DNA of 64,000 nt, taken from assembly GCA_963804995.1 (NCBI GenBank), contig CAWDSK010000003.1, positions 224,001-288,000 of the forward strand, read 5' to 3'. Positions 1 through 64,000 of the stretch are shown piece after piece. The position numbers were made by a program, and so were the translations under genes. The notes under the pieces were generated by a model. It did not search any database. It had not been told where the DNA came from and saw nothing but the letters and a program-made list of their open reading frames with translations. Positions within the stretch are counted from its first letter, which is position 1, and every line of letters begins with the position of its first letter. The DNA comes from an uncultured Acidobacteriota bacterium. GTDB taxonomy: Bacteria; Acidobacteriota; Terriglobia; UBA7540.

Positions 1-127
1 AAACTTCCAGGTCGCACAAGTTTGTCCCATTTGTGGCGATATCCGGGCATTGCGGGCGTAGTCACATCAAAATCCCCAAAACCTGCCCCACTGACCCCTG
101 GTTTGCGGCTCCCCCGCACTCCCCCCC

Positions 128-2088
128 TCACTTCATCAGTTCAGCCCAAAACTGGTCGTCCGGCTCTCCGAAAGTGCGATAGCGGAAACCCTCCAGGTGC
201 GGCGCGACGTTCCGCATCCAATTCGTGGGGTCAGTCCAGAGTACAGAGCGCGGCGCCATAGCCTTCACCAGATCGTTCAGATCCCAATGCAGCGCGAAAC
301 CCGGAATCACCGCGTCGTGCAGATCGCGGGTGATGGGAACTTCCACCGCCGCGCGCAGGCTGTAGGGAGTCTGATCTATCCAGATCTTGCCGATACGTGA
401 ATCGATGGCCGCGGCCATCAGCAGCCACACGCCCCGGCCGTCACGCGCCGCGGCGCGTATGCGGCTGGCATCAACGTCAGGCCGATCGACCAACAGGTCC
501 ACCCCGCGCATAATATCGCTCGCGCGCAGGCCCGCCATATTCTTCCCAATCACCCAGGCGCGTATGTTCTGCTTGGTGGCGGCTTGGTCCTCATGCGTCT
601 CGGGCAGCGGCACACCGCGCGGCTCTAAATTCAGCACCACAAGGTTTTGCGCGGCCAATCCCTCAGCCACGGCGGCGGGAAGGTCAACCAGCAGAACTGC
701 GGGCTTCCGCCCCGGTGCGTTGGGCGCGTACAAAGTCGCGGATATTTCCAGCGTCGGCTCAACTTGCAATGCCAGTTGTTGAGTGCGAAACGCGTCTCCG
801 GATGTGTCACTTACCACCCGCACGGAGGGCGCGTGGCCAATGGGAGATCCAGCCCACTTACGGATTTCCGCCTGCAACTGTTCCGTGCTGCCCTGGCTCA
901 TCCTCTGGTGAAAACCTTCCGCGATCACCTGGGAAACACCGCGCCCCCCCACTTGGCCGGTCTCCGAGGCGAGCAGATCGAAATCCGGCACGGGCTCAAA
1001 GGGCTCTTCACGGAAGTTGCCTTTACCATCTTTCAGCCAGCGAATCATCCACTCGTAGATGTCCTCGCGAACCTCCAGCGGTATGCCGTGCGGACCCGGG
1101 CCGACCGCCCAACTGATCTTGTTTTCAGCGCCAAAAATCCGGTACCAGTCCAGGGCTTCCTGATAAGCATGACGGGCGCCGTCGATGGGAAAGAAATCGC
1201 CGACCGTGGATACCACCAGCCAGGGCTTGGGCGCGAAGAGCTCCATGTAATCCGCCACGTCCAGACCGGAGGAAAGGAAGAACGGAAAGCTCTGTTCAGA
1301 ATCCCCCGTGGGTCCCGCAAAGAGATAGTGCCAGGTGTTGGTGTAGCAGGCCGGCGCCGCGGCCTTGACGCGCGGGTCGAGGGCTGAGATGTAGGTCGTC
1401 AGGGTTCCACCCCCGAGCAGCCCGTGACGCCAATCTTATCGGCATCCACCTCCGGGAGGCTTACCAGATAGTCCAGCGCGCGCTTGGCATCCCAAATTCG
1501 ATAGCGGGCAAAGTTTTCACCCGCCAGGATGCTCTGTGCGCCGGCTTGGAAATGCTGATCGGTGGAGCCGCCGATAAGCGATGTCTCGACGCGCGGATCG
1601 TATGCTTGCTGGCGCTCACCCTGGCCGATAGGGTCGTAAGTCAGCACGACAAAACCCTTCATGGCCAGATTCGCGTCCATGACTTGCTCCCTAACCTTGC
1701 CTTGTTCCCAATGGCCCATCGGCCGAAGTATGCCTGGATGCTTGCCGCTCTCTTTGGGCAGATAAAGGTTTGCCGCAACATAAAATTGGGGAAGACTTTC
1801 GAAGATGAGCTTCTCGATGGTATAGCTCGGACGTTCAATCTTTCCGGTTACGCGTGCATTCAGCGGCCCGTTGTAATTCGGGAGCCCACCCAGCAACTCC
1901 AGGATCTTGGCGTGCACCTGGGCTTGGCGAGCTTGCGCTTCACCCACCGTGTGGATTTTCGCGAGCGCCGTCTCACGATTGGCAAGTTGCTGTTGTGCGA
2001 TGCTGTCCATCCAGCGCAGCAAGCTGTCGTCCTGCGCCAGTAAAGGCGCGACACTGAGGGCATAAACCAACAGGAGTTTTTTCAGCAT
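128..2088 (-). CDS. Secreted acetylxylan esterase-like alpha/beta hydrolase, split by one frameshift at ~1410
   Basis: ORF 1399..2088 has a signal peptide and runs to GVTGCSG. Adding one G to the G5 run gives GCSGGGTLTTYISALDPR, continuing into ORF 128..1258. Confidence 0.8.
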
Positions 2089-2285
2089 GCTAATCCCATC
2101 TCCATATTCTCAGGTAATTTTGGGCCGCCGTGCTTCTCGACCGCAGGCAAACACCGGGGTCTGTGGCCTTAGCCCACAGCTCGCCGATTCGTTCGTGAGG
2201 GCATGTCCATCATGGACCCTTGGGCGCCCGCGATTATACACCGACTGCTTGCGCCCGGGTCTTTCGGGCCAAGGCCGCGCCACGC

Positions 2286-2315
2286 TTGACCCCAGAGCAG
2301 TCCGGGGGTTAAACT
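2286..2315 (+). promoter_or_regulatory. Possible sigma70 promoter of tRNA-Arg
   Basis: TTGACC (2286) and TAAACT (2310) directly upstream of the tRNA. Confidence 0.45.
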
Positions 2316-2326
2316 CCCTTCGATGT

Positions 2327-2403
2327 GCGCCTGTAGCTCAGATGGATAGAGCGTTTGCCTCCGGAGCAAAAGGTCGCAGGTTCGAATCCTGCCAGGCGTA
2401 CCA
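2327..2403 (+). tRNA. tRNA-Arg (CCG)
   Basis: Acceptor GCGCCTG/CAGGCGT, D arm TAGCTCAGATGGATAGAGC, anticodon arm TTTGC-CTCCGGA-GCAAA, T loop GGTTCGAATCC, encoded CCA. Confidence 0.97.
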
Positions 2404-2626
2404 AAATCCTCCGTGGCATAAGACGTTTCAAAGACATCAGGACGCACAGAGAGCAACTGGCTGGTGTGTGATTGCTCGCAGGTGGCAATCGCATCATACA
2501 AACCGCCAACCTCGGCCCTGCCCTATCATAAGGTGCACCGGAAATCGCGCCTGCAGTGTTCGGGAGCAATCTTTTGGGATTACGAACGGCAACGGGTTTG
2601 GATAGATTTCGCGTGGGAGGTTGAGC

Positions 2627-3649
2627 ATGAAAAATTGGACCCTGTCGCGGCGTCAATTTTTGCGCCGGGCTTCCGCGGGACTGGCCGTTGCTGGTTTTGC
2701 AGGAGGCGATTTTGTGGCATCAAAATACCCTGAGGAGGGCAAAGTAAGTGGGACCTCGCTCGCTATGCCCCGCTATGGCGCACAAGTGGGACAAGCTTAC
2801 GACCTCAAATCGCTGCGCATCTGGGACTGCCACACCCATTTAATTGGCTTCAAGGGTTCGACGCCAGCGGAGCGGATGGCGGACATGCTGCGTTTCGCCG
2901 ACCGTATGGATATTGAGCGGATGTGCGTGTTCCTGGGCATGAAGGAGGCCTTCCATGGTGGCCGGGAGGAGATGCGCCAGCAGAACGACGAGGTCCTGGA
3001 CGCCGTAAGCCACTCGGGTGGCCGCGCCCTGGGTTACGCCTTCATGGATCCCTTTTCCGATGTCCCCGCCTGCGTCGATGAAATCAACCGGTGTGTGCGC
3101 GACGGCCCCATGGTGGGTTTGAAGTTTGAGTATGACACGCTGCGCCATCCGGGTGAGCAGCCGGGCGCGCCGACCTACGGAACTCCTCGCGACCTGAGTT
3201 TTCTGGACCCGATTTTCAAGCGCGCCGGTGAGCTCGATGCCGTCATCCTGCATCACACCTGGATTAATTCGCTGGGACCCGAGGACCCCGCCGAATCCAC
3301 GCCCATGGAGATCGCCGCGATCGCCCGCCGCCATCCCACCGTGACCGTCATCTGCGGCCACACGGGAGGCAATTGGGAGCTGGGGATTCGCGCCATCCGC
3401 GGGGTGAAGAACGTTTACGCTGATCTCTGCGGGTCCGATCCCGTGGCGGGCTACACGGAGATGGCGGTGCGCGAATTAGGCGCGGAGCGCGTGATGTACG
3501 GCAGCGACGTGGGTGGGCGCAGCTTTGCGTCGCAGCTTGCGAAGGTGATGGGTGCGGATATTCCCGAATCGGCGCGGCGCCTGGTTCTGGGCGGAAATTT
3601 GCGCCGCGTGCTGCAACCCATTCTTACGGCAAAGGGGTTGAAGGTGTGA
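2627..3649 (+). CDS. Tat-exported amidohydrolase family 2 protein
   Basis: GGAGG RBS, SRRQFL twin-arginine motif, DCHTH metal motif, YGSD near the C-terminus. Confidence 0.85.
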   Translation: MKNWTLSRRQFLRRASAGLAVAGFAGGDFVASKYPEEGKVSGTSLAMPRYGAQVGQAYDLKSLRIWDCHTHLIGFKGSTPAERMADMLRFADRMDIERMCVFLGMKEAFHGGREEMRQQNDEVLDAVSHSGGRALGYAFMDPFSDVPACVDEINRCVRDGPMVGLKFEYDTLRHPGEQPGAPTYGTPRDLSFLDPIFKRAGELDAVILHHTWINSLGPEDPAESTPMEIAAIARRHPTVTVICGHTGGNWELGIRAIRGVKNVYADLCGSDPVAGYTEMAVRELGAERVMYGSDVGGRSFASQLAKVMGADIPESARRLVLGGNLRRVLQPILTAKGLKV

Positions 3650-3691
3650 GGAGGGTGGCCGCGGCGCAAAGCCGCGGCGCGGGCATGTTGC

Positions 3692-3838
3692 GTAGCGCGG
3701 TCCCCCGCATTTGGGATCCGCGGTTCTTCGTTTTGGAAGAACCTCAAAGGTCGAACAAAGACGGCTTCTTCGCCATGATACATTCGCTCAATTGGCGCAG
3801 GAAGAGCCGCAGACCTCAACGGCGGAGGTCTGCGCTAC
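3692..3838. repeat. Single REP doublet (REPIN), same family as the 6287-7097 array
   Basis: GTAGCGCGGTCCCCC...GATCCGCGGTTCTTC and inverted GAAGAGCCGCAGACCTCAACGGCGGAGGTCTGCGCTAC. Confidence 0.85.
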
Positions 3839-3876
3839 ACGGGCTGTTCATCGACATAATGCTGAGGAAGCAAAAC

Positions 3877-6270
3877 ATGGTTGGCCACAAGCGGTCCGGC
3901 GGATGGCGCGTGGCATTCCCAGCGCCGACCTTGGGCCCAGCGATAGTCTTTAGCATTGGGGCACTCGTCTTCAGCGCGGCAGTGTTGCTTGGACAGAACC
4001 CCTGCGCCAATACGGCCGAGGGCCAGGCGTTATTCGGCAAAAACTGTGCGGGTTGCCATGGGGCTGACGCTTTGGGAAGTGACCGCGGACCGGCGCTCGC
4101 CGGCAATCGCGACTTGAGCGACCGGTCCCTGCGGAGTTTGCACGAGTTGATCAAGCTGGGGATTCCGGGGACGGGCATGCCGGCGTTCGATCTGCCCGAC
4201 AAAGATCTGGAGGCGCTTGCCGAATTCGTGCATTCACTCAATTGGCAGGCGGCGGGAACGAGCGTGCCGGGCGACCCTGCGGCCGGAGAGAAATATTTTT
4301 TCGGTAACGGGAAATGCAGTTCCTGCCACATGGTATCGAGCCGAGGGTCGGCCGTCGGTCCCAACCTCTCGAACCTCGGAAACGAAAAGACCCTCGAGGA
4401 GATTCGCGCGGCGCTTCTCAGCCCAATGCGCATGTGACTCCCGGCTACCAGTTGGTCACTGTCATCCTGCGCGATGGGAAAACCGTGCGCGGCTTTGCGC
4501 GCAACCGCACCAATTACGATATTCGTGTCGAAGACCTTCAGGGGAAATTCCATCTGATCGAAGAGGGCCAGTTTGTTTCGGTCCGCGCGGAGAAAGCCTC
4601 GGCCATGCCCGCGGTACAGGCTCGCCCGCAGGAGTTGCAGGATCTGATTGCCTACCTCAGCCACCTGACAGGTGTTGAGCCGGGCGCGCTGGCGGTCGCA
4701 TCTGCATTCTGCCCCCGGCGACATTGACTTTGAGCGGATTCTGCATCCCCGCCCCGGCGACTGGGCTACTTACAACGGGACCCTGAACGCGAACCGTTAC
4801 AGCGACCTCGCCCAAATCAACACCACCAACGTCAACCAGTTAAAATTGCGCTGGGTCTTCACGGTCCCCCTGTGGAAGAACCTTGTCCCTGACTCGCCGT
4901 ACTACGAGCAGAATTACGAAACCTTTGGGCTGGAGACGACGCCGCTGGTGGCCGACGGCATCATGTACATCACCGGTCCCGGGTCGGTCTTCGCGCTCGA
5001 TGCCCTGTCGGGGCGCTTGATCTGGCAGTACTCACGCCATCGCACTCCCAGCGTGGTGGGAGACGCGTCCCTCGGCACGAATCGCGGCGCGGCCATCCTG
5101 GGGGACAAGGTATTTTTTGTAACCGACAACGCACACCTGATCGCGCTCAACCGCACCACCGGAAAACTGGTTTGGGAAGCGGTGATGCCGGAAGAGGCCC
5201 AGCACTACGGTGGCACCGTGGCCCCCTTGGTCGTCAAGGATATGGTGGTCGCGGGTGTGGCGGGAGGCGATTGGGGGATTCGCGGATTTGTGGCCGCGTT
5301 TAAGGCCGAAACGGGTGAACGGGTTTGGCGAACCTATACCATCCCCGCCAAGGGAGAGCCGGGAATTGAGACTTGGGGTCCCCAAGAACCCAAGTTGGGA
5401 GGCGGTGGCACCTGGCTGACCGGCTCCTATGACCCCGAAACCGATACGCTTTACTGGCCGACCGGCAATCCCTGGCCTGATTCGGACGACCGCGACCGCC
5501 CCGGCGACAACCTGTATACCGATTCCATCCTGGCGCTCGATCCCGCCACGGGAAAGATGAAGTGGTATTACCAGTTCACACCCCACGATGTGAAGGATCA
5601 GGACGCTAATCAGCCCCCGGTGCTGATCGATGCACACTATCAGGGGCAGGACCGCAAGCTAATGTTGTTTGGGGGCCGCAATGGATTCTTCTATGTGCTC
5701 GATCGAACAAACGGCAAAGTCCTGCTGGCGAAGCCTCTGGTGAAATGGCTGACTTGGGCGAGCGGAATTGGCGCGGATGGGCGGCCGCAACTTCTGAAGG
5801 AAGGCAACGTATCCTGCCCGGATATTGCCACCAACTGGAACGCTACGGCCTTCAGCCCCAAGACCCGCCTCTATTACGTGATGGTGCGGGAGAGGTGCGT
5901 GGTCAACCTCGCGTCATTGCGGCGCGGCGAGGAACCGCCGCACGTGGAGCCGGAAAAGAAGTACCTGCGCGCCCTTGATATCGAAACAGGAAGGATTGTT
6001 TGGGAAATGCCGCAGGCCGGTCCCGCCCGCGAGAAGAGAGAAGCGGGGGTGCTGGCGACCGCGGGGGGTCTGATTTTCTACGGAGACCCGCCGGGAGATT
6101 TTGTGGCCTTGGATGAACGAAACGGGAAACCCCTGTGGCACTTCCCTGCCGGCGCGGAAAATAAAACCTCGCCCATGACTTACACGGTGGGCAATAAACA
6201 GTTTGTGGCGATCGCTATCGGGCCCAATGTGCTTTGCTTTGCCTTGCCTTCGGGGACGGCCATGAAATGA
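3877..6270 (+). CDS. Di-heme cytochrome c / PQQ-dependent dehydrogenase fusion, two apparent frameshifts (~4423 and ~4700)
   Basis: CAGCH and CSSCH heme motifs, then a heme-binding-associated segment (ORF 4314..4727). ORF 4672..6270 is a PQQ beta-propeller with ALDA..G..W repeats and YQFTPHD. Confidence 0.8.
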
Positions 6271-6286
6271 GGGGCAGCGTACGGCG

Positions 6287-7097
6287 GGCCTGTTTCGTAG
6301 CGCGGTCCCCCGGTTTTGGGGTCCGCGGTTCTTCGTTTGCCTGACCCGCAAAACTCAAAGACCTCTTCGCCACGATACTTTCGCTCATATGACGCAGGAA
6401 GAACCGCAGACCTCAACGGCGGAGGTCTGCGCTACGCCGCTCGTGGCCCGGACGGCCTGTTTCGTAGCGCGGTCCCCCGGTTTTGGGGTCCGCGGCTCTT
6501 CGTTTGCCTGACCCGCAAAACTCAAAGACCTCTTCGCCACGATACTTTCGCTCATATGACGCAGGAAGAACCGCAGACCTCAACGGCGGAGGTCTGCGCT
6601 ACGCCGCTCGTGGCCCGGGCGGCCTGTTTCGTAGCGCGGTCCCCCGGTTTTGGGGTCCGCGGCTCTTCGTTTGCCTAACCTGCAAAACTCAAAGACCTCT
6701 TCGCCACGATACTTTCGCTCATATGACGCAGGAAGAACCGCAGACCTCAACGGCGGAGGTCTGCGCTACGCCGCTCGTGGCCCGGGCGGCCTGTTTCGTA
6801 GCGCGGTCCCCCGGTTTTGGGGTCCGCGGCTCTTCGTTTGCCTAACCTGCAAAACTCAAAGACCTCTTCGCCACGATACTTTCGCTCATATGACGCAGGA
6901 AGAACCGCAGACCTCAACGGCGGAGGTCTGCGCTACGCCGCTCGTGGCCCGGGCGGCCTGTTTCGTAGCGCGGTCCCCCGGTTTTGGGGTCCGCGGCTCT
7001 TCGTTTGCCTAACCTGCAAAACTCAAAGACCTCTTCGCCACGATACTTTCGCTCATATGACGCAGGAAGAACCGCAGACCTCAAAGGCGGAGGTCTG
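6287..7097. repeat. Tandem array of five 167-bp GTAG-REP doublets (BIME-like); the fifth unit is interrupted by an intron and resumes at 9011
   Basis: Units start at 6287, 6454, 6621, 6788 and 6955. Each has two inverted GTAG+palindrome arms around a near-constant spacer. Confidence 0.93.
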
Positions 7098-9010
7098 GTG
7101 CGCCGGGATAAACCGGCAGAAAGCAGAGAATGAAAATTTCTCACGAGGAAGGAGTAGCGATCCACTCGGCCCCGAGTTTTGCGCTGGGCGTCGTGAGGCG
7201 CACGGTGAAGCGTAAACAGGGGAATAGGTGGGCTGGGTATTGAGCTTCGGAAATGTCCAATCAGGACGCCGACGTTTTCAGACTAAACGGAAGGCAACAT
7301 GAGGCCGGGACGCCAACGCGAGTTCCGGCACAGTCCTGCGTAGTCGTAGACCCCAGACACGCCTAGACACTTTCTGCACGAGAACCGGGAGACCTCGGAG
7401 GCGCCGGCCGCCGTAGATCGTGGCCGGACGGCGGGAAAAGGCGATGGCCGTACAGCCCGCCTGCACGCTTTCGAGGAGTCGGACAGCGGAACAGTACCGA
7501 TGAATCATTTGAACAAAGACGGGAAGCCGTTGGCGGAGAATGAGGAGGGAAGGCCGCTGATCAAGGAGAACACCCGTTGGCCTAACACGCACCCGACACA
7601 GAGCGGGGCACGCGTGTCCCAGGGACTCGCGGGTGTGCGGAAAGCCGCGAAGGAACACAGGGAGATGAAGTTCACGGCCTTGCTCCACCACTTAACGGTC
7701 GATCTGCTGCGGGAAAGCTTTTACGCCTTGAAGCGAAAAGCTGCACCGGGAGTAGACGGCATGACGTGGCAGGAGTATGAAAGCGGGCTGGAAGGTCGAC
7801 TCGTCGATCTGCACAGCCGGGTCCACCGCGGAGCATTCCGAGCGAAGCCCTCGCGAAGGGCGTATATCCCGAAAGGCGACGGGCGGCAACGTCCGTTGGG
7901 GGTTGCGGCACTGGAGGACAAGATCGTCCAACAGGCCGTGGTCACCATCCTCAATGCGATTTACGAGGAAGACTTTCTGGGCTTCTCGTATGGCTTTCGA
8001 CCGGGATGCAGCCAGCATCAAGCGCTGGACGCGCTCTCGTACGCGCTCACGGTGAAGCACGTGAACTACGTTCTTGACGCGGACATTCGTGGATTTTTCG
8101 ATTCGATATCCCACGAATGGATGCTCAAGTTCGTGCAGCATCGCGTCGCCGACCCCCGGATTCTCCGGCTCATCCAGAAATGGCTGAAAGCCGGGGTGAT
8201 GGAGGAAGGCGAATGGTCGGAGACGGAGATGGGTACGCCACAAGGGGCGGTGGTCTCGCCCCTGCTGGCGAATATCTATCTGCACTACGTCTTTGACCTG
8301 TGGGTGCAGGCGTGGCGCAAGAAGCACGCCCGGGGAGACGTGGTCGTGGTGCGGTATGCCGACGATACGGTCCTTGGATTCCAATCGCAGACGGAAGCCG
8401 ACCGCTTTCTGGAGGATTTCCGGGAGCGGGTGGGGAAGTTTGGATTGGAACTGCATCCTGACAAAACGCGCCGGATCGAGTTCGGGCCGTTTGCCGAACT
8501 TTACCGGAAACGGAGAGGAGAAGGTAAGCCGGAGACGTTCGACTTTCTGGGCTTCACGCATATCAGCGGGAAGAACCGGAGGGGGCAATTTACCGTGAAG
8601 CGGAAGACGATCAGCAAGCGCCTGCGGGGGAAGTTGCAGGAACTCAAGCAACAACTCCGGCAGCGTCGGCACGATCCCATCGCGGATACGGGTAAATGGC
8701 TCCGGTCGGTCGTGCAAGGCTACTTCAACTATCACGCGGTACCGGGAAACCTCGACCGCCTGCGAATCTTTCGGGAACGGTTGACCCGACTGTGGCGAAC
8801 GCAACTGCGTCAACGCAGTCAACGCCACCGCCTCAACTGGGACCGACTGGGGAAGCTTGCGGCCTGCTGGTTGCCTGCTCCGCACGTTGTGCATCCTTGG
8901 CCATCCCAACGGTTCGCCGCCACACATCCGAGATAAGAGCCGTATGCGCTAACCAGCGCACGTACGGATCCGTGCGGGGGGTACCGGGTAACCGGTATCC
9001 CTACCGCAAC
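7098..9010 (+). mobile_element. Full-length group II intron (1913 nt)
   Basis: 5' GTGCG; domain V GAGCCGTATGCG...CGCACGTACGGATC (8937-8970, AGC triad); domain VI ending CCCTACCGCAAC. Flanks rejoin as GGAGGTCTG|CGCTACGCCGC, the intact repeat sequence. Confidence 0.95.
7614..8936 (+). CDS. ltrA: Group II intron reverse transcriptase/maturase, no C-terminal endonuclease evident
   Basis: APGVDG, RPLG, FSYGFRPG, GTPQG..VSPLLANIYL, VRYADD, FDFLGF. Start uncertain (ORF open from 7500; GTG at 7614 preferred). Confidence 0.93.
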   Translation: MSQGLAGVRKAAKEHREMKFTALLHHLTVDLLRESFYALKRKAAPGVDGMTWQEYESGLEGRLVDLHSRVHRGAFRAKPSRRAYIPKGDGRQRPLGVAALEDKIVQQAVVTILNAIYEEDFLGFSYGFRPGCSQHQALDALSYALTVKHVNYVLDADIRGFFDSISHEWMLKFVQHRVADPRILRLIQKWLKAGVMEEGEWSETEMGTPQGAVVSPLLANIYLHYVFDLWVQAWRKKHARGDVVVVRYADDTVLGFQSQTEADRFLEDFRERVGKFGLELHPDKTRRIEFGPFAELYRKRRGEGKPETFDFLGFTHISGKNRRGQFTVKRKTISKRLRGKLQELKQQLRQRRHDPIADTGKWLRSVVQGYFNYHAVPGNLDRLRIFRERLTRLWRTQLRQRSQRHRLNWDRLGKLAACWLPAPHVVHPWPSQRFAATHPR

Positions 9011-9100
9011 CGCTACGCCGCGGGTGGCCCTGAAGGGGCGGAATAGGTGAATCCGTATAGCGCAGGGCAAGATGTGCGGGGTTTTGAAATGAGTTCTGGT

Positions 9101-10555
9101 TTACTCTGGCGGGATCTCCTCAGGATTTGTAAGAGCAATCCCTTCTGCGGGCTCCTCGGAATCCACGTCTCGAAGACTGCGTTTTGGACCCCATGCCCTG
9201 GGAAACTTCTTGGGCAACACCCCAGCACCGGATTTTCGTAACATCCTATCCAGAGCGAGCACGTAGGGGAAAATCGGAGCGCTCAGCATCCAAGCCGCCG
9301 AATAGTAAGCGAACGTCGATTCGCTGATGGAGGAAATGGTGATGAAGAGCAGAACTCCGGGGATATCAGGTGGGATCAAGGACTTGTCGCGTGGCTGGCG
9401 AAAGACGAAATGCTTTGCCGTAACCCACCAAACCACGGTAAGTGCGAGGATGGCCGCTCCACCCCCCAGGACGCCCGTTTGTATCAAGACGTGCAAGAAG
9501 GCGTCGTGAATATGTTGTCCGGACAAGTAGACGCGATCAGCCTGAAAACCAAAGCCCCACCAGGGAGATCTGAGAAAAAGATCCCACCCTTCTACCCAGA
9601 CTCTGGTGCGTCCGGTTATGGAGAGATCGACTTTGCCAGTCCGGGTTAAATAGAGGAAGGCGTGTGAGAAGAATCCCATCACACCCAAAAGACAGGTGGC
9701 GGCAACGCCTGCCGCGACGAAGACCGTGCGTCGGGCCCTTTGCACCCACATAACCAGAAAAGCGCTGGCCACAAACGCCAGAACTTCGGTGCGCCCATTG
9801 GCGATCACGAGGGAATAGAACGAAGCAAGAAATACCACGAACCAGATGAAACGGACAGAGCGCTTGCCCTCCCAAAGGCGGGAAAGAGCCACGATGCCGG
9901 AAATCGCGGCGTACCTTGCAAAACCCGTATTCCGCGAAGCCATCCCGAGTATCTCACCGCTGGCCTGATAGTTCCCCTCCCGAATCTCGCCTTGATAACC
10001 CGTCAAGGCGCCTCGACCCAGGCCTGGAATGACCCCCAATATGCCGAACGTAATGAAAACGCTCACCAGCCAGGTGAAGGTCATTACGTGCCGGAGATCT
10101 GGAAGGGGATTCGGTACCATGACTATCGCCACAAGCATCAACACAATCGACAGATAGGTACAACCAAAGAAAGTGGCATAGGAGGCATTGCTCGATACAA
10201 ACAGGGACGAAGCCAAACCCACAATCGAATAGAAAAACAGCCAGCCGAGTGGCCCGCTGATCCAGGGCGCTAAACGATTGATTCGAGTCATGATGACAAT
10301 AAGGGCGACCCAACCACCCAATATGGGAAAGTAGGCCCTGATACCCTGGATAAAAGCACCGGCAGTGGTCATGAGGCGCGGGTCGAATAAGAGATCGGGA
10401 GCGGCGTTATACCCCGCCCAGAGCAAAGTCCACATTCCGATGCCCATGATGGCATTGGGACTGATCCGCTTTTGAGCCAAGGCCGCCTGAGGCAGTGCGG
10501 CCGCCCTGCTGGCCCGCTGCACCCTGCGGATAGGTCTTGTTACGTCTACACCCAT
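9101..10555 (-). CDS. O-antigen ligase/polymerase (Wzy_C-like) membrane protein
   Basis: Many transmembrane segments; SITGRT.VW...P.WG.G and HIHD....L..TG.LG motifs. Confidence 0.8.
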   Translation of the reverse strand: MGVDVTRPIRRVQRASRAAALPQAALAQKRISPNAIMGIGMWTLLWAGYNAAPDLLFDPRLMTTAGAFIQGIRAYFPILGGWVALIVIMTRINRLAPWISGPLGWLFFYSIVGLASSLFVSSNASYATFFGCTYLSIVLMLVAIVMVPNPLPDLRHVMTFTWLVSVFITFGILGVIPGLGRGALTGYQGEIREGNYQASGEILGMASRNTGFARYAAISGIVALSRLWEGKRSVRFIWFVVFLASFYSLVIANGRTEVLAFVASAFLVMWVQRARRTVFVAAGVAATCLLGVMGFFSHAFLYLTRTGKVDLSITGRTRVWVEGWDLFLRSPWWGFGFQADRVYLSGQHIHDAFLHVLIQTGVLGGGAAILALTVVWWVTAKHFVFRQPRDKSLIPPDIPGVLLFITISSISESTFAYYSAAWMLSAPIFPYVLALDRMLRKSGAGVLPKKFPRAWGPKRSLRDVDSEEPAEGIALTNPEEIPPE

Positions 10556-10604
10556 TTAGGCCTCATGGGAAGGTTCTGCCAGCCCTTCCTCGTAAATCCT
10601 TTTT

Positions 10605-11580
10605 TCAACCCAGAGCGGGCCCAACCCGCCGTGGGGGCTTCGGAACAGCAACCCGCCGGACGAGGCGGACGAAACAGCTCGATCCCCCGCGAAAGATTCG
10701 CCCAACCTCCTGGCGGTACCTCGCAGTTGCGGACTGATCGACCGGGTAAATCCCGGTTTTGCGGATGTGAAAGCGACTGCGGTCGATATCCGCATCCGGA
10801 AGAAAAAAGAACCGCCGCTTCATCAGCACGGTGTGGACATACATGACCTCGGCGCCATCACTCGCGCGGTTGATTCTGCCGTGGTCGTAAATGAGAGTTT
10901 CACCCCATTCGAGGTTTTCGCACGCCATGTCCTGGAAGGAGCACCGCAACACCCCATCGCGCTCGAGTCGCTTCACCACATGCGTGAAACTATCCACATC
11001 GCCCTTGAGGGCGAGGACATCTGCCCCGCCTGAAACAGCTTTGTAGAGATGCGCTCCCAGTTCATCAAAGAGCTGGTTGGCGGGAGTCGTAAACACCCGC
11101 TCCCAATCCGCACTCTTCAGAAACGCGGAGTTAACCTCAGAGCAGTTCCTTAGAACACAAAGGGATCCCGAAATCCATCCCTTTCGGCAACTAATAATGT
11201 CGTGACCGTCCAGGAGCGGCCCTAGAAATCGAGCCACATCGCCATAGATCACATCGAGGTCGCCAAATGCCCAGAATGCATAGTCACTAAGATACTCGTG
11301 GAAAATCACCCCGTAGGCAGGCCTGAAATCGCACAGTTTGAAGGCCGCGGGTACCTGAATCGGGATACCCAAAGTGCGGGAGGCAAGCTCACTGAACCCC
11401 GCAAGTGTGAAAGCATGTACTTTCACATTGGGGGGGAGAGGAACCGCAGGGGAGCTCATCCGTGAAGAGCAATACATCAAGATCGTAAGCATGCCCGACG
11501 GATTCGAAGTAAAAGGTTGCAATGTCCGGCAGGCTCCCAAAATAGGGCATCAGCATGGCGATCTTAGTGGGGCTTTGCAT
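10605..11580 (-). CDS. DUF6625-like putative glycosyltransferase, frameshift at ~11450
   Basis: N-terminal MPYFGSLP (ORF 11389..11610) joins KLCDFRPAYG...WAFGDLDVIYG (ORF 10605..11540). The 3' end may also be frameshifted. Confidence 0.7.
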
Positions 11581-11683
11581 CTTTATGTTTGCAACCCTGG
11601 GAGCTGCCACCGTCGGCGCTCCCTTCGGTTCATTCCGGAATCATTCTACTTCATCAAGGAGGGCAGCCGTCCCGGCCTGGGGG

Positions 11684-11768
11684 TAGTGGGTCAATTTGAT
11701 GTAGAGGCGGCTTTACGCCGCCATTTGGCGAGGTAAACTCGCCGCTACGCCATCAAATTGACCCACTA
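11684..11768. repeat. Miniature inverted-repeat cassette with an inner GTAG REP pair
   Basis: Perfect 18-bp TIR TAGTGGGTCAATTTGATG / CATCAAATTGACCCACTA around GTAGAGGCGG...CCGCTAC. Confidence 0.8.
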
Positions 11769-11798
11769 CTGGTCTGGGACTGAACGGCTCCCCAGCCT

Positions 11799-13103
11799 TC
11801 AAGCGATCTCCACGGGGGCGCCCAAGGCTTTCTGGTAAATCTTCAGGAGGCGGTCCCCGAGCTTGTCCCAGTCATAGACCTCTTCCGCACGCCGTCGCGC
11901 CGCTTGACCCATTTTCGCGCAGAGTTCACGATCTTTATACAATCGTTCCAGAGCTTGGGCCATAAGTTCGATGGACTCATCCGGCGAGCGGGCCGGAATC
12001 CTGATGCCGCATTCATCCGTAACGTGAGTGGCGGGGCCAGCCAGGTCCATGCAGATCACAGCAATCCCCGCGGCCATGGCTTCCACCACCACGGCGCCTC
12101 CACCGTCGCGAAGGCTGGGGAACAGGAACACATCGCAGCGGGGCATCAGGCCCAGCAGTTCCTGGCGGGGCATCCATTTCTCCAGATGGACTTGTCTTTC
12201 AAGGGCCAGATCGCGAACCAAACCCTCCAGGCGGGGGCGCTCGGGACCATCACCCACAAGGGTGAATTTCACGTCCGCGTGATGCTTGGCAAACAACGCG
12301 AACGCCCGGATGGCCAAGGAGTACCCCTTAAGACCAAGCAGCTTTCCTGCCGAGAGCACCTGGAAAGGCCGGGTGGGCACGCTGTTGCCCTCCGATACTG
12401 CAACTCCCCCTCCCAGCCTGTTCCCGGCAAAGACCTCCAAGTCCTCCTTGGAGATGCCGTTGACGGGGAACAATTGGACTTTATCTCTCCAGCGAGCGGG
12501 AACCGCATTAACCGCTTCCCGATTGCAAAGTAGGATCCCCCGCGCGCGCCCCTGACCCCGCATGAAAAAGGGATCGTGCCGCAACACCCACTGTCCGAAA
12601 CTGCGGAAGCGCTCCCAAAGACGGGCGCTGGACGAGTATTCCTGCAAGAAGGCGTCCGGCGTCCGATGCGCCCCACCGCCCGGTCCGCGTAAATAAGGAA
12701 CGGGCAGAAGCGCGCCGAGGAAGCTTGCCATCCAGTCATTCGCGTAAGTCACATGATGAAAGGCGTTAAAATTGATCTGGCGGTGAAGCCTGCGTCCCAG
12801 GAAATAGGCGCGCAACTGCCACAGATAGGCGTAGAACTGAATTCCACCTTGCACGGACTTCAAGCGTTCGAGCCATCCCGGAAGGCTAAAGTAGCAGAAA
12901 TGCAGATGGCTTGATCCCTCTGGTTGCGCCCCCTGTTCTATGGCCTGCCGGCTCCGGGAATGGGTGAGAACCCAGACATCGTGAAACCGCCCCAACTGCT
13001 GAACAACATTCCATCCCAAAATCAGCTCCCCGCCCCCAAACTGCTCGGAGGCCCCTCCGGGCGCACAAGCAAACGCTGAAACCAGGACGCGGAATCTCGC
13101 CAT
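11799..13103 (-). CDS. Glycosyltransferase family 4
   Basis: VLVSAFACAPG..SE N-terminus; FLFPSLRDGGGAVVVEAMAAG. Confidence 0.9.
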   Translation of the reverse strand: MARFRVLVSAFACAPGGASEQFGGGELILGWNVVQQLGRFHDVWVLTHSRSRQAIEQGAQPEGSSHLHFCYFSLPGWLERLKSVQGGIQFYAYLWQLRAYFLGRRLHRQINFNAFHHVTYANDWMASFLGALLPVPYLRGPGGGAHRTPDAFLQEYSSSARLWERFRSFGQWVLRHDPFFMRGQGRARGILLCNREAVNAVPARWRDKVQLFPVNGISKEDLEVFAGNRLGGGVAVSEGNSVPTRPFQVLSAGKLLGLKGYSLAIRAFALFAKHHADVKFTLVGDGPERPRLEGLVRDLALERQVHLEKWMPRQELLGLMPRCDVFLFPSLRDGGGAVVVEAMAAGIAVICMDLAGPATHVTDECGIRIPARSPDESIELMAQALERLYKDRELCAKMGQAARRRAEEVYDWDKLGDRLLKIYQKALGAPVEIA

Positions 13104-13218
13104 AAGAGTATCTTGTGTATTATCCCACGGGTTTGAGCCCGCGTGGAGAGGTTGAGAGAAAAGCGACAAGATTAGCGCTGACTCACCGCAGGGGCGCCGC
13201 ATGGAGCGCGACAGCTCC

Positions 13219-14049
13219 TCAAGATTTATAGGCCACAAGATGGTACGTCGTTTCAGAGGGATGCTGCTCCATGCGGTCGTATCCCAGCGACGTCAACAAC
13301 ACCTGAATGTCGCCCGGTTTCACTTCCGGGGGCAGAAACTGCGGGTGAACCTCACAGCAGACCATTCGGCAACGCGGATCGGCGAGGGTCTGGCGAAGAC
13401 CTCTCATCACAGCATATTCAAAACCCTCCACATCGATCTTGACGGCACAGGGCGCCGGCAATCCCTGGGCTTCGACAAACGGGTCGCCCTGCACAACCTC
13501 AACAATCTGGAAAGGTACAGCATCCTTGTCTGCAGCCCCCTCGATAGCGCCCGCCAGCAGGCTGAAATTAGCGATGACGTTACCAATGTAGAGCTTCTCC
13601 TGGGAATTGCGCTCGCCCACGGCTTTTTGGAACGGGCGGACGTTGGCGAGATTGTTCAACTTGATATTCTCCAGGAGCTGCCCAAAGGTCCCCGGGTGGG
13701 GTTCAAACGCCACCACCATCCCTTTTTCTCCCACTGCCTTGGCGAGCAATACCGTGTAGACGCCCACATTGCTCCCAACGTCGTAAACGGTGTCTCCTGG
13801 TTTAAGCGAGTTCACCATGAGGTCAAGGGTGGGCTCCAAGCTGCCCGCCTCCACGGCGCGTAACTGTTCGGGAGTGCGGGTGATGAAATCAGCGGAGACG
13901 CTCCCCTTTTCCACCCGCAGGACGCCCTTACGTGACAGGACCAGATAGTGGTAAACCTTCCTCCCCGGAGTGCGCAGGCCAAGACCTCTGATGGCGCGGA
14001 TGAACCAGGGATTGTAAGACAGTCTGCGAATAATTCCGGGTAACGCCAT
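13219..14049 (-). CDS. FkbM family methyltransferase
   Basis: YDVGSNVG, AFEP, KIDVEGFE. Confidence 0.9.
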   Translation of the reverse strand: MALPGIIRRLSYNPWFIRAIRGLGLRTPGRKVYHYLVLSRKGVLRVEKGSVSADFITRTPEQLRAVEAGSLEPTLDLMVNSLKPGDTVYDVGSNVGVYTVLLAKAVGEKGMVVAFEPHPGTFGQLLENIKLNNLANVRPFQKAVGERNSQEKLYIGNVIANFSLLAGAIEGAADKDAVPFQIVEVVQGDPFVEAQGLPAPCAVKIDVEGFEYAVMRGLRQTLADPRCRMVCCEVHPQFLPPEVKPGDIQVLLTSLGYDRMEQHPSETTYHLVAYKS

Positions 14050-14104
14050 ACCTTCATCCTTGGCGACGCCCACTGGCAGTCGCACGAAAGTTTTTTCCAC
14101 ACCC

Positions 14105-15025
14105 CTAGACGGGCCTTAAGCCGTCTTGAGCCACCAGCACCAGACCCGCCAGGTTCCCCGCAACCCGCCTGAAGCTTGAGGCGTCAAGCGTCCTAACGCC
14201 CTCGACCAGGGTAAGTAGCGTGCGCACGAGGAGCCTAAAGCAGCATTGCGGACGCGAGAACTCCCGATGTTTATTGACAATGTAGAGTCGATTGATGACT
14301 TCCTTCTTGCCAAATAGATACCAATCCGGACGTCCAACTTTGGATGGGTAGTGATAGAAGCGCGCCTCAGCAACCACCGCCAGCCTGTACTTCTTCCTGA
14401 TTCGGTAACTGAATTCCAAATCCTCCAAATAGCTATATCCCGCGAAGAACTCATCAAATGAGTAAATTTCAAGAAGGTGCTTCCGATACGTCACGCAGTA
14501 GGTGGGAATCCAGTCGACGTAAGTAGTTTCTGAAATATGGCGGAGGGGGACCTGAAAGCCGGAACGCAGCACGGCTCCCTTTTTAGTTCCGTAAAACCCC
14601 AAGCTGGAGGCCAGCTTCGACCTCTTGAGCCAGGAAGCAAAGTCCGGCGGGTCGTTCAAAACGTTCAGACTCACTCCCCCCACGTCCTCGGGCGCATTCC
14701 CCCAAAACCGCAGCGTGGCCTCGAGCGCTTGAGGTTCCAGGACGATATCGTCGTCCATGAATCCAATCAAGTCGATCTTCGGCCCTACAAATTGCATGCC
14801 GCAGTTTCTTTTTGCCGAAGCCGACCCACGCGGGAAGGTGGTCACCAGGATGTTCAACTGAGGGAACTCCCGTGCCAGTGTGTTGCCCTCCCCCGCCTCA
14901 TCCACGAGAACCACTTGATCCGGCAAGCAGGTCTGCGTGGCCAGGCTCTGGAGCATCTTGCGAAGCTCCTCGCAACGGCCGACGGTGGGAATGATTACAG
15001 CCAGCTTGTTTACGAAACCAGGCAT
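14105..15025 (-). CDS. Glycosyltransferase family 2
   Basis: VIIPT.GR, FMDDD, FDE.F.GYSYLED. Confidence 0.9.
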   Translation of the reverse strand: MPGFVNKLAVIIPTVGRCEELRKMLQSLATQTCLPDQVVLVDEAGEGNTLAREFPQLNILVTTFPRGSASAKRNCGMQFVGPKIDLIGFMDDDIVLEPQALEATLRFWGNAPEDVGGVSLNVLNDPPDFASWLKRSKLASSLGFYGTKKGAVLRSGFQVPLRHISETTYVDWIPTYCVTYRKHLLEIYSFDEFFAGYSYLEDLEFSYRIRKKYRLAVVAEARFYHYPSKVGRPDWYLFGKKEVINRLYIVNKHREFSRPQCCFRLLVRTLLTLVEGVRTLDASSFRRVAGNLAGLVLVAQDGLRPV

Positions 15026-15169
15026 TGCGAGGTCTCTTCTAACTCCTTACGCCCTCCTGGGAGCGGCAGTGGTTTATAGCCATGCTGGCGGATAAGCTAT
15101 GGCCATGCAATCTGCGATAGAACCGCTGAGGGCGTCACTCCAGGATTCAGGAATTTCCGGTCGCCTTCC

Positions 15170-15395
15170 TAGCCTCCTGAGTCAGAAGTTCGCTGACAAA
15201 GTCTCACTGGGTTCAAAGGCGACCCCCTCACCCGTCCCGCCCCGGCTGATGAAAACGCCGGCGGCGGTCCACCCTCTCCCCCAAGGGGGCGAGGGCAGTA
15301 AATTCAAATGAACTCCCCCCTCGGTCGCCGCGGCGACAGAGGGGCCGGGGGAGGGGGTTCTCCAATAATCAGCGAACTTCTGACTCGGGACACTA
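15170..15395. repeat. Miniature inverted-repeat cassette with an inner CCCTCTCCC-family palindrome
   Basis: 27-bp imperfect TIR TAGcctCCtGAGTCAGAAGTTCGCTGA / TCAGCGAACTTCTGACTCGGGACACTA. Confidence 0.8.
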
Positions 15396-16451
15396 ACTAT
15401 CAGCTACTTTCCACTTCCCTTCTACTCCCCTGAAACCGTCAAGCACCCCGCAGGCGATGCCGCGAGCGACATCTGGCCTGCCACGACTCAGGACCTTGAC
15501 AATCCGGCCAAAACACACCGGCAAGTTGAATAGGTGAAATAATACCCACCAATGAAGGGGCAGGAAATCACCGGCCAGTTCGATGCGGTTGCGCGTCGCG
15601 TAGTAATAACGGTGCGGGTTGAGCGGAGAACGCGCGATGCGGTCACTCTTATGCCGCACAGAACCCTTTCGGGTTACAAAACTGCGATACCCTGCCAAGC
15701 TGCTCCGGTAGCAGAACTCGAACTCCCAGCCGTCCCAAAATAGACCCGCCGCCAGGTAGCGGCCCGTGGCAAGATGCACGGTTTCAAGCGCGTCCCGGCG
15801 CATGAGCATCGAGGGACCGCTCACCCCCGCGGAAGGCCAGTAGTCGACGTCTTCTGGCGGCAGGGGCAAGTCCCCCCTGACCAACGGGCTAAAGAACCAC
15901 CGAAGCAGCGTCTTTCTTTCGGCATACTGGAGTTCCCCGGTTTCCGCGTCTACAACTGTTCCCCCGATGATGCCCGCATTTTCTTTGTGGTCAAGTTCCA
16001 CCACATTGGTAAGGGTATCCTTCTCAATCTTGGCATCATTATCCAACAAGAAGACGTAGTCCGCGGGCTGTGTCCTCCGCAAGGCATAATCGATGCCGAG
16101 ATTGATACCCCCAGGGTGTCCGTAATTGGCGGAGGTCTTGATCAGCACGGCCCTTTTCGCGGGCAGTGCGGCAGCGAGAGACTGCTCCTGGACAGCCTCT
16201 CCCCCCGCTCGAGCGACTGCTTCTGTGTACTCAACCAGCAGGTAGCCCTCGCTCTTTTGCGCCCATTCCTTCAGGCGCAAAGCGGAATCATCCTGAGAAC
16301 CATTATCAACGACAATCAACAGGTAGTCCGGGTAATCGAGATGGCGCACGGATTCCATGCACTCAACCGTGTCGCGCCACCCGTTCCAGTTCACGGTGAC
16401 GATGGCGACCCTGCGGTTCTGGCCTGACGGTCCTGAAGTTTCTGTAACCAC
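15393..16451 (-). CDS. Glycosyltransferase family 2
   Basis: NWNGW..T.EC, VVDNGS, FLLDND. GTG start chosen after a GAGGAGA RBS. Confidence 0.88.
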   Translation of the reverse strand: MVTETSGPSGQNRRVAIVTVNWNGWRDTVECMESVRHLDYPDYLLIVVDNGSQDDSALRLKEWAQKSEGYLLVEYTEAVARAGGEAVQEQSLAAALPAKRAVLIKTSANYGHPGGINLGIDYALRRTQPADYVFLLDNDAKIEKDTLTNVVELDHKENAGIIGGTVVDAETGELQYAERKTLLRWFFSPLVRGDLPLPPEDVDYWPSAGVSGPSMLMRRDALETVHLATGRYLAAGLFWDGWEFEFCYRSSLAGYRSFVTRKGSVRHKSDRIARSPLNPHRYYYATRNRIELAGDFLPLHWWVLFHLFNLPVCFGRIVKVLSRGRPDVARGIACGVLDGFRGVEGKWKVADS

Positions 16452-16625
16452 AGTATTTTCTCCTCGGAACACTTGCCGAAGAACTTCAATGAGCGCACCG
16501 GGCGCGACGATGTCGAGACCCAATCTCCATTTTGGTCTTTGGTTGCCAATTCCCCCCGGCCAAAAGGACGTGGGACAGGAACAACGGTGATTTCGTCCTC
16601 GTCTTAGGCGTTTGTAAATTCCCTT

Positions 16626-17606
16626 TCACCCCTGTGAGGCATCCTTGCGTGCGACCATATGTATCTGTTCTCCTCGCTCCCTCAGGACCATGTCTGTGAA
16701 TCCTAAGGATTTCACTTCGTCGATGATGAGCTGGGGAGTTGTCCCGCCGGGAAGAAAGGCGGGATGGATCTCACAGCAAAGTAGTCTGCAAGACGCATTT
16801 CTCAAAGTCCGGGTCAACCCGCGTATGACATGAAATTCATATCCTTCTACATCGATTTTGACCGCTTGGGGAATGGGCAGACCCTCGCGATCCATCACCT
16901 GATCCCCCACCTCGACGCTTACTGATTCCAGACCGGATGCGGCACTGGGCGCCGCTGTCGAAACGGTTTCCTGATCTTGCGACAAAGCATGCAGCAGCGA
17001 AGGGCAGGTTCCATCGTTCCATGAGAGGCGGCCTGCTCTATGATCATCACCCAGCGCCGTCCTCAAAATACGCACGTTCGAGAATCCGTTCAATCTCAGG
17101 TTCGCCTCAAGTTGCGCGCAGGCGCTGGTTTCAGGCTCCACGGCTACGACAAGACCGCCGCTCCCAACCACCTTTGCCATGGGAACACTGAACTGCCCAA
17201 GGTTGCTTCCCACATCGAGAAATACGTCTCCTTCCGCAAGCGACGACAACAGCGCATCAAGAAAATCCCTCTCGTAGCTCACGAAATACTGTTCGATCAC
17301 CCTGTATTCCAAGGCGGAACGAACGTGGAAGAGGACGTGGAGTCTTCCCAGGTCCACCCTCAGGATTCTGTGCTTCCCTCCTGTCACCCACGGATAACAC
17401 TTTCGCAGTATATTCGTAAGGTGAAGGCGTCGGGCTACAGCCAGAAAGCGCGGGTTGTAACTGAACTCCTTGAGAATTCGCATGGGGTTAACCAAAGCGG
17501 TCGAAAACCACGATTTTCTCGCGTTTGCTTCCATGGTATCCCTTCCGTACAGCCGTGCAATGACACTCCTCATGGCCCATGCCTCCCCCCGTTGGGTCGG
17601 CGACAT
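16626..17606 (-). CDS. FkbM family methyltransferase (start uncertain)
   Basis: FLDVGSNLG, AVEP, KIDVEGYE. Confidence 0.88.
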   Translation of the reverse strand: MSPTQRGEAWAMRSVIARLYGRDTMEANARKSWFSTALVNPMRILKEFSYNPRFLAVARRLHLTNILRKCYPWVTGGKHRILRVDLGRLHVLFHVRSALEYRVIEQYFVSYERDFLDALLSSLAEGDVFLDVGSNLGQFSVPMAKVVGSGGLVVAVEPETSACAQLEANLRLNGFSNVRILRTALGDDHRAGRLSWNDGTCPSLLHALSQDQETVSTAAPSAASGLESVSVEVGDQVMDREGLPIPQAVKIDVEGYEFHVIRGLTRTLRNASCRLLCCEIHPAFLPGGTTPQLIIDEVKSLGFTDMVLRERGEQIHMVARKDASQG

Positions 17607-17664
17607 CGGTCCAAGTCGCTTTATGACGCGCGCTGAGCCAGCATGAGCAGGACCAGGTTAAGCA

Positions 17665-18756
17665 TTAATCCCCGAGGGCCCTTTGTGCCTCCCGGTCGTG
17701 GCATCCCCATTTTCCACCGATTCCCCGGTAGCCATCCACAAAGCCGCGACAGACTGCCCACGCACTGCCAGGGCGCCCCCGCCACAGACTCCTTACCACG
17801 CGTCCCAAGCAGGAAGGTATGTTCATGAGGTAGAAGACCATGCGAAGATGCCAAGGCAACAGATGCTGAGCCAGGCGGATTCGATTGCGGGCGCAGTAGT
17901 AGTTCCAGAGCGGGCCGTACACTCCCCCGGTCCCGCTGGCAGCCCGATGATAAATGGCCGCGCCTTTCACCATCACGCTCTTATAGCCATGCTTCCGGGC
18001 CTGCCCGCAGAAGTCAACCTCCTCCAGGTACATGAACATCGCGTCGTCAAGGTAATAGCCGGCGGATTTGTGCACAGCTTCCAGCACATTTCTGTGCATC
18101 ATCATGGCCGCCCCATCGACCCAAAAAGTCATCTTGAGTCCATCCTCGGCCGGCGGCGCGCCCCGGAACAATTTCATGAGAAACGGAAAGAACTGCCCCA
18201 GCAGGGGAAAGGGGCCAATCGGATCAGGGCCTTCCCACAGCACGCGGCCACTTCCCGGCTCCCGGGTTATTGCCCCCACGATGCCGGCGCCCGCCTTTCG
18301 ATCTGCCTCGACAAGCTGGTTCAAGCAGGCCCGGTCAATTGTCGTATCGTTGTTAAGCAGAAACACGTAGTCAGCAGGTTGTGGGCGCCCAAGGGCATAC
18401 TGGATCGTCACATTGTTCCCCCCGGTAAATCCCAGGTTTTCCCCGTTGCGGATCAGGACCAACCGGTCTTTCGAGGCCACAGTATCCAGTGCTGTTTCTT
18501 GAGATTGCACACCGCCTTGGAGCGCCATCTCAGTAGTGTACTCGGCAAAGCCCTGCTGATCCGGCAGGGTTTCCCTGACCCAGGCGCGGAGCCTTTCCAC
18601 CGAGCCGTCAGCAGAGCCATTATCGGCAACCACGGTCAAGTAATTCGAATAATCGAGCTGCCGAATGGACTCCAGGCACTCCAGCGTCGCCTGCCAGCCA
18701 TTCCAGTTCAGGATGCTGATGACAACGCTGGGCTGGGTTTGAGATGCATCAATCAT
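17665..18756 (-). CDS. Glycosyltransferase family 2
   Basis: LNWNGW, ADNGS, NLGFTGGNN, LLNND, FMYLEEVD. Confidence 0.9.
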   Translation of the reverse strand: MIDASQTQPSVVISILNWNGWQATLECLESIRQLDYSNYLTVVADNGSADGSVERLRAWVRETLPDQQGFAEYTTEMALQGGVQSQETALDTVASKDRLVLIRNGENLGFTGGNNVTIQYALGRPQPADYVFLLNNDTTIDRACLNQLVEADRKAGAGIVGAITREPGSGRVLWEGPDPIGPFPLLGQFFPFLMKLFRGAPPAEDGLKMTFWVDGAAMMMHRNVLEAVHKSAGYYLDDAMFMYLEEVDFCGQARKHGYKSVMVKGAAIYHRAASGTGGVYGPLWNYYCARNRIRLAQHLLPWHLRMVFYLMNIPSCLGRVVRSLWRGRPGSAWAVCRGFVDGYRGIGGKWGCHDREAQRALGD

Positions 18757-18780
18757 GGGCCGCTACCCGACGGTTGGGCA

Positions 18781-19881
18781 TTACCCTCCAACTCTCGCGG
18801 AGACTTGCCCCTGGATGAATCGCTCCAATTGATTCGTGCTCCGCTCCCAAGTGAATTGCCGTATCCCCCGATTCCCTGCCTCGGCGAGCCTCACGCGCAA
18901 CGCATCGTCATCCAGGACGCGCATCAGGTTGCGGGCCAGCGCTTCCGGGTCGCGTGGCGGCGACAAGAGCGCCGTGACCTCGTGCTCCGCGAACTCACGA
19001 ATGCCGCCGCAGTCGGTGGAGACGACGGCGCACCCACAGGCCATCGCCTCGGCGGGTGGAAGGGAGAAACCCTCAGCCCAACTGGCACAAAGATAGATGC
19101 TGCTCCCATTGTAAATCCGGTTGACGAGTTCTTTTTGGGGAGGATCCCTGAAGTATTCAACCCACTCCGGGATGGATTCCGAGCGTTGCGGCGCGCCGAA
19201 GAGTGTAACACGGAGATCCGGGTGCTGTTTCTTGACGATGCCTAAAGCCTGCAAGCCGTCCGGGCCACCCTTCTCCTGCATCGAGTGAAATAGCATGGCG
19301 ACTCCCTTGGGGCGGGTGGCAATGGGATCGAGGAGCCGATACTTCTCATGGTCGATACCGTTGGGGATGTACTCCATGTCCTCACAACCCAACTCGCGTC
19401 CGGTCTCATACAGCCATTGCGCAATAACCACCTTATACATGGGCGCGCGCCAAGTCGCGTCCACTCGATCCTTGGGACCAGCCCATGTTTCATAACCCTG
19501 AATTAAGTAAAGTTTTACCCCCTTACATTCAGGGTATCCGAGAACATATTCCGCCGTCGGCCAGGCTGTCGCAAAAACCACTTCACCGTCCGGTATCTTG
19601 GAGGCCTCCAGATCCGCGACATACATCATTCGGACCCTTCTATCGACATATTGCCAGTGAAGGCTGGGTTGAGAGACCAAATCGCGGAGTTTCGCCCCTT
19701 TCCTCCGCAGCCTCCGGTACAGGTTCTCAGCCGGAGGTGGCGGCACATTGCCAAGCTGACGCGGATGCACAATCGCCACTTCATGTCCTTTGGCGACAAG
19801 CCCATTCGCATACTCGTATACGACCCGAAAACCCCCAATGGGCACCCAGGGGTAAAGGGGTAAGAGAAACGTGATTCTCAT
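18781..19881 (-). CDS. Glycosyltransferase family 4
   Basis: MRITFLLP...GGFRVVYEYAN, EGFSLPPAEAMACG; ATGA overlap with the upstream gene. Confidence 0.9.
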   Translation of the reverse strand: MRITFLLPLYPWVPIGGFRVVYEYANGLVAKGHEVAIVHPRQLGNVPPPPAENLYRRLRRKGAKLRDLVSQPSLHWQYVDRRVRMMYVADLEASKIPDGEVVFATAWPTAEYVLGYPECKGVKLYLIQGYETWAGPKDRVDATWRAPMYKVVIAQWLYETGRELGCEDMEYIPNGIDHEKYRLLDPIATRPKGVAMLFHSMQEKGGPDGLQALGIVKKQHPDLRVTLFGAPQRSESIPEWVEYFRDPPQKELVNRIYNGSSIYLCASWAEGFSLPPAEAMACGCAVVSTDCGGIREFAEHEVTALLSPPRDPEALARNLMRVLDDDALRVRLAEAGNRGIRQFTWERSTNQLERFIQGQVSARVGG

Positions 19882-20912
19882 TCCTGGCTTTTTCCTCGCG
19901 CCAATTGTCTCCGGGCGGCCGCCTGGGCCCGGCGCATCACACCCCGGGTCAGGCGGACGGGCACGAACCACAAAAGTTCCACGATCACGCGGGGAGAAGC
20001 GCAACATTTCAAGGCCTCCCTCGCTTGCCGGAACGCCGTCCTGAACTCCGCCTGGCCCAGCGCCGCGCAGGAGATGCGCAGGGCGCGGAGCGACACACCT
20101 TCTCTGGCCTTTCCGCTTATGAAGGCCGCCCGGTCAGGGGGCAGCAGCGGACGAACTATAGCGATGCAGCGCTGTTCATCGACGATGGTTTCAGCCGACC
20201 TTATCAAATTGGTTGTCCAGGAATTGTCATGAACCCCAAACCCCGCCAGGGTGGTTGGTTCGTACCAGATGGGGTAGTGGGCGGCAATCCTCATCCACAT
20301 TTCCCAATCCAACGCGAACGTGAGGTCCGTCCGGAACGCCCCCAGTTGCTCGTACACGCTCCGTCTGACCACCATGGCGGCACACGCAATTCTATGGGAG
20401 ACGCCGATTCGCTCAATGAAGCCAGGCAAGATACCCGCCGTCGGGCTCTCAATCTCAGAGGTGTAAAGCTGACGCTCGTTGTTGTCAATGCAGGCATATC
20501 GGCAAAACGCCGCCCCCACCTCGTCCCTTCCCTCCAGTGCCGCCTTGAGACTCGCGTAGAAACCCGGAAACACCACGTTGTCATCGTGCAGAATGTGTAC
20601 CCACTCGCCCCGCGAGCGCTCGATGCAGCTATTCCAGTTAGCCACCCCGCCCAGGTTGCGCGCTTGGCGAAAAAACTCAACGCGCCCGCCCCCCACCCGC
20701 CGCACCAGCGACTCCGGATCACCTAAGGTGGAAGCGTTGTCCAGCACTTCAATTTGCATCGTCGCAGCGCCCGGATCCTGCGCCAGCACACTCTTCAAGG
20801 TCCTTTCAAGATAGGCCAATCGATTGTAGGTGGGGATCATTACAGACCAAAACGGCCTCGGTCCCATTCTGGCCGGGGGAGCGATCTTTGGAGGGGGAGG
20901 ATATGCCAACAT
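19878..20912 (-). CDS. Glycosyltransferase family 2 (start uncertain)
   Basis: SVMIPTYNR, LDNAS, NWNSCI, LHDD, DWEMWMR. Confidence 0.88.
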   Translation of the reverse strand: MLAYPPPPKIAPPARMGPRPFWSVMIPTYNRLAYLERTLKSVLAQDPGAATMQIEVLDNASTLGDPESLVRRVGGGRVEFFRQARNLGGVANWNSCIERSRGEWVHILHDDNVVFPGFYASLKAALEGRDEVGAAFCRYACIDNNERQLYTSEIESPTAGILPGFIERIGVSHRIACAAMVVRRSVYEQLGAFRTDLTFALDWEMWMRIAAHYPIWYEPTTLAGFGVHDNSWTTNLIRSAETIVDEQRCIAIVRPLLPPDRAAFISGKAREGVSLRALRISCAALGQAEFRTAFRQAREALKCCASPRVIVELLWFVPVRLTRGVMRRAQAAARRQLARGKSQE

Positions 20913-21042
20913 GAGACTCGATCCATCTAGATTGCTGTCTTGCTCTGGCGAAACAGCGACATTGGGCGGCTTGGGTCTTCTGCCACGGTCCGTGCGACCT
21001 TCCCATCGGATTGAAGCCAATGGGCGCCGGCTTTGCGGCCAC

Positions 21043-21996
21043 TCACAGGTTGGGGCCGGCCGAACCTGTGCGTTCCTTCCACCACTGTACGGTATGCTGA
21101 AGCCCTTCCTCAAGACTGGACGACGGACGCCAACCAATCTCATTCCGCAAGCGGCGGATATCCGCCAACACGAAAGGCGGATCGACTGGATTGGTTTTAA
21201 TAGCACCGAACGCAAGGAGGTCGGTGCGACCCAAGGCTTCGCCGAGGAGTTGAACAATGGCCCGGACGGTGACCGGTTCGCCTGACCCAACATTCACAGT
21301 CCCTTCGAATTTGCTCTGGGCCACGGCGGCGATGGCGGATGCCACATCCTCGACGCACAGGTAGTCCCTTACTTGAAACCCTTCCGTACACTTCGCCGCG
21401 GTTCCCCTCATCAAGGCCAGGACCACGGAAGGCACTAGACGTGATTCCTGCTCACCCGGCCCGTATACATAAAAGACCCGCGTCCAGGCAAAACTCACAG
21501 AAGCCCCGCTGCAGAATAATTCCAGAACCGACCGCGTGGCGTCCTTGGAGGCAGCATAAAGAGTCCGTGGCTTCAAGGGAGTCAAACTCTCTGACAAGTA
21601 GCCGTAGTCATAATCGTACTCAAAACATGACCCGATCCCCACCAAGCGCCGGCAACCACTGCTCGCCAGGATCTGGGCGAGCGAAAGACTCATCGCCACA
21701 CAATCCAGGTTCTCTGGTGCAGTCCAATACCGACCCGGCACCGCGTACCATGCCGAATGAATGGCACAGTCCGGCCTCGCCTCAAGCACGATCTGCCGAA
21801 CCGCTGCGCTGTCCGATAGGTCTGCCCGCCTGACTTCCAGTCCGTCAATGCAATCGGACAGACGCTCGAGTGGCGACCCTGGCCGCGCTATGATGAAAAC
21901 CGAATGACCCTGCTGCACCAACAACCGCGCAATATGAGCGCCGATAAAGCCGCCTGCGCCAGTCACAAGAACTCGTACCTTTTCAACCCCCATCAC
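21043..21996 (-). CDS. NAD-dependent nucleotide-sugar epimerase/reductase (SDR)
   Basis: VTGAGGFIG, YAASK, VYGPGE. Confidence 0.88.
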   Translation of the reverse strand: MMGVEKVRVLVTGAGGFIGAHIARLLVQQGHSVFIIARPGSPLERLSDCIDGLEVRRADLSDSAAVRQIVLEARPDCAIHSAWYAVPGRYWTAPENLDCVAMSLSLAQILASSGCRRLVGIGSCFEYDYDYGYLSESLTPLKPRTLYAASKDATRSVLELFCSGASVSFAWTRVFYVYGPGEQESRLVPSVVLALMRGTAAKCTEGFQVRDYLCVEDVASAIAAVAQSKFEGTVNVGSGEPVTVRAIVQLLGEALGRTDLLAFGAIKTNPVDPPFVLADIRRLRNEIGWRPSSSLEEGLQHTVQWWKERTGSAGPNL

Positions 21997-22021
21997 AGCA
22001 CCACCTGAAGGCCTTTCCTAC

Positions 22022-22570
22022 CTAAACAAATGGCGTAACAAAGTCGCGCAACAGAGGCAACTTTAAATCTTTCGGGGAAAGCAAAGGGTTCTCGGCTGGC
22101 CAAGTGATCGCCAAGTCAGGGTCGTTCCACCGGATGCCCCCTTCGGCCTCTGGCGCGTAACGAGAATCAACCTTGTAGAGCACTACCGACTCGTCGGTCA
22201 AAGTGCAATAGCCGTGCGCAAACCCCTTGGGAATGTATACGTAGTTCATGTGGGTGGCATTCAGTTCTAGGCTGTCCCACTGTCCGTACGTAGGAGAGGC
22301 CTCCCTGAGATCGACAAAAACGTCAAGCACGGCGCCCACCACGGCACGCACCAATTTGGTCTCTGCATGTGGAGGCCTTTGGAAGTGCAAGCCCCGAATC
22401 ACGCCGCGCCGGATGGAGGAAGACTGGTTTTCCTGAACCCACGCGGTAGTAAGACGGTGCTCCCGGAGAATCGCTTCATCGTAGGCCCGCATGAAGTAGC
22501 CCCGATCATCACGCACAGGTTTCAATTGAATCTCGTATGTCCCCTCAAGCCTCAGAGGTCGGATGTTCAT
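22022..22570 (-). CDS. rfbC: dTDP-4-dehydrorhamnose 3,5-epimerase family protein
   Basis: DDRGYF, RGLHFQ, PKGFAHG, WNDPDLAI.WP, LSPKD. Confidence 0.9.
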   Translation of the reverse strand: MNIRPLRLEGTYEIQLKPVRDDRGYFMRAYDEAILREHRLTTAWVQENQSSSIRRGVIRGLHFQRPPHAETKLVRAVVGAVLDVFVDLREASPTYGQWDSLELNATHMNYVYIPKGFAHGYCTLTDESVVLYKVDSRYAPEAEGGIRWNDPDLAITWPAENPLLSPKDLKLPLLRDFVTPFV

Positions 22571-22701
22571 TCCATTCTCCACATCGTATTTCGCTACCCG
22601 AGCCTACCCCTCTGGATGGGAATCCATCGGGCCCATGTGTGGCGTTATGGTTGAGATTCGTGGGTCACGAAGTCATAGTAATTGACTCTCGGGTTACCGA
22701 A

Positions 22702-24084
22702 CTACGCCGCTTCCCCGGATTCCCGATACCCGACACCGATGTATTGCAAACCCGACTGAAGCACAGCCTGCCTCTCGTAGAGCCTCCTTCCGTCCACTAC
22801 GAAAGCCTTCTTCTTCATCAAACTCGACAACCTCCGGAAGTCCACATTCTTGAATTGTGGCCACGCCGTTACCACGACCAGCGCATGGGCTCCCGTCACA
22901 GCCTTGAAGGGAGTCTCCGGGTAGGTCACGGAACAGTCTTTGAAGAGCGTCTTCCTGGCGTGTTCAAGGCCAATGGGATCGTAGACAGAGACCTTAGCCC
23001 CAGCCTTCAGAAGAAAATCGACAATGGGCTTGGCGGGTGTATCCCTCACATCGTCCGTGTCGGGTTTAAAGGCAATCCCCCAAACTGCCACCCGCTTATT
23101 CTTGAGCCCTCCCAACTGGTGGTTAAGCCTTTCCATAAGCCTCACAGGCTGCCGGTGATTGATGCCGATAACATCTCTCAATAGACGGGGTTGGTAACCA
23201 AGTTTCTCGGCAATGGCACAGAGCGCCGGGACATCCTTGGGGAGGCAGCTCCCCCCGTAACCACAGCCAGCTTTTAAGTAGGCCAGTATGCCCGGCGTAA
23301 GGCGCCCGCCATTGGATTTGCCCGACCAGGGCGTCAGACGAGCATCCAGGTGGAGTCCGCGCATAACGTCCAAAACGTCGATACCTCCAATGGTCTCAGC
23401 GATGGAAGCAATCTCATTCGAATAGCTGATCAAGGACGCCAGAAGTGAGTTGGAGGTGTACTTGATCATTTCCGCCGTTCGGAGGTTGGTGTGCACAATC
23501 GGACAGCGAAAGGGAGAGTACACCCTCTTGAAGACGCGGAAAGAGCGCTCGTCATCGCTGCCGATGACAATCCGGTCGGGACGAAGGAAATCTTTGATCG
23601 CGTCGCCCTCCCGCAAGAACTCGGGATTGGTGCACAACCCAAACTCGCCCGGAGCCTTCCGCGAGGTCCGGAGGAGGATCGGCTTGACGACCGTGTCGGA
23701 GGTGGAGGGAATCACGGTGGATTTCACGGCGACGACGTGATACCCGCCCTTTTTTCTCAGCACTTGCCCGATCTGCCGGGCCGCGGCTCGCACAAAACGC
23801 AGGTCAATCTTACCGTTCTTCGAAGGCGTGGGCACCGCAATCAGAGTGATCTCGGTATCCTCAACCGCTCGCGCCAAGTCGAGGGTAGCGGTAAATCGCT
23901 TTCTTTTCAGATTGCGTTCCAGCAACTCATCGAGGCCGGGTTCGTAAATCGGAGATTTACCTTTCAGGATGCTCTGAACTTTTTCCGGAATTTGATCCAC
24001 ACACACTACGTGGTGACCCACCTCGGAGAGGCAAACCCCGGAAACCAATCCCACGTACCCCGCGCCTATGATCGAAATCCTCAT
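22702..24084 (-). CDS. UDP-glucose/GDP-mannose dehydrogenase family protein
   Basis: GAGYVGL, KSTV, NPEFLREG, GYGGSCLPKD, FKPDTDDVR. Confidence 0.92.
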   Translation of the reverse strand: MRISIIGAGYVGLVSGVCLSEVGHHVVCVDQIPEKVQSILKGKSPIYEPGLDELLERNLKRKRFTATLDLARAVEDTEITLIAVPTPSKNGKIDLRFVRAAARQIGQVLRKKGGYHVVAVKSTVIPSTSDTVVKPILLRTSRKAPGEFGLCTNPEFLREGDAIKDFLRPDRIVIGSDDERSFRVFKRVYSPFRCPIVHTNLRTAEMIKYTSNSLLASLISYSNEIASIAETIGGIDVLDVMRGLHLDARLTPWSGKSNGGRLTPGILAYLKAGCGYGGSCLPKDVPALCAIAEKLGYQPRLLRDVIGINHRQPVRLMERLNHQLGGLKNKRVAVWGIAFKPDTDDVRDTPAKPIVDFLLKAGAKVSVYDPIGLEHARKTLFKDCSVTYPETPFKAVTGAHALVVVTAWPQFKNVDFRRLSSLMKKKAFVVDGRRLYERQAVLQSGLQYIGVGYRESGEAA

Positions 24085-24096
24085 CCCCTCATCCTT

Positions 24097-25197
24097 CTAA
24101 CGTTCGTCGATTCTCGGATTGTCCCGGTACCACAGCGCCGTCCTTCGCAACCCTTCAGGGAGCGCGGTGCTGGGATTGAAATTCAAAAGGCTCCGAGCCT
24201 TGGAGATATCCGGACATCTCCGTAAGGGATTATCTGACAAGTAGGCGGAGTCTTCGCTTCTCTCGAACCGTAGCCCTACGTGCACGCCAAGTGCCTCCGC
24301 CGAGACCTTGATGACCGCCTCCGCCAACTCCCGCATGGATATTTCGGGCCGCTCCACCCCAATGTTGAACGCTTCTCCGCTCGGCCCTGACAGCAGGGCC
24401 TTAAAATACCCGGCTACGGCATCCGCAATATAGCAGAATGTCCTGGTCGGCTTCCCGTCAGACAGCATGACGATGTCCCGCTTTCCCAGGACCTCACTAA
24501 AAAAGTCGGGTATGACTCTCCTGTCCCCCAGTTTAAGCCCCGGGCCGTAATTGTTGAATGGCCGCACCATGCGAATGGGTAGTCCATGGACACGATGAAA
24601 GTTAACGCACAGAGTCTCGCCAAATCTCTTGGATTCGTCGTAGCAGGCCCGGGGCCCCGTGAAGGAAACATTGCCGGGATAGGTCTCCGGCGTTGGGATA
24701 TTTTCGGGTGTGGGGTTTCCATAAACTTCGCTGGAGGAGAAGAACAGAAAACCTTGGAGTGATTCCCGGTGCTTCAGAGAAAAATCCAGCAAGTCGCGCA
24801 GACCTCTAACATTTGCGTCCATGGTCTCTATGGGATGCCTGCGGTAATACGTAGGAGAAGCAATAGAGGCAGCGTGGAGAATGTAGTCAACCTTGAGAGC
24901 GTTTAGGGTCTCGGGCAACCCTTGCGATATGTCGTGATCGACGATCGTGACCGAAGGGGCTTTCACAATTTCATCCACCCAGTGTGCCCTGCCGCGTACG
25001 AAATTGTCCACGCCGATGAACCTGCAAGGATCAGCCTGGAGAACTGTGTGATTGGCCAAGTGAATCAAGCTGCTGATATAAGTCCCTACAAAACCGGAAA
25101 ACCCAGTCATTAGTAAGGTCTGACCACGCAGCTTGTCGATATCAGAGGAGAGTTCCGCAACGATCCTCTCGCAATCTTCTTGTATGATGAAATGCAT
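24097..25197 (-). CDS. UDP-glucuronate decarboxylase-like SDR
   Basis: HAASIASP, SSSEVYG, GPRACYDESKR, TRTFCYI.D, RRCPDI. Confidence 0.82.
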   Translation of the reverse strand: MHFIIQEDCERIVAELSSDIDKLRGQTLLMTGFSGFVGTYISSLIHLANHTVLQADPCRFIGVDNFVRGRAHWVDEIVKAPSVTIVDHDISQGLPETLNALKVDYILHAASIASPTYYRRHPIETMDANVRGLRDLLDFSLKHRESLQGFLFFSSSEVYGNPTPENIPTPETYPGNVSFTGPRACYDESKRFGETLCVNFHRVHGLPIRMVRPFNNYGPGLKLGDRRVIPDFFSEVLGKRDIVMLSDGKPTRTFCYIADAVAGYFKALLSGPSGEAFNIGVERPEISMRELAEAVIKVSAEALGVHVGLRFERSEDSAYLSDNPLRRCPDISKARSLLNFNPSTALPEGLRRTALWYRDNPRIDER

Positions 25198-25230
25198 GCT
25201 TGCTCCAGTAGGCAAGGAAACTGAGGAGGT

Positions 25231-26031
25231 TTAATCCTTCCATACCTTCCAGGGGTAGTCCTTCTTCCACGCCTCATTCAACGCCACAAAGTCACGGTAG
25301 GTGTCCATGGAGTGCCAAAACCCGGTGTGAAGATAACTCATCAATTCCCCCTCGCGTGACAAGCGCTCCAAAGGTGTACGTTCCAGAACGCAATCATCAG
25401 CGTCGCTGAGGTAGTCAAAAACGCGGCGGTTAAAGACAAAAAAGCCGCCACTGACGTAGCCTTCTTGCGCCGGGGGCTTCTCACTGAATTTCTTGACCTG
25501 TCCATCCTCGACGAGAAGCTCTCCGTAACGGGAGACAGGTTGCACTCCCGTGACGGTCGCTATCCTCCCGTGTTGAGCGTGGAAATCCCAGAGTTTCTCA
25601 AGCTGAATGTCGGCGACACCGTCACCATAGGTGAGCATGAAGCTGTCTCCCCGAATGAAGGGCTCGATCCGCTTGACGCGTGCCCCGGTCATCGCTTCGG
25701 CGCCGGTATCGACAAAAGTGATGGACCAGGGCTCATGCCGGTTAACGGTGTGAAATTCCGGATTTTCGGGCGCATCCAGCCGCAGGGTAAAATCACTGTT
25801 CATGATCCGGTAGTTGAGAAAATACTCTTTAATCATCTGCCCCTTGTACCCGAGGCAGAGCACGAAATCATAGAAGCCATAGTGGGAGTAAATCTTCATG
25901 ATGTGCCAGAGGATCGGCTTGCCACCGATCTCCACCAGCGGTTTGGGGCGAAACTCAGTTTCCTCCCGGAGCCGGGTTCCCATTCCCCCGCATAAAATCA
26001 CGACTTGGCTCTTCATGGGGTTTGTGTTCAT
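25231..26031 (-). CDS. rfbF: Glucose-1-phosphate cytidylyltransferase
   Basis: LCGGMGTRLREETEFRPKP, LWHIMK.YS, LTYGDG, GFW.SMDT.RD. Confidence 0.92.
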   Translation of the reverse strand: MNTNPMKSQVVILCGGMGTRLREETEFRPKPLVEIGGKPILWHIMKIYSHYGFYDFVLCLGYKGQMIKEYFLNYRIMNSDFTLRLDAPENPEFHTVNRHEPWSITFVDTGAEAMTGARVKRIEPFIRGDSFMLTYGDGVADIQLEKLWDFHAQHGRIATVTGVQPVSRYGELLVEDGQVKKFSEKPPAQEGYVSGGFFVFNRRVFDYLSDADDCVLERTPLERLSREGELMSYLHTGFWHSMDTYRDFVALNEAWKKDYPWKVWKD

Positions 26032-26078
26032 GTCCGAATGCCCTTAGACGCCGCCTCCGTTTCCATCCGGGATTTCGG

Positions 26079-26164
26079 TAGTGTCCTAGTCTGAATGTAG
26101 CGCCGGCTTCCAGCCGGCATCGAGCCCCGATGAATCGGGGCGCTACGTTCAAACTAGGAAACTA
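26079..26164. repeat. Miniature inverted-repeat cassette with an inner GTAG REP pair
   Basis: TAGTGTCCTAGTCTGAATGTAGCGCC / GGCGCTACGTTCAAACTAGGAAACTA. Confidence 0.8.
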
Positions 26165-27676
26165 CCGGGATTTTTCCATCTGGTGTAAAACCCGGTAAGT
26201 ATAAACAGCCACAGCCACCGTCCCTAGCGCGGTAGTGAGAGCCGTCACCCATACTACTCCCGCCACGCCAAACGCCTTCGCACAGAACACCTTGGCAGGC
26301 AAATTAACCACTGCCGTGACCACATAAACAACCACCTGGAATTTCAACATATTCGCGCCGGTGAGGAAAATATCCAGGGCAGCGCCGATGAGATTCACCA
26401 GCACCCAAACCCCCGCCCCCCCCAATAACAGGTAAGACGGTTGTATTTGCGGCCCCACCCAAACATGCACAATGAACTTTCCGAACACGGCCAAGCCCAA
26501 AGCGACCGGACCGAAGGCCAGCAGGGAGAGGACGACGGAGCGGATGACCGTCTTCTTCACCCATTTCACGTCCCCGCGCGCCACGGCCTCACCGTAAGCG
26601 GGCCAGAGCGGCATCACAAACATTTGGGCTATCGTGAAAACCATGAGGAACATTCGCATGGGGACCGCGTATTGCGTGACGGCCTCCGGTCCCAGGATCT
26701 GCGTGATGATGATATTGTCGGCCGTGAAGACGAAGACCCCGCTCGCCTGGATTATCAAAAACATGACGCCGGTGCCCATCACCTTCCGGGCGGCGGCAGA
26801 ATCCCAATACGCCAACCTCGGCAGGAGCCACGGCCGCTTCCAGCCAAACTCGTGAGTCCAATTGCCCAGGACTCCAAGGATGGGTCCGCCGGACAAAGCC
26901 AGCACCAGCCAGGGCAGTCCAACCTTAAGGTGCATAGCCACCAGCAATAACATGAACCCCGTGAGGTTCCCGGCAACATTCCAGAGATTGGTCTCAAACC
27001 CCTCCTGATGGCCCGTCTGCAGACGTTGGACGACACCCAGCGGCATGTTCAGTACAAAGCAACTGAGAAACACCAATACCGCCGGCCCGGCTTCCCGCAC
27101 GGCGGTGGCGGAAGATACGTTGAAGAGGCGAGGCCAGGGAACAATGGGATAAGCGAGTGCGGATAATCCCAGCAAAAGCCCGGCGATTCCGGCCAGGATA
27201 AAAAACGCGCTGGACACATACCGGTGTAACGATTCCCGGTCCTCTTTTCCATGCGCCTCGGAAATACAATTCAAGAGCCCACTGCCGATTCCCAAATCCG
27301 CAAACGACATCATGGCCACCACGGAGGTGATGGTCATCCACAAACCATACCGCTCTGTTCCGAGATATCGAACCGTCAGGCGGACGGTAATGAGCCCGGT
27401 GAGGACCGTCACGGCTCGCGCCGTCACGGAAGTGAAAGTGGTTAGCGCCGCGCGTCGATAACGTTCCCGGGACCGGCCTTCCTCCGTCGAGGTATCGAAC
27501 GGCTTCAAGCGCAGCAGGTCCTTCATGGCGCGCGTGCGGTCCAGGATTCCCCGCACACGGAAGAGGCTCGCAAAGTCCGCCGCAGCCGGCTCTTCCGAGG
27601 GCAACTTGCCCAAGGAGGCAACGAGGGGCGGCTCAGGTGCGGGAGGCGGATTTTTCACAATTGAATCAGTTGACAT
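26162..27676 (-). CDS. Polysaccharide flippase (Wzx/MOP family)
   Basis: Multi-TM protein with YLG.ERYGLW..ADLG and DNIIITQILGPEAV.QY; first gene of the cluster. Confidence 0.85.
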   Translation of the reverse strand: MSTDSIVKNPPPAPEPPLVASLGKLPSEEPAAADFASLFRVRGILDRTRAMKDLLRLKPFDTSTEEGRSRERYRRAALTTFTSVTARAVTVLTGLITVRLTVRYLGTERYGLWMTITSVVAMMSFADLGIGSGLLNCISEAHGKEDRESLHRYVSSAFFILAGIAGLLLGLSALAYPIVPWPRLFNVSSATAVREAGPAVLVFLSCFVLNMPLGVVQRLQTGHQEGFETNLWNVAGNLTGFMLLLVAMHLKVGLPWLVLALSGGPILGVLGNWTHEFGWKRPWLLPRLAYWDSAAARKVMGTGVMFLIIQASGVFVFTADNIIITQILGPEAVTQYAVPMRMFLMVFTIAQMFVMPLWPAYGEAVARGDVKWVKKTVIRSVVLSLLAFGPVALGLAVFGKFIVHVWVGPQIQPSYLLLGGAGVWVLVNLIGAALDIFLTGANMLKFQVVVYVVTAVVNLPAKVFCAKAFGVAGVVWVTALTTALGTVAVAVYTYRVLHQMEKSR

Positions 27677-27721
27677 TACACGCGATGCCGATTTAAGAGG
27701 CTTGAATTTGTACGGTGCGAC

Positions 27722-27792
27722 GTAGCGGCGGGTTTACCCCGCCATATCGCCAACGATTTCACCTGCGGATGGCGGGATAAACCCGCCGCTAC
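27722..27792. repeat. GTAG REP doublet, related to the core of the 11684 cassette
   Basis: GTAGCGGCGGGTTTACCCCGCCA ... TGGCGGGATAAACCCGCCGCTAC. Confidence 0.8.
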
Positions 27793-27890
27793 GTCGTTCT
27801 TCATCAGCATGCTAAACCAACCATCAATAAGTTACGTCGTGGAAAAGGCCGGAAAAACGAGTATTCACCAAGACTCCCTAGCCCCTTTGT

Positions 27891-28094
27891 ATTCAACAGC
27901 GTGAGCGCTTTGAGGCGCGGCCCGCATGGAAGCCTGATTAACATCCAAATACATCTGATTGATAGAATTCCACCCCCTACAGACTCCCCACCCCTTTTGA
28001 ATTCAACAGCGTGAGGCACATTGAGGCGCCCCCTGCAGGGGAGCCTGCCAAGCTGATTAACACTTAAGTATATCTGATTGAGAACATTCCGCCC
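27891..28094. repeat. Two diverged direct repeats (~85-95 bp)
   Basis: ATTCAACAGCGTGAG...TTGAGGCGC...CTGATTAACA...ATCTGATTGA...ATTCC at 27891 and 28001. Confidence 0.7.
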
Positions 28095-28145
28095 ATTAGA
28101 TTTCTCTTATTGCTGGCGGCGCGTTTTGAGGTGCCACGGGCGTCC

Positions 28146-28265
28146 GAAGCTGTGAAAAAATCCCATCAAACCTTTCACCGCGGAGACGCGGAGGCACAGA
28201 GGTTTGAAAACAAAGGGTCATTTCTCTGCGTCTCAGCGGTGAAAATGGTATTTTTTCACACCTTC
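28146..28265. repeat. Nested inverted repeat (GAAGCTGTGAAAAAA ends around a CACCGCGGAGACGCGGAG pair)
   Basis: Outer arms 28146-28160 and 28251-28265. The inner motif recurs near 35833-35860 and 39036-39065. Confidence 0.65.
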
Positions 28266-28571
28266 TCCCGCCCGTGTCCACTCACGGCCAAGACCCCGAT
28301 GGATCGGGGCAGGTAGGCCGTGGCACGTCAAATTGTGGCGGTGGCTTTGGCGGATCGTTTGGCGCATCAGGGTGAAGCGGCTTTTGCGGTCTACCCCGGC
28401 AAACCACCCCCCGAATCTGTGGGGTCCGCGACTGTTTTTTGAGCATGTGGGACATGTCCCACTTGTTACTCTCCGCGGGGCATAGCGGGCGTTGTCCCAC
28501 CAACTTTCCCGCCTTCACACCATTTTCACCATGAGTTTTTGTCAACAGATTGCCGCGCTACGCGACGCTGC

Positions 28572-30674
28572 TCAGAATTTCCAATCGGTTGTAAGCCGCA
28601 CCGCATTGCCGCTCAGCACCCCCAGCGATTGCGCGCTGTTGTAATGCGTGTAACCCAAAGTGACCACCGTGTGTGGCCCGGTTCGCAGCGTCAAGCCAGG
28701 ACTGAGAAGCAGCGCACGCGTCAACGCGCCGTCATGCTCAATCTGTTGGACTCCTACGCCGCTGGAAAAGTCATATCCCAGTGGTCCGTGCAGTTTCCCG
28801 TGGATATGAGTGGTGACGTAGTGGCGTTGGTAAAAGTCGGGATTGAAAAAGCCCAGGAAAGGCTTCTGTGGACCTCCCAGGAAACCGTACAGGAGCCCGG
28901 AGTAACCCACGTCAAGAGCCCCCAGGCGTTTGCGGAAAATATTCCGGTTGAAAGTGAAGGAGGCGCCGCGCGCGCGGTTGTAATCGGCCTCATGCCTCAC
29001 AGCCTCCGTTTGCCCGTTGTCGATTAACACGTGGTCGTACACCAAGGTGGAGCTGGTCGACAGGAAGGAATCCAGATTCAGTTCCGTACGGGAATTGAAG
29101 CGGTAGTTAAGCCCTGCTGAGGCACGGTCCTCCATGACCCCCAGCCGCACCGCCATCGGCGTATAGGCAAGCGCTGACCGCGCTGCAGTCAGATTCAGCG
29201 TCAGCTTCTTGCGCAGGGCATAGCTCAGGTTGATGAAGCCGAGCGGGCGGAATCCCGCTGTGCGAATCGGTTCTTCCGCCGTAGAAATCCCGGCGAGTTC
29301 GCCCGGTCCAAATCGCGTCAGGCCAACTCCGCCGCGCAGGGTGATCCGGGGGGTTAGATAAGTGGTTTGCCGGTAGAGAAACTCCGATGGCCCCACGGCG
29401 CCTTCGACCCCTCCGCTGGGGCTATTGGAAGGAAGGTAATACAACGACACGTAGGAATCCGACCGGCGTAGCGCTGAGAAACCCAACGTCGTTTCGTATC
29501 CAAAAGCCCGCAAGTCCTCAGTGGTGGAGGGATCTCCCGAGCTGATTTCCCGTGCGAAGGAAGCGGAGGTGTGCAGAGTAATCCGAGACTCGTCGTGAAT
29601 AGCGCTGGCCAGATCGCGCGCTTCGTCGTTCCGAGGGTTGAGAGCCCCCACTCTGTCCAGAAGGGCTTCGGCTTTCCTGGTGTTATGCAGCGCACGTTCA
29701 AGGTTGGCGAGTAGAAGGAGTGTGGAGGTGTTGAGCGGATCATCTTCCTCCAATTTCGCCGCCAGGTTGTGCGCGTACTGCAGATCCCCGCGGTGATAGG
29801 CCACCAGAGCGTTGCCCCGCAAGGCGTCTCGATCCTTGGGGTCTCGGGCGATGAGGCGATTGAAGCGCACAAGAGCATCCGCCTGACGGTCTTCGCGAAT
29901 GTCCAGGTAAGCGAGTTGCAACTGCGCCTCGCGGTCCTGGGGATGGGAGGTTAATGCCACGCCCAGAATCTCTCGTGCTTCCGGGTTACGACCGAGGCGC
30001 ATCTCAAGCCGCGCCAGGTCCAGGGCGTATTCAGGGTTGGCAGGATATCGCTCCGCCAAGTCCTGCAAAATGGGCAACGCCGCCGAAGGGCAGCCTGCCC
30101 AAACGTATACACGGGCTATGCCTTCGAGGGCGTCGGTATCCTCAGCGCGCTCCCTGAGCATCCTCTGGTAGCTGGCGAGTGCGGTGTTGAATTGCCCGTC
30201 CAGCGCCAGAGTGCGAGCCAGCCCCACGGTCGCGTCGCGGTCATCCGGGGCAAGCTCCAGGGCCTGTTGATACGCGTTGATCGCATCTGCATAATCGCCG
30301 CGCCGCGCCTCCAGCATGGCCATTCCTTCCAGCGCCACCAGGTCAGTGGGATTCCGCGCGGCACGCTCTCGATAGAATTCTTCCACAATCGAACGTTGCT
30401 CTGGCGACTTGGCCGCTGCTTCGGGAGGCGCAGGGGAGTTTCGATCGCTGGCGGCCAGGAAATCCGGTGCAAAGAATAACGGTGCCGCCATGGCAACTAG
30501 TAAATACGCGAGTCTCCTTCTCCACTTTGCGCCCAAGGTAGCTCTTGAGCTGCGCTGAAACACTGACAGGCGGTGGCAAGCAAGGGATAAAAGGGCCGGC
30601 TGCCACTTCTTTCGAATGGGTGGTTGCCCATTCAGGTCGCGATTGGAAATATCAGTGGTAAGGTTGGTGAGCAT
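28572..30674 (-). CDS. TPR-repeat protein with a C-terminal beta-barrel-like region (start uncertain)
   Basis: Multiple TPR motifs (A...Y..AL...P); amphipathic beta C-terminus ending in WKF. Confidence 0.7.
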   Translation of the reverse strand: MLTNLTTDISNRDLNGQPPIRKKWQPALLSLACHRLSVFQRSSRATLGAKWRRRLAYLLVAMAAPLFFAPDFLAASDRNSPAPPEAAAKSPEQRSIVEEFYRERAARNPTDLVALEGMAMLEARRGDYADAINAYQQALELAPDDRDATVGLARTLALDGQFNTALASYQRMLRERAEDTDALEGIARVYVWAGCPSAALPILQDLAERYPANPEYALDLARLEMRLGRNPEAREILGVALTSHPQDREAQLQLAYLDIREDRQADALVRFNRLIARDPKDRDALRGNALVAYHRGDLQYAHNLAAKLEEDDPLNTSTLLLLANLERALHNTRKAEALLDRVGALNPRNDEARDLASAIHDESRITLHTSASFAREISSGDPSTTEDLRAFGYETTLGFSALRRSDSYVSLYYLPSNSPSGGVEGAVGPSEFLYRQTTYLTPRITLRGGVGLTRFGPGELAGISTAEEPIRTAGFRPLGFINLSYALRKKLTLNLTAARSALAYTPMAVRLGVMEDRASAGLNYRFNSRTELNLDSFLSTSSTLVYDHVLIDNGQTEAVRHEADYNRARGASFTFNRNIFRKRLGALDVGYSGLLYGFLGGPQKPFLGFFNPDFYQRHYVTTHIHGKLHGPLGYDFSSGVGVQQIEHDGALTRALLLSPGLTLRTGPHTVVTLGYTHYNSAQSLGVLSGNAVRLTTDWKF

Positions 30675-30711
30675 GACTTGCCTGACCTTTGGTGGAATGT
30701 GGGTCTAAAGT

Positions 30712-32136
30712 TCAGACGCCCACGTCGGCGCCGGCGTGAGCGACCTTTTCCCAACCGCGTTTGCCAAACAGAAACTTGAGGGCGCCTTGAAAGCGGTAAT
30801 ACAGAATCAATTGACGGTATCCGATGTTTTCGAACAAGGCGAATGCCAACAACGTCAGCAGGTCACGAAACCGCGGGTAACGGTGATAGGTAAGTTCTTC
30901 CAGAAGCACCGCCCCCACCGAGAGAAAGCCCCCGTAGATTAAACCCAGCAAAACAAATAGAACCAGAATGACGGGAGGAACAATGCCCAGAACAAATCCC
31001 AAGGGCACCAGAAGGTAACCGAGGAATTCCACCACCGATCCCAGTCCCTCAACGTAAGCGTGGAAAGGGTAGCTGAGCAGGCCAACGATTCCATATTTCC
31101 CCTTGAAGAGAATTTCGGCATGTTTCCAGAGGGTCTGGCAAAGGCCCAATTGCCAGCGGCGGCGCTGGTGCGCCAACATGCGGAAGGAAGAAGGGCACTC
31201 CGTCCAGCAAACAGGATCGGAGGTAAAAGACATACGGATATGGCGATTATTCTCCGCCCCCCATTGATGGAGCTGGACAACCAAATCCATGTCTTCGGTC
31301 ACCGTATCGTGACTGTAGCCACCCGCTTCCTCCACGGTGGCGTGATGGAAGACTGCAAACGCTCCGGACACGATCAGGGTCCCACCCAGGAGATGCCAAC
31401 CCGTCCGGCCGAAAAGAAAGCTGCGGAGGTATTCCACCACCTGAAATCGCTCCAGGATGCTGGGGGGCAGGCCCACCTTTACGACTCGGCCGTCTTGGGA
31501 TTCGCACCCGTTCAGGATACGCACGATGCCCCCGCTCACGACCGTTTCCTGGGTGGAATTGACGATCGGGTCCATGAGCCGGAGCAAGGCATCACCCTCG
31601 AGCAGGCAGTCGGCGTCCAGGTTGCAGAAGTAGGGTGTACGGCAGAGGTTAATCCCGGTGTTGAGGGCGTCAGGTTTGCCGCCGCGAATCTTGCTGACCA
31701 CGCGGAGGTTGGGGATATCGGGATTCATGTAAATGGCGCGAATAGGCGCGGTGGGTAAAACAGGATGGTAGGTCCAGTCCGTCTCCAGAAGCCCGAAACT
31801 CTCGACCAACCGCGCGAGGGTCGAGTCGGTTGAGCCATCGTCCACGACAATGACATTGAACCGCGGGTAGTCCACCTTAAGGGCGGAGCGAACCGAATTC
31901 GCAATCACCCCTTCCTCATTCCAGGCAGGAATAATGATGGTAACGGGAGGAGCCAGAGGAGACTCGCGCAAGGCATCCAGCCCCTGATAAGCCAGCCGGC
32001 GCGTGTGAATCAAGGTTGCGCGCAGCGAGAGCAGCATGAGGAGGGTGTAGATCCCGTTTCCCAGGAAGAAGTATGAAAGGATTACCACGTTGGAGAATAG
32101 AACGACGTGGTCAAGGAATATGCGCAAGGTGATCAT
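30712..32136 (-). CDS. Processive GT2 glycosyltransferase (PgaC/IcaA-like)
   Basis: DDGSTD, GGKPDALN, DAD, TED, QRRRW, plus TM helices. Confidence 0.88.
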   Translation of the reverse strand: MITLRIFLDHVVLFSNVVILSYFFLGNGIYTLLMLLSLRATLIHTRRLAYQGLDALRESPLAPPVTIIIPAWNEEGVIANSVRSALKVDYPRFNVIVVDDGSTDSTLARLVESFGLLETDWTYHPVLPTAPIRAIYMNPDIPNLRVVSKIRGGKPDALNTGINLCRTPYFCNLDADCLLEGDALLRLMDPIVNSTQETVVSGGIVRILNGCESQDGRVVKVGLPPSILERFQVVEYLRSFLFGRTGWHLLGGTLIVSGAFAVFHHATVEEAGGYSHDTVTEDMDLVVQLHQWGAENNRHIRMSFTSDPVCWTECPSSFRMLAHQRRRWQLGLCQTLWKHAEILFKGKYGIVGLLSYPFHAYVEGLGSVVEFLGYLLVPLGFVLGIVPPVILVLFVLLGLIYGGFLSVGAVLLEELTYHRYPRFRDLLTLLAFALFENIGYRQLILYYRFQGALKFLFGKRGWEKVAHAGADVGV

Positions 32137-32151
32137 GGCCGTGGATTTCCT

Positions 32152-33618
32152 TTACGCCGCCAGGGCGGGTGGAACATTCGAATTCTTCTGTAGCTCGCGT
32201 AGGGCGTCCACCTCCGTAGGCGCACCCTTCACGAGCCGCACTTTGAGGCACGAATCGAGGTGGAAACGTTCTGTAAACTTGCGGGAGATGGGGGGGGCGG
32301 CTTTCCGCAGACCTTCGAGAATCCCCACGGGCGCAGCTCCGCTGGCGAATTGCTCGACCACCAGGGCCTCCAGGCCGGAAGCGCCACGGCCGTAGGCTTC
32401 GATGAGAGAGAGCATCAAACCCTTGCGCTCGATCACTTCCACGATTTGCTGCCGTATGGCTTGGTCGTCGCAAGTCAGGAAAGACTCATAGAGTTGTTGT
32501 TTTCCACTGGGACCAAGCGCAATCAACGTTTGGATTGCGGCCTCGCGGACCCGCCAGTAGGGGTCGTGCAAACAATCCCGAACCGCTGCGAGTAAGAGCG
32601 GGGTGGAATGACGTTGGCGAGCCAGCGCCCTCACTGTGTGATGCCGCACGTGCCACAGGGAATCAAAGCACAATCCGTAAAGAACCGTCCCCGCACGAGG
32701 GTCGGCAAGATAAGCGATAACCTCCGCTGCCCGAGCCCGCACTACTCCCACCGCATCCTGATAAAGATCGGTCAGCAATAGATAGGCGATTTCCGGTGAG
32801 AGAGTCTCTGCCGTAAGCAGGAACTCAGGATCACGGGCGGCTTCGCGCCGGACAAAGAGCCGGAGCAAATCCATCGCCAAGGAGCGGATTCGCGGGTGGG
32901 AGTGGCGCAGTGCCGGTAGGAGATCCGGGCTGAACGTCAGGTCGAAATTTGCCAGGGCGGCTTCCAGAGGTCGTAGCGGGGGCTTTGCGGTTAGTCCCAG
33001 CACCACCGACTGAAGCCGTTCCAGAAGCACACGGAAACTCCCGGGCGCGCGGATGGCGGCCAGGGCACGTAGGGCTACAGTCTGTATATCGGAGTGCGGG
33101 TCGTCCAAGGCCTTCACCAGCAGCGGCCAGCTCGGATGATGCCGCAGGATTCCCAGGTTCCGGATGCTTTTGGCGCGTTGCAGCAGGTGGTGCGTGGTTA
33201 CGGAGGGGGCCAACATCGAAACACGACGCAGCAGGGCCCGCCCGCGCGGCAGATCATCACCCGCCGTAAGCCGCTGCTGCCAAAGCTCGACCAGCCCCAA
33301 CTCTGTGCAGATGGCCAATAGGAAACCGAAGTGATGATCCGTAATTTTCTGCTTGGCGAGCAGCGGCTCAACCAGCAACTCCAGGTCGGACAGCGGCAAT
33401 TTCCTCAAGGCGGCGATCCCGTCGACCGGGCGCGTTCCTGAAAGCAACTGGTCCAGCATGGGGCGGTACTGGGTTTGGAGGGCGTGAAGATAGCGGGAGT
33501 AATGGATCTGTTGCCAACGGCGGAAAATCGCCACTGTAACCAACACTAAGGTCCCCATCAGAACAGAGACCAGAATCATGAATGCGGATGCAGTAAAAGG
33601 ATCGGCGATCCTGAACAT
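32152..33618 (-). CDS. Membrane-anchored HEAT repeat protein
   Basis: N-terminal TM helix; repeated L.D....VR..A..AL motifs. Confidence 0.8.
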   Translation of the reverse strand: MFRIADPFTASAFMILVSVLMGTLVLVTVAIFRRWQQIHYSRYLHALQTQYRPMLDQLLSGTRPVDGIAALRKLPLSDLELLVEPLLAKQKITDHHFGFLLAICTELGLVELWQQRLTAGDDLPRGRALLRRVSMLAPSVTTHHLLQRAKSIRNLGILRHHPSWPLLVKALDDPHSDIQTVALRALAAIRAPGSFRVLLERLQSVVLGLTAKPPLRPLEAALANFDLTFSPDLLPALRHSHPRIRSLAMDLLRLFVRREAARDPEFLLTAETLSPEIAYLLLTDLYQDAVGVVRARAAEVIAYLADPRAGTVLYGLCFDSLWHVRHHTVRALARQRHSTPLLLAAVRDCLHDPYWRVREAAIQTLIALGPSGKQQLYESFLTCDDQAIRQQIVEVIERKGLMLSLIEAYGRGASGLEALVVEQFASGAAPVGILEGLRKAAPPISRKFTERFHLDSCLKVRLVKGAPTEVDALRELQKNSNVPPALAA

Positions 33619-33988
33619 GGTCGTCTCGTTTCTCCAATGGTGAGTAATCGCGTGGCGAGCAATCCTGTGGGTGACAGGATAATTGAGGGAGTCGAGTGCC
33701 GGCGCACACGGAACTCATCGCAGTAGTAGGGAACCTAGGAGTACCCACCCGAGGTGGGTTGCGAGGAAGAGCGGAGTATAATGTTGGTGACGAGCATAGT
33801 GCAACATTTATTTTCTAATAAACGTCACATTATGCCTCCACTTGCGGTCGAATTGCCCGCATACGAAAACATTTTGACAATTGTATGACAGAGGTCAGGA
33901 TTGGCGTGCTAATTCCGCATCCCGTAGGGTCATTGATCCCGATTTCCAGGGCTTTTATGCAATAGATAAGTGGAGTGCCAGCTACTTA

Positions 33989-35635
33989 CTAGTTGGTGCT
34001 GAGCCCGGACTTTTCCCACCCTGCCAAGCCATCCTGATAAACCTTAACTTGGTTGTAGGGAATCCCCTGCTCCAGCAGGATACGGCCCGCGGCGCGGCTC
34101 GCAGCGCAGATGTCTCCTGACGATCGGCCGCTTTCGTAGAGAATAATAGTGCGATCTTTCGGCAAGGACTTACCGCGCTGCACCATGTCGTCTACAGGAA
34201 CATTGAGCGCTCCTGGTATTTTCCCTGCGGCATAGTCCTTGGCGGGCCGCACGTCCACGAACAGGGGTTTGGGATTGCCGTCCAGAAGCTGGCGCAGTTC
34301 GTCGCTGCTAATCAAGGTAGGCTGCTTTTTGGCGGCCTCAGCCTCACTGCAGGCGCCGCTACTGCTCTGCAGGCCCGTGAAGAATCCGCCCGGCTGCGTC
34401 CCGAACAAGCCTGTCGATGCCACTGGGCCTTGGTCGCCGGCTTTGCGGGGCGTTGGCTTTTCAGCTATCGCCGTCTGTGTCGAGGCAGTCTTCCTTTCCG
34501 ATTGCGTCGGGGTCGTGGGTGGCTGAACGCTCGAGGCGGCGCCATTTCGCTGGCTGGCAAGTTCCTCGTCGATGAGCTGCGACAGTTCGGCGAGCGAGGG
34601 AACGTCCTCAATCCGCTTCTGCCCTACGAAGAACGTGGGAGTGCCAGTGACCCCCAGGGCCTTGCCGTCCACCAGGTCTTGCCGCACCCGTGCCGCTGTC
34701 GATCCACTTATCAGGCACTGGGTGAATTTGGCCTGGTCAAGACCAGCCGCGGCAGCGTCACGCTTCAAGCCTTCGTCGCTCAGGTCAGATTGCTGGGAAT
34801 AAATCATGTCCACCATTTCCCAGAACTTTCCCTGGTCGGCTGCGCATTCGGAAGCCTCTGCGGCCCGCTCCGCCGGAGGATGGATGTGGATCAAAGGGAA
34901 TTGCCTGAACACAAAGCGAGTCTGGCTCGCATACTTGAGGCGAATTTCCCGGGCGACCGCTTCTTCCCGTCCGCAGGCGGGGCATTCAAAGTCTCCAAAC
35001 TCGACTACGGTCACCGGGGACTGGGGATTGCCCGCAATGTGATTCTGCGGCTGGACTAATCGAGTGGCCAGCGCCTCCGTCGGTGCCGGGGGAGCAGGGT
35101 GAGTCGATTTCCCATGCTGAGCAAGCACGTAGAACGCAGGAACCCCGAGGAGAAAGGCCACTAGACCCACTGCCAGGTTGCCGCGTGCCTCGACGAGACG
35201 CGCCTCCGGCGTGGGTTCCGGGGCGGCGTGCAACAGGTTATAAACGGCCAGACCGAACAGCGCGGTCATTACCAGGCCCGACATTACGCACCAAGCGCAA
35301 AAAGCATGGATCACAAAACCTTGCAGGTATTCGAGGTATAAGGAAAAGAGGAATCCCACTCCGGTCAGGCCCGCCAGAGAGTACCGAATGCTCCTGGCCA
35401 GCGAGGCGGTGACCAGCGGCTCCGCGAAGATCAGAATAACCAATGTCAGGTAGCCGGCCACCCCGAACACCGGCATGGGCACGCCCCTCAGGCTGGAGTA
35501 AGCGCTGAGGCGGACCGCGTCACACCCCGTACCCAGACAGAGCATGGGGCGAGAGGGTGAGGTGTAGATCCAGAGCAGGTAAAGCGAATCGAATAACCCC
35601 AGTAAGGCGAGACCCAACGAGATTGGTTTTCGCAT
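33989..35635 (-). CDS. VKOR - DsbA/thioredoxin - rhodanese-like fusion
   Basis: VKOR C..TGC..V..S.YS and CAWC; DsbA EFGDFECPAC and GTPTFF; rhodanese VDVR...Y..GKIPGA.NVP. Confidence 0.85.
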   Translation of the reverse strand: MRKPISLGLALLGLFDSLYLLWIYTSPSRPMLCLGTGCDAVRLSAYSSLRGVPMPVFGVAGYLTLVILIFAEPLVTASLARSIRYSLAGLTGVGFLFSLYLEYLQGFVIHAFCAWCVMSGLVMTALFGLAVYNLLHAAPEPTPEARLVEARGNLAVGLVAFLLGVPAFYVLAQHGKSTHPAPPAPTEALATRLVQPQNHIAGNPQSPVTVVEFGDFECPACGREEAVAREIRLKYASQTRFVFRQFPLIHIHPPAERAAEASECAADQGKFWEMVDMIYSQQSDLSDEGLKRDAAAAGLDQAKFTQCLISGSTAARVRQDLVDGKALGVTGTPTFFVGQKRIEDVPSLAELSQLIDEELASQRNGAASSVQPPTTPTQSERKTASTQTAIAEKPTPRKAGDQGPVASTGLFGTQPGGFFTGLQSSSGACSEAEAAKKQPTLISSDELRQLLDGNPKPLFVDVRPAKDYAAGKIPGALNVPVDDMVQRGKSLPKDRTIILYESGRSSGDICAASRAAGRILLEQGIPYNQVKVYQDGLAGWEKSGLSTN

Positions 35636-35883
35636 GGTTCTTTATTCTACAACTATTTGAGAAGCGCCCGCACGGTGGCGGGTTGCATCTTAGGTGGTGG
35701 AAACTCCGAGACCCACCTCGGGAGAGTCGCGATCCCCAATGCCTGCTTCGAAGAATTCGCGGGTCTGGAAACTAAAAAGGCTCGCCACGAGGTTGGAAGG
35801 AAACTGCGCGATCCGGACATTTGTCTTCAAACCTCTGCGTCTCCGCGTCTCGGCGGTGAGAAATCCCGGCTTACGCAAAGGCC

Positions 35884-36366
35884 CTACGCGCCGCCGGTCT
35901 CCGGTGTTTCCTCGATCGAATCTCCCACGCGGATGACACCTTCCTTAACGACTTCCGTGCGCAGGCCGGCCCGGTGCATCAAGGCCGAACTCACACCCGG
36001 TTGGGTCGCCGCCTCCAGGTGCTTACAGGGTTCGCAGAGGCGCATGCCCCGGAGCACCGCTTGGCCAATGCGGAACTCGCGTCCCACCAGGTGATTCAGC
36101 GGCACGCCACGCGTGACCACGTTGCGGCGGGAGGCGCCGGGAGCAAGTTCGATGCCCGACTCGACCTTTATGGCTTCCAGGGCCTCGCTCTCAATCAGGG
36201 TGACGTGCCGGCCGTTGCGGGGGTCGGGAGACCAGGTGCCGCAGCCACGGAAGTACCGGTCACCCTCCAGCCCCTTCCCCAAAACGGCGCGGACTTCCTC
36301 GACCGGCTGCATCGGCTCCTTCGCCGACGGCGCAATGTAAATGGAGAGCACAGTTCCTGTCCTCAT
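35884..36366 (-). CDS. MOSC domain protein
   Basis: GLEGDRY, RRNVVTRG, CEPC, G.IRVGD. Confidence 0.88.
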   Translation of the reverse strand: MRTGTVLSIYIAPSAKEPMQPVEEVRAVLGKGLEGDRYFRGCGTWSPDPRNGRHVTLIESEALEAIKVESGIELAPGASRRNVVTRGVPLNHLVGREFRIGQAVLRGMRLCEPCKHLEAATQPGVSSALMHRAGLRTEVVKEGVIRVGDSIEETPETGGA

Positions 36367-36399
36367 AAGGCAGACTCCTCACCGTAGGTATTTCCTATC

Positions 36400-36608
36400 T
36401 AGTGTGGTGTCCCGAGTTAGATTTGACAATGGGTAGAACCCCCTCACCCGTCTGGCCTCGGCTGATGAGAACGCCTCGGCCAGCCACCCTCTCCCCCAAA
36501 GGGGCGAGGGCAAGAAAATTAACTCTCCCCTCGCCCCTTTGGGGGAGAGGGGCTGGGGGGTGAGGGGGTCGGACTGCCTTGTCAAATGTTTACCGGGACA
36601 TCACACTA
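36400..36608. repeat. Miniature inverted-repeat cassette with inner CCCTCTCCC-family palindromes
   Basis: 30-bp imperfect TIR TAGTGTGGTGTCCCGAGTTAGATTTGACAA / TTGTCAAATGTTTACCGGGACATCACACTA. Confidence 0.8.
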
Positions 36609-37581
36609 CGCCTCAAACAACGACTCCACAAAATCCCGCGGGTTAAAGGGCAACAGATCGTCCATTTTTTCGCCGATGCCCACAAACTGAATGGGCAAGC
36701 CGAGTTCGCGCGCGATGGCAATCACCACGCCTCCCTTGGCCGTGCCGTCGAGCTTGGTCAGAATGATTCCCGTGGCGCCGCCGTGCTCGACAAACTGCCG
36801 CGCCTGCGCCAAGCCATTCTGGCCAGTGGTCGCATCGATGACCAGCAAAACTTCGTGGGGCGCGTTGGGAATTTCGCGCGCGGCAATGCGGCACATCTTC
36901 TTCGAGCTCCGACATCAAGTTGAATTTGGTGTGCAGCCGCCCTGCCGTGTCAACGATCACCAGATCAATATGGCGGCTCTTGGCGGCAGCCAGCGCGTCA
37001 TAGAGCACCGCTGCGGGATCGGCGCCGGACTTCTGCTTGATCATTTCGATGCCCAGCCGCCCCGCCCAGATCTCAAGCTGTTCATTAGCCGCGGCGCGGA
37101 AGGTGTCAGCAGCGCAGAGCAGTGGCCGCCGACCCTGCTGAAGATAAAAATTCGCCAGCTTGGCAATGCTAGTGGTTTTTCCCACGCCGTTCACGCCTAC
37201 CACAAAGATGACCGCCGGCATGCCCTCCGGAGGCTGCTTGGGTTTGGGGGCAACGCCTTGCCCTGAGCCAGGGCTTTCAAGAATCGCCAGGATGACCTCT
37301 TCGACCGCCGGGCGCAGTTGGCGAGTTTCCGTCAGCCTGCGCTGGCTAACCTGTTGTTTCAGGCGGCTCAGGATTTCCTGCGTCGTCTTCATACCCAAAT
37401 CGGCAACGATGAGAGTAGCTTCCAGGTCATTGAGGACCGATTCGTCCAGCACCACCTTGCTCTCAACAATCTCCTCGATGCGCTCCACAAGCTGGGCTTT
37501 CGTCGAGGCCACGGCCTGCTTCAGCCGCTCGAAGATGCCCGGCTTCTTCTCCTTCTCGTCGGAACCGAACAGGGAAACCAT
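36606..37581 (-). CDS. ftsY: Signal recognition particle receptor FtsY, frameshift at ~36900
   Basis: [16 protein letters not shown] and DTAGRLH in ORF 36643..37581; [18 protein letters not shown] and GIGEKMDDL in ORF 36606..36896. Confidence 0.93.
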
Positions 37582-37663
37582 ACCCGCCCATTCTAGCTTG
37601 AACTCGCAAAACCTGGGGGATGAAATCCTGCGCGCGGGTAATGGGTCAGTTTGGACTGCGGTG

Positions 37664-37762
37664 TACAGAGCGCCATAAGTGTTTGCGCATTCGGCTGTAG
37701 CGGCGCTCTATGAGCGCCGACCGGCGGTCATAGACCGCCGGTACAATTTATGGCGCTGTGTA
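37664..37762. repeat. TA-bounded inverted-repeat cassette with an inner GTAG REP pair
   Basis: TACAGAGCGCCATAAGT / ATTTATGGCGCTGTGTA around GTAGCGGCGCTCTATGAGCGCCG...CCGCCGGTAC. Confidence 0.7.
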
Positions 37763-38095
37763 TAGCAGCAGCTACCGCCTCCCGCCTTGGGTTCATACGG
37801 CCAATGCGCAACTTGCGGAGGAAGAAAAGCGGTAGCTGCTGCTACCGCAGTGTCTTGGGCGCACCAACATTCAGGAGAGCGGGCCGCGGAGCCGTGTCTC
37901 AGACTCCCGCCACCCGGATGGAGATTTCTGAGAGAGTAAACCCCTTTACCAAGCAGTCCCCCCCCCATCGTGGCCTCGTATTTTCTTTGTCAGCAGTGTT
38001 ACAATAAAATTACCGAAACGTTTGGGCTACGGTACGATCAAAAAAAGCAACGCCCTGAGAACCTCTCCGTGCAGGGCGCCTTGTGGGGGGGAAAT

Positions 38096-38959
38096 ATGGA
38101 GCGAAGCCACCTCATTTCCGGCACACCCAAGACTGTGCTTCCCATCCGTGTCCGAGGTGTTTCGACTGCCAACCGCTTCTTCGATGAGCAAGCCGAAACG
38201 AGTCGTGTGACCCAGGAATTCATCGTGGCTCGCATCCACAACCTCGTTGACCTGGATGTCGAAATCCACATCACGAACCTGAAGAACGAGCTCGCGGGAA
38301 ATTTTCGAGTGGTCTGGATAAACACCCGGGGCGAGAATGGCGCCTATCCCGTCGGACTGGAATTGCTCGAGTCGGACGGTGAGATTTGGGGAGCGGATGC
38401 AACGCCGGAAAGCCAGGGGGCCGACAGTGCTTCGACACCCATTGAACTGGAATGCAAAAGGTGCCATGAAAGGGCTTTTACTCCCCTCCCCGAGGCGGAA
38501 AACGAGGCAGTGGGTGATGGCTTCATGGTCGCGCGCCCTTGCGACACTTGCAAATCCACAACCTATTGGCTTGTCGTTGTGGAAGCGCCCACGTCCGCGG
38601 AGCCGGCCACGGCATCGTCTTCCGCTTCCGCCGAGGAGATGCCATGGTCACCCGATGATAAACGGGCCAAGGGGCGGGCTCCGATCAAAATGTTGATTCA
38701 AGTAATCCGCCAGAAGTACGAGGCCAGAATAACGGACCTGAGTGAGACCCTCAACGTTTCTCGCACTGGGGTGTACTTCCTTTCGCATAAGGAATACGAA
38801 GTCGGAGAGTGGGTGGAAATCATCGTACCCTACCACCCTGACAGTGTCGCCATCCCGGTGCCCGCCCGAGTGGTCCGCAAAGACCACCGCAACGATACCT
38901 ACAAGAAAGGGATCGCCCTGCAACTGACGGCCGCCAGCCAAATCTCGGCCTCCCCTTGA
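38096..38959 (+). CDS. PilZ-domain protein with a CxxC..CxxC linker
   Basis: C-terminal RAKGR and NVSRTG motifs; CKRC/CDTC; degenerate PilZ-like N-terminal half. Confidence 0.8.
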   Translation: MERSHLISGTPKTVLPIRVRGVSTANRFFDEQAETSRVTQEFIVARIHNLVDLDVEIHITNLKNELAGNFRVVWINTRGENGAYPVGLELLESDGEIWGADATPESQGADSASTPIELECKRCHERAFTPLPEAENEAVGDGFMVARPCDTCKSTTYWLVVVEAPTSAEPATASSSASAEEMPWSPDDKRAKGRAPIKMLIQVIRQKYEARITDLSETLNVSRTGVYFLSHKEYEVGEWVEIIVPYHPDSVAIPVPARVVRKDHRNDTYKKGIALQLTAASQISASP

Positions 38960-39116
38960 ACGATTTTAAGAGTGGTCCGCCTTGTGAATCCCGGCAGGTC
39001 TCCGTGCGGATTGGCCTTTGCCGCGATGCCTGCCTTCTCACCGCGGAGGTCCAGAGACAGAGAGAAAAGACGCTAGGTTCCTAAGTCCTTTTTGCGGCGA
39101 CTCTTCTCGACATTTG

Positions 39117-41591
39117 CTACTCTGCGCGCAAGGACGTCATCGGGTCCACCTTGGTGGCGCGGCGTGCGGGCACATAGCTGGCCACCAGTGCGACCAGGAC
39201 TAGAGCCAAGGCCGCCCAGGCGAACACGCTCGGCTCCGCGAGACTCAAGGGAAGATTGAGCTTGCTTGACACCAGGCGGGCGCCCGCCATCGCGGCGGCC
39301 ACTCCGGCCACCAAGCCCGGGAGCGCCAGCACCAACCCTTCCCACAACACCCGACCCAGGACTCCGCGCCGCTGCGCGCCCAACGCCAAGCGGATCCCGA
39401 ACTCGTGAGTGCGTTCGTTAACCGCGTACGCCATGACGCTGTACAGTCCGACCGCCGCCAACGCCAGCGCCAGCATGCCAAGGACAGAAAGCAACCCCGC
39501 CACAATCCGCTCAGCGAACAAGCCCCCTTGCGTGTACTCGCTGAGCGGCGCCTCGTTGTACAGTCCGCTGGCCAGGGCCAGCGCTGACACTTCACGCCGA
39601 ACCGCTGCGCGCGCGCCCTCCAGGTCGCCGCTAGTCCGGATGTAGAAGAAGGGGGTATAGCCCGAATAATAGATCTGCCGGAACGGTCCGTAAAAGCAAG
39701 GCACGGGCGCCTCCGGCGGGTTGCGGTACTTGCTGTCTTTAACCATCCCCACCACCGTCGACCAGGTATCTGAAACACGCACCCTGCGGCCGATGGGGTC
39801 TTTCCCGGCGAAGTACTTCTTAGCAAAGGTCTGGTTGATGATGATCACGGGGAGAGTGTTTCTGTCGTCCTGCTCGGAGAAGTCGCGGCCCGCCAGCAAG
39901 GGAATGTGCATCAAACTGAAGTACCCGGGCGCCACGATGGCGCGCGGGAGAGAGAGCACCCCGCCCCGATCCTGTAAGAAGCCTTCCACCTCCACGCGGT
40001 CGGTCCCCATTCCATAAATCGAAAGCGGAACCGAGTCCGCGTAGGTCACCTGCTGAATGCCCGGAGTCGCTTCCAAACGCAGGCGCAGATTGCGGCAGAA
40101 CTGCTTTTCTTGATTCAACGAGTAGCCGTTGATGGAGAGGTAGAAGTGCGCCACCAAGACGTCCCGCGAGTCGAAACCCGGATTAAGTGTGGCCAACTTC
40201 TGGAAGCTCCGGACCGCCAGACCAGCTCCGCAGAGCGCCAGCGCCGCGAACGCTACTTCCAGCACCACGAGCACCCCCCGAGCGCGGTGTGAGCGGACCC
40301 CGGAAGTTCCGCTGCGCCCTCCTTCTTTCAGCGTCGCGATGAGGTCCACGCGACTGATGGAGAAAGCCGGCAGGAGGGTTGTGAGCACGGCCGTACTGAG
40401 AGAGATGAGTACCGTAACGGTTAGGACGTTGGCGTTTGGCTGCACGTGCAACAGCGGTTCAAGGGCAGCGCGGACGGAGGGTTCCAAAGACGGGAGCACG
40501 CGGTAAAGTGATTCTCCCAACCAGCCCGCGAGCAATGCGCCGAAGATGGCCCCCACGCCAGCTAACAGCAGGACCTCCACCAGCAATTGCTGCAGGACCC
40601 TTCCCCGGCTGGCGCCCATGGCCATGCGCACCCCAAATTCCTTCTGCCGGGAAACCGCGCGCGCCATCAACAGGTTCGCCACATTGGCGCAGACGATCAA
40701 CAGCACCAGAACGCACACCACCATGAGGAGGTACAGCGGCTCGCGCAAAGTCGCTTGCAGCCCGTACGACGCCTGCCACAGGGAAACCATCCGGGCGCTG
40801 ATGCCCTTGTGCGTATCCGGGTGATCGGCGGCGATTCGGGCCGCTATGAGCCGGGCTTCTTCCTTTGCTTGCTCGATCGTGACGCCGGGTTTCAGGCGCA
40901 CGATAACATTGAGGAACCTCGCGTTCCAGTCGGCGGCGGCCCAGGTATTCAGGGCGCCCATCTCCAGGATCATGCTGAGCGGGACCCAGACGTCGAAGGC
41001 GGCCCCGCCGAACGTGCCACGGAAATCAGGCGGGGTGACGCCGACAATGGTGAGCGGGTGGCCGTTGATACGCACCGCGCGCCCTACGATGCCCGGATCC
41101 GCACCGAATTGGGTTGTCCACAGCCGATGACTGATGACCGCGATGGGATAGGCACCCGGTGCGTCCCGATCCTCTTCGGGCAGAAACAGGCGGCCCCGGA
41201 ATGGCTTGACCCCGAGCACCGTAAAGAAGTTGGCCGAGACCACTTCCCCCAAGGCGCGCCCGGGATGATCGGACGAACCGATGGTAAAAAAGGAAGTGTG
41301 CGAGGCGACTACGCCTGAGGCCACCGTCAGGCCCTGCTGGAAAGCGCGGAAGTCGGGATGGGTGCAATTGCCCAGACGGCCTCCGTCCGGGGCAATGCCT
41401 TCCAACGCCACCAACTCATGCGCACTTCGGACGCCCGTGATTGGCCGCAGCAAGACAGTGTCAATCCAACTGAATACCGTCGTGCTCGCGGCGATCCCCA
41501 ATCCGAGCGTGACCACGGCCACGACCGTGAAACCTGGGGTGTTGCGCAGAACTCGCCAGGCAAAACGCAGATCCCTCAGAATGTTAGCCAT
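39117..41591 (-). CDS. Duplicated MacB/FtsX ABC permease (ADOP type)
   Basis: DLRFAWR..PGFT, CANVANL..R..E..VR.A.GA, PARRATKVDPM.SLR.E. Confidence 0.92.
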   Translation of the reverse strand: MANILRDLRFAWRVLRNTPGFTVVAVVTLGLGIAASTTVFSWIDTVLLRPITGVRSAHELVALEGIAPDGGRLGNCTHPDFRAFQQGLTVASGVVASHTSFFTIGSSDHPGRALGEVVSANFFTVLGVKPFRGRLFLPEEDRDAPGAYPIAVISHRLWTTQFGADPGIVGRAVRINGHPLTIVGVTPPDFRGTFGGAAFDVWVPLSMILEMGALNTWAAADWNARFLNVIVRLKPGVTIEQAKEEARLIAARIAADHPDTHKGISARMVSLWQASYGLQATLREPLYLLMVVCVLVLLIVCANVANLLMARAVSRQKEFGVRMAMGASRGRVLQQLLVEVLLLAGVGAIFGALLAGWLGESLYRVLPSLEPSVRAALEPLLHVQPNANVLTVTVLISLSTAVLTTLLPAFSISRVDLIATLKEGGRSGTSGVRSHRARGVLVVLEVAFAALALCGAGLAVRSFQKLATLNPGFDSRDVLVAHFYLSINGYSLNQEKQFCRNLRLRLEATPGIQQVTYADSVPLSIYGMGTDRVEVEGFLQDRGGVLSLPRAIVAPGYFSLMHIPLLAGRDFSEQDDRNTLPVIIINQTFAKKYFAGKDPIGRRVRVSDTWSTVVGMVKDSKYRNPPEAPVPCFYGPFRQIYYSGYTPFFYIRTSGDLEGARAAVRREVSALALASGLYNEAPLSEYTQGGLFAERIVAGLLSVLGMLALALAAVGLYSVMAYAVNERTHEFGIRLALGAQRRGVLGRVLWEGLVLALPGLVAGVAAAMAGARLVSSKLNLPLSLAEPSVFAWAALALVLVALVASYVPARRATKVDPMTSLRAE

Positions 41592-42174
41592 GTCGTCCTA
41601 CTCGGGGCAATGCGAGGGAACTCGCATGCCAGGGGTTAATCGCTTTTTGGCCCGGAACCCGATGGCAGCGACCCTGTCGGGTCAAGCCCAAGCCCAGAAA
41701 AGGCTCCTTGCGCCGGGGGTGGGCAAAAGACTCACGTCGGATGTCCATCTGCTCCTCCGCCAATTGGCCAGCAAAAGAGTAGCCATTGGCATCATGCTTG
41801 TAACTAGTTGCAGTTAAAGGGAGTTGGCAGTGCTTTCAGACCATCTTTTCTCCTCAAGGTGTTCGATTATGGGAATTTACCATGCCAATAGTGAACAGCA
41901 TGAAAGGGATCTTTGCCCTTCGTCAACCACCTTCTCCTGCTCCGGTGGAAGAGGGTGGACAGCGACCGGCGTTCCCATCAGCCGGCGCGGGAAAAGGCCC
42001 CCACGTTTTGCAGGGTGGGGGGGGGCACTTTGCCACTGGCCGAGCGGACCCGCTCCCTCTGACGGAAGCGGCGGTTCCCTCCCACATTTGGTTACGGCCC
42101 CCGCCGCGCTGCGTTGATCAAGAGGCCGGAGTTATTTCTGGGAAAGTCAAATGCGTGCAACGAGGTCAGTAATC

Positions 42175-43968
42175 TCAGGCTTGAGGGAGTGACACTTGAT
42201 CCGCTGGGATCGCGGGGGCGGCGATGACGGTTCGGCGCCGGACCTCAAACTTGGTCAGGCTGCCCTTGGAGTAGGCGGAGTCCAGGGCGTCGACGACGAT
42301 GGGATCATACTTGCTGCCCGCGTGCTTGCGCAGGATTTCGAGCGCCTTGGGGAATTCTGAGCCCGCCTGGTAGGGCCGGTCAGTGGTGATAGCGTCGAAG
42401 GTATCGGCCACGGCGATGATCCGCACCATGAGGGGCAATTCATCACCCTTCACCCCGTCCGGGTAACCCCGCCCATTCAGCGCTTCGTGGTGCCACCGGA
42501 TGCCCGGGAGCATTTCGGAAAGCTGTTTCACCTGGCGCACAATTTCATACCCCATCACGGTGTGCCGCTTCATGATTTCAAACTCTTCGTTGGTGAGTAC
42601 GCCGGGCTTCTTCAGCACGCGGTCTTCAATCCCGATCTTGCCGACATCGTGCAGGGTGGCGGAAATTCGGACCTTGTCAACCTCTTCATCCGGCAAGCCC
42701 AGTTCGCGCGCCAGAATCAAGGAGAACTGGGCGACGCGCCCGGAGTGGCCTTTGGTGTACGGGTCCTTGGCGTCGACGGCGGCCGCGATCATCTCAATCG
42801 AATCCATAAAGAGCTGGCGGTTCTGCTCCGACGCCATCTGCAGATTGCCGATGTAACGTTGAATGTCTTCGGCCATCAGGTTGAAGGTTTCGGCAAGCTC
42901 CCCGATTTCGGTGCGGCTGTGGAACAGGGCGCGCTGCGAAAAATCGCGCTGGGCGATGGAACGTGCTGTCTGGGTCAGCGAGTCGATGGGATGGGTGATG
43001 GTTTTAGCAGCCAGGAATCCAATCACCAGACTGAGGATGACCAAGAGAAGACCCCAGCGGAAAGTCGCCCGCCGCATTTCATAAACCGTGAAGTAGGCAT
43101 CGCTCAGCTTGTGCTGCACGATGACACCCCAACCGAGTTTCTGCGTGGGCGCGCTGGTTCCCAGCATGGTGACCATCTGGTTGCCTTGGGGCAGGTCGAA
43201 CAAAGAAGTCTCCGCCACCGGGGCGCGATAGGCCAAAAACCTCTGCACGATGGGAAGGCCCGCCATATCCACACCGGCAAACTTGTCGGGGTCATACGAG
43301 GTTACCAGGTGTCCGGCGTTGTCAACCACGTAAGCTTCCAGGCCGGTCCCGCGGCTGGTGTCCTGCAACTGTTGGGTAATAGGCTCCAGCGTCACCACCG
43401 CCGCTACCATCCCCAGGAACTTATCCTTCTGCTTGATCGGTTCCGCCATCACCATGACCGGCTCGTTCTGGCCGGCCCGCGAAATGGTGATAGGGTTGCT
43501 GCGGTACTCCTGCCCCTGCCGGGCGGCAACGTAGGCGGCTTCGATCGCCTTGCTCAGGAATGCATCAGCACTTGCCTTGTAGTTGCCCGCCTCCCTTCCC
43601 CGAGCCTGGTCATTGAGCACAGTGGCGTCGAGCACCGAGGGGTGGTCCGCCACAAAACCTTCGAGCGCCGTGCGCAATCCGGTATCGGTGGCGTAATTGG
43701 CGGCAGGAATATGCGTGGCGAGCGGCAGGACCGTGTCAAAAAACTCTTTCAATTGCTGGTTCAGGTTCTCCATGTAAAGCGAAATGACTTGGGCGAGTGA
43801 TTGCGAGGTAATCGTCTGGAGAACACGCTCCTGGGTCTCCAGCGTTTCCTTGTTCATCGACAGCATCTTGGATCCGTAAAAACTTAACGGAACCACACTG
43901 ATGCCGATCAGGATCAGCAGGATGACGTACAGGATTCGGATACGCCATTTTTTTCTTTGAGCTTTCAT
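42175..43968 (-). CDS. Cache-HAMP-HD-GYP c-di-GMP phosphodiesterase
   Basis: Two TM helices, HAMP EIGELA..FN.M, DPYTKGHS, HDVGKIG, HHE..NG.GYP. Confidence 0.9.
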   Translation of the reverse strand: MKAQRKKWRIRILYVILLILIGISVVPLSFYGSKMLSMNKETLETQERVLQTITSQSLAQVISLYMENLNQQLKEFFDTVLPLATHIPAANYATDTGLRTALEGFVADHPSVLDATVLNDQARGREAGNYKASADAFLSKAIEAAYVAARQGQEYRSNPITISRAGQNEPVMVMAEPIKQKDKFLGMVAAVVTLEPITQQLQDTSRGTGLEAYVVDNAGHLVTSYDPDKFAGVDMAGLPIVQRFLAYRAPVAETSLFDLPQGNQMVTMLGTSAPTQKLGWGVIVQHKLSDAYFTVYEMRRATFRWGLLLVILSLVIGFLAAKTITHPIDSLTQTARSIAQRDFSQRALFHSRTEIGELAETFNLMAEDIQRYIGNLQMASEQNRQLFMDSIEMIAAAVDAKDPYTKGHSGRVAQFSLILARELGLPDEEVDKVRISATLHDVGKIGIEDRVLKKPGVLTNEEFEIMKRHTVMGYEIVRQVKQLSEMLPGIRWHHEALNGRGYPDGVKGDELPLMVRIIAVADTFDAITTDRPYQAGSEFPKALEILRKHAGSKYDPIVVDALDSAYSKGSLTKFEVRRRTVIAAPAIPADQVSLPQA

Positions 43969-44374
43969 TCACGGCCCTATACTTCTCATATTAGGCAAAC
44001 ACGCAGATGAAATCAATAGGTGGATTGACGATTGCCGGACAGCGTTTGACTTGCGTCACTTTCAGGATGATGACTGCCGTAACTCGGAGCGCCATATTAG
44101 TGCTGTAATCCGGACTCCACTAGGCAAAACCTGGACTTGAACTGTAAGTCCATGAAACAATTTGACTTCGCTTCGGAGGTAACACTGGCATCCATCCGGT
44201 AAATACCCCATGTATGGGGGTACACCCTCTATGTAGCCCCTTGTACACCTTTGTCAACCTTCGCAGCGCAGCACGGGGGTTCTCGACGCGCAAATTCCTC
44301 TTTCAGTTGCCTTCTGAGTAGCATATAACACTGGGCTTTCTTTTCCATAGAGTTTTAATTATCCGGAGATTGCT

Positions 44375-46925
44375 GTGCTCAAGGACTCCCCAGGAACTAC
44401 GCCAAGCTTGACGAAGCAAGTTCAAGTTTTTCTCTTCGTTTCAGGATTCTCGGCGCTCGTGTTGGAAGTCGTTTATGTAAAACTGCTGCGCTATTGGGTG
44501 GGGAATACGGCCTATTCAGTCGCGGCGGTCCTCTGCGCCTACATGCTTGGGCTCGCCCTGGGCAGCGCATTGGCCGGCAAGTGGTGGGTCCGGTTCCCGC
44601 GGCTTCTGGCTGTTTACGGCGCCATGGAGCTCGCGATCGGATTGTATTCCGCAGGGCTGCCCTGGACGATGCAGTGGCTCAAACCTGTCTACCTTGGGCT
44701 GACTTCTCTAGTCGGCCCGGACTCGCATCTGGCTCTGGTGGGGCACTTCACCGCTTCGGTCACCGTGCTTTTGTTTCCCACCCTGATGATGGGGGCAACT
44801 TACCCAGTGGTAACGCGCTCCGCCTCCCAGGCGCGGCGAGACAGCGTGGACGCCGCAGAAAAACTCTATTACTCGAACCTCGCGGGGGCTGCCTTGGGAA
44901 CCCTGCTCAGCGACTTCCTGATGATTCGCTTCTGGGGACTGGGGAACACGCTTTTCCTCGTGGCGGGAATCAATTCGCTGTTAGCAATCTGGGCCTTTTA
45001 CCTCGAGTTGGCGCCGCGGCGTGGCGACGCACCCCGCCATCGAGCCCGTGGCCGTCGCGCCCTCCAATCGCCACAGCAGCGTTGCCATTCTCGCGGTGGC
45101 TTTTCTCGGTGGATTCCTGGTGCTCTTCCTGGAAATGGTTTGGACGAGCATGGTGGGCCGTTTCCTTGACAACACTGTATACGCCTTTGCTGTCACGTTG
45201 TTTGCCGTTATAGCGGGCCTGGGAGCGGGGGCGCGCATTGTAAACCGGTTGGTGGCACGCGGCAGACTTACCGGGCTGCTTCCCGCCTGCTGCCTGGGAA
45301 CGGGTGTCCTGGTGATGACCCTGCTTCCTTTCTGGGGCTGGTCTCGCATCATAGCGGGCGACCACCCGGTGTGGTGTGTAGCCGGAGCCGGGGTTCTGCT
45401 CTGGGTAGTGGTGTTCGCCATCGATTCCCGGCTGAAGGCATCGCTCTGGTACTTGCTCGTGGCAGCGGGATTGGTTGCGGCCATTCTCTATCGTCACCGC
45501 ACCGACCCACAAGGATCGGCCTTTTGGATTCTACACGGAGTCGATTTTTGTGTGTCCGTGCTCTTCATGGTCGGGCCGGCCGTCTTGATGGGGATGATCT
45601 TTCCTCTGGTGCTGCGCTGGTCCCTGCTAGACAGCGAAGCGGTATCGGTAGCGCGCGTGTATGCCGTGAATACGGTAGGTTGTCTGGCAGGGGTTTTAGC
45701 AGCTACTTTTCTGGTTTTACCTCGCCTGGGGGTGGAGCGCAGTGGCCGCCTGGTGGGCTTGGGATTTTTCCTGCTTGGACTCGCTCTGGCGTTGCCGGCC
45801 TCGGGAGTCCGCCGGCGTTGGGCATTGGCCTTGGCGTTGGTAGCGTGGGTGGGCTGGCTCAGACTTGCCCCCGATTGGAATTTCTCCAGAACCTTGCAAT
45901 ATCTAGGGTATGAAGGGGCGGTGGTTTGTCAGCAAGAGGATATAAACGCGGGATTCACCACGGTCTTGCACAAAGATGAGTACTGGGAAATTTTCGTCAA
46001 TGAATTGTTCAACGGTGGCAACACGGCGGAAGAAAAGGACCAGGCGCGCATTGCCCTGATCCCCCTGCTTTATGTTCACAAATTCGACCGGGCCCTGATC
46101 GTGGGGATTGGAACCGGGGAAGCCGCCGCGCTGATGGGGGAATATCCCTTCCGGCACATCGACATCGTGGACCTCTCGCCGCGAGTCGTGGAAGCGGCCG
46201 ACCAGAATTTCGCCTTTTTGAATTTCGGCATCCTCAAGAATCCGCGGGCCAGCGTCCACGTTGACGATGGCCGGCATTATCTGTTCACTCACCCCAATCA
46301 GCTCAACCTGCTGACCATCGAAATCAACCGGATGTGGACGGCGGGCGAGGGCGATCTCTACACGCGGGAGTTCTACGAAATCTGTTCGGAGCGTCTGCAA
46401 AAGGACGGCATATTGCAGCAATGGGTTCCTCTGTTCAGTCTTTCCATTCCGGAGACCTTAATTATTATCCGTACCATCCGGCAGGTTTTCCCTTACGTGG
46501 TGCTTTACGTGGGCGGGGGAAGCGGCATGGTTGTGGCGTCACAATCTCCGTTGGAATTGGATATGGCCAGGCTCCGCACCATGGATAAGAACCCCAAGGT
46601 CAATGCGGTCTTGAAGCGCATCGATTTGGACTCCGCCGCGAGTCTGCTGGGCGATTTGGTGCTGCTACCGGACGGGACCAATGCCGTGCTCGGGCGCGAC
46701 CGCGATCAGCGAATCTCAACTGATCTCTGGCCCTACCTCGAATACTCCAATACCCGCTACCATGTGGGATTAACCAGCGTCATTCCCCTTTGGCAGTACC
46801 TCTTGAACGCCGAGGCATTCACGATTCCCGCCGTGGAGGGGGCCACTCCCTTGGAAAGGGCCATGATCATTCGGGCCGCTTCGCTGGAGCGACAACGCCA
46901 GTTCGCAAATCTCTCCGACCAGTGA
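44375..46925 (+). CDS. Fused membrane domain / spermidine synthase-like protein, frameshift at ~45020
   Basis: SGFSAL..EV...K.L, LY..N..GA..G repeats; IVGIGTG, DDGRHYL, LYTREFY, QW.P. Confidence 0.82.
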
Positions 46926-46951
46926 TTCGCCAAACCATGCGGGCGTGTTTC

Positions 46952-47096
46952 GTAGCGCGGTCCCCCGCTTTTGGGGTCCGCGGTTCTTCGTTCGCACTGC
47001 CTGCCGAATTGGTTGCTGGACGACCCCCTCACCCGTCCCGCCCCGTCTGATGAAAACGCCGGTTGCGGTCCACCCTCTCCCCCAAAGGGGCGAGGG
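46952..47096. repeat. Single array-family REP (46952-46989) plus a CCCTCTCCC-family repeat (47024-47096)
   Basis: Direct sequence match to the 6287 array arm and to 15223-15295. Confidence 0.8.
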
Positions 47097-47154
47097 TAGT
47101 GAATTCCAGTTGACGCATCGCAGTAGCGACGAGGGGCGCCGACTCTAGTGCGTC

Positions 47155-49584
47155 TTATTTCGCTGCGCCGACCGCTCTCCAGGCTGTCTCCAATCCGATC
47201 CGGGCGTGCGCCTGGGTTTCGGCGGCGTTCTTATAATCGGCTTGGGCGGCAAGCCACGCCTGGTGAGTGGTGGGGTTCATTCCATTCAAAAGGACCTCGC
47301 GCGCGGCCTCGAACGCCAACTTCTTCTTCAACCGCTCCTGTTTGAGTTGCGCGAGTTTCTTGCGGTTCTCGTCCGAGGGATTCGCCTTGCACTCCTTCTC
47401 GGAGTCCCGCCAAGCTTTAAATGCCACTCCATACTCCTTGCCGGCTGCTTCGTAGGCTGACCGCAGCGGCGGCCGCGACTCGCTCGAGGCTTTCTTCCAT
47501 TGGTCAATCATGGCAAGTCGCTTGGTTTTGGTGTTCTTCTGAGCCGCGAGGTACGCTTGCCCTGCCTCCTGCGCCTGTTGCGCCGGGCTGGTGTCAGGCG
47601 CGCCCAGGCGGTACGAAACATTCTTGAAAGGGCTCGAGAGCGGGGCGAAGGCTACCGGGCGTTGCCATGGGCTGAGCGGTCCCCACGATGAACCCCAGGG
47701 CGGCATGGGATTCCCAGAGATCGGCTTGAGTGCGGCCACGGCCAACCCATGAATATTGAAGACGCCGTCGCGGAGCGCCTTGGCGTCCCCATCGATGTGA
47801 AATTCTCCCGCCGGCGCGAAATTCTGCGCGTTCAGAACCCAGGTTCTTTGGCCCCCGGGAACTTCAGAAAGCGCAATGACGGTGGTAGAAAGATTCGACA
47901 CGGTGACGAAGATGTTTCCCTGGCGGGTCTGGTCAGGCATCTGGAATCCCGAGGGGAGAGTTCCCAGATCGCTCAGCGATACGAGGTCGGGATTGACCCC
48001 GCCTCCCGTCCAATTGGACGACGGCATCCCGTTAAACCCGGTGAGCGTCAGATGCCAATGGGTGGAGGTGGGGAAAATTTTCGTGTGCAGATTGGCAGTA
48101 TCGATGGACATCATCAGCCTCATAAAAAACACAGGGAAGGCGTAGCGGAACATTCCATTCTGCACGTTGAGCGTATGCGCTCCGGGGGTCACGGTTTCGG
48201 GTGGCATGAAGTAATAGCTGTGCAGGTTCGAAGCCATGAAGCGCACCGGGAGGCCGTCCACGTCTACCCGCGTGCTGCCGCAGTCACCGGAGAAGTCGCC
48301 GCGCAAAACGCCCAGACGTCCCACTTGCAGGATGGGGGGCGCCACCAGGGCGTGAAAGGCATCTCGAACGTAATAATCCTGGGGGACAGCGTAGTTCAAA
48401 TAGTAGTCTTCGTTGTCTTTGTGCACATACGACATGCCGCCGTGGTAGAAAATATCCAGCCAGTGTTCCCATACCGCTTTCGCTTCCGCCACGTTTCGCA
48501 CCGCGTCCAGAGGCAAATGGTAGGCCAGGAAATCGGCGGCGTCTTGTGCGTCGTCCTGATCATCCTCAATCTCATCGAGGACCCAGTCCGGCGCCCCATC
48601 GTTATAAGCATCCCAATACTCCTCCTCGTAATCAGTGACTTTGAACCAGAGATAGTTGAGGGCGCCGAGCCAGTAGTTCAAGTCGCCGCCATTCCAAACC
48701 GGCGGCGAGATGACAGGTTCCCGCGCCCATGCCGGCGCCCCCAAGCTGAGGTTGGTGGTGAAGGTCGGGTCCTTCGGCTGATACTCTTGCCGGGCGATCA
48801 GAGAGAGGGTGCTCGTCCCCGGCGGGACGGTTAGAGTGAAGTGACCATCGACTACCCGCTGCGGGCCGGAATCCTCGCTGCCGATGTTGAGACCCTGATA
48901 GTCCGCCCCAGAGAACTGTCCCCCCTGTAGGCTCACGGTAAAGGTTTTCACAGTGAAGCCGGGGACGCTCGAGTAGTTTTTGGCTTCGTTCGCGGGCATA
49001 ACCGTACCGGAGAATGTATCGCCGGCTTGCAAGTTGGCCGGCACGATCATCCCCAGCTCCGTCGGCTCGTAAGAGACATTGCCAATCTTTTTGTCGGGCG
49101 GCGTGGAGGGCGTCTCGGTTTTCGTAGCTTTTACTTCCTGGTACGTGCCGGTCGCGGGATCCCAAACGTAGCCCTTTTTGTCGACCCAGTCCCAAATTGA
49201 GCTACTCGTTTGATTGCCCTGGGAATCATATTTTCGTAACACAGTTTTGACAAGCCGGCCGTTCGCGTCAAACAAATCCATGTCATCGTACAGAAGAGTT
49301 CCATCCTCCGCGCGATAGTCCAGATGGTTGATTTCAATCAGCTTGTGTGTGTCGGGATCGTAGGAATAGGTGGAAACGATGCGGAGTTTGCCCTTGGGAT
49401 CGGCGTACTCTTTTCGGTAAACCGTGCCGTCGGGGTTGTAGTACGTCGTGATAGTCGACCCTGGCCCATAATCACTGGTCTTTTCCGTAGTCTGCTTCTG
49501 CGCGGTCAGGCGCAGGGCAATGAGCAAGATGAATAGAGTGGTGACGACGAAAACGATGGGCCGGACAACGTGGGCGCGGGGCAT
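47155..49584 (-). CDS. Large secreted hypothetical protein
   Basis: Long ORF with GGAGG RBS, signal-peptide-like start, Y/D/G-rich beta-hairpin repeats and a coiled-coil C-terminus. Confidence 0.7.
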   Translation of the reverse strand: MPRAHVVRPIVFVVTTLFILLIALRLTAQKQTTEKTSDYGPGSTITTYYNPDGTVYRKEYADPKGKLRIVSTYSYDPDTHKLIEINHLDYRAEDGTLLYDDMDLFDANGRLVKTVLRKYDSQGNQTSSSIWDWVDKKGYVWDPATGTYQEVKATKTETPSTPPDKKIGNVSYEPTELGMIVPANLQAGDTFSGTVMPANEAKNYSSVPGFTVKTFTVSLQGGQFSGADYQGLNIGSEDSGPQRVVDGHFTLTVPPGTSTLSLIARQEYQPKDPTFTTNLSLGAPAWAREPVISPPVWNGGDLNYWLGALNYLWFKVTDYEEEYWDAYNDGAPDWVLDEIEDDQDDAQDAADFLAYHLPLDAVRNVAEAKAVWEHWLDIFYHGGMSYVHKDNEDYYLNYAVPQDYYVRDAFHALVAPPILQVGRLGVLRGDFSGDCGSTRVDVDGLPVRFMASNLHSYYFMPPETVTPGAHTLNVQNGMFRYAFPVFFMRLMMSIDTANLHTKIFPTSTHWHLTLTGFNGMPSSNWTGGGVNPDLVSLSDLGTLPSGFQMPDQTRQGNIFVTVSNLSTTVIALSEVPGGQRTWVLNAQNFAPAGEFHIDGDAKALRDGVFNIHGLAVAALKPISGNPMPPWGSSWGPLSPWQRPVAFAPLSSPFKNVSYRLGAPDTSPAQQAQEAGQAYLAAQKNTKTKRLAMIDQWKKASSESRPPLRSAYEAAGKEYGVAFKAWRDSEKECKANPSDENRKKLAQLKQERLKKKLAFEAAREVLLNGMNPTTHQAWLAAQADYKNAAETQAHARIGLETAWRAVGAAK

Positions 49585-49976
49585 GGGTGCCTCCTCCGTT
49601 TCTCTGCAATATTGCAAAGATCAATAATGCCTGAAGGCCGATAACCCGGGACGAACCATAATGTAGCAGCCAAAACGGCTTTTACGCCGCAGGACTCCGG
49701 GCGCAGTTTCCTGACCGCGCCATCGCAGCTTGTGATCCAATCCAGAATGTAAGTGGTAGAGCCCTACGCCCCTTCAGTATACACCCCGCCGGCCGGTGCG
49801 CAACAGGAATGTCTAAAAATCTTGCCTTCTTTTATGCAAACATTTTGAATCTGGAGTAGGGCCGACGCTTGCGTCGGCCTTACAAAACCGCAGGGTATCC
49901 ACTTTGCATGATTGGGTGCTGCTCCCCCCGAGCGGTGCCGCCCATCAACTTCGCGGGATAGAAATTGAAAGCATAG

Positions 49977-50044
49977 CCCTCTCCGAGGGGAGAGGGTGGA
50001 CCGCCCCCGGCGTTTTCACCAGCCGGGGCGGGACGGGTGAGGGG
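49977..50044. repeat. CCCTCTCCC-family repeat (inverted copy)
   Basis: Reverse complement matches 15223-15295, 36439-36510 and 47024-47096; partial copy at 41951-41991. Confidence 0.8.
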
Positions 50045-50174
50045 TTACTCCGTAGCTGAGCTGAATGTTGCGACCGCATACATGCCAAAATGCGGCACGT
50101 ATGCGCCACCCGCGCAACCGCATTTTTGCCCTCGTGTTGTCGCCCCCGCAATTCCTGCTATAATCCCCCCCACC

Positions 50175-51278
50175 ATGATGCGAAAAACTCTGGCATTTGT
50201 GATTTTAATCGCCGCGTCCCTGTGTCCGCTGGTGGCTGAGGACGCGCCGCTGCACTGGGTGACGCTCCCCCACCCGCCCATGCAAATCAACGGTCTCCCC
50301 TGGTACAGCGAAAACGGCGGCGACCTCTATCGCCTGCCTGCCAAGCTGAAAGACACCTATCGCGAGCCCGTCTGGAATCTGGCCAAAGACCCCAGCGGCG
50401 GCCGTATCCGTTTCCGCACCAACTCTTCCCTGCTGGCCATTCGGCTCGAGTATCCCAAGCCGCCCGATGGGACCAACATGCACGCCTTCGGGCAGACCGG
50501 AGTGGATCTGTACGCCGACGGCGTGTATCGCGGCACGGCCATCGACGACCGTGAGGCAAAGCCAGGCACGCCCATCGAGCACACCTATTTCAAAGACCAG
50601 CCACGCCTCGACCGCGAAATCATTCTCTACCTGCCGCTTTACATGCCCGTAAAGGTTCTGGGAATCGGGCTGGACGCGGAGGCTCACCTGGAAGCGCCCA
50701 AGCCCTTCGCGGCCAGCGACCCCGTGGTTTTCTATGGCACCTCAATCACCCAGGGAGGCTGCGCCAGCCGGCCCGGCATGAGCTATCAGGCCATTCTGGG
50801 CCGCCTGCTCAATTTGGATTTCGTCAATCTTGGCTTCTCGGGGAATGGCCGGGGTGAGCCGGAACTCGCGCACGCCATGGCCAGCATCAAGGCCTCCTGC
50901 TATGTCCTGGATCTGGCCCAGAACAATCCCACCGTCGAATCGCTCACCCAGGTGTACGCACCGTTCCTGGATGTCATCCGTAGCGCGCACCCGGACACGC
51001 CGATTCTGGTGATCACCCCGATTTATGCCGCGCACGAATCCTGGTCGCGCGATGCGCGGCTGGAGGGTATGCGGGAATTGATCCGTCAGGTGGCCGCCCA
51101 AAGGATCGCCGCCGGGGACCATCATCTTGAAATTGTTGAGGGCACGGACTTGCTCGGCCCATCGCGGGGTGATGGTCTGGTGGACGGCACCCATCCCAAC
51201 GACCTGGGATTCCAGTGGATGGCCGAAGGTCTGACGGGGCGCATTGCGAAGCTGCTCAGCCTCAAGCCGGAGCGTTGA
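50175..51278 (+). CDS. Secreted SGNH/GDSL hydrolase
   Basis: FYGTSITQG, NLGFSGNG, DGTHPNDLG. Confidence 0.9.
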   Translation: MMRKTLAFVILIAASLCPLVAEDAPLHWVTLPHPPMQINGLPWYSENGGDLYRLPAKLKDTYREPVWNLAKDPSGGRIRFRTNSSLLAIRLEYPKPPDGTNMHAFGQTGVDLYADGVYRGTAIDDREAKPGTPIEHTYFKDQPRLDREIILYLPLYMPVKVLGIGLDAEAHLEAPKPFAASDPVVFYGTSITQGGCASRPGMSYQAILGRLLNLDFVNLGFSGNGRGEPELAHAMASIKASCYVLDLAQNNPTVESLTQVYAPFLDVIRSAHPDTPILVITPIYAAHESWSRDARLEGMRELIRQVAAQRIAAGDHHLEIVEGTDLLGPSRGDGLVDGTHPNDLGFQWMAEGLTGRIAKLLSLKPER

Positions 51279-51374
51279 TCCGCAGGCGGGAAAAGAGCCG
51301 AAGGCAGAAGGCGGAAAGCAGAAGGCAGCGAGCGCTTTGTGCGAGTCCCGACAGAGTCGGGAACCTCAGGAGGC

Positions 51375-51412
51375 GTAGCGCGGACCTCCGCCGTTGAGGT
51401 CCGCGGCTCTTC
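51375..51412. repeat. Single array-family REP
   Basis: GTAGCGCGGACCTCCGCCGTTGAGGTCCGCGGCTCTTC. Confidence 0.8.
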
Positions 51413-52646
51413 TTTCCAAATCCCAGTGAAGAACCCACGGCCACAAAAACGCTGACGGTGGCTGGGTGTGCGACAAATCTGTGTGGGTCAGGCCGCGCGG
51501 GGGCGACGGTTCTCCCAGTAATCCTCGAATTTGCCGCTCAAGCGATGGCAGCGAAGGGCGATGATGGCATTGGCCCCGCGGACCCTCCAGAACATACCGG
51601 AGCGCTTCAGCCGAGTGCCGATGAGGGTTTTGCAGCCGGCTTCGACGACCCCGGAACCTACGAACAGATGCTGACGCCGAAAGGTCGGATAGCGCATCCG
51701 TTGGGCGTTGACGGTAAAATAATCTGCCGCGTGGCGCAAGAGTTCGGCGGCTTCGGGCGTGGCTGGGAACAGCGAGCGCAAATCGCGCACTAGGGATTCG
51801 ATCCGCCCGCTCTCCAACTTCTCCTCCCGTTTTCTGGTCCACCTTCGGCGGTGGCGCTCGTCGGTGGGCCAGAGCTGGCCCGACAGCTCCCATAAGTGCT
51901 GTCGGGCATGATAAAGATCCACAATCTGAATGGCTCCCGGAAAGTGCTCGGCGGTGAGGTTCCAAATCCAAGGAGCACCATCGCCGATCACCACTTTCTT
52001 TTGGGCCCGGTTCCAGCCCCGACGATATGCTTCGAGGTAGATGCGTCGCCCAAAAACCTCGGCCGTTTCGATGCCTCCCGTGTAGGTGGTGGAGCCTTCT
52101 TCGCGCGCCGGTCGGCCCCGGGCATCCCGTGTCGTCTGGGCGAAGACACAACCTAATTTCACTTCCCGCGTGCGCGCTTGCTCGCTCTGTTTCCCCGCTC
52201 GACCCTCGGTTTCCGAACTCACCACCGGTACTCCCGTCCCATCCATCTCCACATAGAGTACCGGAATTTCCGGTCCCCTCACCTGCGGCAAGTTCCGTTG
52301 CAGGCCTTGCTGGATCGAGGCTTGTTCCTGGGCAGCAATCTCGGCGCCCAGAGCCTCTGCCTGCCGTTCCACGGCCTTGGTGGTCACCTCCAACCCGGCC
52401 AGCAGTTGCAGTTGTTCTCGACCGAGCGCAAAGGAGGTTTCGCTGCCCACCACCGCCATCATCCGTCGCACCCCAGGAGAATATTCCGTGCCCTCCACAT
52501 CCAGTTCCTGATCGCGGGGACTCTGTCCCCGGTCTGGACTTTGGCCTTTAACTAGATAAAGGCTGTCGGAAAGTATTTACTTGCAGAAAAGCCAGTCTTC
52601 TGATATCTAGTTATATGACTAGATATTCCTCAAGGAGGCTTTTCTC

Positions 52647-52934
52647 ATGGGGTTCCCTACCAAAGTACAGCTTATCAAACGCCAGGCGAGCGAGCAGTGG
52701 TACATCAACTTTCCTTCCGCCCTCGCCCAAGCCATGGAGTTTGCGCGCGGCGAATCGGTCGAATGGTTCGTCGAAAACAAAGGTCTGCTGGCCCTGCGAC
52801 GAGCCTCGCCGCCGCCTTCCGTGCTAAAAAAAACTCTACCGGCGTCCTCGCCGAACTCGAACAACTCTGGAGCCAATGTTTCCCGGGCTTCCGCCAGCGC
52901 CGCGTTGCCGCGCACGCCCAAGCCCTCGCGCTGA
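52647..52934 (+). CDS. IS ORF A, AbrB/MazE-like small protein
   Basis: AAGGAGG RBS; QWYINFPSALAQAMEFARGESVEW resembles the swapped-hairpin pattern; A8 run at 52826-52833. Confidence 0.65.
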   Translation: MGFPTKVQLIKRQASEQWYINFPSALAQAMEFARGESVEWFVENKGLLALRRASPPPSVLKKTLPASSPNSNNSGANVSRASASAALPRTPKPSR

Positions 52935-54274
52935 GCACCTTGCTTTGTCTGGGACGCCATACCGTGACCGGTCTGCTCACCACTTGCGGCCTGCAGTTCC
53001 GTGACTGGACCTCCAGTTACCGGCTCTTCTCCCAGCACCGTCTGCGGGTTGAGGCGCTCTTCTCCGTGGTGCGCCGCGCGGTGGTGAGCGAACTCGCACC
53101 CGGCGCTCCCGTCTGCGCCCTCCTCGATGACTCGCTGTTGCGTCGTTCCGGTCGGCGCACTCCCGGGGTGGCTTGGCGCCGCGACCCGCTGGGCCCGCGC
53201 TTTCAAACCAACTTCGTGCGCGCCCAGCGTTTTCTTCAAACCTCCCTCGCGCTCCCCACTCCCGACGGCTCCTGCCGCTTGCTCCCCATTGCTTTCCGCC
53301 ATGCCCCCACGCCCCGCAAGCCTTCCCGGCAGGCCCCCGCCGCCGAGCAGCAGCAGTACCGCACCCAAGCGCGCGCTGCCCGCCTCGGTCAACGCGCCAG
53401 CGAACAGATCCACGATCTGCGTGCGGCCCTTGACTCCGATCCCGCCTCCGCTTCGCGCCTTCTCCTCGTCGCCTTCGATGGCGGATACACCAACCGCACC
53501 GTCCTCAAACGCCTTCCTCCCCATACCACCGCCATCGGCCGGCTCCGCAAAGATGCTCAGTTGCTGTTCCGGCCCGATCCCCAAACCCAAAAGGCGCGCG
53601 GTCGCCGTCTCTGCTACGGGCCTCCCGCTCCCACTCCCGAGCAGGTCCGCACCGACGATGCTCCCTGGCAGACCTTGACCTTTACCCATCACGGCATTCC
53701 CCATCAACTCCGCTTCAAGCGCCGCACCGGCCTCCTGTGGCGTGCCGCCGGCGCCCACCAATTCCTGCAACTTGTCGTCATCGCGCCGCTCGCCTATCGT
53801 CTGCGCCAAGGTTCCAAGCTGCTCTATCGCCAACCCGCCTTCCTCCTCTGCACCGACGAAAACCTCGACCCCCAACTCCTCATCACAACTTACTTCCAAC
53901 GCTGGGACATTGAAGTTAATTTCCGCGATGAAAAAACTCTGCTGGGAGTGGGCCAAGCCCAGGTCCGCTCCCCCCATTCGGTCCAGTCTGCCCCCGCCTT
54001 CACCGTGGCCGCCTATGCCCTCTTGCTCCTCGCTACCCATCGCGCCTTCGCCCGTACCCGCCACGGCCTGCTGCCGCGCCCCAAGTGGATCCACGCTGCC
54101 CCCACTGCCCGCATCTCCACCCAACACGCCATCCATCAACTGCGCGCCGAGGTCTGGGGCCGGGGACTGGGTCTCGATCATTTCTCCGGCTTCGCGCCTC
54201 CCCAACCCTCTACAACGAAGCCCCAGAATTGTACCTTCCCCCTCGCCTCCGCCCTCTGCTACGCCAATGCTTGA
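52826..54274 (+). CDS. IS ORF B, DDE transposase in the -1 frame relative to ORF A
   Basis: LDDS, FDGGY, YFQRWDIEVNFRDEK signature; no obvious start of its own. Confidence 0.85.
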   Translation, partial: KKNSTGVLAELEQLWSQCFPGFRQRRVAAHAQALALSTLLCLGRHTVTGLLTTCGLQFRDWTSSYRLFSQHRLRVEALFSVVRRAVVSELAPGAPVCALLDDSLLRRSGRRTPGVAWRRDPLGPRFQTNFVRAQRFLQTSLALPTPDGSCRLLPIAFRHAPTPRKPSRQAPAAEQQQYRTQARAARLGQRASEQIHDLRAALDSDPASASRLLLVAFDGGYTNRTVLKRLPPHTTAIGRLRKDAQLLFRPDPQTQKARGRRLCYGPPAPTPEQVRTDDAPWQTLTFTHHGIPHQLRFKRRTGLLWRAAGAHQFLQLVVIAPLAYRLRQGSKLLYRQPAFLLCTDENLDPQLLITTYFQRWDIEVNFRDEKTLLGVGQAQVRSPHSVQSAPAFTVAAYALLLLATHRAFARTRHGLLPRPKWIHAAPTARISTQHAIHQLRAEVWGRGLGLDHFSGFAPPQPSTTKPQNCTFPLASALCYANA

Positions 54275-54584
54275 ACTGCAAAAGGCCAAAGGCCAGCGCG
54301 GGGACTCTGTCCCCGGTGACAGGCCGGACAAACGTAATAGGGACGCTCGGTCTCAACCCGCCCCAGCACGGTCAGCAGTTGCTTCCGACGCCTGCCGCGG
54401 TAGGGTGCCCCCTGACCACAGCCGCAGGGAACTTGGCGAGGGCACTCGTCCGGGGCGGCCAGCAACTCCTCCAGCACCGCCGCCCCCGCCCGGTGCAAGG
54501 CCGCGCGTGTGGCCATCTCGACGGCTTCCAAATCCAGCGTCCCGGACTTGCGCCGCCCAGCAAAGATCACCGCCAGCAGGGACT

Positions 54585-54989
54585 CTACTTCTCGCGCCAC
54601 TTCCCGCTGAATGGCTTCCGCCGTTTTTTTTCCTGCTCCGCCGCTTCGGCCTCCTGGGGGAGGGGGCGCTGACGGCAGATTTTTTCGTTCACCTCCACGA
54701 AGGCCCGGCGCAGTTGTTGAAACCTGCGGAACTCGGCAATCTGTCGTTCCGCCTGGTGCCGGGCGGCAGGGCTGGGGAAGGTTTCGCTGACGGTCCGGCC
54801 CTGCACCTTGTAAGTGAGCCGGAAGTTAGGGCCGTGGCCGGGATGATGGGGCTGATGACAGTGACAGTTGGACTTGCCGCAGCGGGCGGTAATGCTGGTG
54901 ATCGAACCACTGCGGAGGTCACCCAGTTGGGCGATCTGGCGGATCAACTCCGCCCGTTGGTTCTCCAGGACGTTAAGGGATTGGGGCAT
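54585..54989 (-). CDS. IS ORF A, DUF6788-like (CGK.NC.C...HGP)
   Basis: GGAGG RBS; RSGSI...RCGKSNCHC...GHGP; ends across the A8 run (54624-54631) overlapping the transposase frame. Confidence 0.8.
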   Translation of the reverse strand: MPQSLNVLENQRAELIRQIAQLGDLRSGSITSITARCGKSNCHCHQPHHPGHGPNFRLTYKVQGRTVSETFPSPAARHQAERQIAEFRRFQQLRRAFVEVNEKICRQRPLPQEAEAAEQEKKRRKPFSGKWREK

Positions 54990-55100
54990 GTTAAGGCCTC
55001 CTCTATCCTAACGTATCATATACGTTAGGATATAAGCGACAAAAAAAGAGCCAGCCCAGAGCGTTACATTTATGTCGCGCACCCACGGTGGCTCCTCCGC

Positions 55101-55130
55101 TTGACATAATCTCACAATCAGCTAATCTGA
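55101..55130 (+). promoter_or_regulatory. Probable promoter/operator of the TA operon
   Basis: TTGACA, 16 bp, TAATCT; overlaid by 8-bp-period repeats TAATCTCA/CAATCAGC/TAATCTGA. Confidence 0.55.
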
Positions 55131-55134
55131 TGGC

Positions 55135-55428
55135 ATGGCAGCGAAAACAAGCGCGCGTGAGGAGCGGATCGGGCGGGTAGGGCAGCGGCGCCAGGTGATC
55201 ATCCCGCGCGAGATTCTCGATCGCCTCAATCTTCGGGAAGGGGATTTCGTAGCATTCAGCCCACGGGCCAACGGAGTCCTCGTCAAACCCAAGCGCTTGA
55301 TTGACCCCGAGGACATGCTCACGCCTGCCGAGGCCAAGCAAGTTCGCCAGGGGATGGAGCAGATAAAAGCCGGCCGCTTCAAGTTATGGCGGGACGTGAA
55401 GCATGCCCTGGACCATTCGGGTCGCTGA
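55135..55428 (+). CDS. AbrB/MazE/SpoVT family antitoxin
   Basis: VGQRRQVIIPREI...LNLREGD.V.F; overlaps the toxin gene. Confidence 0.85.
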   Translation: MAAKTSAREERIGRVGQRRQVIIPREILDRLNLREGDFVAFSPRANGVLVKPKRLIDPEDMLTPAEAKQVRQGMEQIKAGRFKLWRDVKHALDHSGR

Positions 55429-55669
55429 CGGCGCCCAATTATTCATTGAAAACCTCCCCGAAAAGGCCCGTCGCCAAGTTTCGCGCAGCCTCAGCCAATT
55501 GGAGGAAGACCCGTTTCGTGGCGACGTGCGACCTCTCAAGGGCAAAGAATGGCAAGGCTATTATCGTAAGCGTGCCGGCGATTACCGAATCATATTTTTC
55601 CTGCACCACGAGCAGCGACTGATTGATGTGGCATGGGTGCTGAGGCGGTCGGAAAAGACCTACCGTTGA
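55403..55669 (+). CDS. RelE/ParE family toxin
   Basis: L..DPF.GDV.PLKG...YRKRAGDYRIIF...R.EKTY. Confidence 0.88.
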   Translation: MPWTIRVADGAQLFIENLPEKARRQVSRSLSQLEEDPFRGDVRPLKGKEWQGYYRKRAGDYRIIFFLHHEQRLIDVAWVLRRSEKTYR

Positions 55670-55740
55670 CCCAACGCACTCAGGCGCGAGTGGGGCGTCC
55701 ACATCCTGGCCAGCCTGAATCCCATCATGGAAGAGGAACG

Positions 55741-56934
55741 ATGTGTTGTCTTCGAAGTGTCTGGCTCCTTTGTCTACTCCTCCCCTACAAATCAATTCCG
55801 GCCTACACCAAGGTTCCACCGGAGCATGCTTCTCCTGCGACAGCTTTGCGAAGGATCAAATGGTTGCAAGCCCCTGCCGGTTTTGACGGCGACCTCCTTG
55901 CGCTCCGCGGCAAGGTGGTTGTGCTTGAGTTCTGGGCAACGTGGTGCAGTCCGTGCGTCAGCGCCATTCCCCACCTGAATCAACTGGCTAATGATTTTCA
56001 TGATGTCATGTTCCTCGCCGTGACCATGGATGACGAGGATCGTCTCAAGCAGTTCTTACACGACCATCCCGTGAATGCAGCAATCGGAATCGATCCGGAA
56101 AGGAAGACGTGGGAGGCATTTGAGGTACCGTCGATACCACACACGATTGTCATCGACAAAGACGGCAGTGTCATTGGCGCCACACTTCCGGAGAATCTTA
56201 CTCCTGACCTGCTCAGGGAGGCGCTTGCAGGCAAGAAGCCAACACTGCCTCCCAAAGAGACCGTCGAATCGGATATGGAGTGGGATGACCATCTTATTGA
56301 TTGGCAAGATGGCGTGCGCCCGACCACCTACGCGATCATTAAACCAATCAAAACGGCGACCGGGGTAACCTGGCCAAGGCCAGCTCACTTCACCGCCGAC
56401 GGAGTAGCCCTCGAGGTTTTGGTGCAGGCCGCCTATGAAACCGATAACTTGCATTTGGATTGGCGCATGCCCGAGGATCACCAGACCTACCGTGTTGCCA
56501 TACGGGTTCCGAAGGATCGGGAATCAACTCTGCTGCCCTACATGCGTCAGACCCTGAGTACGGTATTCGGCATTCAAGCCCGCTGGGAAAACCAGGAGCG
56601 CGAAGTATACGTTCTGCGACGAACTGCAGGTAGCACCGGACCTTCCGAATCCAGGTCAGAACACGATATGGCCCAAGCGCTGAGGGGCAAGATCACGCTG
56701 CGGCATCAATCCGTAAGACGCCTGTGTTATTTCCTCACGAACCACTCGCTTAACTTGGTTGTGGTAGATGAGACAGGTATGAATGGATACTTTGATTTCG
56801 ATGTGCCCTACCAACCCGGCCAACCTGAAGTCGCGCTTCAAGCGTTGAAGGAGCTAGGGTTTGACGCTATCAAAGCGCGCCGAAGCATCCCGATCCTCGT
56901 GGTCAGCCCCGACATTGTGATCAAGCAGCAGTAG
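55741..56934 (+). CDS. TlpA-like redoxin fused to a TIGR03435-like domain
   Basis: VVLEFWATWCSPC; C-terminal REVYVL, VVDETG..G.FDF. Confidence 0.78.
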   Translation: MCCLRSVWLLCLLLPYKSIPAYTKVPPEHASPATALRRIKWLQAPAGFDGDLLALRGKVVVLEFWATWCSPCVSAIPHLNQLANDFHDVMFLAVTMDDEDRLKQFLHDHPVNAAIGIDPERKTWEAFEVPSIPHTIVIDKDGSVIGATLPENLTPDLLREALAGKKPTLPPKETVESDMEWDDHLIDWQDGVRPTTYAIIKPIKTATGVTWPRPAHFTADGVALEVLVQAAYETDNLHLDWRMPEDHQTYRVAIRVPKDRESTLLPYMRQTLSTVFGIQARWENQEREVYVLRRTAGSTGPSESRSEHDMAQALRGKITLRHQSVRRLCYFLTNHSLNLVVVDETGMNGYFDFDVPYQPGQPEVALQALKELGFDAIKARRSIPILVVSPDIVIKQQ

Positions 56935-56983
56935 CATGCCGGAAACAGAAGCGGCCGCCTTCTGCCTCACCTGCAATCGGAAA

Positions 56984-57836
56984 TCAATATGTAGCATGCC
57001 AATCATACCAAAATGCATAAAGCTCTGGTTTTCGAGAAAGAATTGGGCGCCTTTCCCGCAAATAAGTGGACCTGGCTTGGGCGTACGTCATCCAACCGCC
57101 GGGAATATCATCTCCCCAGGGGCCGCTGGAACCGGGAGAAAACACGAATCCTGAGGTCGCGGCAATCCGTCCCGAATCTGTAAAGCGCTCAGCGATTCCG
57201 GATAGACCTCTGACCCGAAGCCGGCCTCGGGCGGCGCTGGTGACCAGGCGCAGCCAGAAACGTGTGGCAGCATGGGACCTTATCGAAGCCCACCCCTCCT
57301 GGTTCACCAGCTTGAAACGCCGATAACCAACATCCCGCAACAACTCCAGCATCGCCAAAGCCTCTTGGTCAGAGAGAACGGCCGAGTCGCCGACACATTC
57401 CGACTCCACGGAAATATACCTGGGAAGACGGGTCGCGCGGAGGGCCTCGATACAAAGTTGGTCATTTCCCTCGATATCGATCTTCAGATAATGGGGTACG
57501 CCATACTCTTCGAAGAATTTGAGAGAACGGGACAGTCGACACCGAAATCGGTCGATGTGCGGTGCCCTCTCGCGATGCAATGGCCCTGTCAAAGGAACTC
57601 CAATCAGCGTGATCGGAAATCCAAAAGGTCGCGGTGCCCGGCGTTTTCGATATGCCGACATTCAACAGGGTCAGCCGCTTCGCCTGGATCTCTTTGGCGA
57701 AACGCAATTTTGCCCTCTCCACCATCACCGGATTCGCGTCAATCGCGACCACGTTGTAGCCGCGAAAAAGGTAGTACGCCGTATCTTCGCCATCGAACAG
57801 GCCGACGTCATAGATCAAATCAGAATCTGTTCCCAT
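56984..57836 (-). CDS. FkbM family methyltransferase, frameshift at ~57512
   Basis: IYDVG...GEDT.YYL..G..VVAIDANP in one ORF; YGVPHYLKIDIEG in the other. Confidence 0.82.
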
Positions 57837-58292
57837 GGGTCCTCAAGAATAACAGAACCTGATGCGAAACGCTGGGAAGGCGGCTTCCCCCTGCCCGGAC
57901 AAGGCAAAGCCTGCCTCCTTATGCCGGCGCAGACCACGACTAAGACGCGTGAAATCAATTCCTTCACAGCTTCGGGGAGGTGGGCAGCCAAACCCCAGCC
58001 TGACGCATTTCACCACTGCGGTTATCGGAGGGTTGCATTGGAAAATGAGGTCCACAATCGACGCGGAATTGTGGGGTTTTCAAATGACCCGATGGCTCGA
58101 TGGCCAAATGGCCCGATTCCTTGTTCACCCGATCTCCGGATCCTCCGATCTCCCGATTCTCTGAACCCGCCGTGACACACTCCCCCGTTTCGGTTATCGG
58201 TGGGTTGACATGAAAACTTGAGACTTCAAATCGGCCGGGACTCGCACCAAGCGCTCGCTGCCTACTACCGTAACTAGAGATTGCTCTCACCG

Positions 58293-59870
58293 CTAGCGCA
58301 AGTCTGACAATATGGAAAGGGGGAAACGACACCGGAGGGTACGTCTTTCGTCAGAATCACATCCTGCCGCCGGGGAATCCGCCAAAGCAGCGCCCGCCCC
58401 GGTTCGAGGCCCCGCCTCGATCTGGGCAATGGGTTGTTGCTGCGCATCAGACCGTTTGCTTTTAACCCAAGTGTAGGCCGGGTGAAAACCTAGGCGCACC
58501 ACTTCCCCAGTCCGCCAGATCAGGTTGTCGCGCAGGATGTGATTTCGAGCGGTAAGGATCACTCGGCGCAAGGCTCGCACGCCGACACCCGGCCCGAGCT
58601 GGTTATCCGGGGCGGAAAAATCATAGCGGGGAGTTGCGCAGGAGTTTAAAGAAATCACCGCAACTTCTTTATCCAACGTCATACCTTTTCTCGACTCAGG
58701 CGCGGCAGAGTTTGAGGCCTGGGGCCGGTGTATATAGGTGACGGAACCCACGCACCCCGTAAAGAAAAGATCGTTGACCACGAAATCCCGCTCCAGGTCC
58801 ACATCACGTTCCACGCGGTGCGTGAAACCAAAAGGTTGAACGGAAAAGCTCGTGCTGACATCCCGGGTTGCAGCCGAGACCCAAACCGTCTGGCCCTGCC
58901 ACGTCTCGGGGCTCTTCCAAAGCCGCAGGTGGTCGCGCTTTTGAAATGTGTCCAGGGTCTTTTGGAAACTGAAATCGGGCTCGGCATTATCGACGAGCAG
59001 GATTCGCATGGGCGCGTTGGCGAAAGCCTGGCCTGCCACAATGGCACGCACAGCACCGACACCCGAGACCAAGGAAAGCGGCTTTGCCCCCGTCCACCCT
59101 GCTGCCGCAAAGGTCCGCTGTATACCTTCACTCGAACCGACAAAGGCCAGAGTGATAGGGTCCATGGGCATCCGCTCGCGCCGGGAATATGACCATTCGG
59201 GCATCCCACCCACCAAAGCTCCCAACCCAGTTTCGTCCTCCGATCCTGGCGGGGGGTTCGAAGTTTGAGCCTGCGCAGAAGCGGGCAGCGCTATCGGCTG
59301 TTCCAGCTTGATTCCCAGTTCAGTTCCCGTCGCAAAATTGATCTCCGGATCCGGGAAATCGAACAAAATTGTCTCCGCGGCAAAGATAGGAATCCATAAA
59401 TCCGGGTCAGCCCAAGCGGCAAATGCCAGGCGTGACCCCAGCCGATTGGAGAGGCTATACGTGGCGCGGATTCCGTGGATTTTGCCGTTGCGGTCCACGT
59501 TCTCACGGGCGTTTTCCACGCTGATGACACGCGACTTGATGGCGTATCGGACGCCGCCGGGTAACGCTAACTCACTGAACTCGAGTTGAAGCTCGGCCTT
59601 CTCGTGGACCAGACCCAGCCCCACCTTCCGAATCCCCTTGATGCTGCCGTAGACAGTCGTTCCCTCGGGAAGCGCACTTGGATGGCGGGGATTTACACTC
59701 GGGACCACCAGCGCCTGAACTTTATCACCCGGCTTCGAACGGTAAGTCGAAACGGCCGTCAGCAGACGCAGGGTAAGGACTGTCTCGGCTGGAACTTCGG
59801 CCCAACCGGGGGTGCTCAGTATTATCCCCCCTAGCATGGCCCACAAGGATAGTATCCGCAAATTCGTCAT
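58293..59870 (-). CDS. Secreted protein with an LssY C-terminal-like domain
   Basis: Signal peptide; DP..LAFVGS..F..AGW, RDHLRLW, W..AAT.D, TH.....VD.ERD. Confidence 0.72.
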   Translation of the reverse strand: MTNLRILSLWAMLGGIILSTPGWAEVPAETVLTLRLLTAVSTYRSKPGDKVQALVVPSVNPRHPSALPEGTTVYGSIKGIRKVGLGLVHEKAELQLEFSELALPGGVRYAIKSRVISVENARENVDRNGKIHGIRATYSLSNRLGSRLAFAAWADPDLWIPIFAAETILFDFPDPEINFATGTELGIKLEQPIALPASAQAQTSNPPPGSEDETGLGALVGGMPEWSYSRRERMPMDPITLAFVGSSEGIQRTFAAAGWTGAKPLSLVSGVGAVRAIVAGQAFANAPMRILLVDNAEPDFSFQKTLDTFQKRDHLRLWKSPETWQGQTVWVSAATRDVSTSFSVQPFGFTHRVERDVDLERDFVVNDLFFTGCVGSVTYIHRPQASNSAAPESRKGMTLDKEVAVISLNSCATPRYDFSAPDNQLGPGVGVRALRRVILTARNHILRDNLIWRTGEVVRLGFHPAYTWVKSKRSDAQQQPIAQIEAGPRTGAGAALADSPAAGCDSDERRTLRCRFPLSILSDLR

Positions 59871-60547
59871 GGAAACGAGAACTGCTCCCCTGCTTGTCGG
59901 TTGAGAAGCTGAATTGCAGCCGCCCCAACTCGGGTGCGCGACCTCGGCAGGCTACTCTCGCAAAGCCTTGGAGGAAATCAACATCTTGTGCCTGACCACA
60001 CACTTGACCCGGTTCTCAGGCGATGACAACGTAAGTTTTACCCAGGGTCAGTGCGTGAACGTGCGCTTTCCGATAATCCGCCAAATAGTCCGGGCACTTT
60101 GACTACCAGAATCTGGGGGTTGCCTGGCGAGGGATTTCACCGTACCTGCGAGCCCCTGACCAACCCCAGCCTGCTAAGACAGCTAACCCTTGTATCATAT
60201 TTGCCACCCACTTCACGCACATTTTTCTGGTTTCATTCCAAGTTACGGCAGACCATCGCAACTGTTTCGCCGACTCGATTGACCTGGGTATGAAGCCCAG
60301 ACAACACTTGAATATAAACCTCCGTCTCTGAGGGCAGGGTGACCGTTGGGAACCGGGCCAAGTTTGCGGTTCTCTTGCGGCTCAACGGTGCCGCGCACCC
60401 GACTTTGAGCTTCAAGTTTTGTCCCATTTGTACGGCACAGCGAGGCTTAGCGGCCCTTGTCCCATCATTGTCATGCGCGATACGGTATAATGCGGTGGGC
60501 CAAAAATTCTGTGATCGCGACCAAATAATCAACGGATGGGAAATCCC

Positions 60548-61420
60548 ATGGAACCTATGCTGCCCATGCCGGCTCAAAAACTCACCCCCGATCAACAGCT
60601 CCATTACCAGGAGAAGGGCTACTACTTCCCCCTCAGAGTCTTCGGAGAGGAGGCAGCGGCAGGCTTTCGCAAATCCTTCCACGAGTATATGGAGCGATAC
60701 GCGGAACAGTTAAGCCGCCTACTGCCGAGGGACCGGCGCATTTACTTGACTGAAACCCATCTGTTCTTGCCATGGGTTTATCGAATCATTTCCGCTCCGG
60801 CGGTGCTGGATGCAGTGGAGTCCGTTCTGGGGCCGAACCTCATGGTGTGGGGGTCACAATGGTTCCCCAAGCTGCCCGGTGACAAGGCCTATGTCTCCTG
60901 GCATCAGGATGGCACCTATTGGGGCCTGAATCCTCCTAATGTGACGACGGCGTGGATTGCCCTCTCCGAAAGCACACCCGAGAACGGCTGCATGCGGGTG
61001 GTGCCCCGAACGCAATTGACGCCACTCCTGCCGCAGCGCGAGACCTATGCCCCCGACAACATGTTAACGCGCGGGCAGGAGATTGCGGTCGATGTCGACG
61101 AGACCCAAGCGGTTGACTTGGTCCTGCGCCCCGGAGAAATGTCGCTCCACCATATCGGCATTGTGCATGGCTCCGGGCCCAACCAGTCGCGCGGCCCCAG
61201 GATTGGTCTCGCGGTCCGTTACATTTCCCCGGATGTGGTTCAGGCTGGAGCCACGCGCGACATGGCGGTACTCGTACGTGGCAAGGATGAATACGGCCAC
61301 TTTGATTTGGTCACTCCCCCCGACTGTGCGGAAAGCCCTGAACAGAGCACGCTCCACGCGGAAGCGTTGCGGCGTAAAGGCAGCAACATCCTGCCCAAGG
61401 ATTATGCTCCCCCGAAGTGA
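60548..61420 (+). CDS. Phytanoyl-CoA dioxygenase family Fe/2OG enzyme
   Basis: WHQD..YW, WIAL....ENGCM, HGSGPN....R. Confidence 0.9.
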   Translation: MEPMLPMPAQKLTPDQQLHYQEKGYYFPLRVFGEEAAAGFRKSFHEYMERYAEQLSRLLPRDRRIYLTETHLFLPWVYRIISAPAVLDAVESVLGPNLMVWGSQWFPKLPGDKAYVSWHQDGTYWGLNPPNVTTAWIALSESTPENGCMRVVPRTQLTPLLPQRETYAPDNMLTRGQEIAVDVDETQAVDLVLRPGEMSLHHIGIVHGSGPNQSRGPRIGLAVRYISPDVVQAGATRDMAVLVRGKDEYGHFDLVTPPDCAESPEQSTLHAEALRRKGSNILPKDYAPPK

Positions 61421-61442
61421 CGAGGCCCGCTGCTCTCAGAAG

Positions 61443-62450
61443 TCAACTCGTAAAGAAGGTTGTCTCCGCAGTTTTTCGGAGCATCCATTCCTTGTCATCA
61501 GCGGAAAGAAAACTCAGGCGGTCGCGTACCAGCGAGATGCTGTCCTCGTAAGTTTCCGTGGCCAGTTGGTAAGGGCAATCCGACGCCCACATCAGCCGCC
61601 GCGGGCCGAAGGCGTCGTAGAGGCGCCGGATGAACGGCACAAGGTCGAGATGCGGGGGCCGCTTGGCTCCCGCACCATACAAGGCTGAAACCTTGACCTT
61701 GACCTCGGGGTATTTCGCCAGACCGCACAATGTTTGGACGTCGCTTTCAGCAATGGGCCCGGCCGTTCCAATTCTGGCCAAGTGGTCGATCACCACCGGC
61801 GTTTCTGGAAAGCGCTCGCAACGCTTGGCGACACCCGGCAGGTTGTCAGGGTCGAGCAGCAGGCAGATCGCCAATCGCTCCTTCGCACCGCAGCGGAACA
61901 TCTTTTCGACGCTCTCGCCCTCCAGGAAAGTTAAGCGCGCAGGTCCCTCCGCGCGGATGCGGAATCCTCGCACGCCCTGTTTCGCGAAGTCGCGCATATC
62001 CGCATCGGGATGACTTCCCTTCCAATCCACCACCGCCACGCCGCGGAAGACATTCGGAAAACGCCGGATCGTTTCCACCATGTAGGAATTGTCAAAACCA
62101 TAAAACCTCACCTGGATCAGAACGATACGTCTCACGCCGGAGGGACGGGCCGCGCGCAGAATATCGTCCGCAAAGAAAGTACTGGGCACCATGTCGTGAG
62201 GAGTGAAAGCTGGAGAAATTGGATAGTGACTGAAGTCGTTTGTCCACACGTGAACATGAGGATCAATGAACCCTCGGGCGCCCCCTTGTCCGCGCGGTTC
62301 GGGTTTTTGCTCAGCCTCCGAAGAGCTGGAAGCTATGAAGCTTACGGCTCCCGCCATCGCCATACCCTGCTTCAGAAAATCACGGCGACAAGGCAAGTTT
62401 GAAACTGCATCTCGCCCGTGAGGGCGATGGTCTAAGGTGAACGTGATCAT
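61443..62450 (-). CDS. Tat-exported amidohydrolase family 2 protein (start uncertain)
   Basis: RRDFL, IDPHVHVW, VIDHL, RLMWASD.P. Confidence 0.85.
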   Translation of the reverse strand: MITFTLDHRPHGRDAVSNLPCRRDFLKQGMAMAGAVSFIASSSSEAEQKPEPRGQGGARGFIDPHVHVWTNDFSHYPISPAFTPHDMVPSTFFADDILRAARPSGVRRIVLIQVRFYGFDNSYMVETIRRFPNVFRGVAVVDWKGSHPDADMRDFAKQGVRGFRIRAEGPARLTFLEGESVEKMFRCGAKERLAICLLLDPDNLPGVAKRCERFPETPVVIDHLARIGTAGPIAESDVQTLCGLAKYPEVKVKVSALYGAGAKRPPHLDLVPFIRRLYDAFGPRRLMWASDCPYQLATETYEDSISLVRDRLSFLSADDKEWMLRKTAETTFFTS

Positions 62451-62725
62451 GACAAACCCCCATTTGATATTTTTGCAACCCTCTTTCGTGCCGAACCTTG
62501 GTGCGTCAGCCCTCGAACCAGCAGGTGCAGTGGTTGGAACCGCCAGAGAGACTTGGGAATCACCCTGGGTTACTGATCTTTCCACCAACTGTTCCCTTCC
62601 CCCGTGTTGCGATGACCACCATACAGCATTTGCAGTCTCGCCGCGAGTGGGATAGATTCGCGCGAGCGTCATCGAAGATGCGGCCACAAGCAAAGGCCAA
62701 GATTCGAGCCCTGAGAGGATGAGAT

Positions 62726-64000
62726 ATGGAAAAAATCACACGTCGAACCTTCATCGCCCAGACTGCCACGGTGGCAGTCGGCGCTTCCGCATTCGCGACG
62801 GACGTCAACGTGCGTCCACAGCCCCCCGCAGCCGCCGAGGACACATTGGCCAAGCGGCGCGCGACACTCGAGGAGCTTATCAGAGATCCTTCCGCCTCGC
62901 CCATCGGAGATCAACGGAAGGATGAACGCCTACGACAAGTCATGGGAAAACTGGCTGAAGCGCACGGGCGAGCTCCCGCCGGATTTCGACGCCCTGCCGT
63001 CGACCCCGTTCCTCGTTGACCCGCTCGAAGGCGTCCAGACTCCCGAACAATGGAAGCAAAAGCGCCGGCAGATTCGCGCCCAATATGAGCAGTGGGTTTT
63101 TGGCAAGCTGCCGCCGCAGCCTGACAACCTTCGCAGCGTGATCACGGGAACCGAGACCGACGGGAAGCTGACCATCCGGAACGTGCGCCTGGAGTTCGGT
63201 CCTGACCACCGGGGAACGCTGCGCGTGCAGGTGATTATCCCACCAGGGAAAGGGCCGTTTCCGGTCTTCCTCACCGACCACCCTCGCACCTACCCATGGG
63301 TGGCGCCCGCGGTACGTCGAGGTTACATCGGGTGCATTTACTATGCGACGGACCCCAATTATGGCCCAGCCGATGACTCAGATAAGTTCATCAACGTCTA
63401 TCCCGAGTATGACTTTTCCTGCCTGGCGCGCTGGGCGTGGGCGGGCATGCGCGCCGTCGACTACTTGCTCACGCTGCCAGAGGTCGATAAAGAGAAGATC
63501 GGCGTCACGGGCCATTCTCGTAATGGCAAACAGGCTCTGCTGGCAGCGGCATTCGACGACCGCATCGCCGCCGTCATCGCCTCCAGCGGCAACACCGGCG
63601 AGTGCGACCCCTGGCGCTACACCACTGACATGTTCGAGAATGAAAGCATCGAGCAGATCACCGGAGTCTTCCCCCATTGGTTTCACCCGCGCCTGCGATT
63701 TTTTGCCGGCCGCGAGCACAAACTTCCCGTGGATCAACATGCTCTGATGGCCCTGGTGGCCCCGCGCGGGCTCATGATGTACTCAGCTTACGCGGAGCAC
63801 GAGGGGAATCCCTTTGGTTTTGAACAGGCTTTCCCAGCGGTCCAGAAGGTTTATCGATTTCTTGGACACGAAGATAGGGTCTGGCTGAATTTGCGCGACG
63901 GCGAGCATCCCACCACGGCGGAAGACATGGAAATCTTTTGCGACTTCCTCGATACCGTCTTCGGCCGCCGGACTTACCCACGGCGCGAGATATGGGTCAA
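62726..64000 (+). CDS. Tat-exported CE15 (glucuronoyl esterase)-like hydrolase; frameshift at ~62885, runs off the window
   Basis: TRRTFI signal; second frame reads WENWLKRTGELPPDF...WAW..MRAVDYL...GHSRNGKQAL...LVAPR. Confidence 0.75.

What the first reader, a model, noticed from the sequence alone, without database searches (positions are those of the whole stretch)
6287..9030. Group II intron whose target site is a genome-dispersed REP element
Seen: excising 7098-9010 restores repeat unit 5 exactly (GGAGGTCTG|CGCTACGCCGC). Within intron domain I, the hairpin CGTTT-TCAGACT-AAACG displays CAGACT (7279-7284), which pairs with the last six exon bases GGTCTG (five Watson-Crick pairs and one G.U). 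That is an EBS1-IBS1 match to the REP's conserved stem. The same target sequence is unoccupied in units 1-4 and at ~3827-3838. Established: IIC introns insert after terminators or attC hairpins, and some IS elements target REPs. This intron has an AGC triad and a full-length domain V, so it is not a typical IIC intron. Inference: a retroelement programmed against a multicopy, intergenic REP, giving it many harmless landing sites. I do not know whether this has been described.
Basis: partly seen in the sequence, partly recalled or inferred. Interest (0 to 1): 0.85.

Follow-up and report, generated by a model that had tools for sequence, protein, structure and literature searches.

The report
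Mobile intron homing into REP repeats
A self-splicing mobile intron has copied itself about forty times in this bacterium, always into the same spot and strand of a small repeated DNA hairpin that its RNA guide sequences pair with, which looks like ordinary intron homing aimed at an unusual, abundant target.

Summary
Confirmed and extended. The 1913-nt intron (7098-9010) sits in a REP hairpin, and its removal rebuilds the REP base for base. The genome holds 39 near-identical full copies plus one cut by a contig end. All 39 are followed by CGCYA, and all 37 readable 5' exons end in RGTCYG. The REPs are GTAG- and CTGG-footed and flank two RAYT genes. Across 50 distinct homologues, exon positions -1..-6 covary with 7279-7284, confirming EBS1. 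New here: EBS3 (7346), a weak EBS2 (7254-7258) that reads the REP loop, use of one REP strand only (30 of 132 versus 0 of 126), and a strong replication-strand bias (17 of 28 versus 1 of 50). That bias probably explains the window's empty units. The protein groups with class E and lacks an endonuclease. Best reading: ordinary class E retrohoming into single-stranded DNA at the fork, retargeted to a REP. Need for the hairpin fold is not shown, and relatives argue against it. 'Harmless' is untested. Nine literature searches found no REP-homing group II intron. The scan already reported this family four times from other windows of this genome.

The parts
7098..9010 (+). Group II intron, 1913 nt, GUGCG...AC, class E-like; one of 39 full copies in the genome
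7155..7159 (+). Probable alpha element (UAGCG) in the Ib loop
   Evidence: position; role inferred from the Rfam consensus and conservation
7254..7258 (+). Probable EBS2 (UGUCC), pairs imperfectly with exon -13..-9, which is the REP loop
   Evidence: register scan (mean score 3.13 versus 0.97-1.96 for five other registers); covariation
7279..7284 (+). EBS1 (CAGACU), pairs with exon -6..-1
   Evidence: best partner columns for -1..-6 are 7279..7284 in antiparallel order
7317..7321 (+). Probable alpha' (CGCGA) at the tip of a stem-loop 3' of EBS1, a class E/F feature
   Evidence: feature described in PMC3753933 Introduction; the pairing itself is inferred
7346..7346 (+). EBS3 (G), pairs with the +1 C of the 3' exon
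   Evidence: 0.95 paired versus 0.73 expected, 44 sequences
7500..8936 (+). Intron-encoded reverse transcriptase/maturase, 478 aa from the first ATG (true start not tested), YADD, no endonuclease domain found
   Evidence: TIGR04416 346 bits over cut-off 300; Pfam RVT_1 only
8937..8970 (+). Domain V, 34 nt, AGC triad at 8938-8940, non-GNRA loop
8973..9008 (+). Domain VI with a probable branch A at 9003, eighth base from the end
   Evidence: branch role inferred
6287..7097 (.). Tandem array of 167-bp REP doublets (REPIN-like units): a GTAG REP on + (6297, 6464, 6631, 6798, 6965) and an inverted GTAG REP on -
7075..7097 (+). 5' exon part of the invaded REP (5' arm, loop with IBS2, 3' arm with IBS1 GGTCTG)
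9011..9016 (+). 3' exon part of the invaded REP (CG plus the complement of the GTAG foot)
6407..6936 (-). Four empty target REPs (6407-6435, 6574-6602, 6741-6769, 6908-6936); their target strand is the disfavoured replication strand
3690..3838 (.). Single REP doublet with an empty target (GGTCTG|CGCTAC at 3827-3838)

Best explanation
A young, probably still active class E (IIE/IIB-like), endonuclease-minus group II intron whose exon-binding sites match the conserved end of the host's RAYT-associated REPs. Shown from sequence: boundaries, copy number, target consensus, EBS1 and EBS3 covariation, strand and replichore bias. Inferred from RmInt1/RmInt2 biology: the intron is transcribed from an upstream promoter and splices with its protein. 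The RNP then finds single-stranded DNA on the lagging-strand template at the fork. It pairs EBS1 with GGTCTG, EBS3 with the +1 C and a weak EBS2 with the REP loop, while the protein reads +2..+5 (GCYA, running into the foot complement). The RNA reverse-splices, and the nascent lagging strand primes cDNA synthesis. The REP supplies over a hundred such sites, hence the burst to about 40 copies. The hairpin is part of the target's sequence but need not be recognised as a fold.
For: 39 of 39 full copies are followed by CGCYA; 37 of 37 readable 5' exons end in GGTCTG (32), GGTCCG (4) or AGTCTG (1). Occupancy of foot-side REP sites tracks EBS1 match: GGTCTG 31 of 134, AGTCTG 1 of 18, GGTCCG 3 of 100, GGACCG 0 of 108. 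EBS1 covaries with the exon in 50 distinct D1 sequences (0.82-0.96 paired versus 0.28-0.50 expected). A sister intron in G005 (92% aa) has EBS1 CGGACU and all 6 copies fetched sit at CCG-type REPs. The unused opposite-strand sites have a poor IBS2 in 122 of 126 cases and lack GCYA. Contigs C3 and C6 have a mostly negative GC skew; there the G-rich strand holds 17 of 28 occupied REP sites and the C-rich strand 1 of 50, as reported for RmInt1/2 (PMC4615759 passages; PMC1802570 abstract). 37 of 37 copies of 1913 nt have an intact ORF and differ from their majority sequence by 0-6 nt. Relatives use sites with broken or no hairpin: 5 of 6 G005 copies have a stem mismatch, 1 of 3 G026 copies is in a degenerate REP, and an 83-86% relative with the same EBS1 CAGACU has a hairpin at 1 of 5 sites seen.
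Against: Base pairing alone does not suffice: non-REP GGTCTG|C sites with IBS2 score 3 or more are empty (0 of 184; 0 of 34 intergenic by crude ORF calls versus 23 of 77 in REPs). The added role of +2..+5 is inferred, and in this genome it cannot be separated from the hairpin: only 6 no-hairpin GGTCTG|CGCYA sites lie on the favoured strand of C3+C6; 1 is occupied and it has a 6-bp stem. Two of 3 G026 copies lack CGCYA. EBS2 pairing is weak, and occupied sites score only slightly higher than empty ones (3.05 versus 2.71, p 0.04, sites not independent). In G005, 5 of 6 copies sit at sites with an EBS1 mismatch at -4 although 31 perfect GGTCCG|CGCTAC sites are empty; pure pairing does not predict this. 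GC skew is weak and the origin is not located. No splicing or homing was observed.
Confidence: 0.65

Rival explanations
1. Structure-assisted homing: the RNP recognises the folded single-stranded REP hairpin, as class C introns do with terminators and attC. EBS2 first pairs with the exposed REP loop, then EBS1 invades the stem.
For: IBS2 (-13..-9) falls in the 7-8-nt loop of the hairpin. No non-REP site is used in G000 (0 of 1162 GGTCTG|C). Lagging-template bias fits a single-stranded target. The G005 sister favours REPs with a stem mismatch at -4 over perfect ones, as if stem opening limits insertion. Hairpin targets recur in other branches: L032 (84% aa), L121 and L148 (61% aa, other strand of CTGG REPs).
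Against: IBS1 is buried in the stem, so folding competes with EBS1, whereas class C inserts after the stem (PMC4424553 and PMC7923331 passages). Most relatives at 72-90% identity use sites with no hairpin (stems of 1-6 bp), and the same EBS1 is used at non-hairpin sites. The mirror site on the other strand of the same hairpin is never used.
Confidence: 0.22
2. Survivor bias: the intron inserts at many GGTCTG|C sites, and only insertions in REPs persist because the others are purged.
For: Most non-REP sites lie in long ORFs (918 of 1147 by crude calls), where insertions may be harmful.
Against: Intergenic non-REP sites are also empty (0 of 229; 0 of 34 with good IBS2), and so are intergenic opposite-strand REP sites (0 of 110). 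Occupancy follows EBS1 match within REPs. Copies are very young.
Confidence: 0.05
3. Passive spread: intron plus REP were copied as one unit by RAYT or by recombination, not by retrohoming.
For: Two copies sit beside RAYT genes. Some neighbours share flanks (C6:2170486 and C6:2172663; C7 pair), and two G005 copies share a 5' flank.
Against: The 38 readable 5' flanks give 29 distinct 30-mers in two REP subfamilies, with unrelated 3' flanks, while the intron is over 99.4% identical. The strand bias is unexplained by co-mobilisation, and the insertion splits foot from hairpin.
Confidence: 0.04

Closest known systems
Bacterial class E (IIE) group II introns, e.g. S.me.I4 of Sinorhizobium meliloti GR4 and Cl.be.I2 (PMC3753933 Introduction and passages; PMC5894124 passages)
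   Same: 57% identity to the broken RT on pRmeGR4b taken to be S.me.I4, versus 33-35% to the other GR4 intron RTs; groups with it apart from RmInt1/2. Alpha' at a stem-loop tip, about 480 nt of RNA outside the ORF, no endonuclease, 6-nt EBS1 with a weak EBS2.
   Different: The target is a RAYT-associated REP, and the copy number is about 40. The D5 loop reads as 4 nt on a 5-bp stem (or 6 nt), not the 5-nt loop described. No class E intron with a REP target was found in the searches.
RmInt1 and RmInt2 of S. meliloti (class D, IIB3; PMC4615759 passages, PMC1802570 abstract)
   Same: Endonuclease-minus, multicopy, home into a repeated element by EBS1/2/3 pairing plus protein reading of distal exon bases, tolerate EBS2 mismatches, prefer the lagging-strand template. 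RmInt2 uses the inverted repeats of ISRm17.
   Different: Class D, 33-35% identity. Their targets are insertion sequences, not short extragenic palindromes.
Class C (IIC) introns inserting after terminators or in attC (PMC4424553, PMC7923331, PMC8919778 passages)
   Same: Spread among many intergenic hairpin-bearing sites with a lagging-template bias.
   Different: Here the insertion is inside the stem; EBS1 is 6 nt and covaries; an EBS2 is present; D5 is 34 nt with AGC; there is no preference for the transcribed strand (19 of 75 versus 11 of 57).
REP-targeting insertion sequences IS1397, ISKpn1, IS621, ISPa11, ISPpu9/10, ISPsy8, ISRm19/22 (PMC1525189 passages)
   Same: All copies break a REP at one fixed position.
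   Different: Those are DNA transposases. This is a retroelement guided by ribozyme-exon pairing. That paper's table lists a Pseudomonas putida group II intron with only 2 of 9 copies REP-associated.
GTAG REP / REPIN / RAYT systems (PMC3733652 and PMC3479197 passages)
   Same: The target has a GTAG foot 5' of a 10-bp stem, occurs as inverted doublets and tandem arrays, and flanks NF047646 RAYT genes.
   Different: A second subfamily has a CTGG foot, not seen in the passages read. Mobility of these REPs by these RAYTs was not tested.

Membership tests
Group II intron (retroelement form) | GUGYG...AY ends, domains I-VI with catalytic D5, RT/maturase ORF in D4 | tested here: met
   Rfam Intron_gpII scored 39.2 bits, just under its 40-bit gathering score (E 1.5e-5)
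Group II intron (retroelement form) | Self-splicing and retrohoming activity | not testable with these tools
   only metagenome contigs were available to lay; activity is inferred from 39 young intact copies
Bacterial class E (IIE) | IEP falls in the class E clade | tested here: met
   57% to the presumed S.me.I4 versus 33-35% to class D and presumed class C; 100/100 split from RmInt1/2. One reference only, identified by inference; long-branch warning; no class F reference; the class C row was dropped as too short
Bacterial class E (IIE) | alpha' at the end of a stem-loop in Id3 (shared with class F) | tested here: met
   CGCGA at 7317-7321 at a hairpin tip, 4 of 5 complementary to UAGCG at 7155-7159; pairing not tested by covariation
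Bacterial class E (IIE) | 5-nt loop in domain V | tested here: inconclusive
   this intron reads U-AACC-A; relatives at 54-70% identity show 5-nt loops
Bacterial class E (IIE) | No endonuclease domain; EBS1, EBS2 and EBS3 pairings | tested here: met
   EBS2 is weak
Class C (IIC) | Short EBS1 (3-4 bp), no EBS2, insertion after a stem-loop | tested here: not met
   6-bp covarying EBS1, EBS2 signal, insertion within the stem
Class C (IIC) | Shortened D5 with CGC triad (feature recalled, not from a call) | tested here: not met
   34-nt D5 with AGC
GTAG REP / REPIN (the target) | Hairpin with a 5' GTAG foot, multicopy, mostly extragenic, inverted doublets | tested here: met
   509 hairpins of this pattern, 310 GTAG and 55 CTGG feet; 111 of 132 target sites outside long ORFs; doublets
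GTAG REP / REPIN (the target) | A RAYT gene flanked by the same REPs | tested here: met
   6 NF047646 matches over cut-off; 2 of the 14 Y1 loci examined have these REPs on both sides, C5:58407-58817 (GTAG) and C6:722336-722818 (CTGG)
GTAG REP / REPIN (the target) | Bound and cleaved by the RAYT | not testable with these tools
   needs biochemistry

The most novel reading that the evidence does not exclude
A class E intron lineage in Acidobacteriota is a specialised parasite of REPIN/RAYT systems. It reads the folded REP on the lagging-strand template, using a weak EBS2 as a toehold on the loop before EBS1 opens the stem. It tracks REP subtypes by single EBS1 changes, and by cutting the foot from the hairpin it removes REPs from the RAYT-replicated pool, including those beside the RAYT genes. 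That would be a second route to hairpin targeting besides class C and a three-level interaction between host repeat, domesticated transposase and retroelement.
Probability: 0.2. Interest if true: 0.8.

Novelty: new variant of a known kind. Interest (0 to 1): 0.55.

Why it matters
Bacterial group II introns usually occur at one or two copies (median 2 among 447 genomes that have any; PMC8919778 passages). Here one class E intron reached about 40 copies by matching a REP, a target described for IS elements but not found for group II introns in my searches. With about 130 near-identical sites, 30 of them filled, the genome is a natural homing experiment. It gives target rules and a replication-strand bias for class E, for which PMC3753933 (2013) had only in vitro splicing data and found EBS2 dispensable for splicing, suggesting a role in homing; the one-strand use of the REP is a direct test of that idea. 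It also bears on REPIN population dynamics, since each insertion splits a REP.

Tried and rejected
1) I first read the variable -7..-13 bases as 'no IBS2' (note); reversed this. 2) The Ib loop (UAGCG) is complementary to the 3' exon CGCUA, but it is nearly constant in homologues with unrelated 3' exons, so it is taken as alpha, not a 3'-exon guide. 3) Terminator-type targeting: no link to the upstream gene's strand. 4) Whether the hairpin is needed apart from +2..+5: too few informative sites. 5) The covariation script stopped with an error after +3, so +4..+6 were not scanned; four loci with wrong boundaries (L058, L107, L125, L143) were left out and 71 loci were reduced to 50 distinct D1 sequences. 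6) One search's boundary patterns missed many loci and were replaced. 7) Public runs: only metagenome contigs, at most 0.57 of the words; they show relatives and empty REPs (loose ends at 7097 reading CGCTAC) but say nothing on splicing or expression of this copy. 8) Class assignment by plasmid annotation gave only 'ltrA'. 9) No protein fold or complex job was run; neither would change the verdict. 10) Literature searches listed no paper on a REP-homing group II intron; most subscription papers and the group II intron database are not searched, and no supplements were read.
Full report
Observation. The element at 7098-9010 is a complete group II intron: Rfam group-II-D1D4-6 at 7133-7353, D5-D6 at 8935-9010, and a 478-aa RT/maturase (TIGR04416 over cut-off; Pfam RVT_1 only). 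It lies in the last of five 167-bp units. Each unit is an inverted doublet of GTAG-footed hairpins. Removing the intron rebuilds the REP with no duplication.

Copies and targets. The laid genome G000 (7.55 Mb, 9 contigs) has 39 full copies over 99.4% identical and one cut by a contig end. All 39 are followed by CGCYA (CGCTAC 24, CGCCAG 13, CGCCAT 1, CGCCAA 1). Of 39, 37 have a readable 5' exon: GGTCTG 32, GGTCCG 4, AGTCTG 1, each preceded by the matching 5' arm of a hairpin. The copies are young: 37 of 37 copies of 1913 nt keep an open ORF and differ from their majority sequence by 0-6 nt. Four contig ends stop in or next to a copy, and two neighbouring pairs may be assembly duplicates, so 'about 40' is the safe count.

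The target is a RAYT-type REP. With introns removed in silico, 509 hairpins fit the pattern, with 310 GTAG and 55 CTGG feet. Six loci pass the NF047646 RAYT cut-off. Two of 14 Y1 loci examined are flanked by these REPs, one by GTAG doublets (C5:58407-58817) and one by CTGG REPs (C6:722336-722818); in both a flanking REP holds an intron copy. The insertion falls two bases from the foot. In E. coli both foot and hairpin are needed for RAYT binding (PMC3479197 passages), so an invaded REP is probably dead as a RAYT substrate; this is inference.

Exon-binding sites. In 50 distinct D1 sequences (71 loci; four with wrong boundaries left out), the intron columns that pair best with exon -1..-6 are 7279..7284 in order (0.92, 0.96, 0.88, 0.82, 0.92, 0.86 versus 0.28-0.50 expected), and +1 pairs with 7346 (0.95 versus 0.73). 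The sequences are related, so these are not independent events, but the targets differ widely. A weaker signal lies at 7254-7257. In G000, UGUCC (7254-7258) pairs best with -13..-9 (3.13 versus at most 1.96 in five other registers; C at -10 in 37 of 38), which is the REP loop. The segment covaries in other lineages too, with a one-base shift in one clade.

Selectivity. Among foot-side REP sites, occupancy follows EBS1: GGTCTG 31 of 134, AGTCTG 1 of 18, GGTCCG 3 of 100, GGACCG 0 of 108. Among 1466 GGTCTG|C sites, a second classification gives foot-side REP 30 of 132, opposite-strand REP 0 of 126, foot without a full hairpin 1 of 37, other hairpins 0 of 9, non-REP 0 of 1162 (three copies at contig ends could not be scored). 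Opposite-strand sites have a poor IBS2 (122 of 126) and lack GCYA. Non-REP sites with a good IBS2 are still empty (0 of 184; 0 of 34 intergenic), so something beyond EBS1/2/3 is read: either +2..+5 or the fold. In RmInt1-type introns the protein reads distal exon bases including +2..+5 (PMC4615759 passages), which is the simpler reading.

Replication bias. Contigs C3 and C6 have negative GC skew over most of their length. There, GGTCTG foot-side REPs are filled at 17 of 28 on the G-rich strand and 1 of 50 on the C-rich strand. The G-rich strand is normally the lagging-strand template (established knowledge; origin not located here). This matches RmInt1, which fills lagging-template sites first (PMC8632793 passages; PMC1802570 abstract). 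The window's copy is the 1 of 50, and its five empty neighbours are on the same disfavoured strand. There is no link to transcription direction (19 of 75 versus 11 of 57).

Class. The GR4 plasmid pRmeGR4b carries a disrupted class E intron, S.me.I4 (PMC5894124 passages). The broken RT found there is 57% identical to this protein, against 33-35% for the other GR4 intron RTs. A 38-row tree separates the group from RmInt1/2 at 100/100, with a long-branch warning; the presumed class C row and four short matches were dropped. Alpha' at a stem-loop tip fits class E/F (PMC3753933 Introduction). Class E is likely; class F was not tested.

Relatives. The closest three (G000, G005 92%, G026 88%) form a weakly supported group (91/62), all at REP or REP-like sites. 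G005 has EBS1 CGGACU and 6 of 6 fetched copies at CCG-type REPs; five of these carry a mismatch at -4 that also breaks the stem, though 31 perfect sites are empty; this is unexplained. G026 has EBS1 CAGACC and 3 copies, 2 in clear hairpins, only 1 with CGCYA. A truncated copy in G002 sits in a CTGG-type REP arm. L032 (84%, another branch) sits in a GTAG hairpin, and L121 and L148 (61%) sit on the far side of CTGG hairpins. Against a lineage-wide need for hairpins, a G005 intron at 83-86% with EBS1 CAGACU has a hairpin at 1 of 5 sites, and most relatives at 72-90% use other motifs. The exact target GGTCTGCGCTAC occurs in 28 of 29 genomes of the genus, at 1-84 copies.

Mechanism and verdict. Most likely (0.65) ordinary class E retrohoming on the lagging-strand template, with EBS1/2/3 and protein contacts that happen to fit one strand of the REP. 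Structure-assisted homing is the main rival (0.22). Steps shown: boundaries, targets, pairings by covariation, strand biases. Steps inferred: splicing, single-stranded target, priming, protein reading of +2..+5.

Novelty. IS elements that break REPs at a fixed base are known (PMC1525189 passages), as are introns homing into repeated IS sequences and class C introns at hairpins; class E fragments after attC-like hairpins were noted in PMC7923331 (passages). Nine searches of the open library (listings only unless stated) showed no REP-homing group II intron. Subscription papers, the intron database and supplements were not seen and may hold such a case. Also read as passages: PMC4424553, PMC3733652, PMC8919778. 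The scan's own notes list this family four times from other windows of this genome, and similar cases in other genomes; these are unchecked AI notes and were not counted as support. Verdict: new variant of a known kind, interest 0.55.

Noticed in passing
L035-L038, L051-L053, L060-L107 (many loci): A large clade of relatives (72-79% aa) in Acidobacteriota homes into one conserved site on either strand (…AAATCGCCATTACA|CTCAT on one strand, …GCGATGTTA|CGCCAAC on the other). It looks like a tyrosine-recombinase-type site with inverted arms (label from my own knowledge). EBS1 and EBS2 covary with it.
   Followed up: partly
L004, L033, L034, L048, L146, L159, L185; remnants at G000 C2:652257 and C1:206552: Another group of relatives (81-85% aa) homes into a dispersed motif of the form ATGTTGATGAAAAGAAAGGGAGTT| with EBS1 AACUUC/AACUAC/UUGUUC; the motif looks like a second host repeat family.
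   Followed up: no
L181 (G006:C359), L154, L176, L182: Relatives that start GAAAGCG instead of GUGCG and sit in the same REPs. L181 is a complete 652-nt ORF-less intron at GGTCCG|CGCTAC with EBS1 CGGACU. Contigs in two public runs also skip about 7640-8913, like ORF-less derivatives.
   Followed up: partly
L031, L032, L042, L081, L121, L126-L129, L148: Many full-length class E-like relatives have non-standard 5' ends (GAGCG, GUAAGCG, GAAAGCG, GAUAGCG) placed by EBS1 pairing, while domain VI looks intact where it could be read.
   Followed up: no
L081, L188: Head-to-tail tandem intron copies: one intron's 3' end is followed directly by the next 5' end, as reported for RmInt2.
   Followed up: no
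G058:C1 (L130-L139): 18 listed identical copies of a more distant relative (54% aa) in one genome; 3' exons vary and 5' ends were not resolved.
   Followed up: no
G000 C3:1125753-1126646, C1:97964-98857, C1:288983-289876, C6:293962-296931, C5:1086970-1127133, C9:153936-154739: Other multicopy RT genes at 32-37% identity: further group II intron families in this genome.
   Followed up: no
window 46952-46980 and 51375-51403: Two more GTAG REPs, one GGACCG-type and one GGTCCG-type, both empty.
   Followed up: no
window 3646-6270: A cytochrome c-like ORF and a PQQ-dependent dehydrogenase-like ORF (PF01011) appear to be one gene region broken over several frames near 4437 and 4700; frameshifts or sequencing errors.
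   Followed up: no
window 9101-38000, - strand: A long run of polysaccharide-synthesis-like genes (O-antigen ligase/Wzy_C at 9101-10555, glycosyltransferase-like ORFs) converges on the REP array.
   Followed up: no
window 2327-2400: tRNA gene (Rfam RF00005).
   Followed up: no

Follow-up and report, generated by a model that had tools for sequence, protein, structure and literature searches.

An IS701-related insertion sequence lineage that inserts at hairpins and duplicates the whole hairpin

We analyzed a window of 64,000 nucleotides from the genome of an uncultured Acidobacteriota bacterium (contig CAWDSK010000003.1, positions 224,001 to 288,000), in which one insertion sequence (IS) lies inside another. 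The outer element is an ISKra4-family IS flanked by its own 9-bp duplication (51455-51463 and 55085-55093). The inner element, called IS-A below, is 1,763 bp long (52534-54296) and has 16-bp TIRs that are complementary at 15 of 16 positions. The features of the locus are summarized in Table 1.

Table 1. Features of IS-A and its insertion site (positions are those of the window)
Feature	Position	Strand	Remarks
Host ISKra4-family IS	51464..55084	-	DUF6788 ORF 54585-54989 and interrupted transposase 54600-51488
Left target-site duplication	52513..52533	.	21 bp: 2 + 7-bp stem + 3-nt loop + 7 + 2
Left TIR (CTGGACTTTGGCCTTT)	52534..52549	+	Boundary common to 10 genome copies
ORF1	52647..52934	+	First 62 codons form the conserved AbrB/MazE-like domain
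A8 slippery run	52826..52833	+	Would join ORF1 to the -1 transposase frame
DDE transposase body	52841..54274 (frame open from 52697)	+	D97 53129, D213 53477, E358 53912; Tn5-like fold
Clade-specific insertion 1	53318..53380	+	Body residues about 160-180; about 15 aa, helix region between P149 and D213; candidate hairpin-binding element (putative function)
Clade-specific insertion 2	53786..53836	+	Body residues about 316-332; about 9 aa, a basic loop (Y-R-x-R-x-x-S-K-x-x-Y) preceding the YREK helix; candidate for hairpin binding (putative function)
Right TIR	54281..54296	-	Pairs with left TIR
Right target-site duplication	54297..54317	.	21 bp

Both TIRs of IS-A are abutted by the 21-mer CGCGGGGACTCTGTCCCCGGT, the two copies of which are 100% identical. 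Folding of this 21-mer confirmed the perfect 7-bp stem noted in the preliminary description of the locus; the stem encloses a loop of 3 nt and leaves 2 bases unpaired at each end. This hairpin (-7.9 kcal/mol, z = -3.25) was equalled by none of 200 shuffles on the plus strand and by 2 of 200 on the minus strand. This target lies within the ISKra4 coding sequence, and removal of IS-A together with one 21-bp repeat leaves a single uninterrupted frame of 442 aa, both halves of which match the ISKra4 model NF033572. Furthermore, 13 sibling copies of the host ISKra4 in the same genome carry the empty, single-copy site with the same 15-nt flanks, and the joined form with the 21-base overlap was present in contigs of three of four sequencing runs (one run may be the source sample). 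Because the frame is restored, the empty site exists in 13 siblings, and the joined form is found in contigs, the 21-bp repeat is a true target duplication, as the preliminary description had concluded from the restored host frame.

IS-A encodes a small protein, ORF1, upstream of the transposase, to which the preliminary description makes no reference. ORF1 matches Pfam PF04014 below the cut-off (E = 0.027) and falls in an AbrB/MazE-like Atlas cluster (0.94). All 99 distinct elements of the lineage have an A-run of at least 7, and 96 of them have the ORF1 motif; it is therefore likely from these sequences that ORF1 and the transposase are fused into a product of about 542 aa by programmed frameshifting or by slippage at A8. 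The transposase body carries the full Y-2-R-3-E-6-K motif (Y351, R354, E358, and K365), and its predicted structure (pLDDT, 78.8) is closest, among solved folds, to that of the Tn5 transposase (Foldseek E = 7.7e-9, prob 1.0). A PDB search by sequence returned Tn5 matches only, all of them nonsignificant.

The genome contains 10 near-identical copies of IS-A. Eight of them are flanked by perfect duplications of 21, 27, 22, 22, 21, 18, 21, and 19 bp, each with a hairpin at its center; in the other two, the flanks have been exchanged reciprocally, and putting them back in order yields a 21-bp hairpin site and a 7-bp site lacking a centered hairpin. Long (18 to 27 bp), variable, and palindromic duplications are thus found at other copies as well, the property by which the preliminary description had proposed to judge its reading, whereas the opposite pattern, i.e., a short duplication in a nonpalindromic target, was seen among these copies at the single 7-bp site only. 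Since this one insertion has a 7-bp nonhairpin duplication, hairpin structure is not obligatory for insertion, and the lone event may reflect the default stagger on duplex DNA. A search for excision scars (hairpin doubled without an element) detected one case with a spacer of 0 to 2 as well as three other close repeats, one of which is a 16-nt remnant of an end, and so gave no evidence of frequent precise excision; circle junctions were absent from Logan contigs, which drop rare forms.

The same genome harbors a sister element, IS-B, of 1,830 bp and 41% identity, and all seven of its copies have hairpin duplications of 18 to 23 bp, one with a mismatch. The ORF1 of IS-B is a winged-helix protein (HARE-HTH, E = 0.0005) unrelated to the AbrB-like ORF1 of IS-A, and an ATGA overlap couples it to the transposase. 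Besides, transposase-free cassettes of 6.3, 10.6, and 5.1 kb are bounded by IS-B-type ends and flanked by hairpin duplications of 19, 25, and 33 bp, and MITE-sized elements of 163 to 515 bp have ends of the same type.

We further examined relatives of IS-A, using the best 80 of 224 metagenome loci and the best 78 of at least 542 GTDB loci; a profile search retrieved 896 representatives at E ≤ 1e-30. The GTDB relatives (43 to 83% identity) derive from Acidobacteriota, Bacteroidota, Desulfovibrionaceae, Planctomycetaceae, Hydrogenedentota, and others, and the relatives have in common the ends CTNGNSTTTGG and a size of 1,753 to 1,856 bp. A hairpin was scored where a perfect stem of at least 6 with a loop of 3 to 5 started within 3 nt of the element end, ends being anchored by motif, the copies from our own genome included, and ends not located or flanks below 30 nt being dropped. 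A hairpin was present at 264 of 286 distinct flanks, whereas among the controls, 457 of 54,776 offsets nearby and 86 of 20,000 positions taken at random from the genome had one (both below 1%). In the assembly that contains IS-A, 15 other multicopy families, with ends set automatically, had a hairpin at 2 of 278 flanks. Hairpin duplications also occur in Bacteroidota and Desulfovibrionaceae hosts, three Prolixibacteraceae copies having duplications of 19, 25, and 22 bp. Hence, insertion at hairpins with duplication of the whole hairpin is a real, lineage-wide trait.

Left and right duplications matched in 12 of 54 metagenome elements and 43 of 64 GTDB elements with both flanks present, as well as in 5 of the 20 copies scored in G303; elements without matched sides mostly have different hairpins on the left and right. 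The pairs traced by eye, which are a part of these (our own genome, L099/L118, and four pairs in G303), are reciprocal swaps, a pattern that recombination, replicative rearrangement, or collapsed assembly would produce. Another element end lies 19 to 23 nt outside 14 of 291 flanks, such stacking being attributable to the two targets that each insertion leaves. Loci L005, L006, L008, L010, L226 (30 to 35% identity), and L002 to L004 were left out for having no recognizable ends or too little flank; both clade-specific insertions described below are present in four of the distant relatives among them (L005, L006, L008, and L010).

The geometry of the sites was derived from 69 distinct intact duplications of 18 to 30 bp, of which 64 fall within 19 to 24 bp and 36 within the peak at 21 to 22 bp. 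Exact dyad symmetry was observed in 65, the other four being asymmetric, and the parity of duplication length equals that of the loop in 66. The modal cut, seen in 40 of 69, lies one base outside the last stem pair (offset +1), and the arm from cut to loop measures 8 to 10 nt in 64. The distinct hairpin cores in these duplications number 52, and among them are 46 different 6-nt arms and 35 different loops. The loop is 3 to 4 nt in 51 of the 52 cores, compared with 25% when all distinct hairpins of the genome that have loops of 3 to 12 are considered. Stems are 74% G+C. Position 7, counted from the cut, shows the strongest sequence bias, being G in 40 of 52 cores, and no position exceeds 0.9 bits. 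Most targets are REP-like multicopy palindromes whose cores occur in 3 to 41 genome copies, so that the sites are not independent. Arm length correlates with stem length (rho = 0.43 to 0.46; for the 52 cores, 0.46 with a P value of 0.0006 that is overstated because the sites are partly related REPs). Long stems behave variably: a 12-bp stem has an arm of 13 and a 15-bp cargo site an arm of 15, and stems of 14 and 16 bp are cut inside the stem, 10 and 8 nt from the loop. A fixed-length stagger was rejected as an explanation of the duplications. The cut rule that emerges, stem foot plus a preferred arm of 8 to 10 nt, is consistent with partial extrusion. With hairpins at most flanks, centered duplications, and a modal cut next to the stem foot, structure-guided targeting with staggered cuts at the hairpin base is well borne out, as the preliminary description had supposed. 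Its further suggestion that duplication length follows hairpin size holds in part, as seen from the correlation, and does not extend to the narrow range of arm lengths or to the long stems cut internally.

The hairpin-type elements have a sister clade in which duplications are short. The nearest plasmid relatives (about 24% identity) are annotated just as an unnamed "transposase" and have one ORF and the same end signature. Thirteen Rhizobium copies occupy 4-bp sites of the TTAG/TAAG type, and duplications measure 4 to 5 bp in Nostoc and 7 bp in Streptomyces; no hairpins were seen at the Nostoc and Streptomyces copies with usable duplications. Five of eight sister-clade plasmid loci (L231, L233, L234, L235, and L237) and the single-copy canonical IS701 of this genome (L227) are without a usable duplication. 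In quick maximum likelihood trees, 19 hairpin-type proteins split from the sister clade with an SH-aLRT of 99, or 93 when long-branch outgroups were included; L236 forms a long branch. Two segments of the catalytic protein distinguish the groups. The region of insertion 1 comprises 59 to 64 residues in all 19 hairpin-type proteins versus 39 to 47 in all eight sister proteins and the canonical IS701, and that of insertion 2 comprises 23 residues versus 14 to 15 in the same sets. Both insertions therefore track the hairpin trait (19 of 19 versus 0 of 9). Because IS-A and IS-B share the insertions but not ORF1, the catalytic protein appears the likelier seat of targeting, on the strength of a correlation across a single evolutionary split.

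Based on HMM classification, a check put forward in the preliminary description, the IS-A transposase passes the NCBIfam model NF049999 (IS701_3; 181 bits against a cut-off of 170), to which IS-B scores 131.9 bits, below the cut-off. It fails the main IS701 model NF033540 (52.7 bits; cut-off, 150) and the IS1634 model NF033559 (26.9 bits; cut-off, 100), and lies far below the cut-offs of the NCBIfam IS4 models; IS1182 and IS30 models were absent among 9 NCBIfam matches (E ≤ 1) and 2 Pfam matches (E ≤ 0.1). In the published account, the IS701 family has a 4-bp duplication and a length of 1,400 to 1,550 bp and lacks YREK, with the tyrosine in just 4 of 27 elements (PMC2266710). The hairpin lineage departs from each of these, with duplications of 18 to 30 bp at the 69 sites, the full motif in 19 of 19 proteins, and the larger size given above. 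The IS4 family is defined there by Y(2)R(3)E(6)K, D(60-110)D(100-150)E, a single ORF without frameshift, and a duplication of about 10 bp (PMC2266710). IS-A has this motif, and its DDE spacers are 116 and 145, the first being just outside the IS4 range because of a clade-specific insertion; the ORF1 and A-run of the lineage and its long duplications do not conform. The suggestion of an unclassified IS group is thus half right: IS-A falls outside the published IS701 definition but passes IS701_3. We conclude that the hairpin lineage is IS701-related with a Tn5 fold and a member of none of the IS1630, IS1272/TnSha1, or ISRm22 families. By behavior it belongs with stem-loop-targeting elements, as its targets are stem-loops without a sequence consensus.

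Among core IS701_3 members, IS-A can be compared with L097 from Rhizobium/Sinorhizobium, which scores 311 bits: the two share their best family model and the ends CTNGNSTTT and represent sister clades, but L097-type elements have one ORF, nonhairpin duplications of 4 bp (7 bp in Streptomyces), mostly F-x-x-R-x-x-x-E-6-R where the hairpin lineage has YREK, and neither insertion. IS50/Tn5 of the IS4 family resembles IS-A in fold, full YREK, and CT ends, and differs in its fixed 9-bp duplication, single ORF, and identity of only 12 to 14%. ISRm22, another IS4 family member and one of several REP-targeting ISs, is described as inserting at the axis of a REP palindrome with a 6-bp duplication and one REP consensus (PMC1525189). 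Centering on a palindrome axis and swapped flanks between copies are common to both as far as that account goes (PMC1525189), whereas IS-A and its relatives copy the hairpin in full and make use of many hairpins unrelated to one another.

Two systems come closer in behavior. IS1630, an IS30 family element of Mycoplasma fermentans, is reported to make 16- to 26-bp duplications of inverted repeats (PMC3317919, PMC2853133). In both cases the whole inverted repeat is duplicated and the duplications are long and variable, a likeness drawn at the level of duplication length and inverted-repeat content; as described, IS1630 has an IS30 transposase and one A+T-rich host, unlike the multiphylum, Tn5-fold, IS4/IS701-like lineage. 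The transposase families differ, so the likeness is convergent. IS1272/TnSha1 of the IS1182 family is described as targeting stem-loops independently of sequence, with a cruciform model (PMC5678879, PMC4923244). In that account IS1272 deletes the stem-loop and leaves no duplication, and a pathway b is presented as a theoretical alternative (PMC5678879); the hairpin lineage shares the stem-loop targeting but duplicates the stem-loop, which is the outcome of pathway b (5'-foot joining). Full-text searches, with most subscription papers outside their scope, did not find hairpin-duplicating IS701/IS4-like elements. The behavior itself is already known from IS1630, a precedent from another family that the preliminary description did not name, and was predicted by the IS1272 model; the hairpin lineage adds a variant to it.

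In transposition by DDE enzymes, 3'-OH ends are joined to target phosphates at staggered positions, and the DNA in between becomes duplicated upon repair. Duplex DNA is difficult to square with a stagger of 21 bp that changes with the length of the stem; on a cruciform, such a stagger comes naturally, as the two 5' feet lie next to each other across the junction. We consider it probable that the target is chosen by shape, with a Tn5-fold transposase capturing a cruciform, joining at its 5' feet, and leaving repair to copy the hairpin. A perfect palindrome with a 3- to 4-nt loop and a stem of at least 6 to 7 bp would extrude as a cruciform in supercoiled DNA, mostly at REP-like repeats and also at hairpins in coding DNA such as that at the window site. 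On each strand, the transpososome would then join a 3'-OH end to the 5' foot of the hairpin, in most cases one base beyond the last pair, with a preference for a distance of 8 to 10 nt from the loop. Gap repair would copy the whole hairpin, giving an 18- to 30-bp dyad-centered duplication and two fresh targets. Extrusion and this order of chemical steps are inferred; judging from YREK and the Tn5 fold, excision would be of the cut-and-paste type. The geometry corresponds to pathway b of the IS1272 cruciform model (PMC5678879).

It is also conceivable, although unlikely, that the transposase is an otherwise ordinary one that does not itself read structure and is brought in by another protein of the host or element (for example, a REP- or hairpin-binding host factor, or ORF1), which would mark the hairpin or cause it to extrude. 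The prevalence of REP-like targets would suit such a recruiter, as would the small DNA-binding ORF carried by IS-A and IS-B each and missing from the short-duplication sister clade, with its single annotated ORF. The two ORF1 types are unrelated, however, yet the targeting geometry is identical, the behavior persists in hosts of several phyla and in coding DNA, and the two insertions that track the trait lie in the catalytic protein. Quite improbable, in our view, is a target hairpin formed in DNA that is transiently single stranded, as at replication forks or in transcription bubbles; the second strand would then be joined, or copied through template switching, so that a hairpin comes to lie on either side. 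Stems of 7 to 8 bp are short for spontaneous cruciform extrusion, and the four asymmetric duplications would be accommodated; against this, the 65 dyad-symmetric duplications have the same offset on both strands, as would be expected if a transpososome with two-fold symmetry acted on a junction of the same symmetry, and the transposase has a DDE/Tn5 fold. We give very little credence to a dimer that reads a degenerate G/C-rich palindrome in duplex DNA with a wide, sloppy stagger of about 21 bp, or two helical turns: it would explain the length peak and the enriched G, but not the lack of a consensus among the cores, the tracking of loop parity by length parity and of stem length by arm length, or the fact that the common feature is perfect pairing and not any motif. 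Survivor bias, i.e., insertions persisting just in intergenic REP hairpins, and repeat misassembly were rejected as next to impossible, since flank swaps are frequent in assemblies but the 15 control families almost never show hairpins, empty sites exist, and base-exact dyad-centered duplications cannot arise by selection.

So far, structure-dependent target choice by DDE enzymes is a proposal that goes back to a few sites in staphylococci and mycoplasmas and has no mechanism. The hairpin lineage offers dozens of base-exact sites and a precise rule (symmetric, foot +1, loop 3 to 4, arm 8 to 10), and the sister clade with its 4- to 7-bp staggers, together with two candidate segments, makes the targeting question testable on the Tn5 fold; shape-directed capture of cruciforms could also yield a shape-programmed integration tool. 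To a broader proposal we assign even chances: that the Tn5-fold transposase itself reads four-way junctions, that the two insertions converted an IS701-type enzyme with a 4-bp stagger, that the sites record in vivo extrusion of short palindromes, and that an unnamed, multiphylum IS family doubles its own targets and moves transposase-free cargo into safe REP sites. The finding bears on the in vivo extrusion of short palindromes and on REP repeats as safe landing sites.

Ends of the type carried by IS-B, the sister of the element (IS-A) that interrupts the host ISKra4 element, delimit three cassettes in the source genome, G000, and hairpins adjoin all six of the smaller pieces with such ends. 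The cargo genes of the cassettes, taken together, include those for a Zeta-toxin-like ATPase, NucS-like, AbiEi-like and IrrE-like proteins, ThiF, and dCTP deaminase, and an IS21 is nested within the cargo of the set.

Pieces with IS-B-type ends in G000 (by contig)
Feature	Coordinates	Hairpin duplication
L238 cassette, no transposase	C1:444888-451209	19 bp
L239 cassette, no transposase	C5:1245059-1255639	25 bp
L240 cassette, no transposase	C6:1026896-1031991	33 bp
MITE-sized elements and one 16-nt end remnant	C5:1182935-1183097, C6:1411795-1411969, C9:314569-314873, C3:683961-684475, C6:2041593-2042102, C2:613018-613075	

At the right flank of locus L017, an IS-B-type end abuts the outer side of the duplication of an IS-A-type element, and thus one hairpin is common to two different members of the lineage.

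The duplications of the host ISKra4 (window 51464-55084 and 13 siblings) vary in length from 8 to 16 bp in 12 of 13 copies, although the top of this range is possibly inflated by boundary shift, and these duplications lack hairpins. Adjoining this host, window 55135-55669 holds what we take, judging the ORF sequence by eye, to be a putative gene pair for an AbrB-like antitoxin and a RelE/ParE-like toxin. A separate, CAT-ended IS family of G000 (6 copies, e.g., C2:95368-96757) makes 11- to 12-bp duplications; its targets are G/C homopolymer-rich sites.

Reciprocal flank swaps between copies were frequent (G000 C1:277250 and C2:761832; L099 and L118; G303) and may come from recombination, replicative transposition, or assembly. 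In G303, another genome, a relative (L206-L220) has 17 copies with an identical transposase frameshift alongside 8 intact ones; this suggests that the element is mobilised in trans or that the sequencing made a systematic error.
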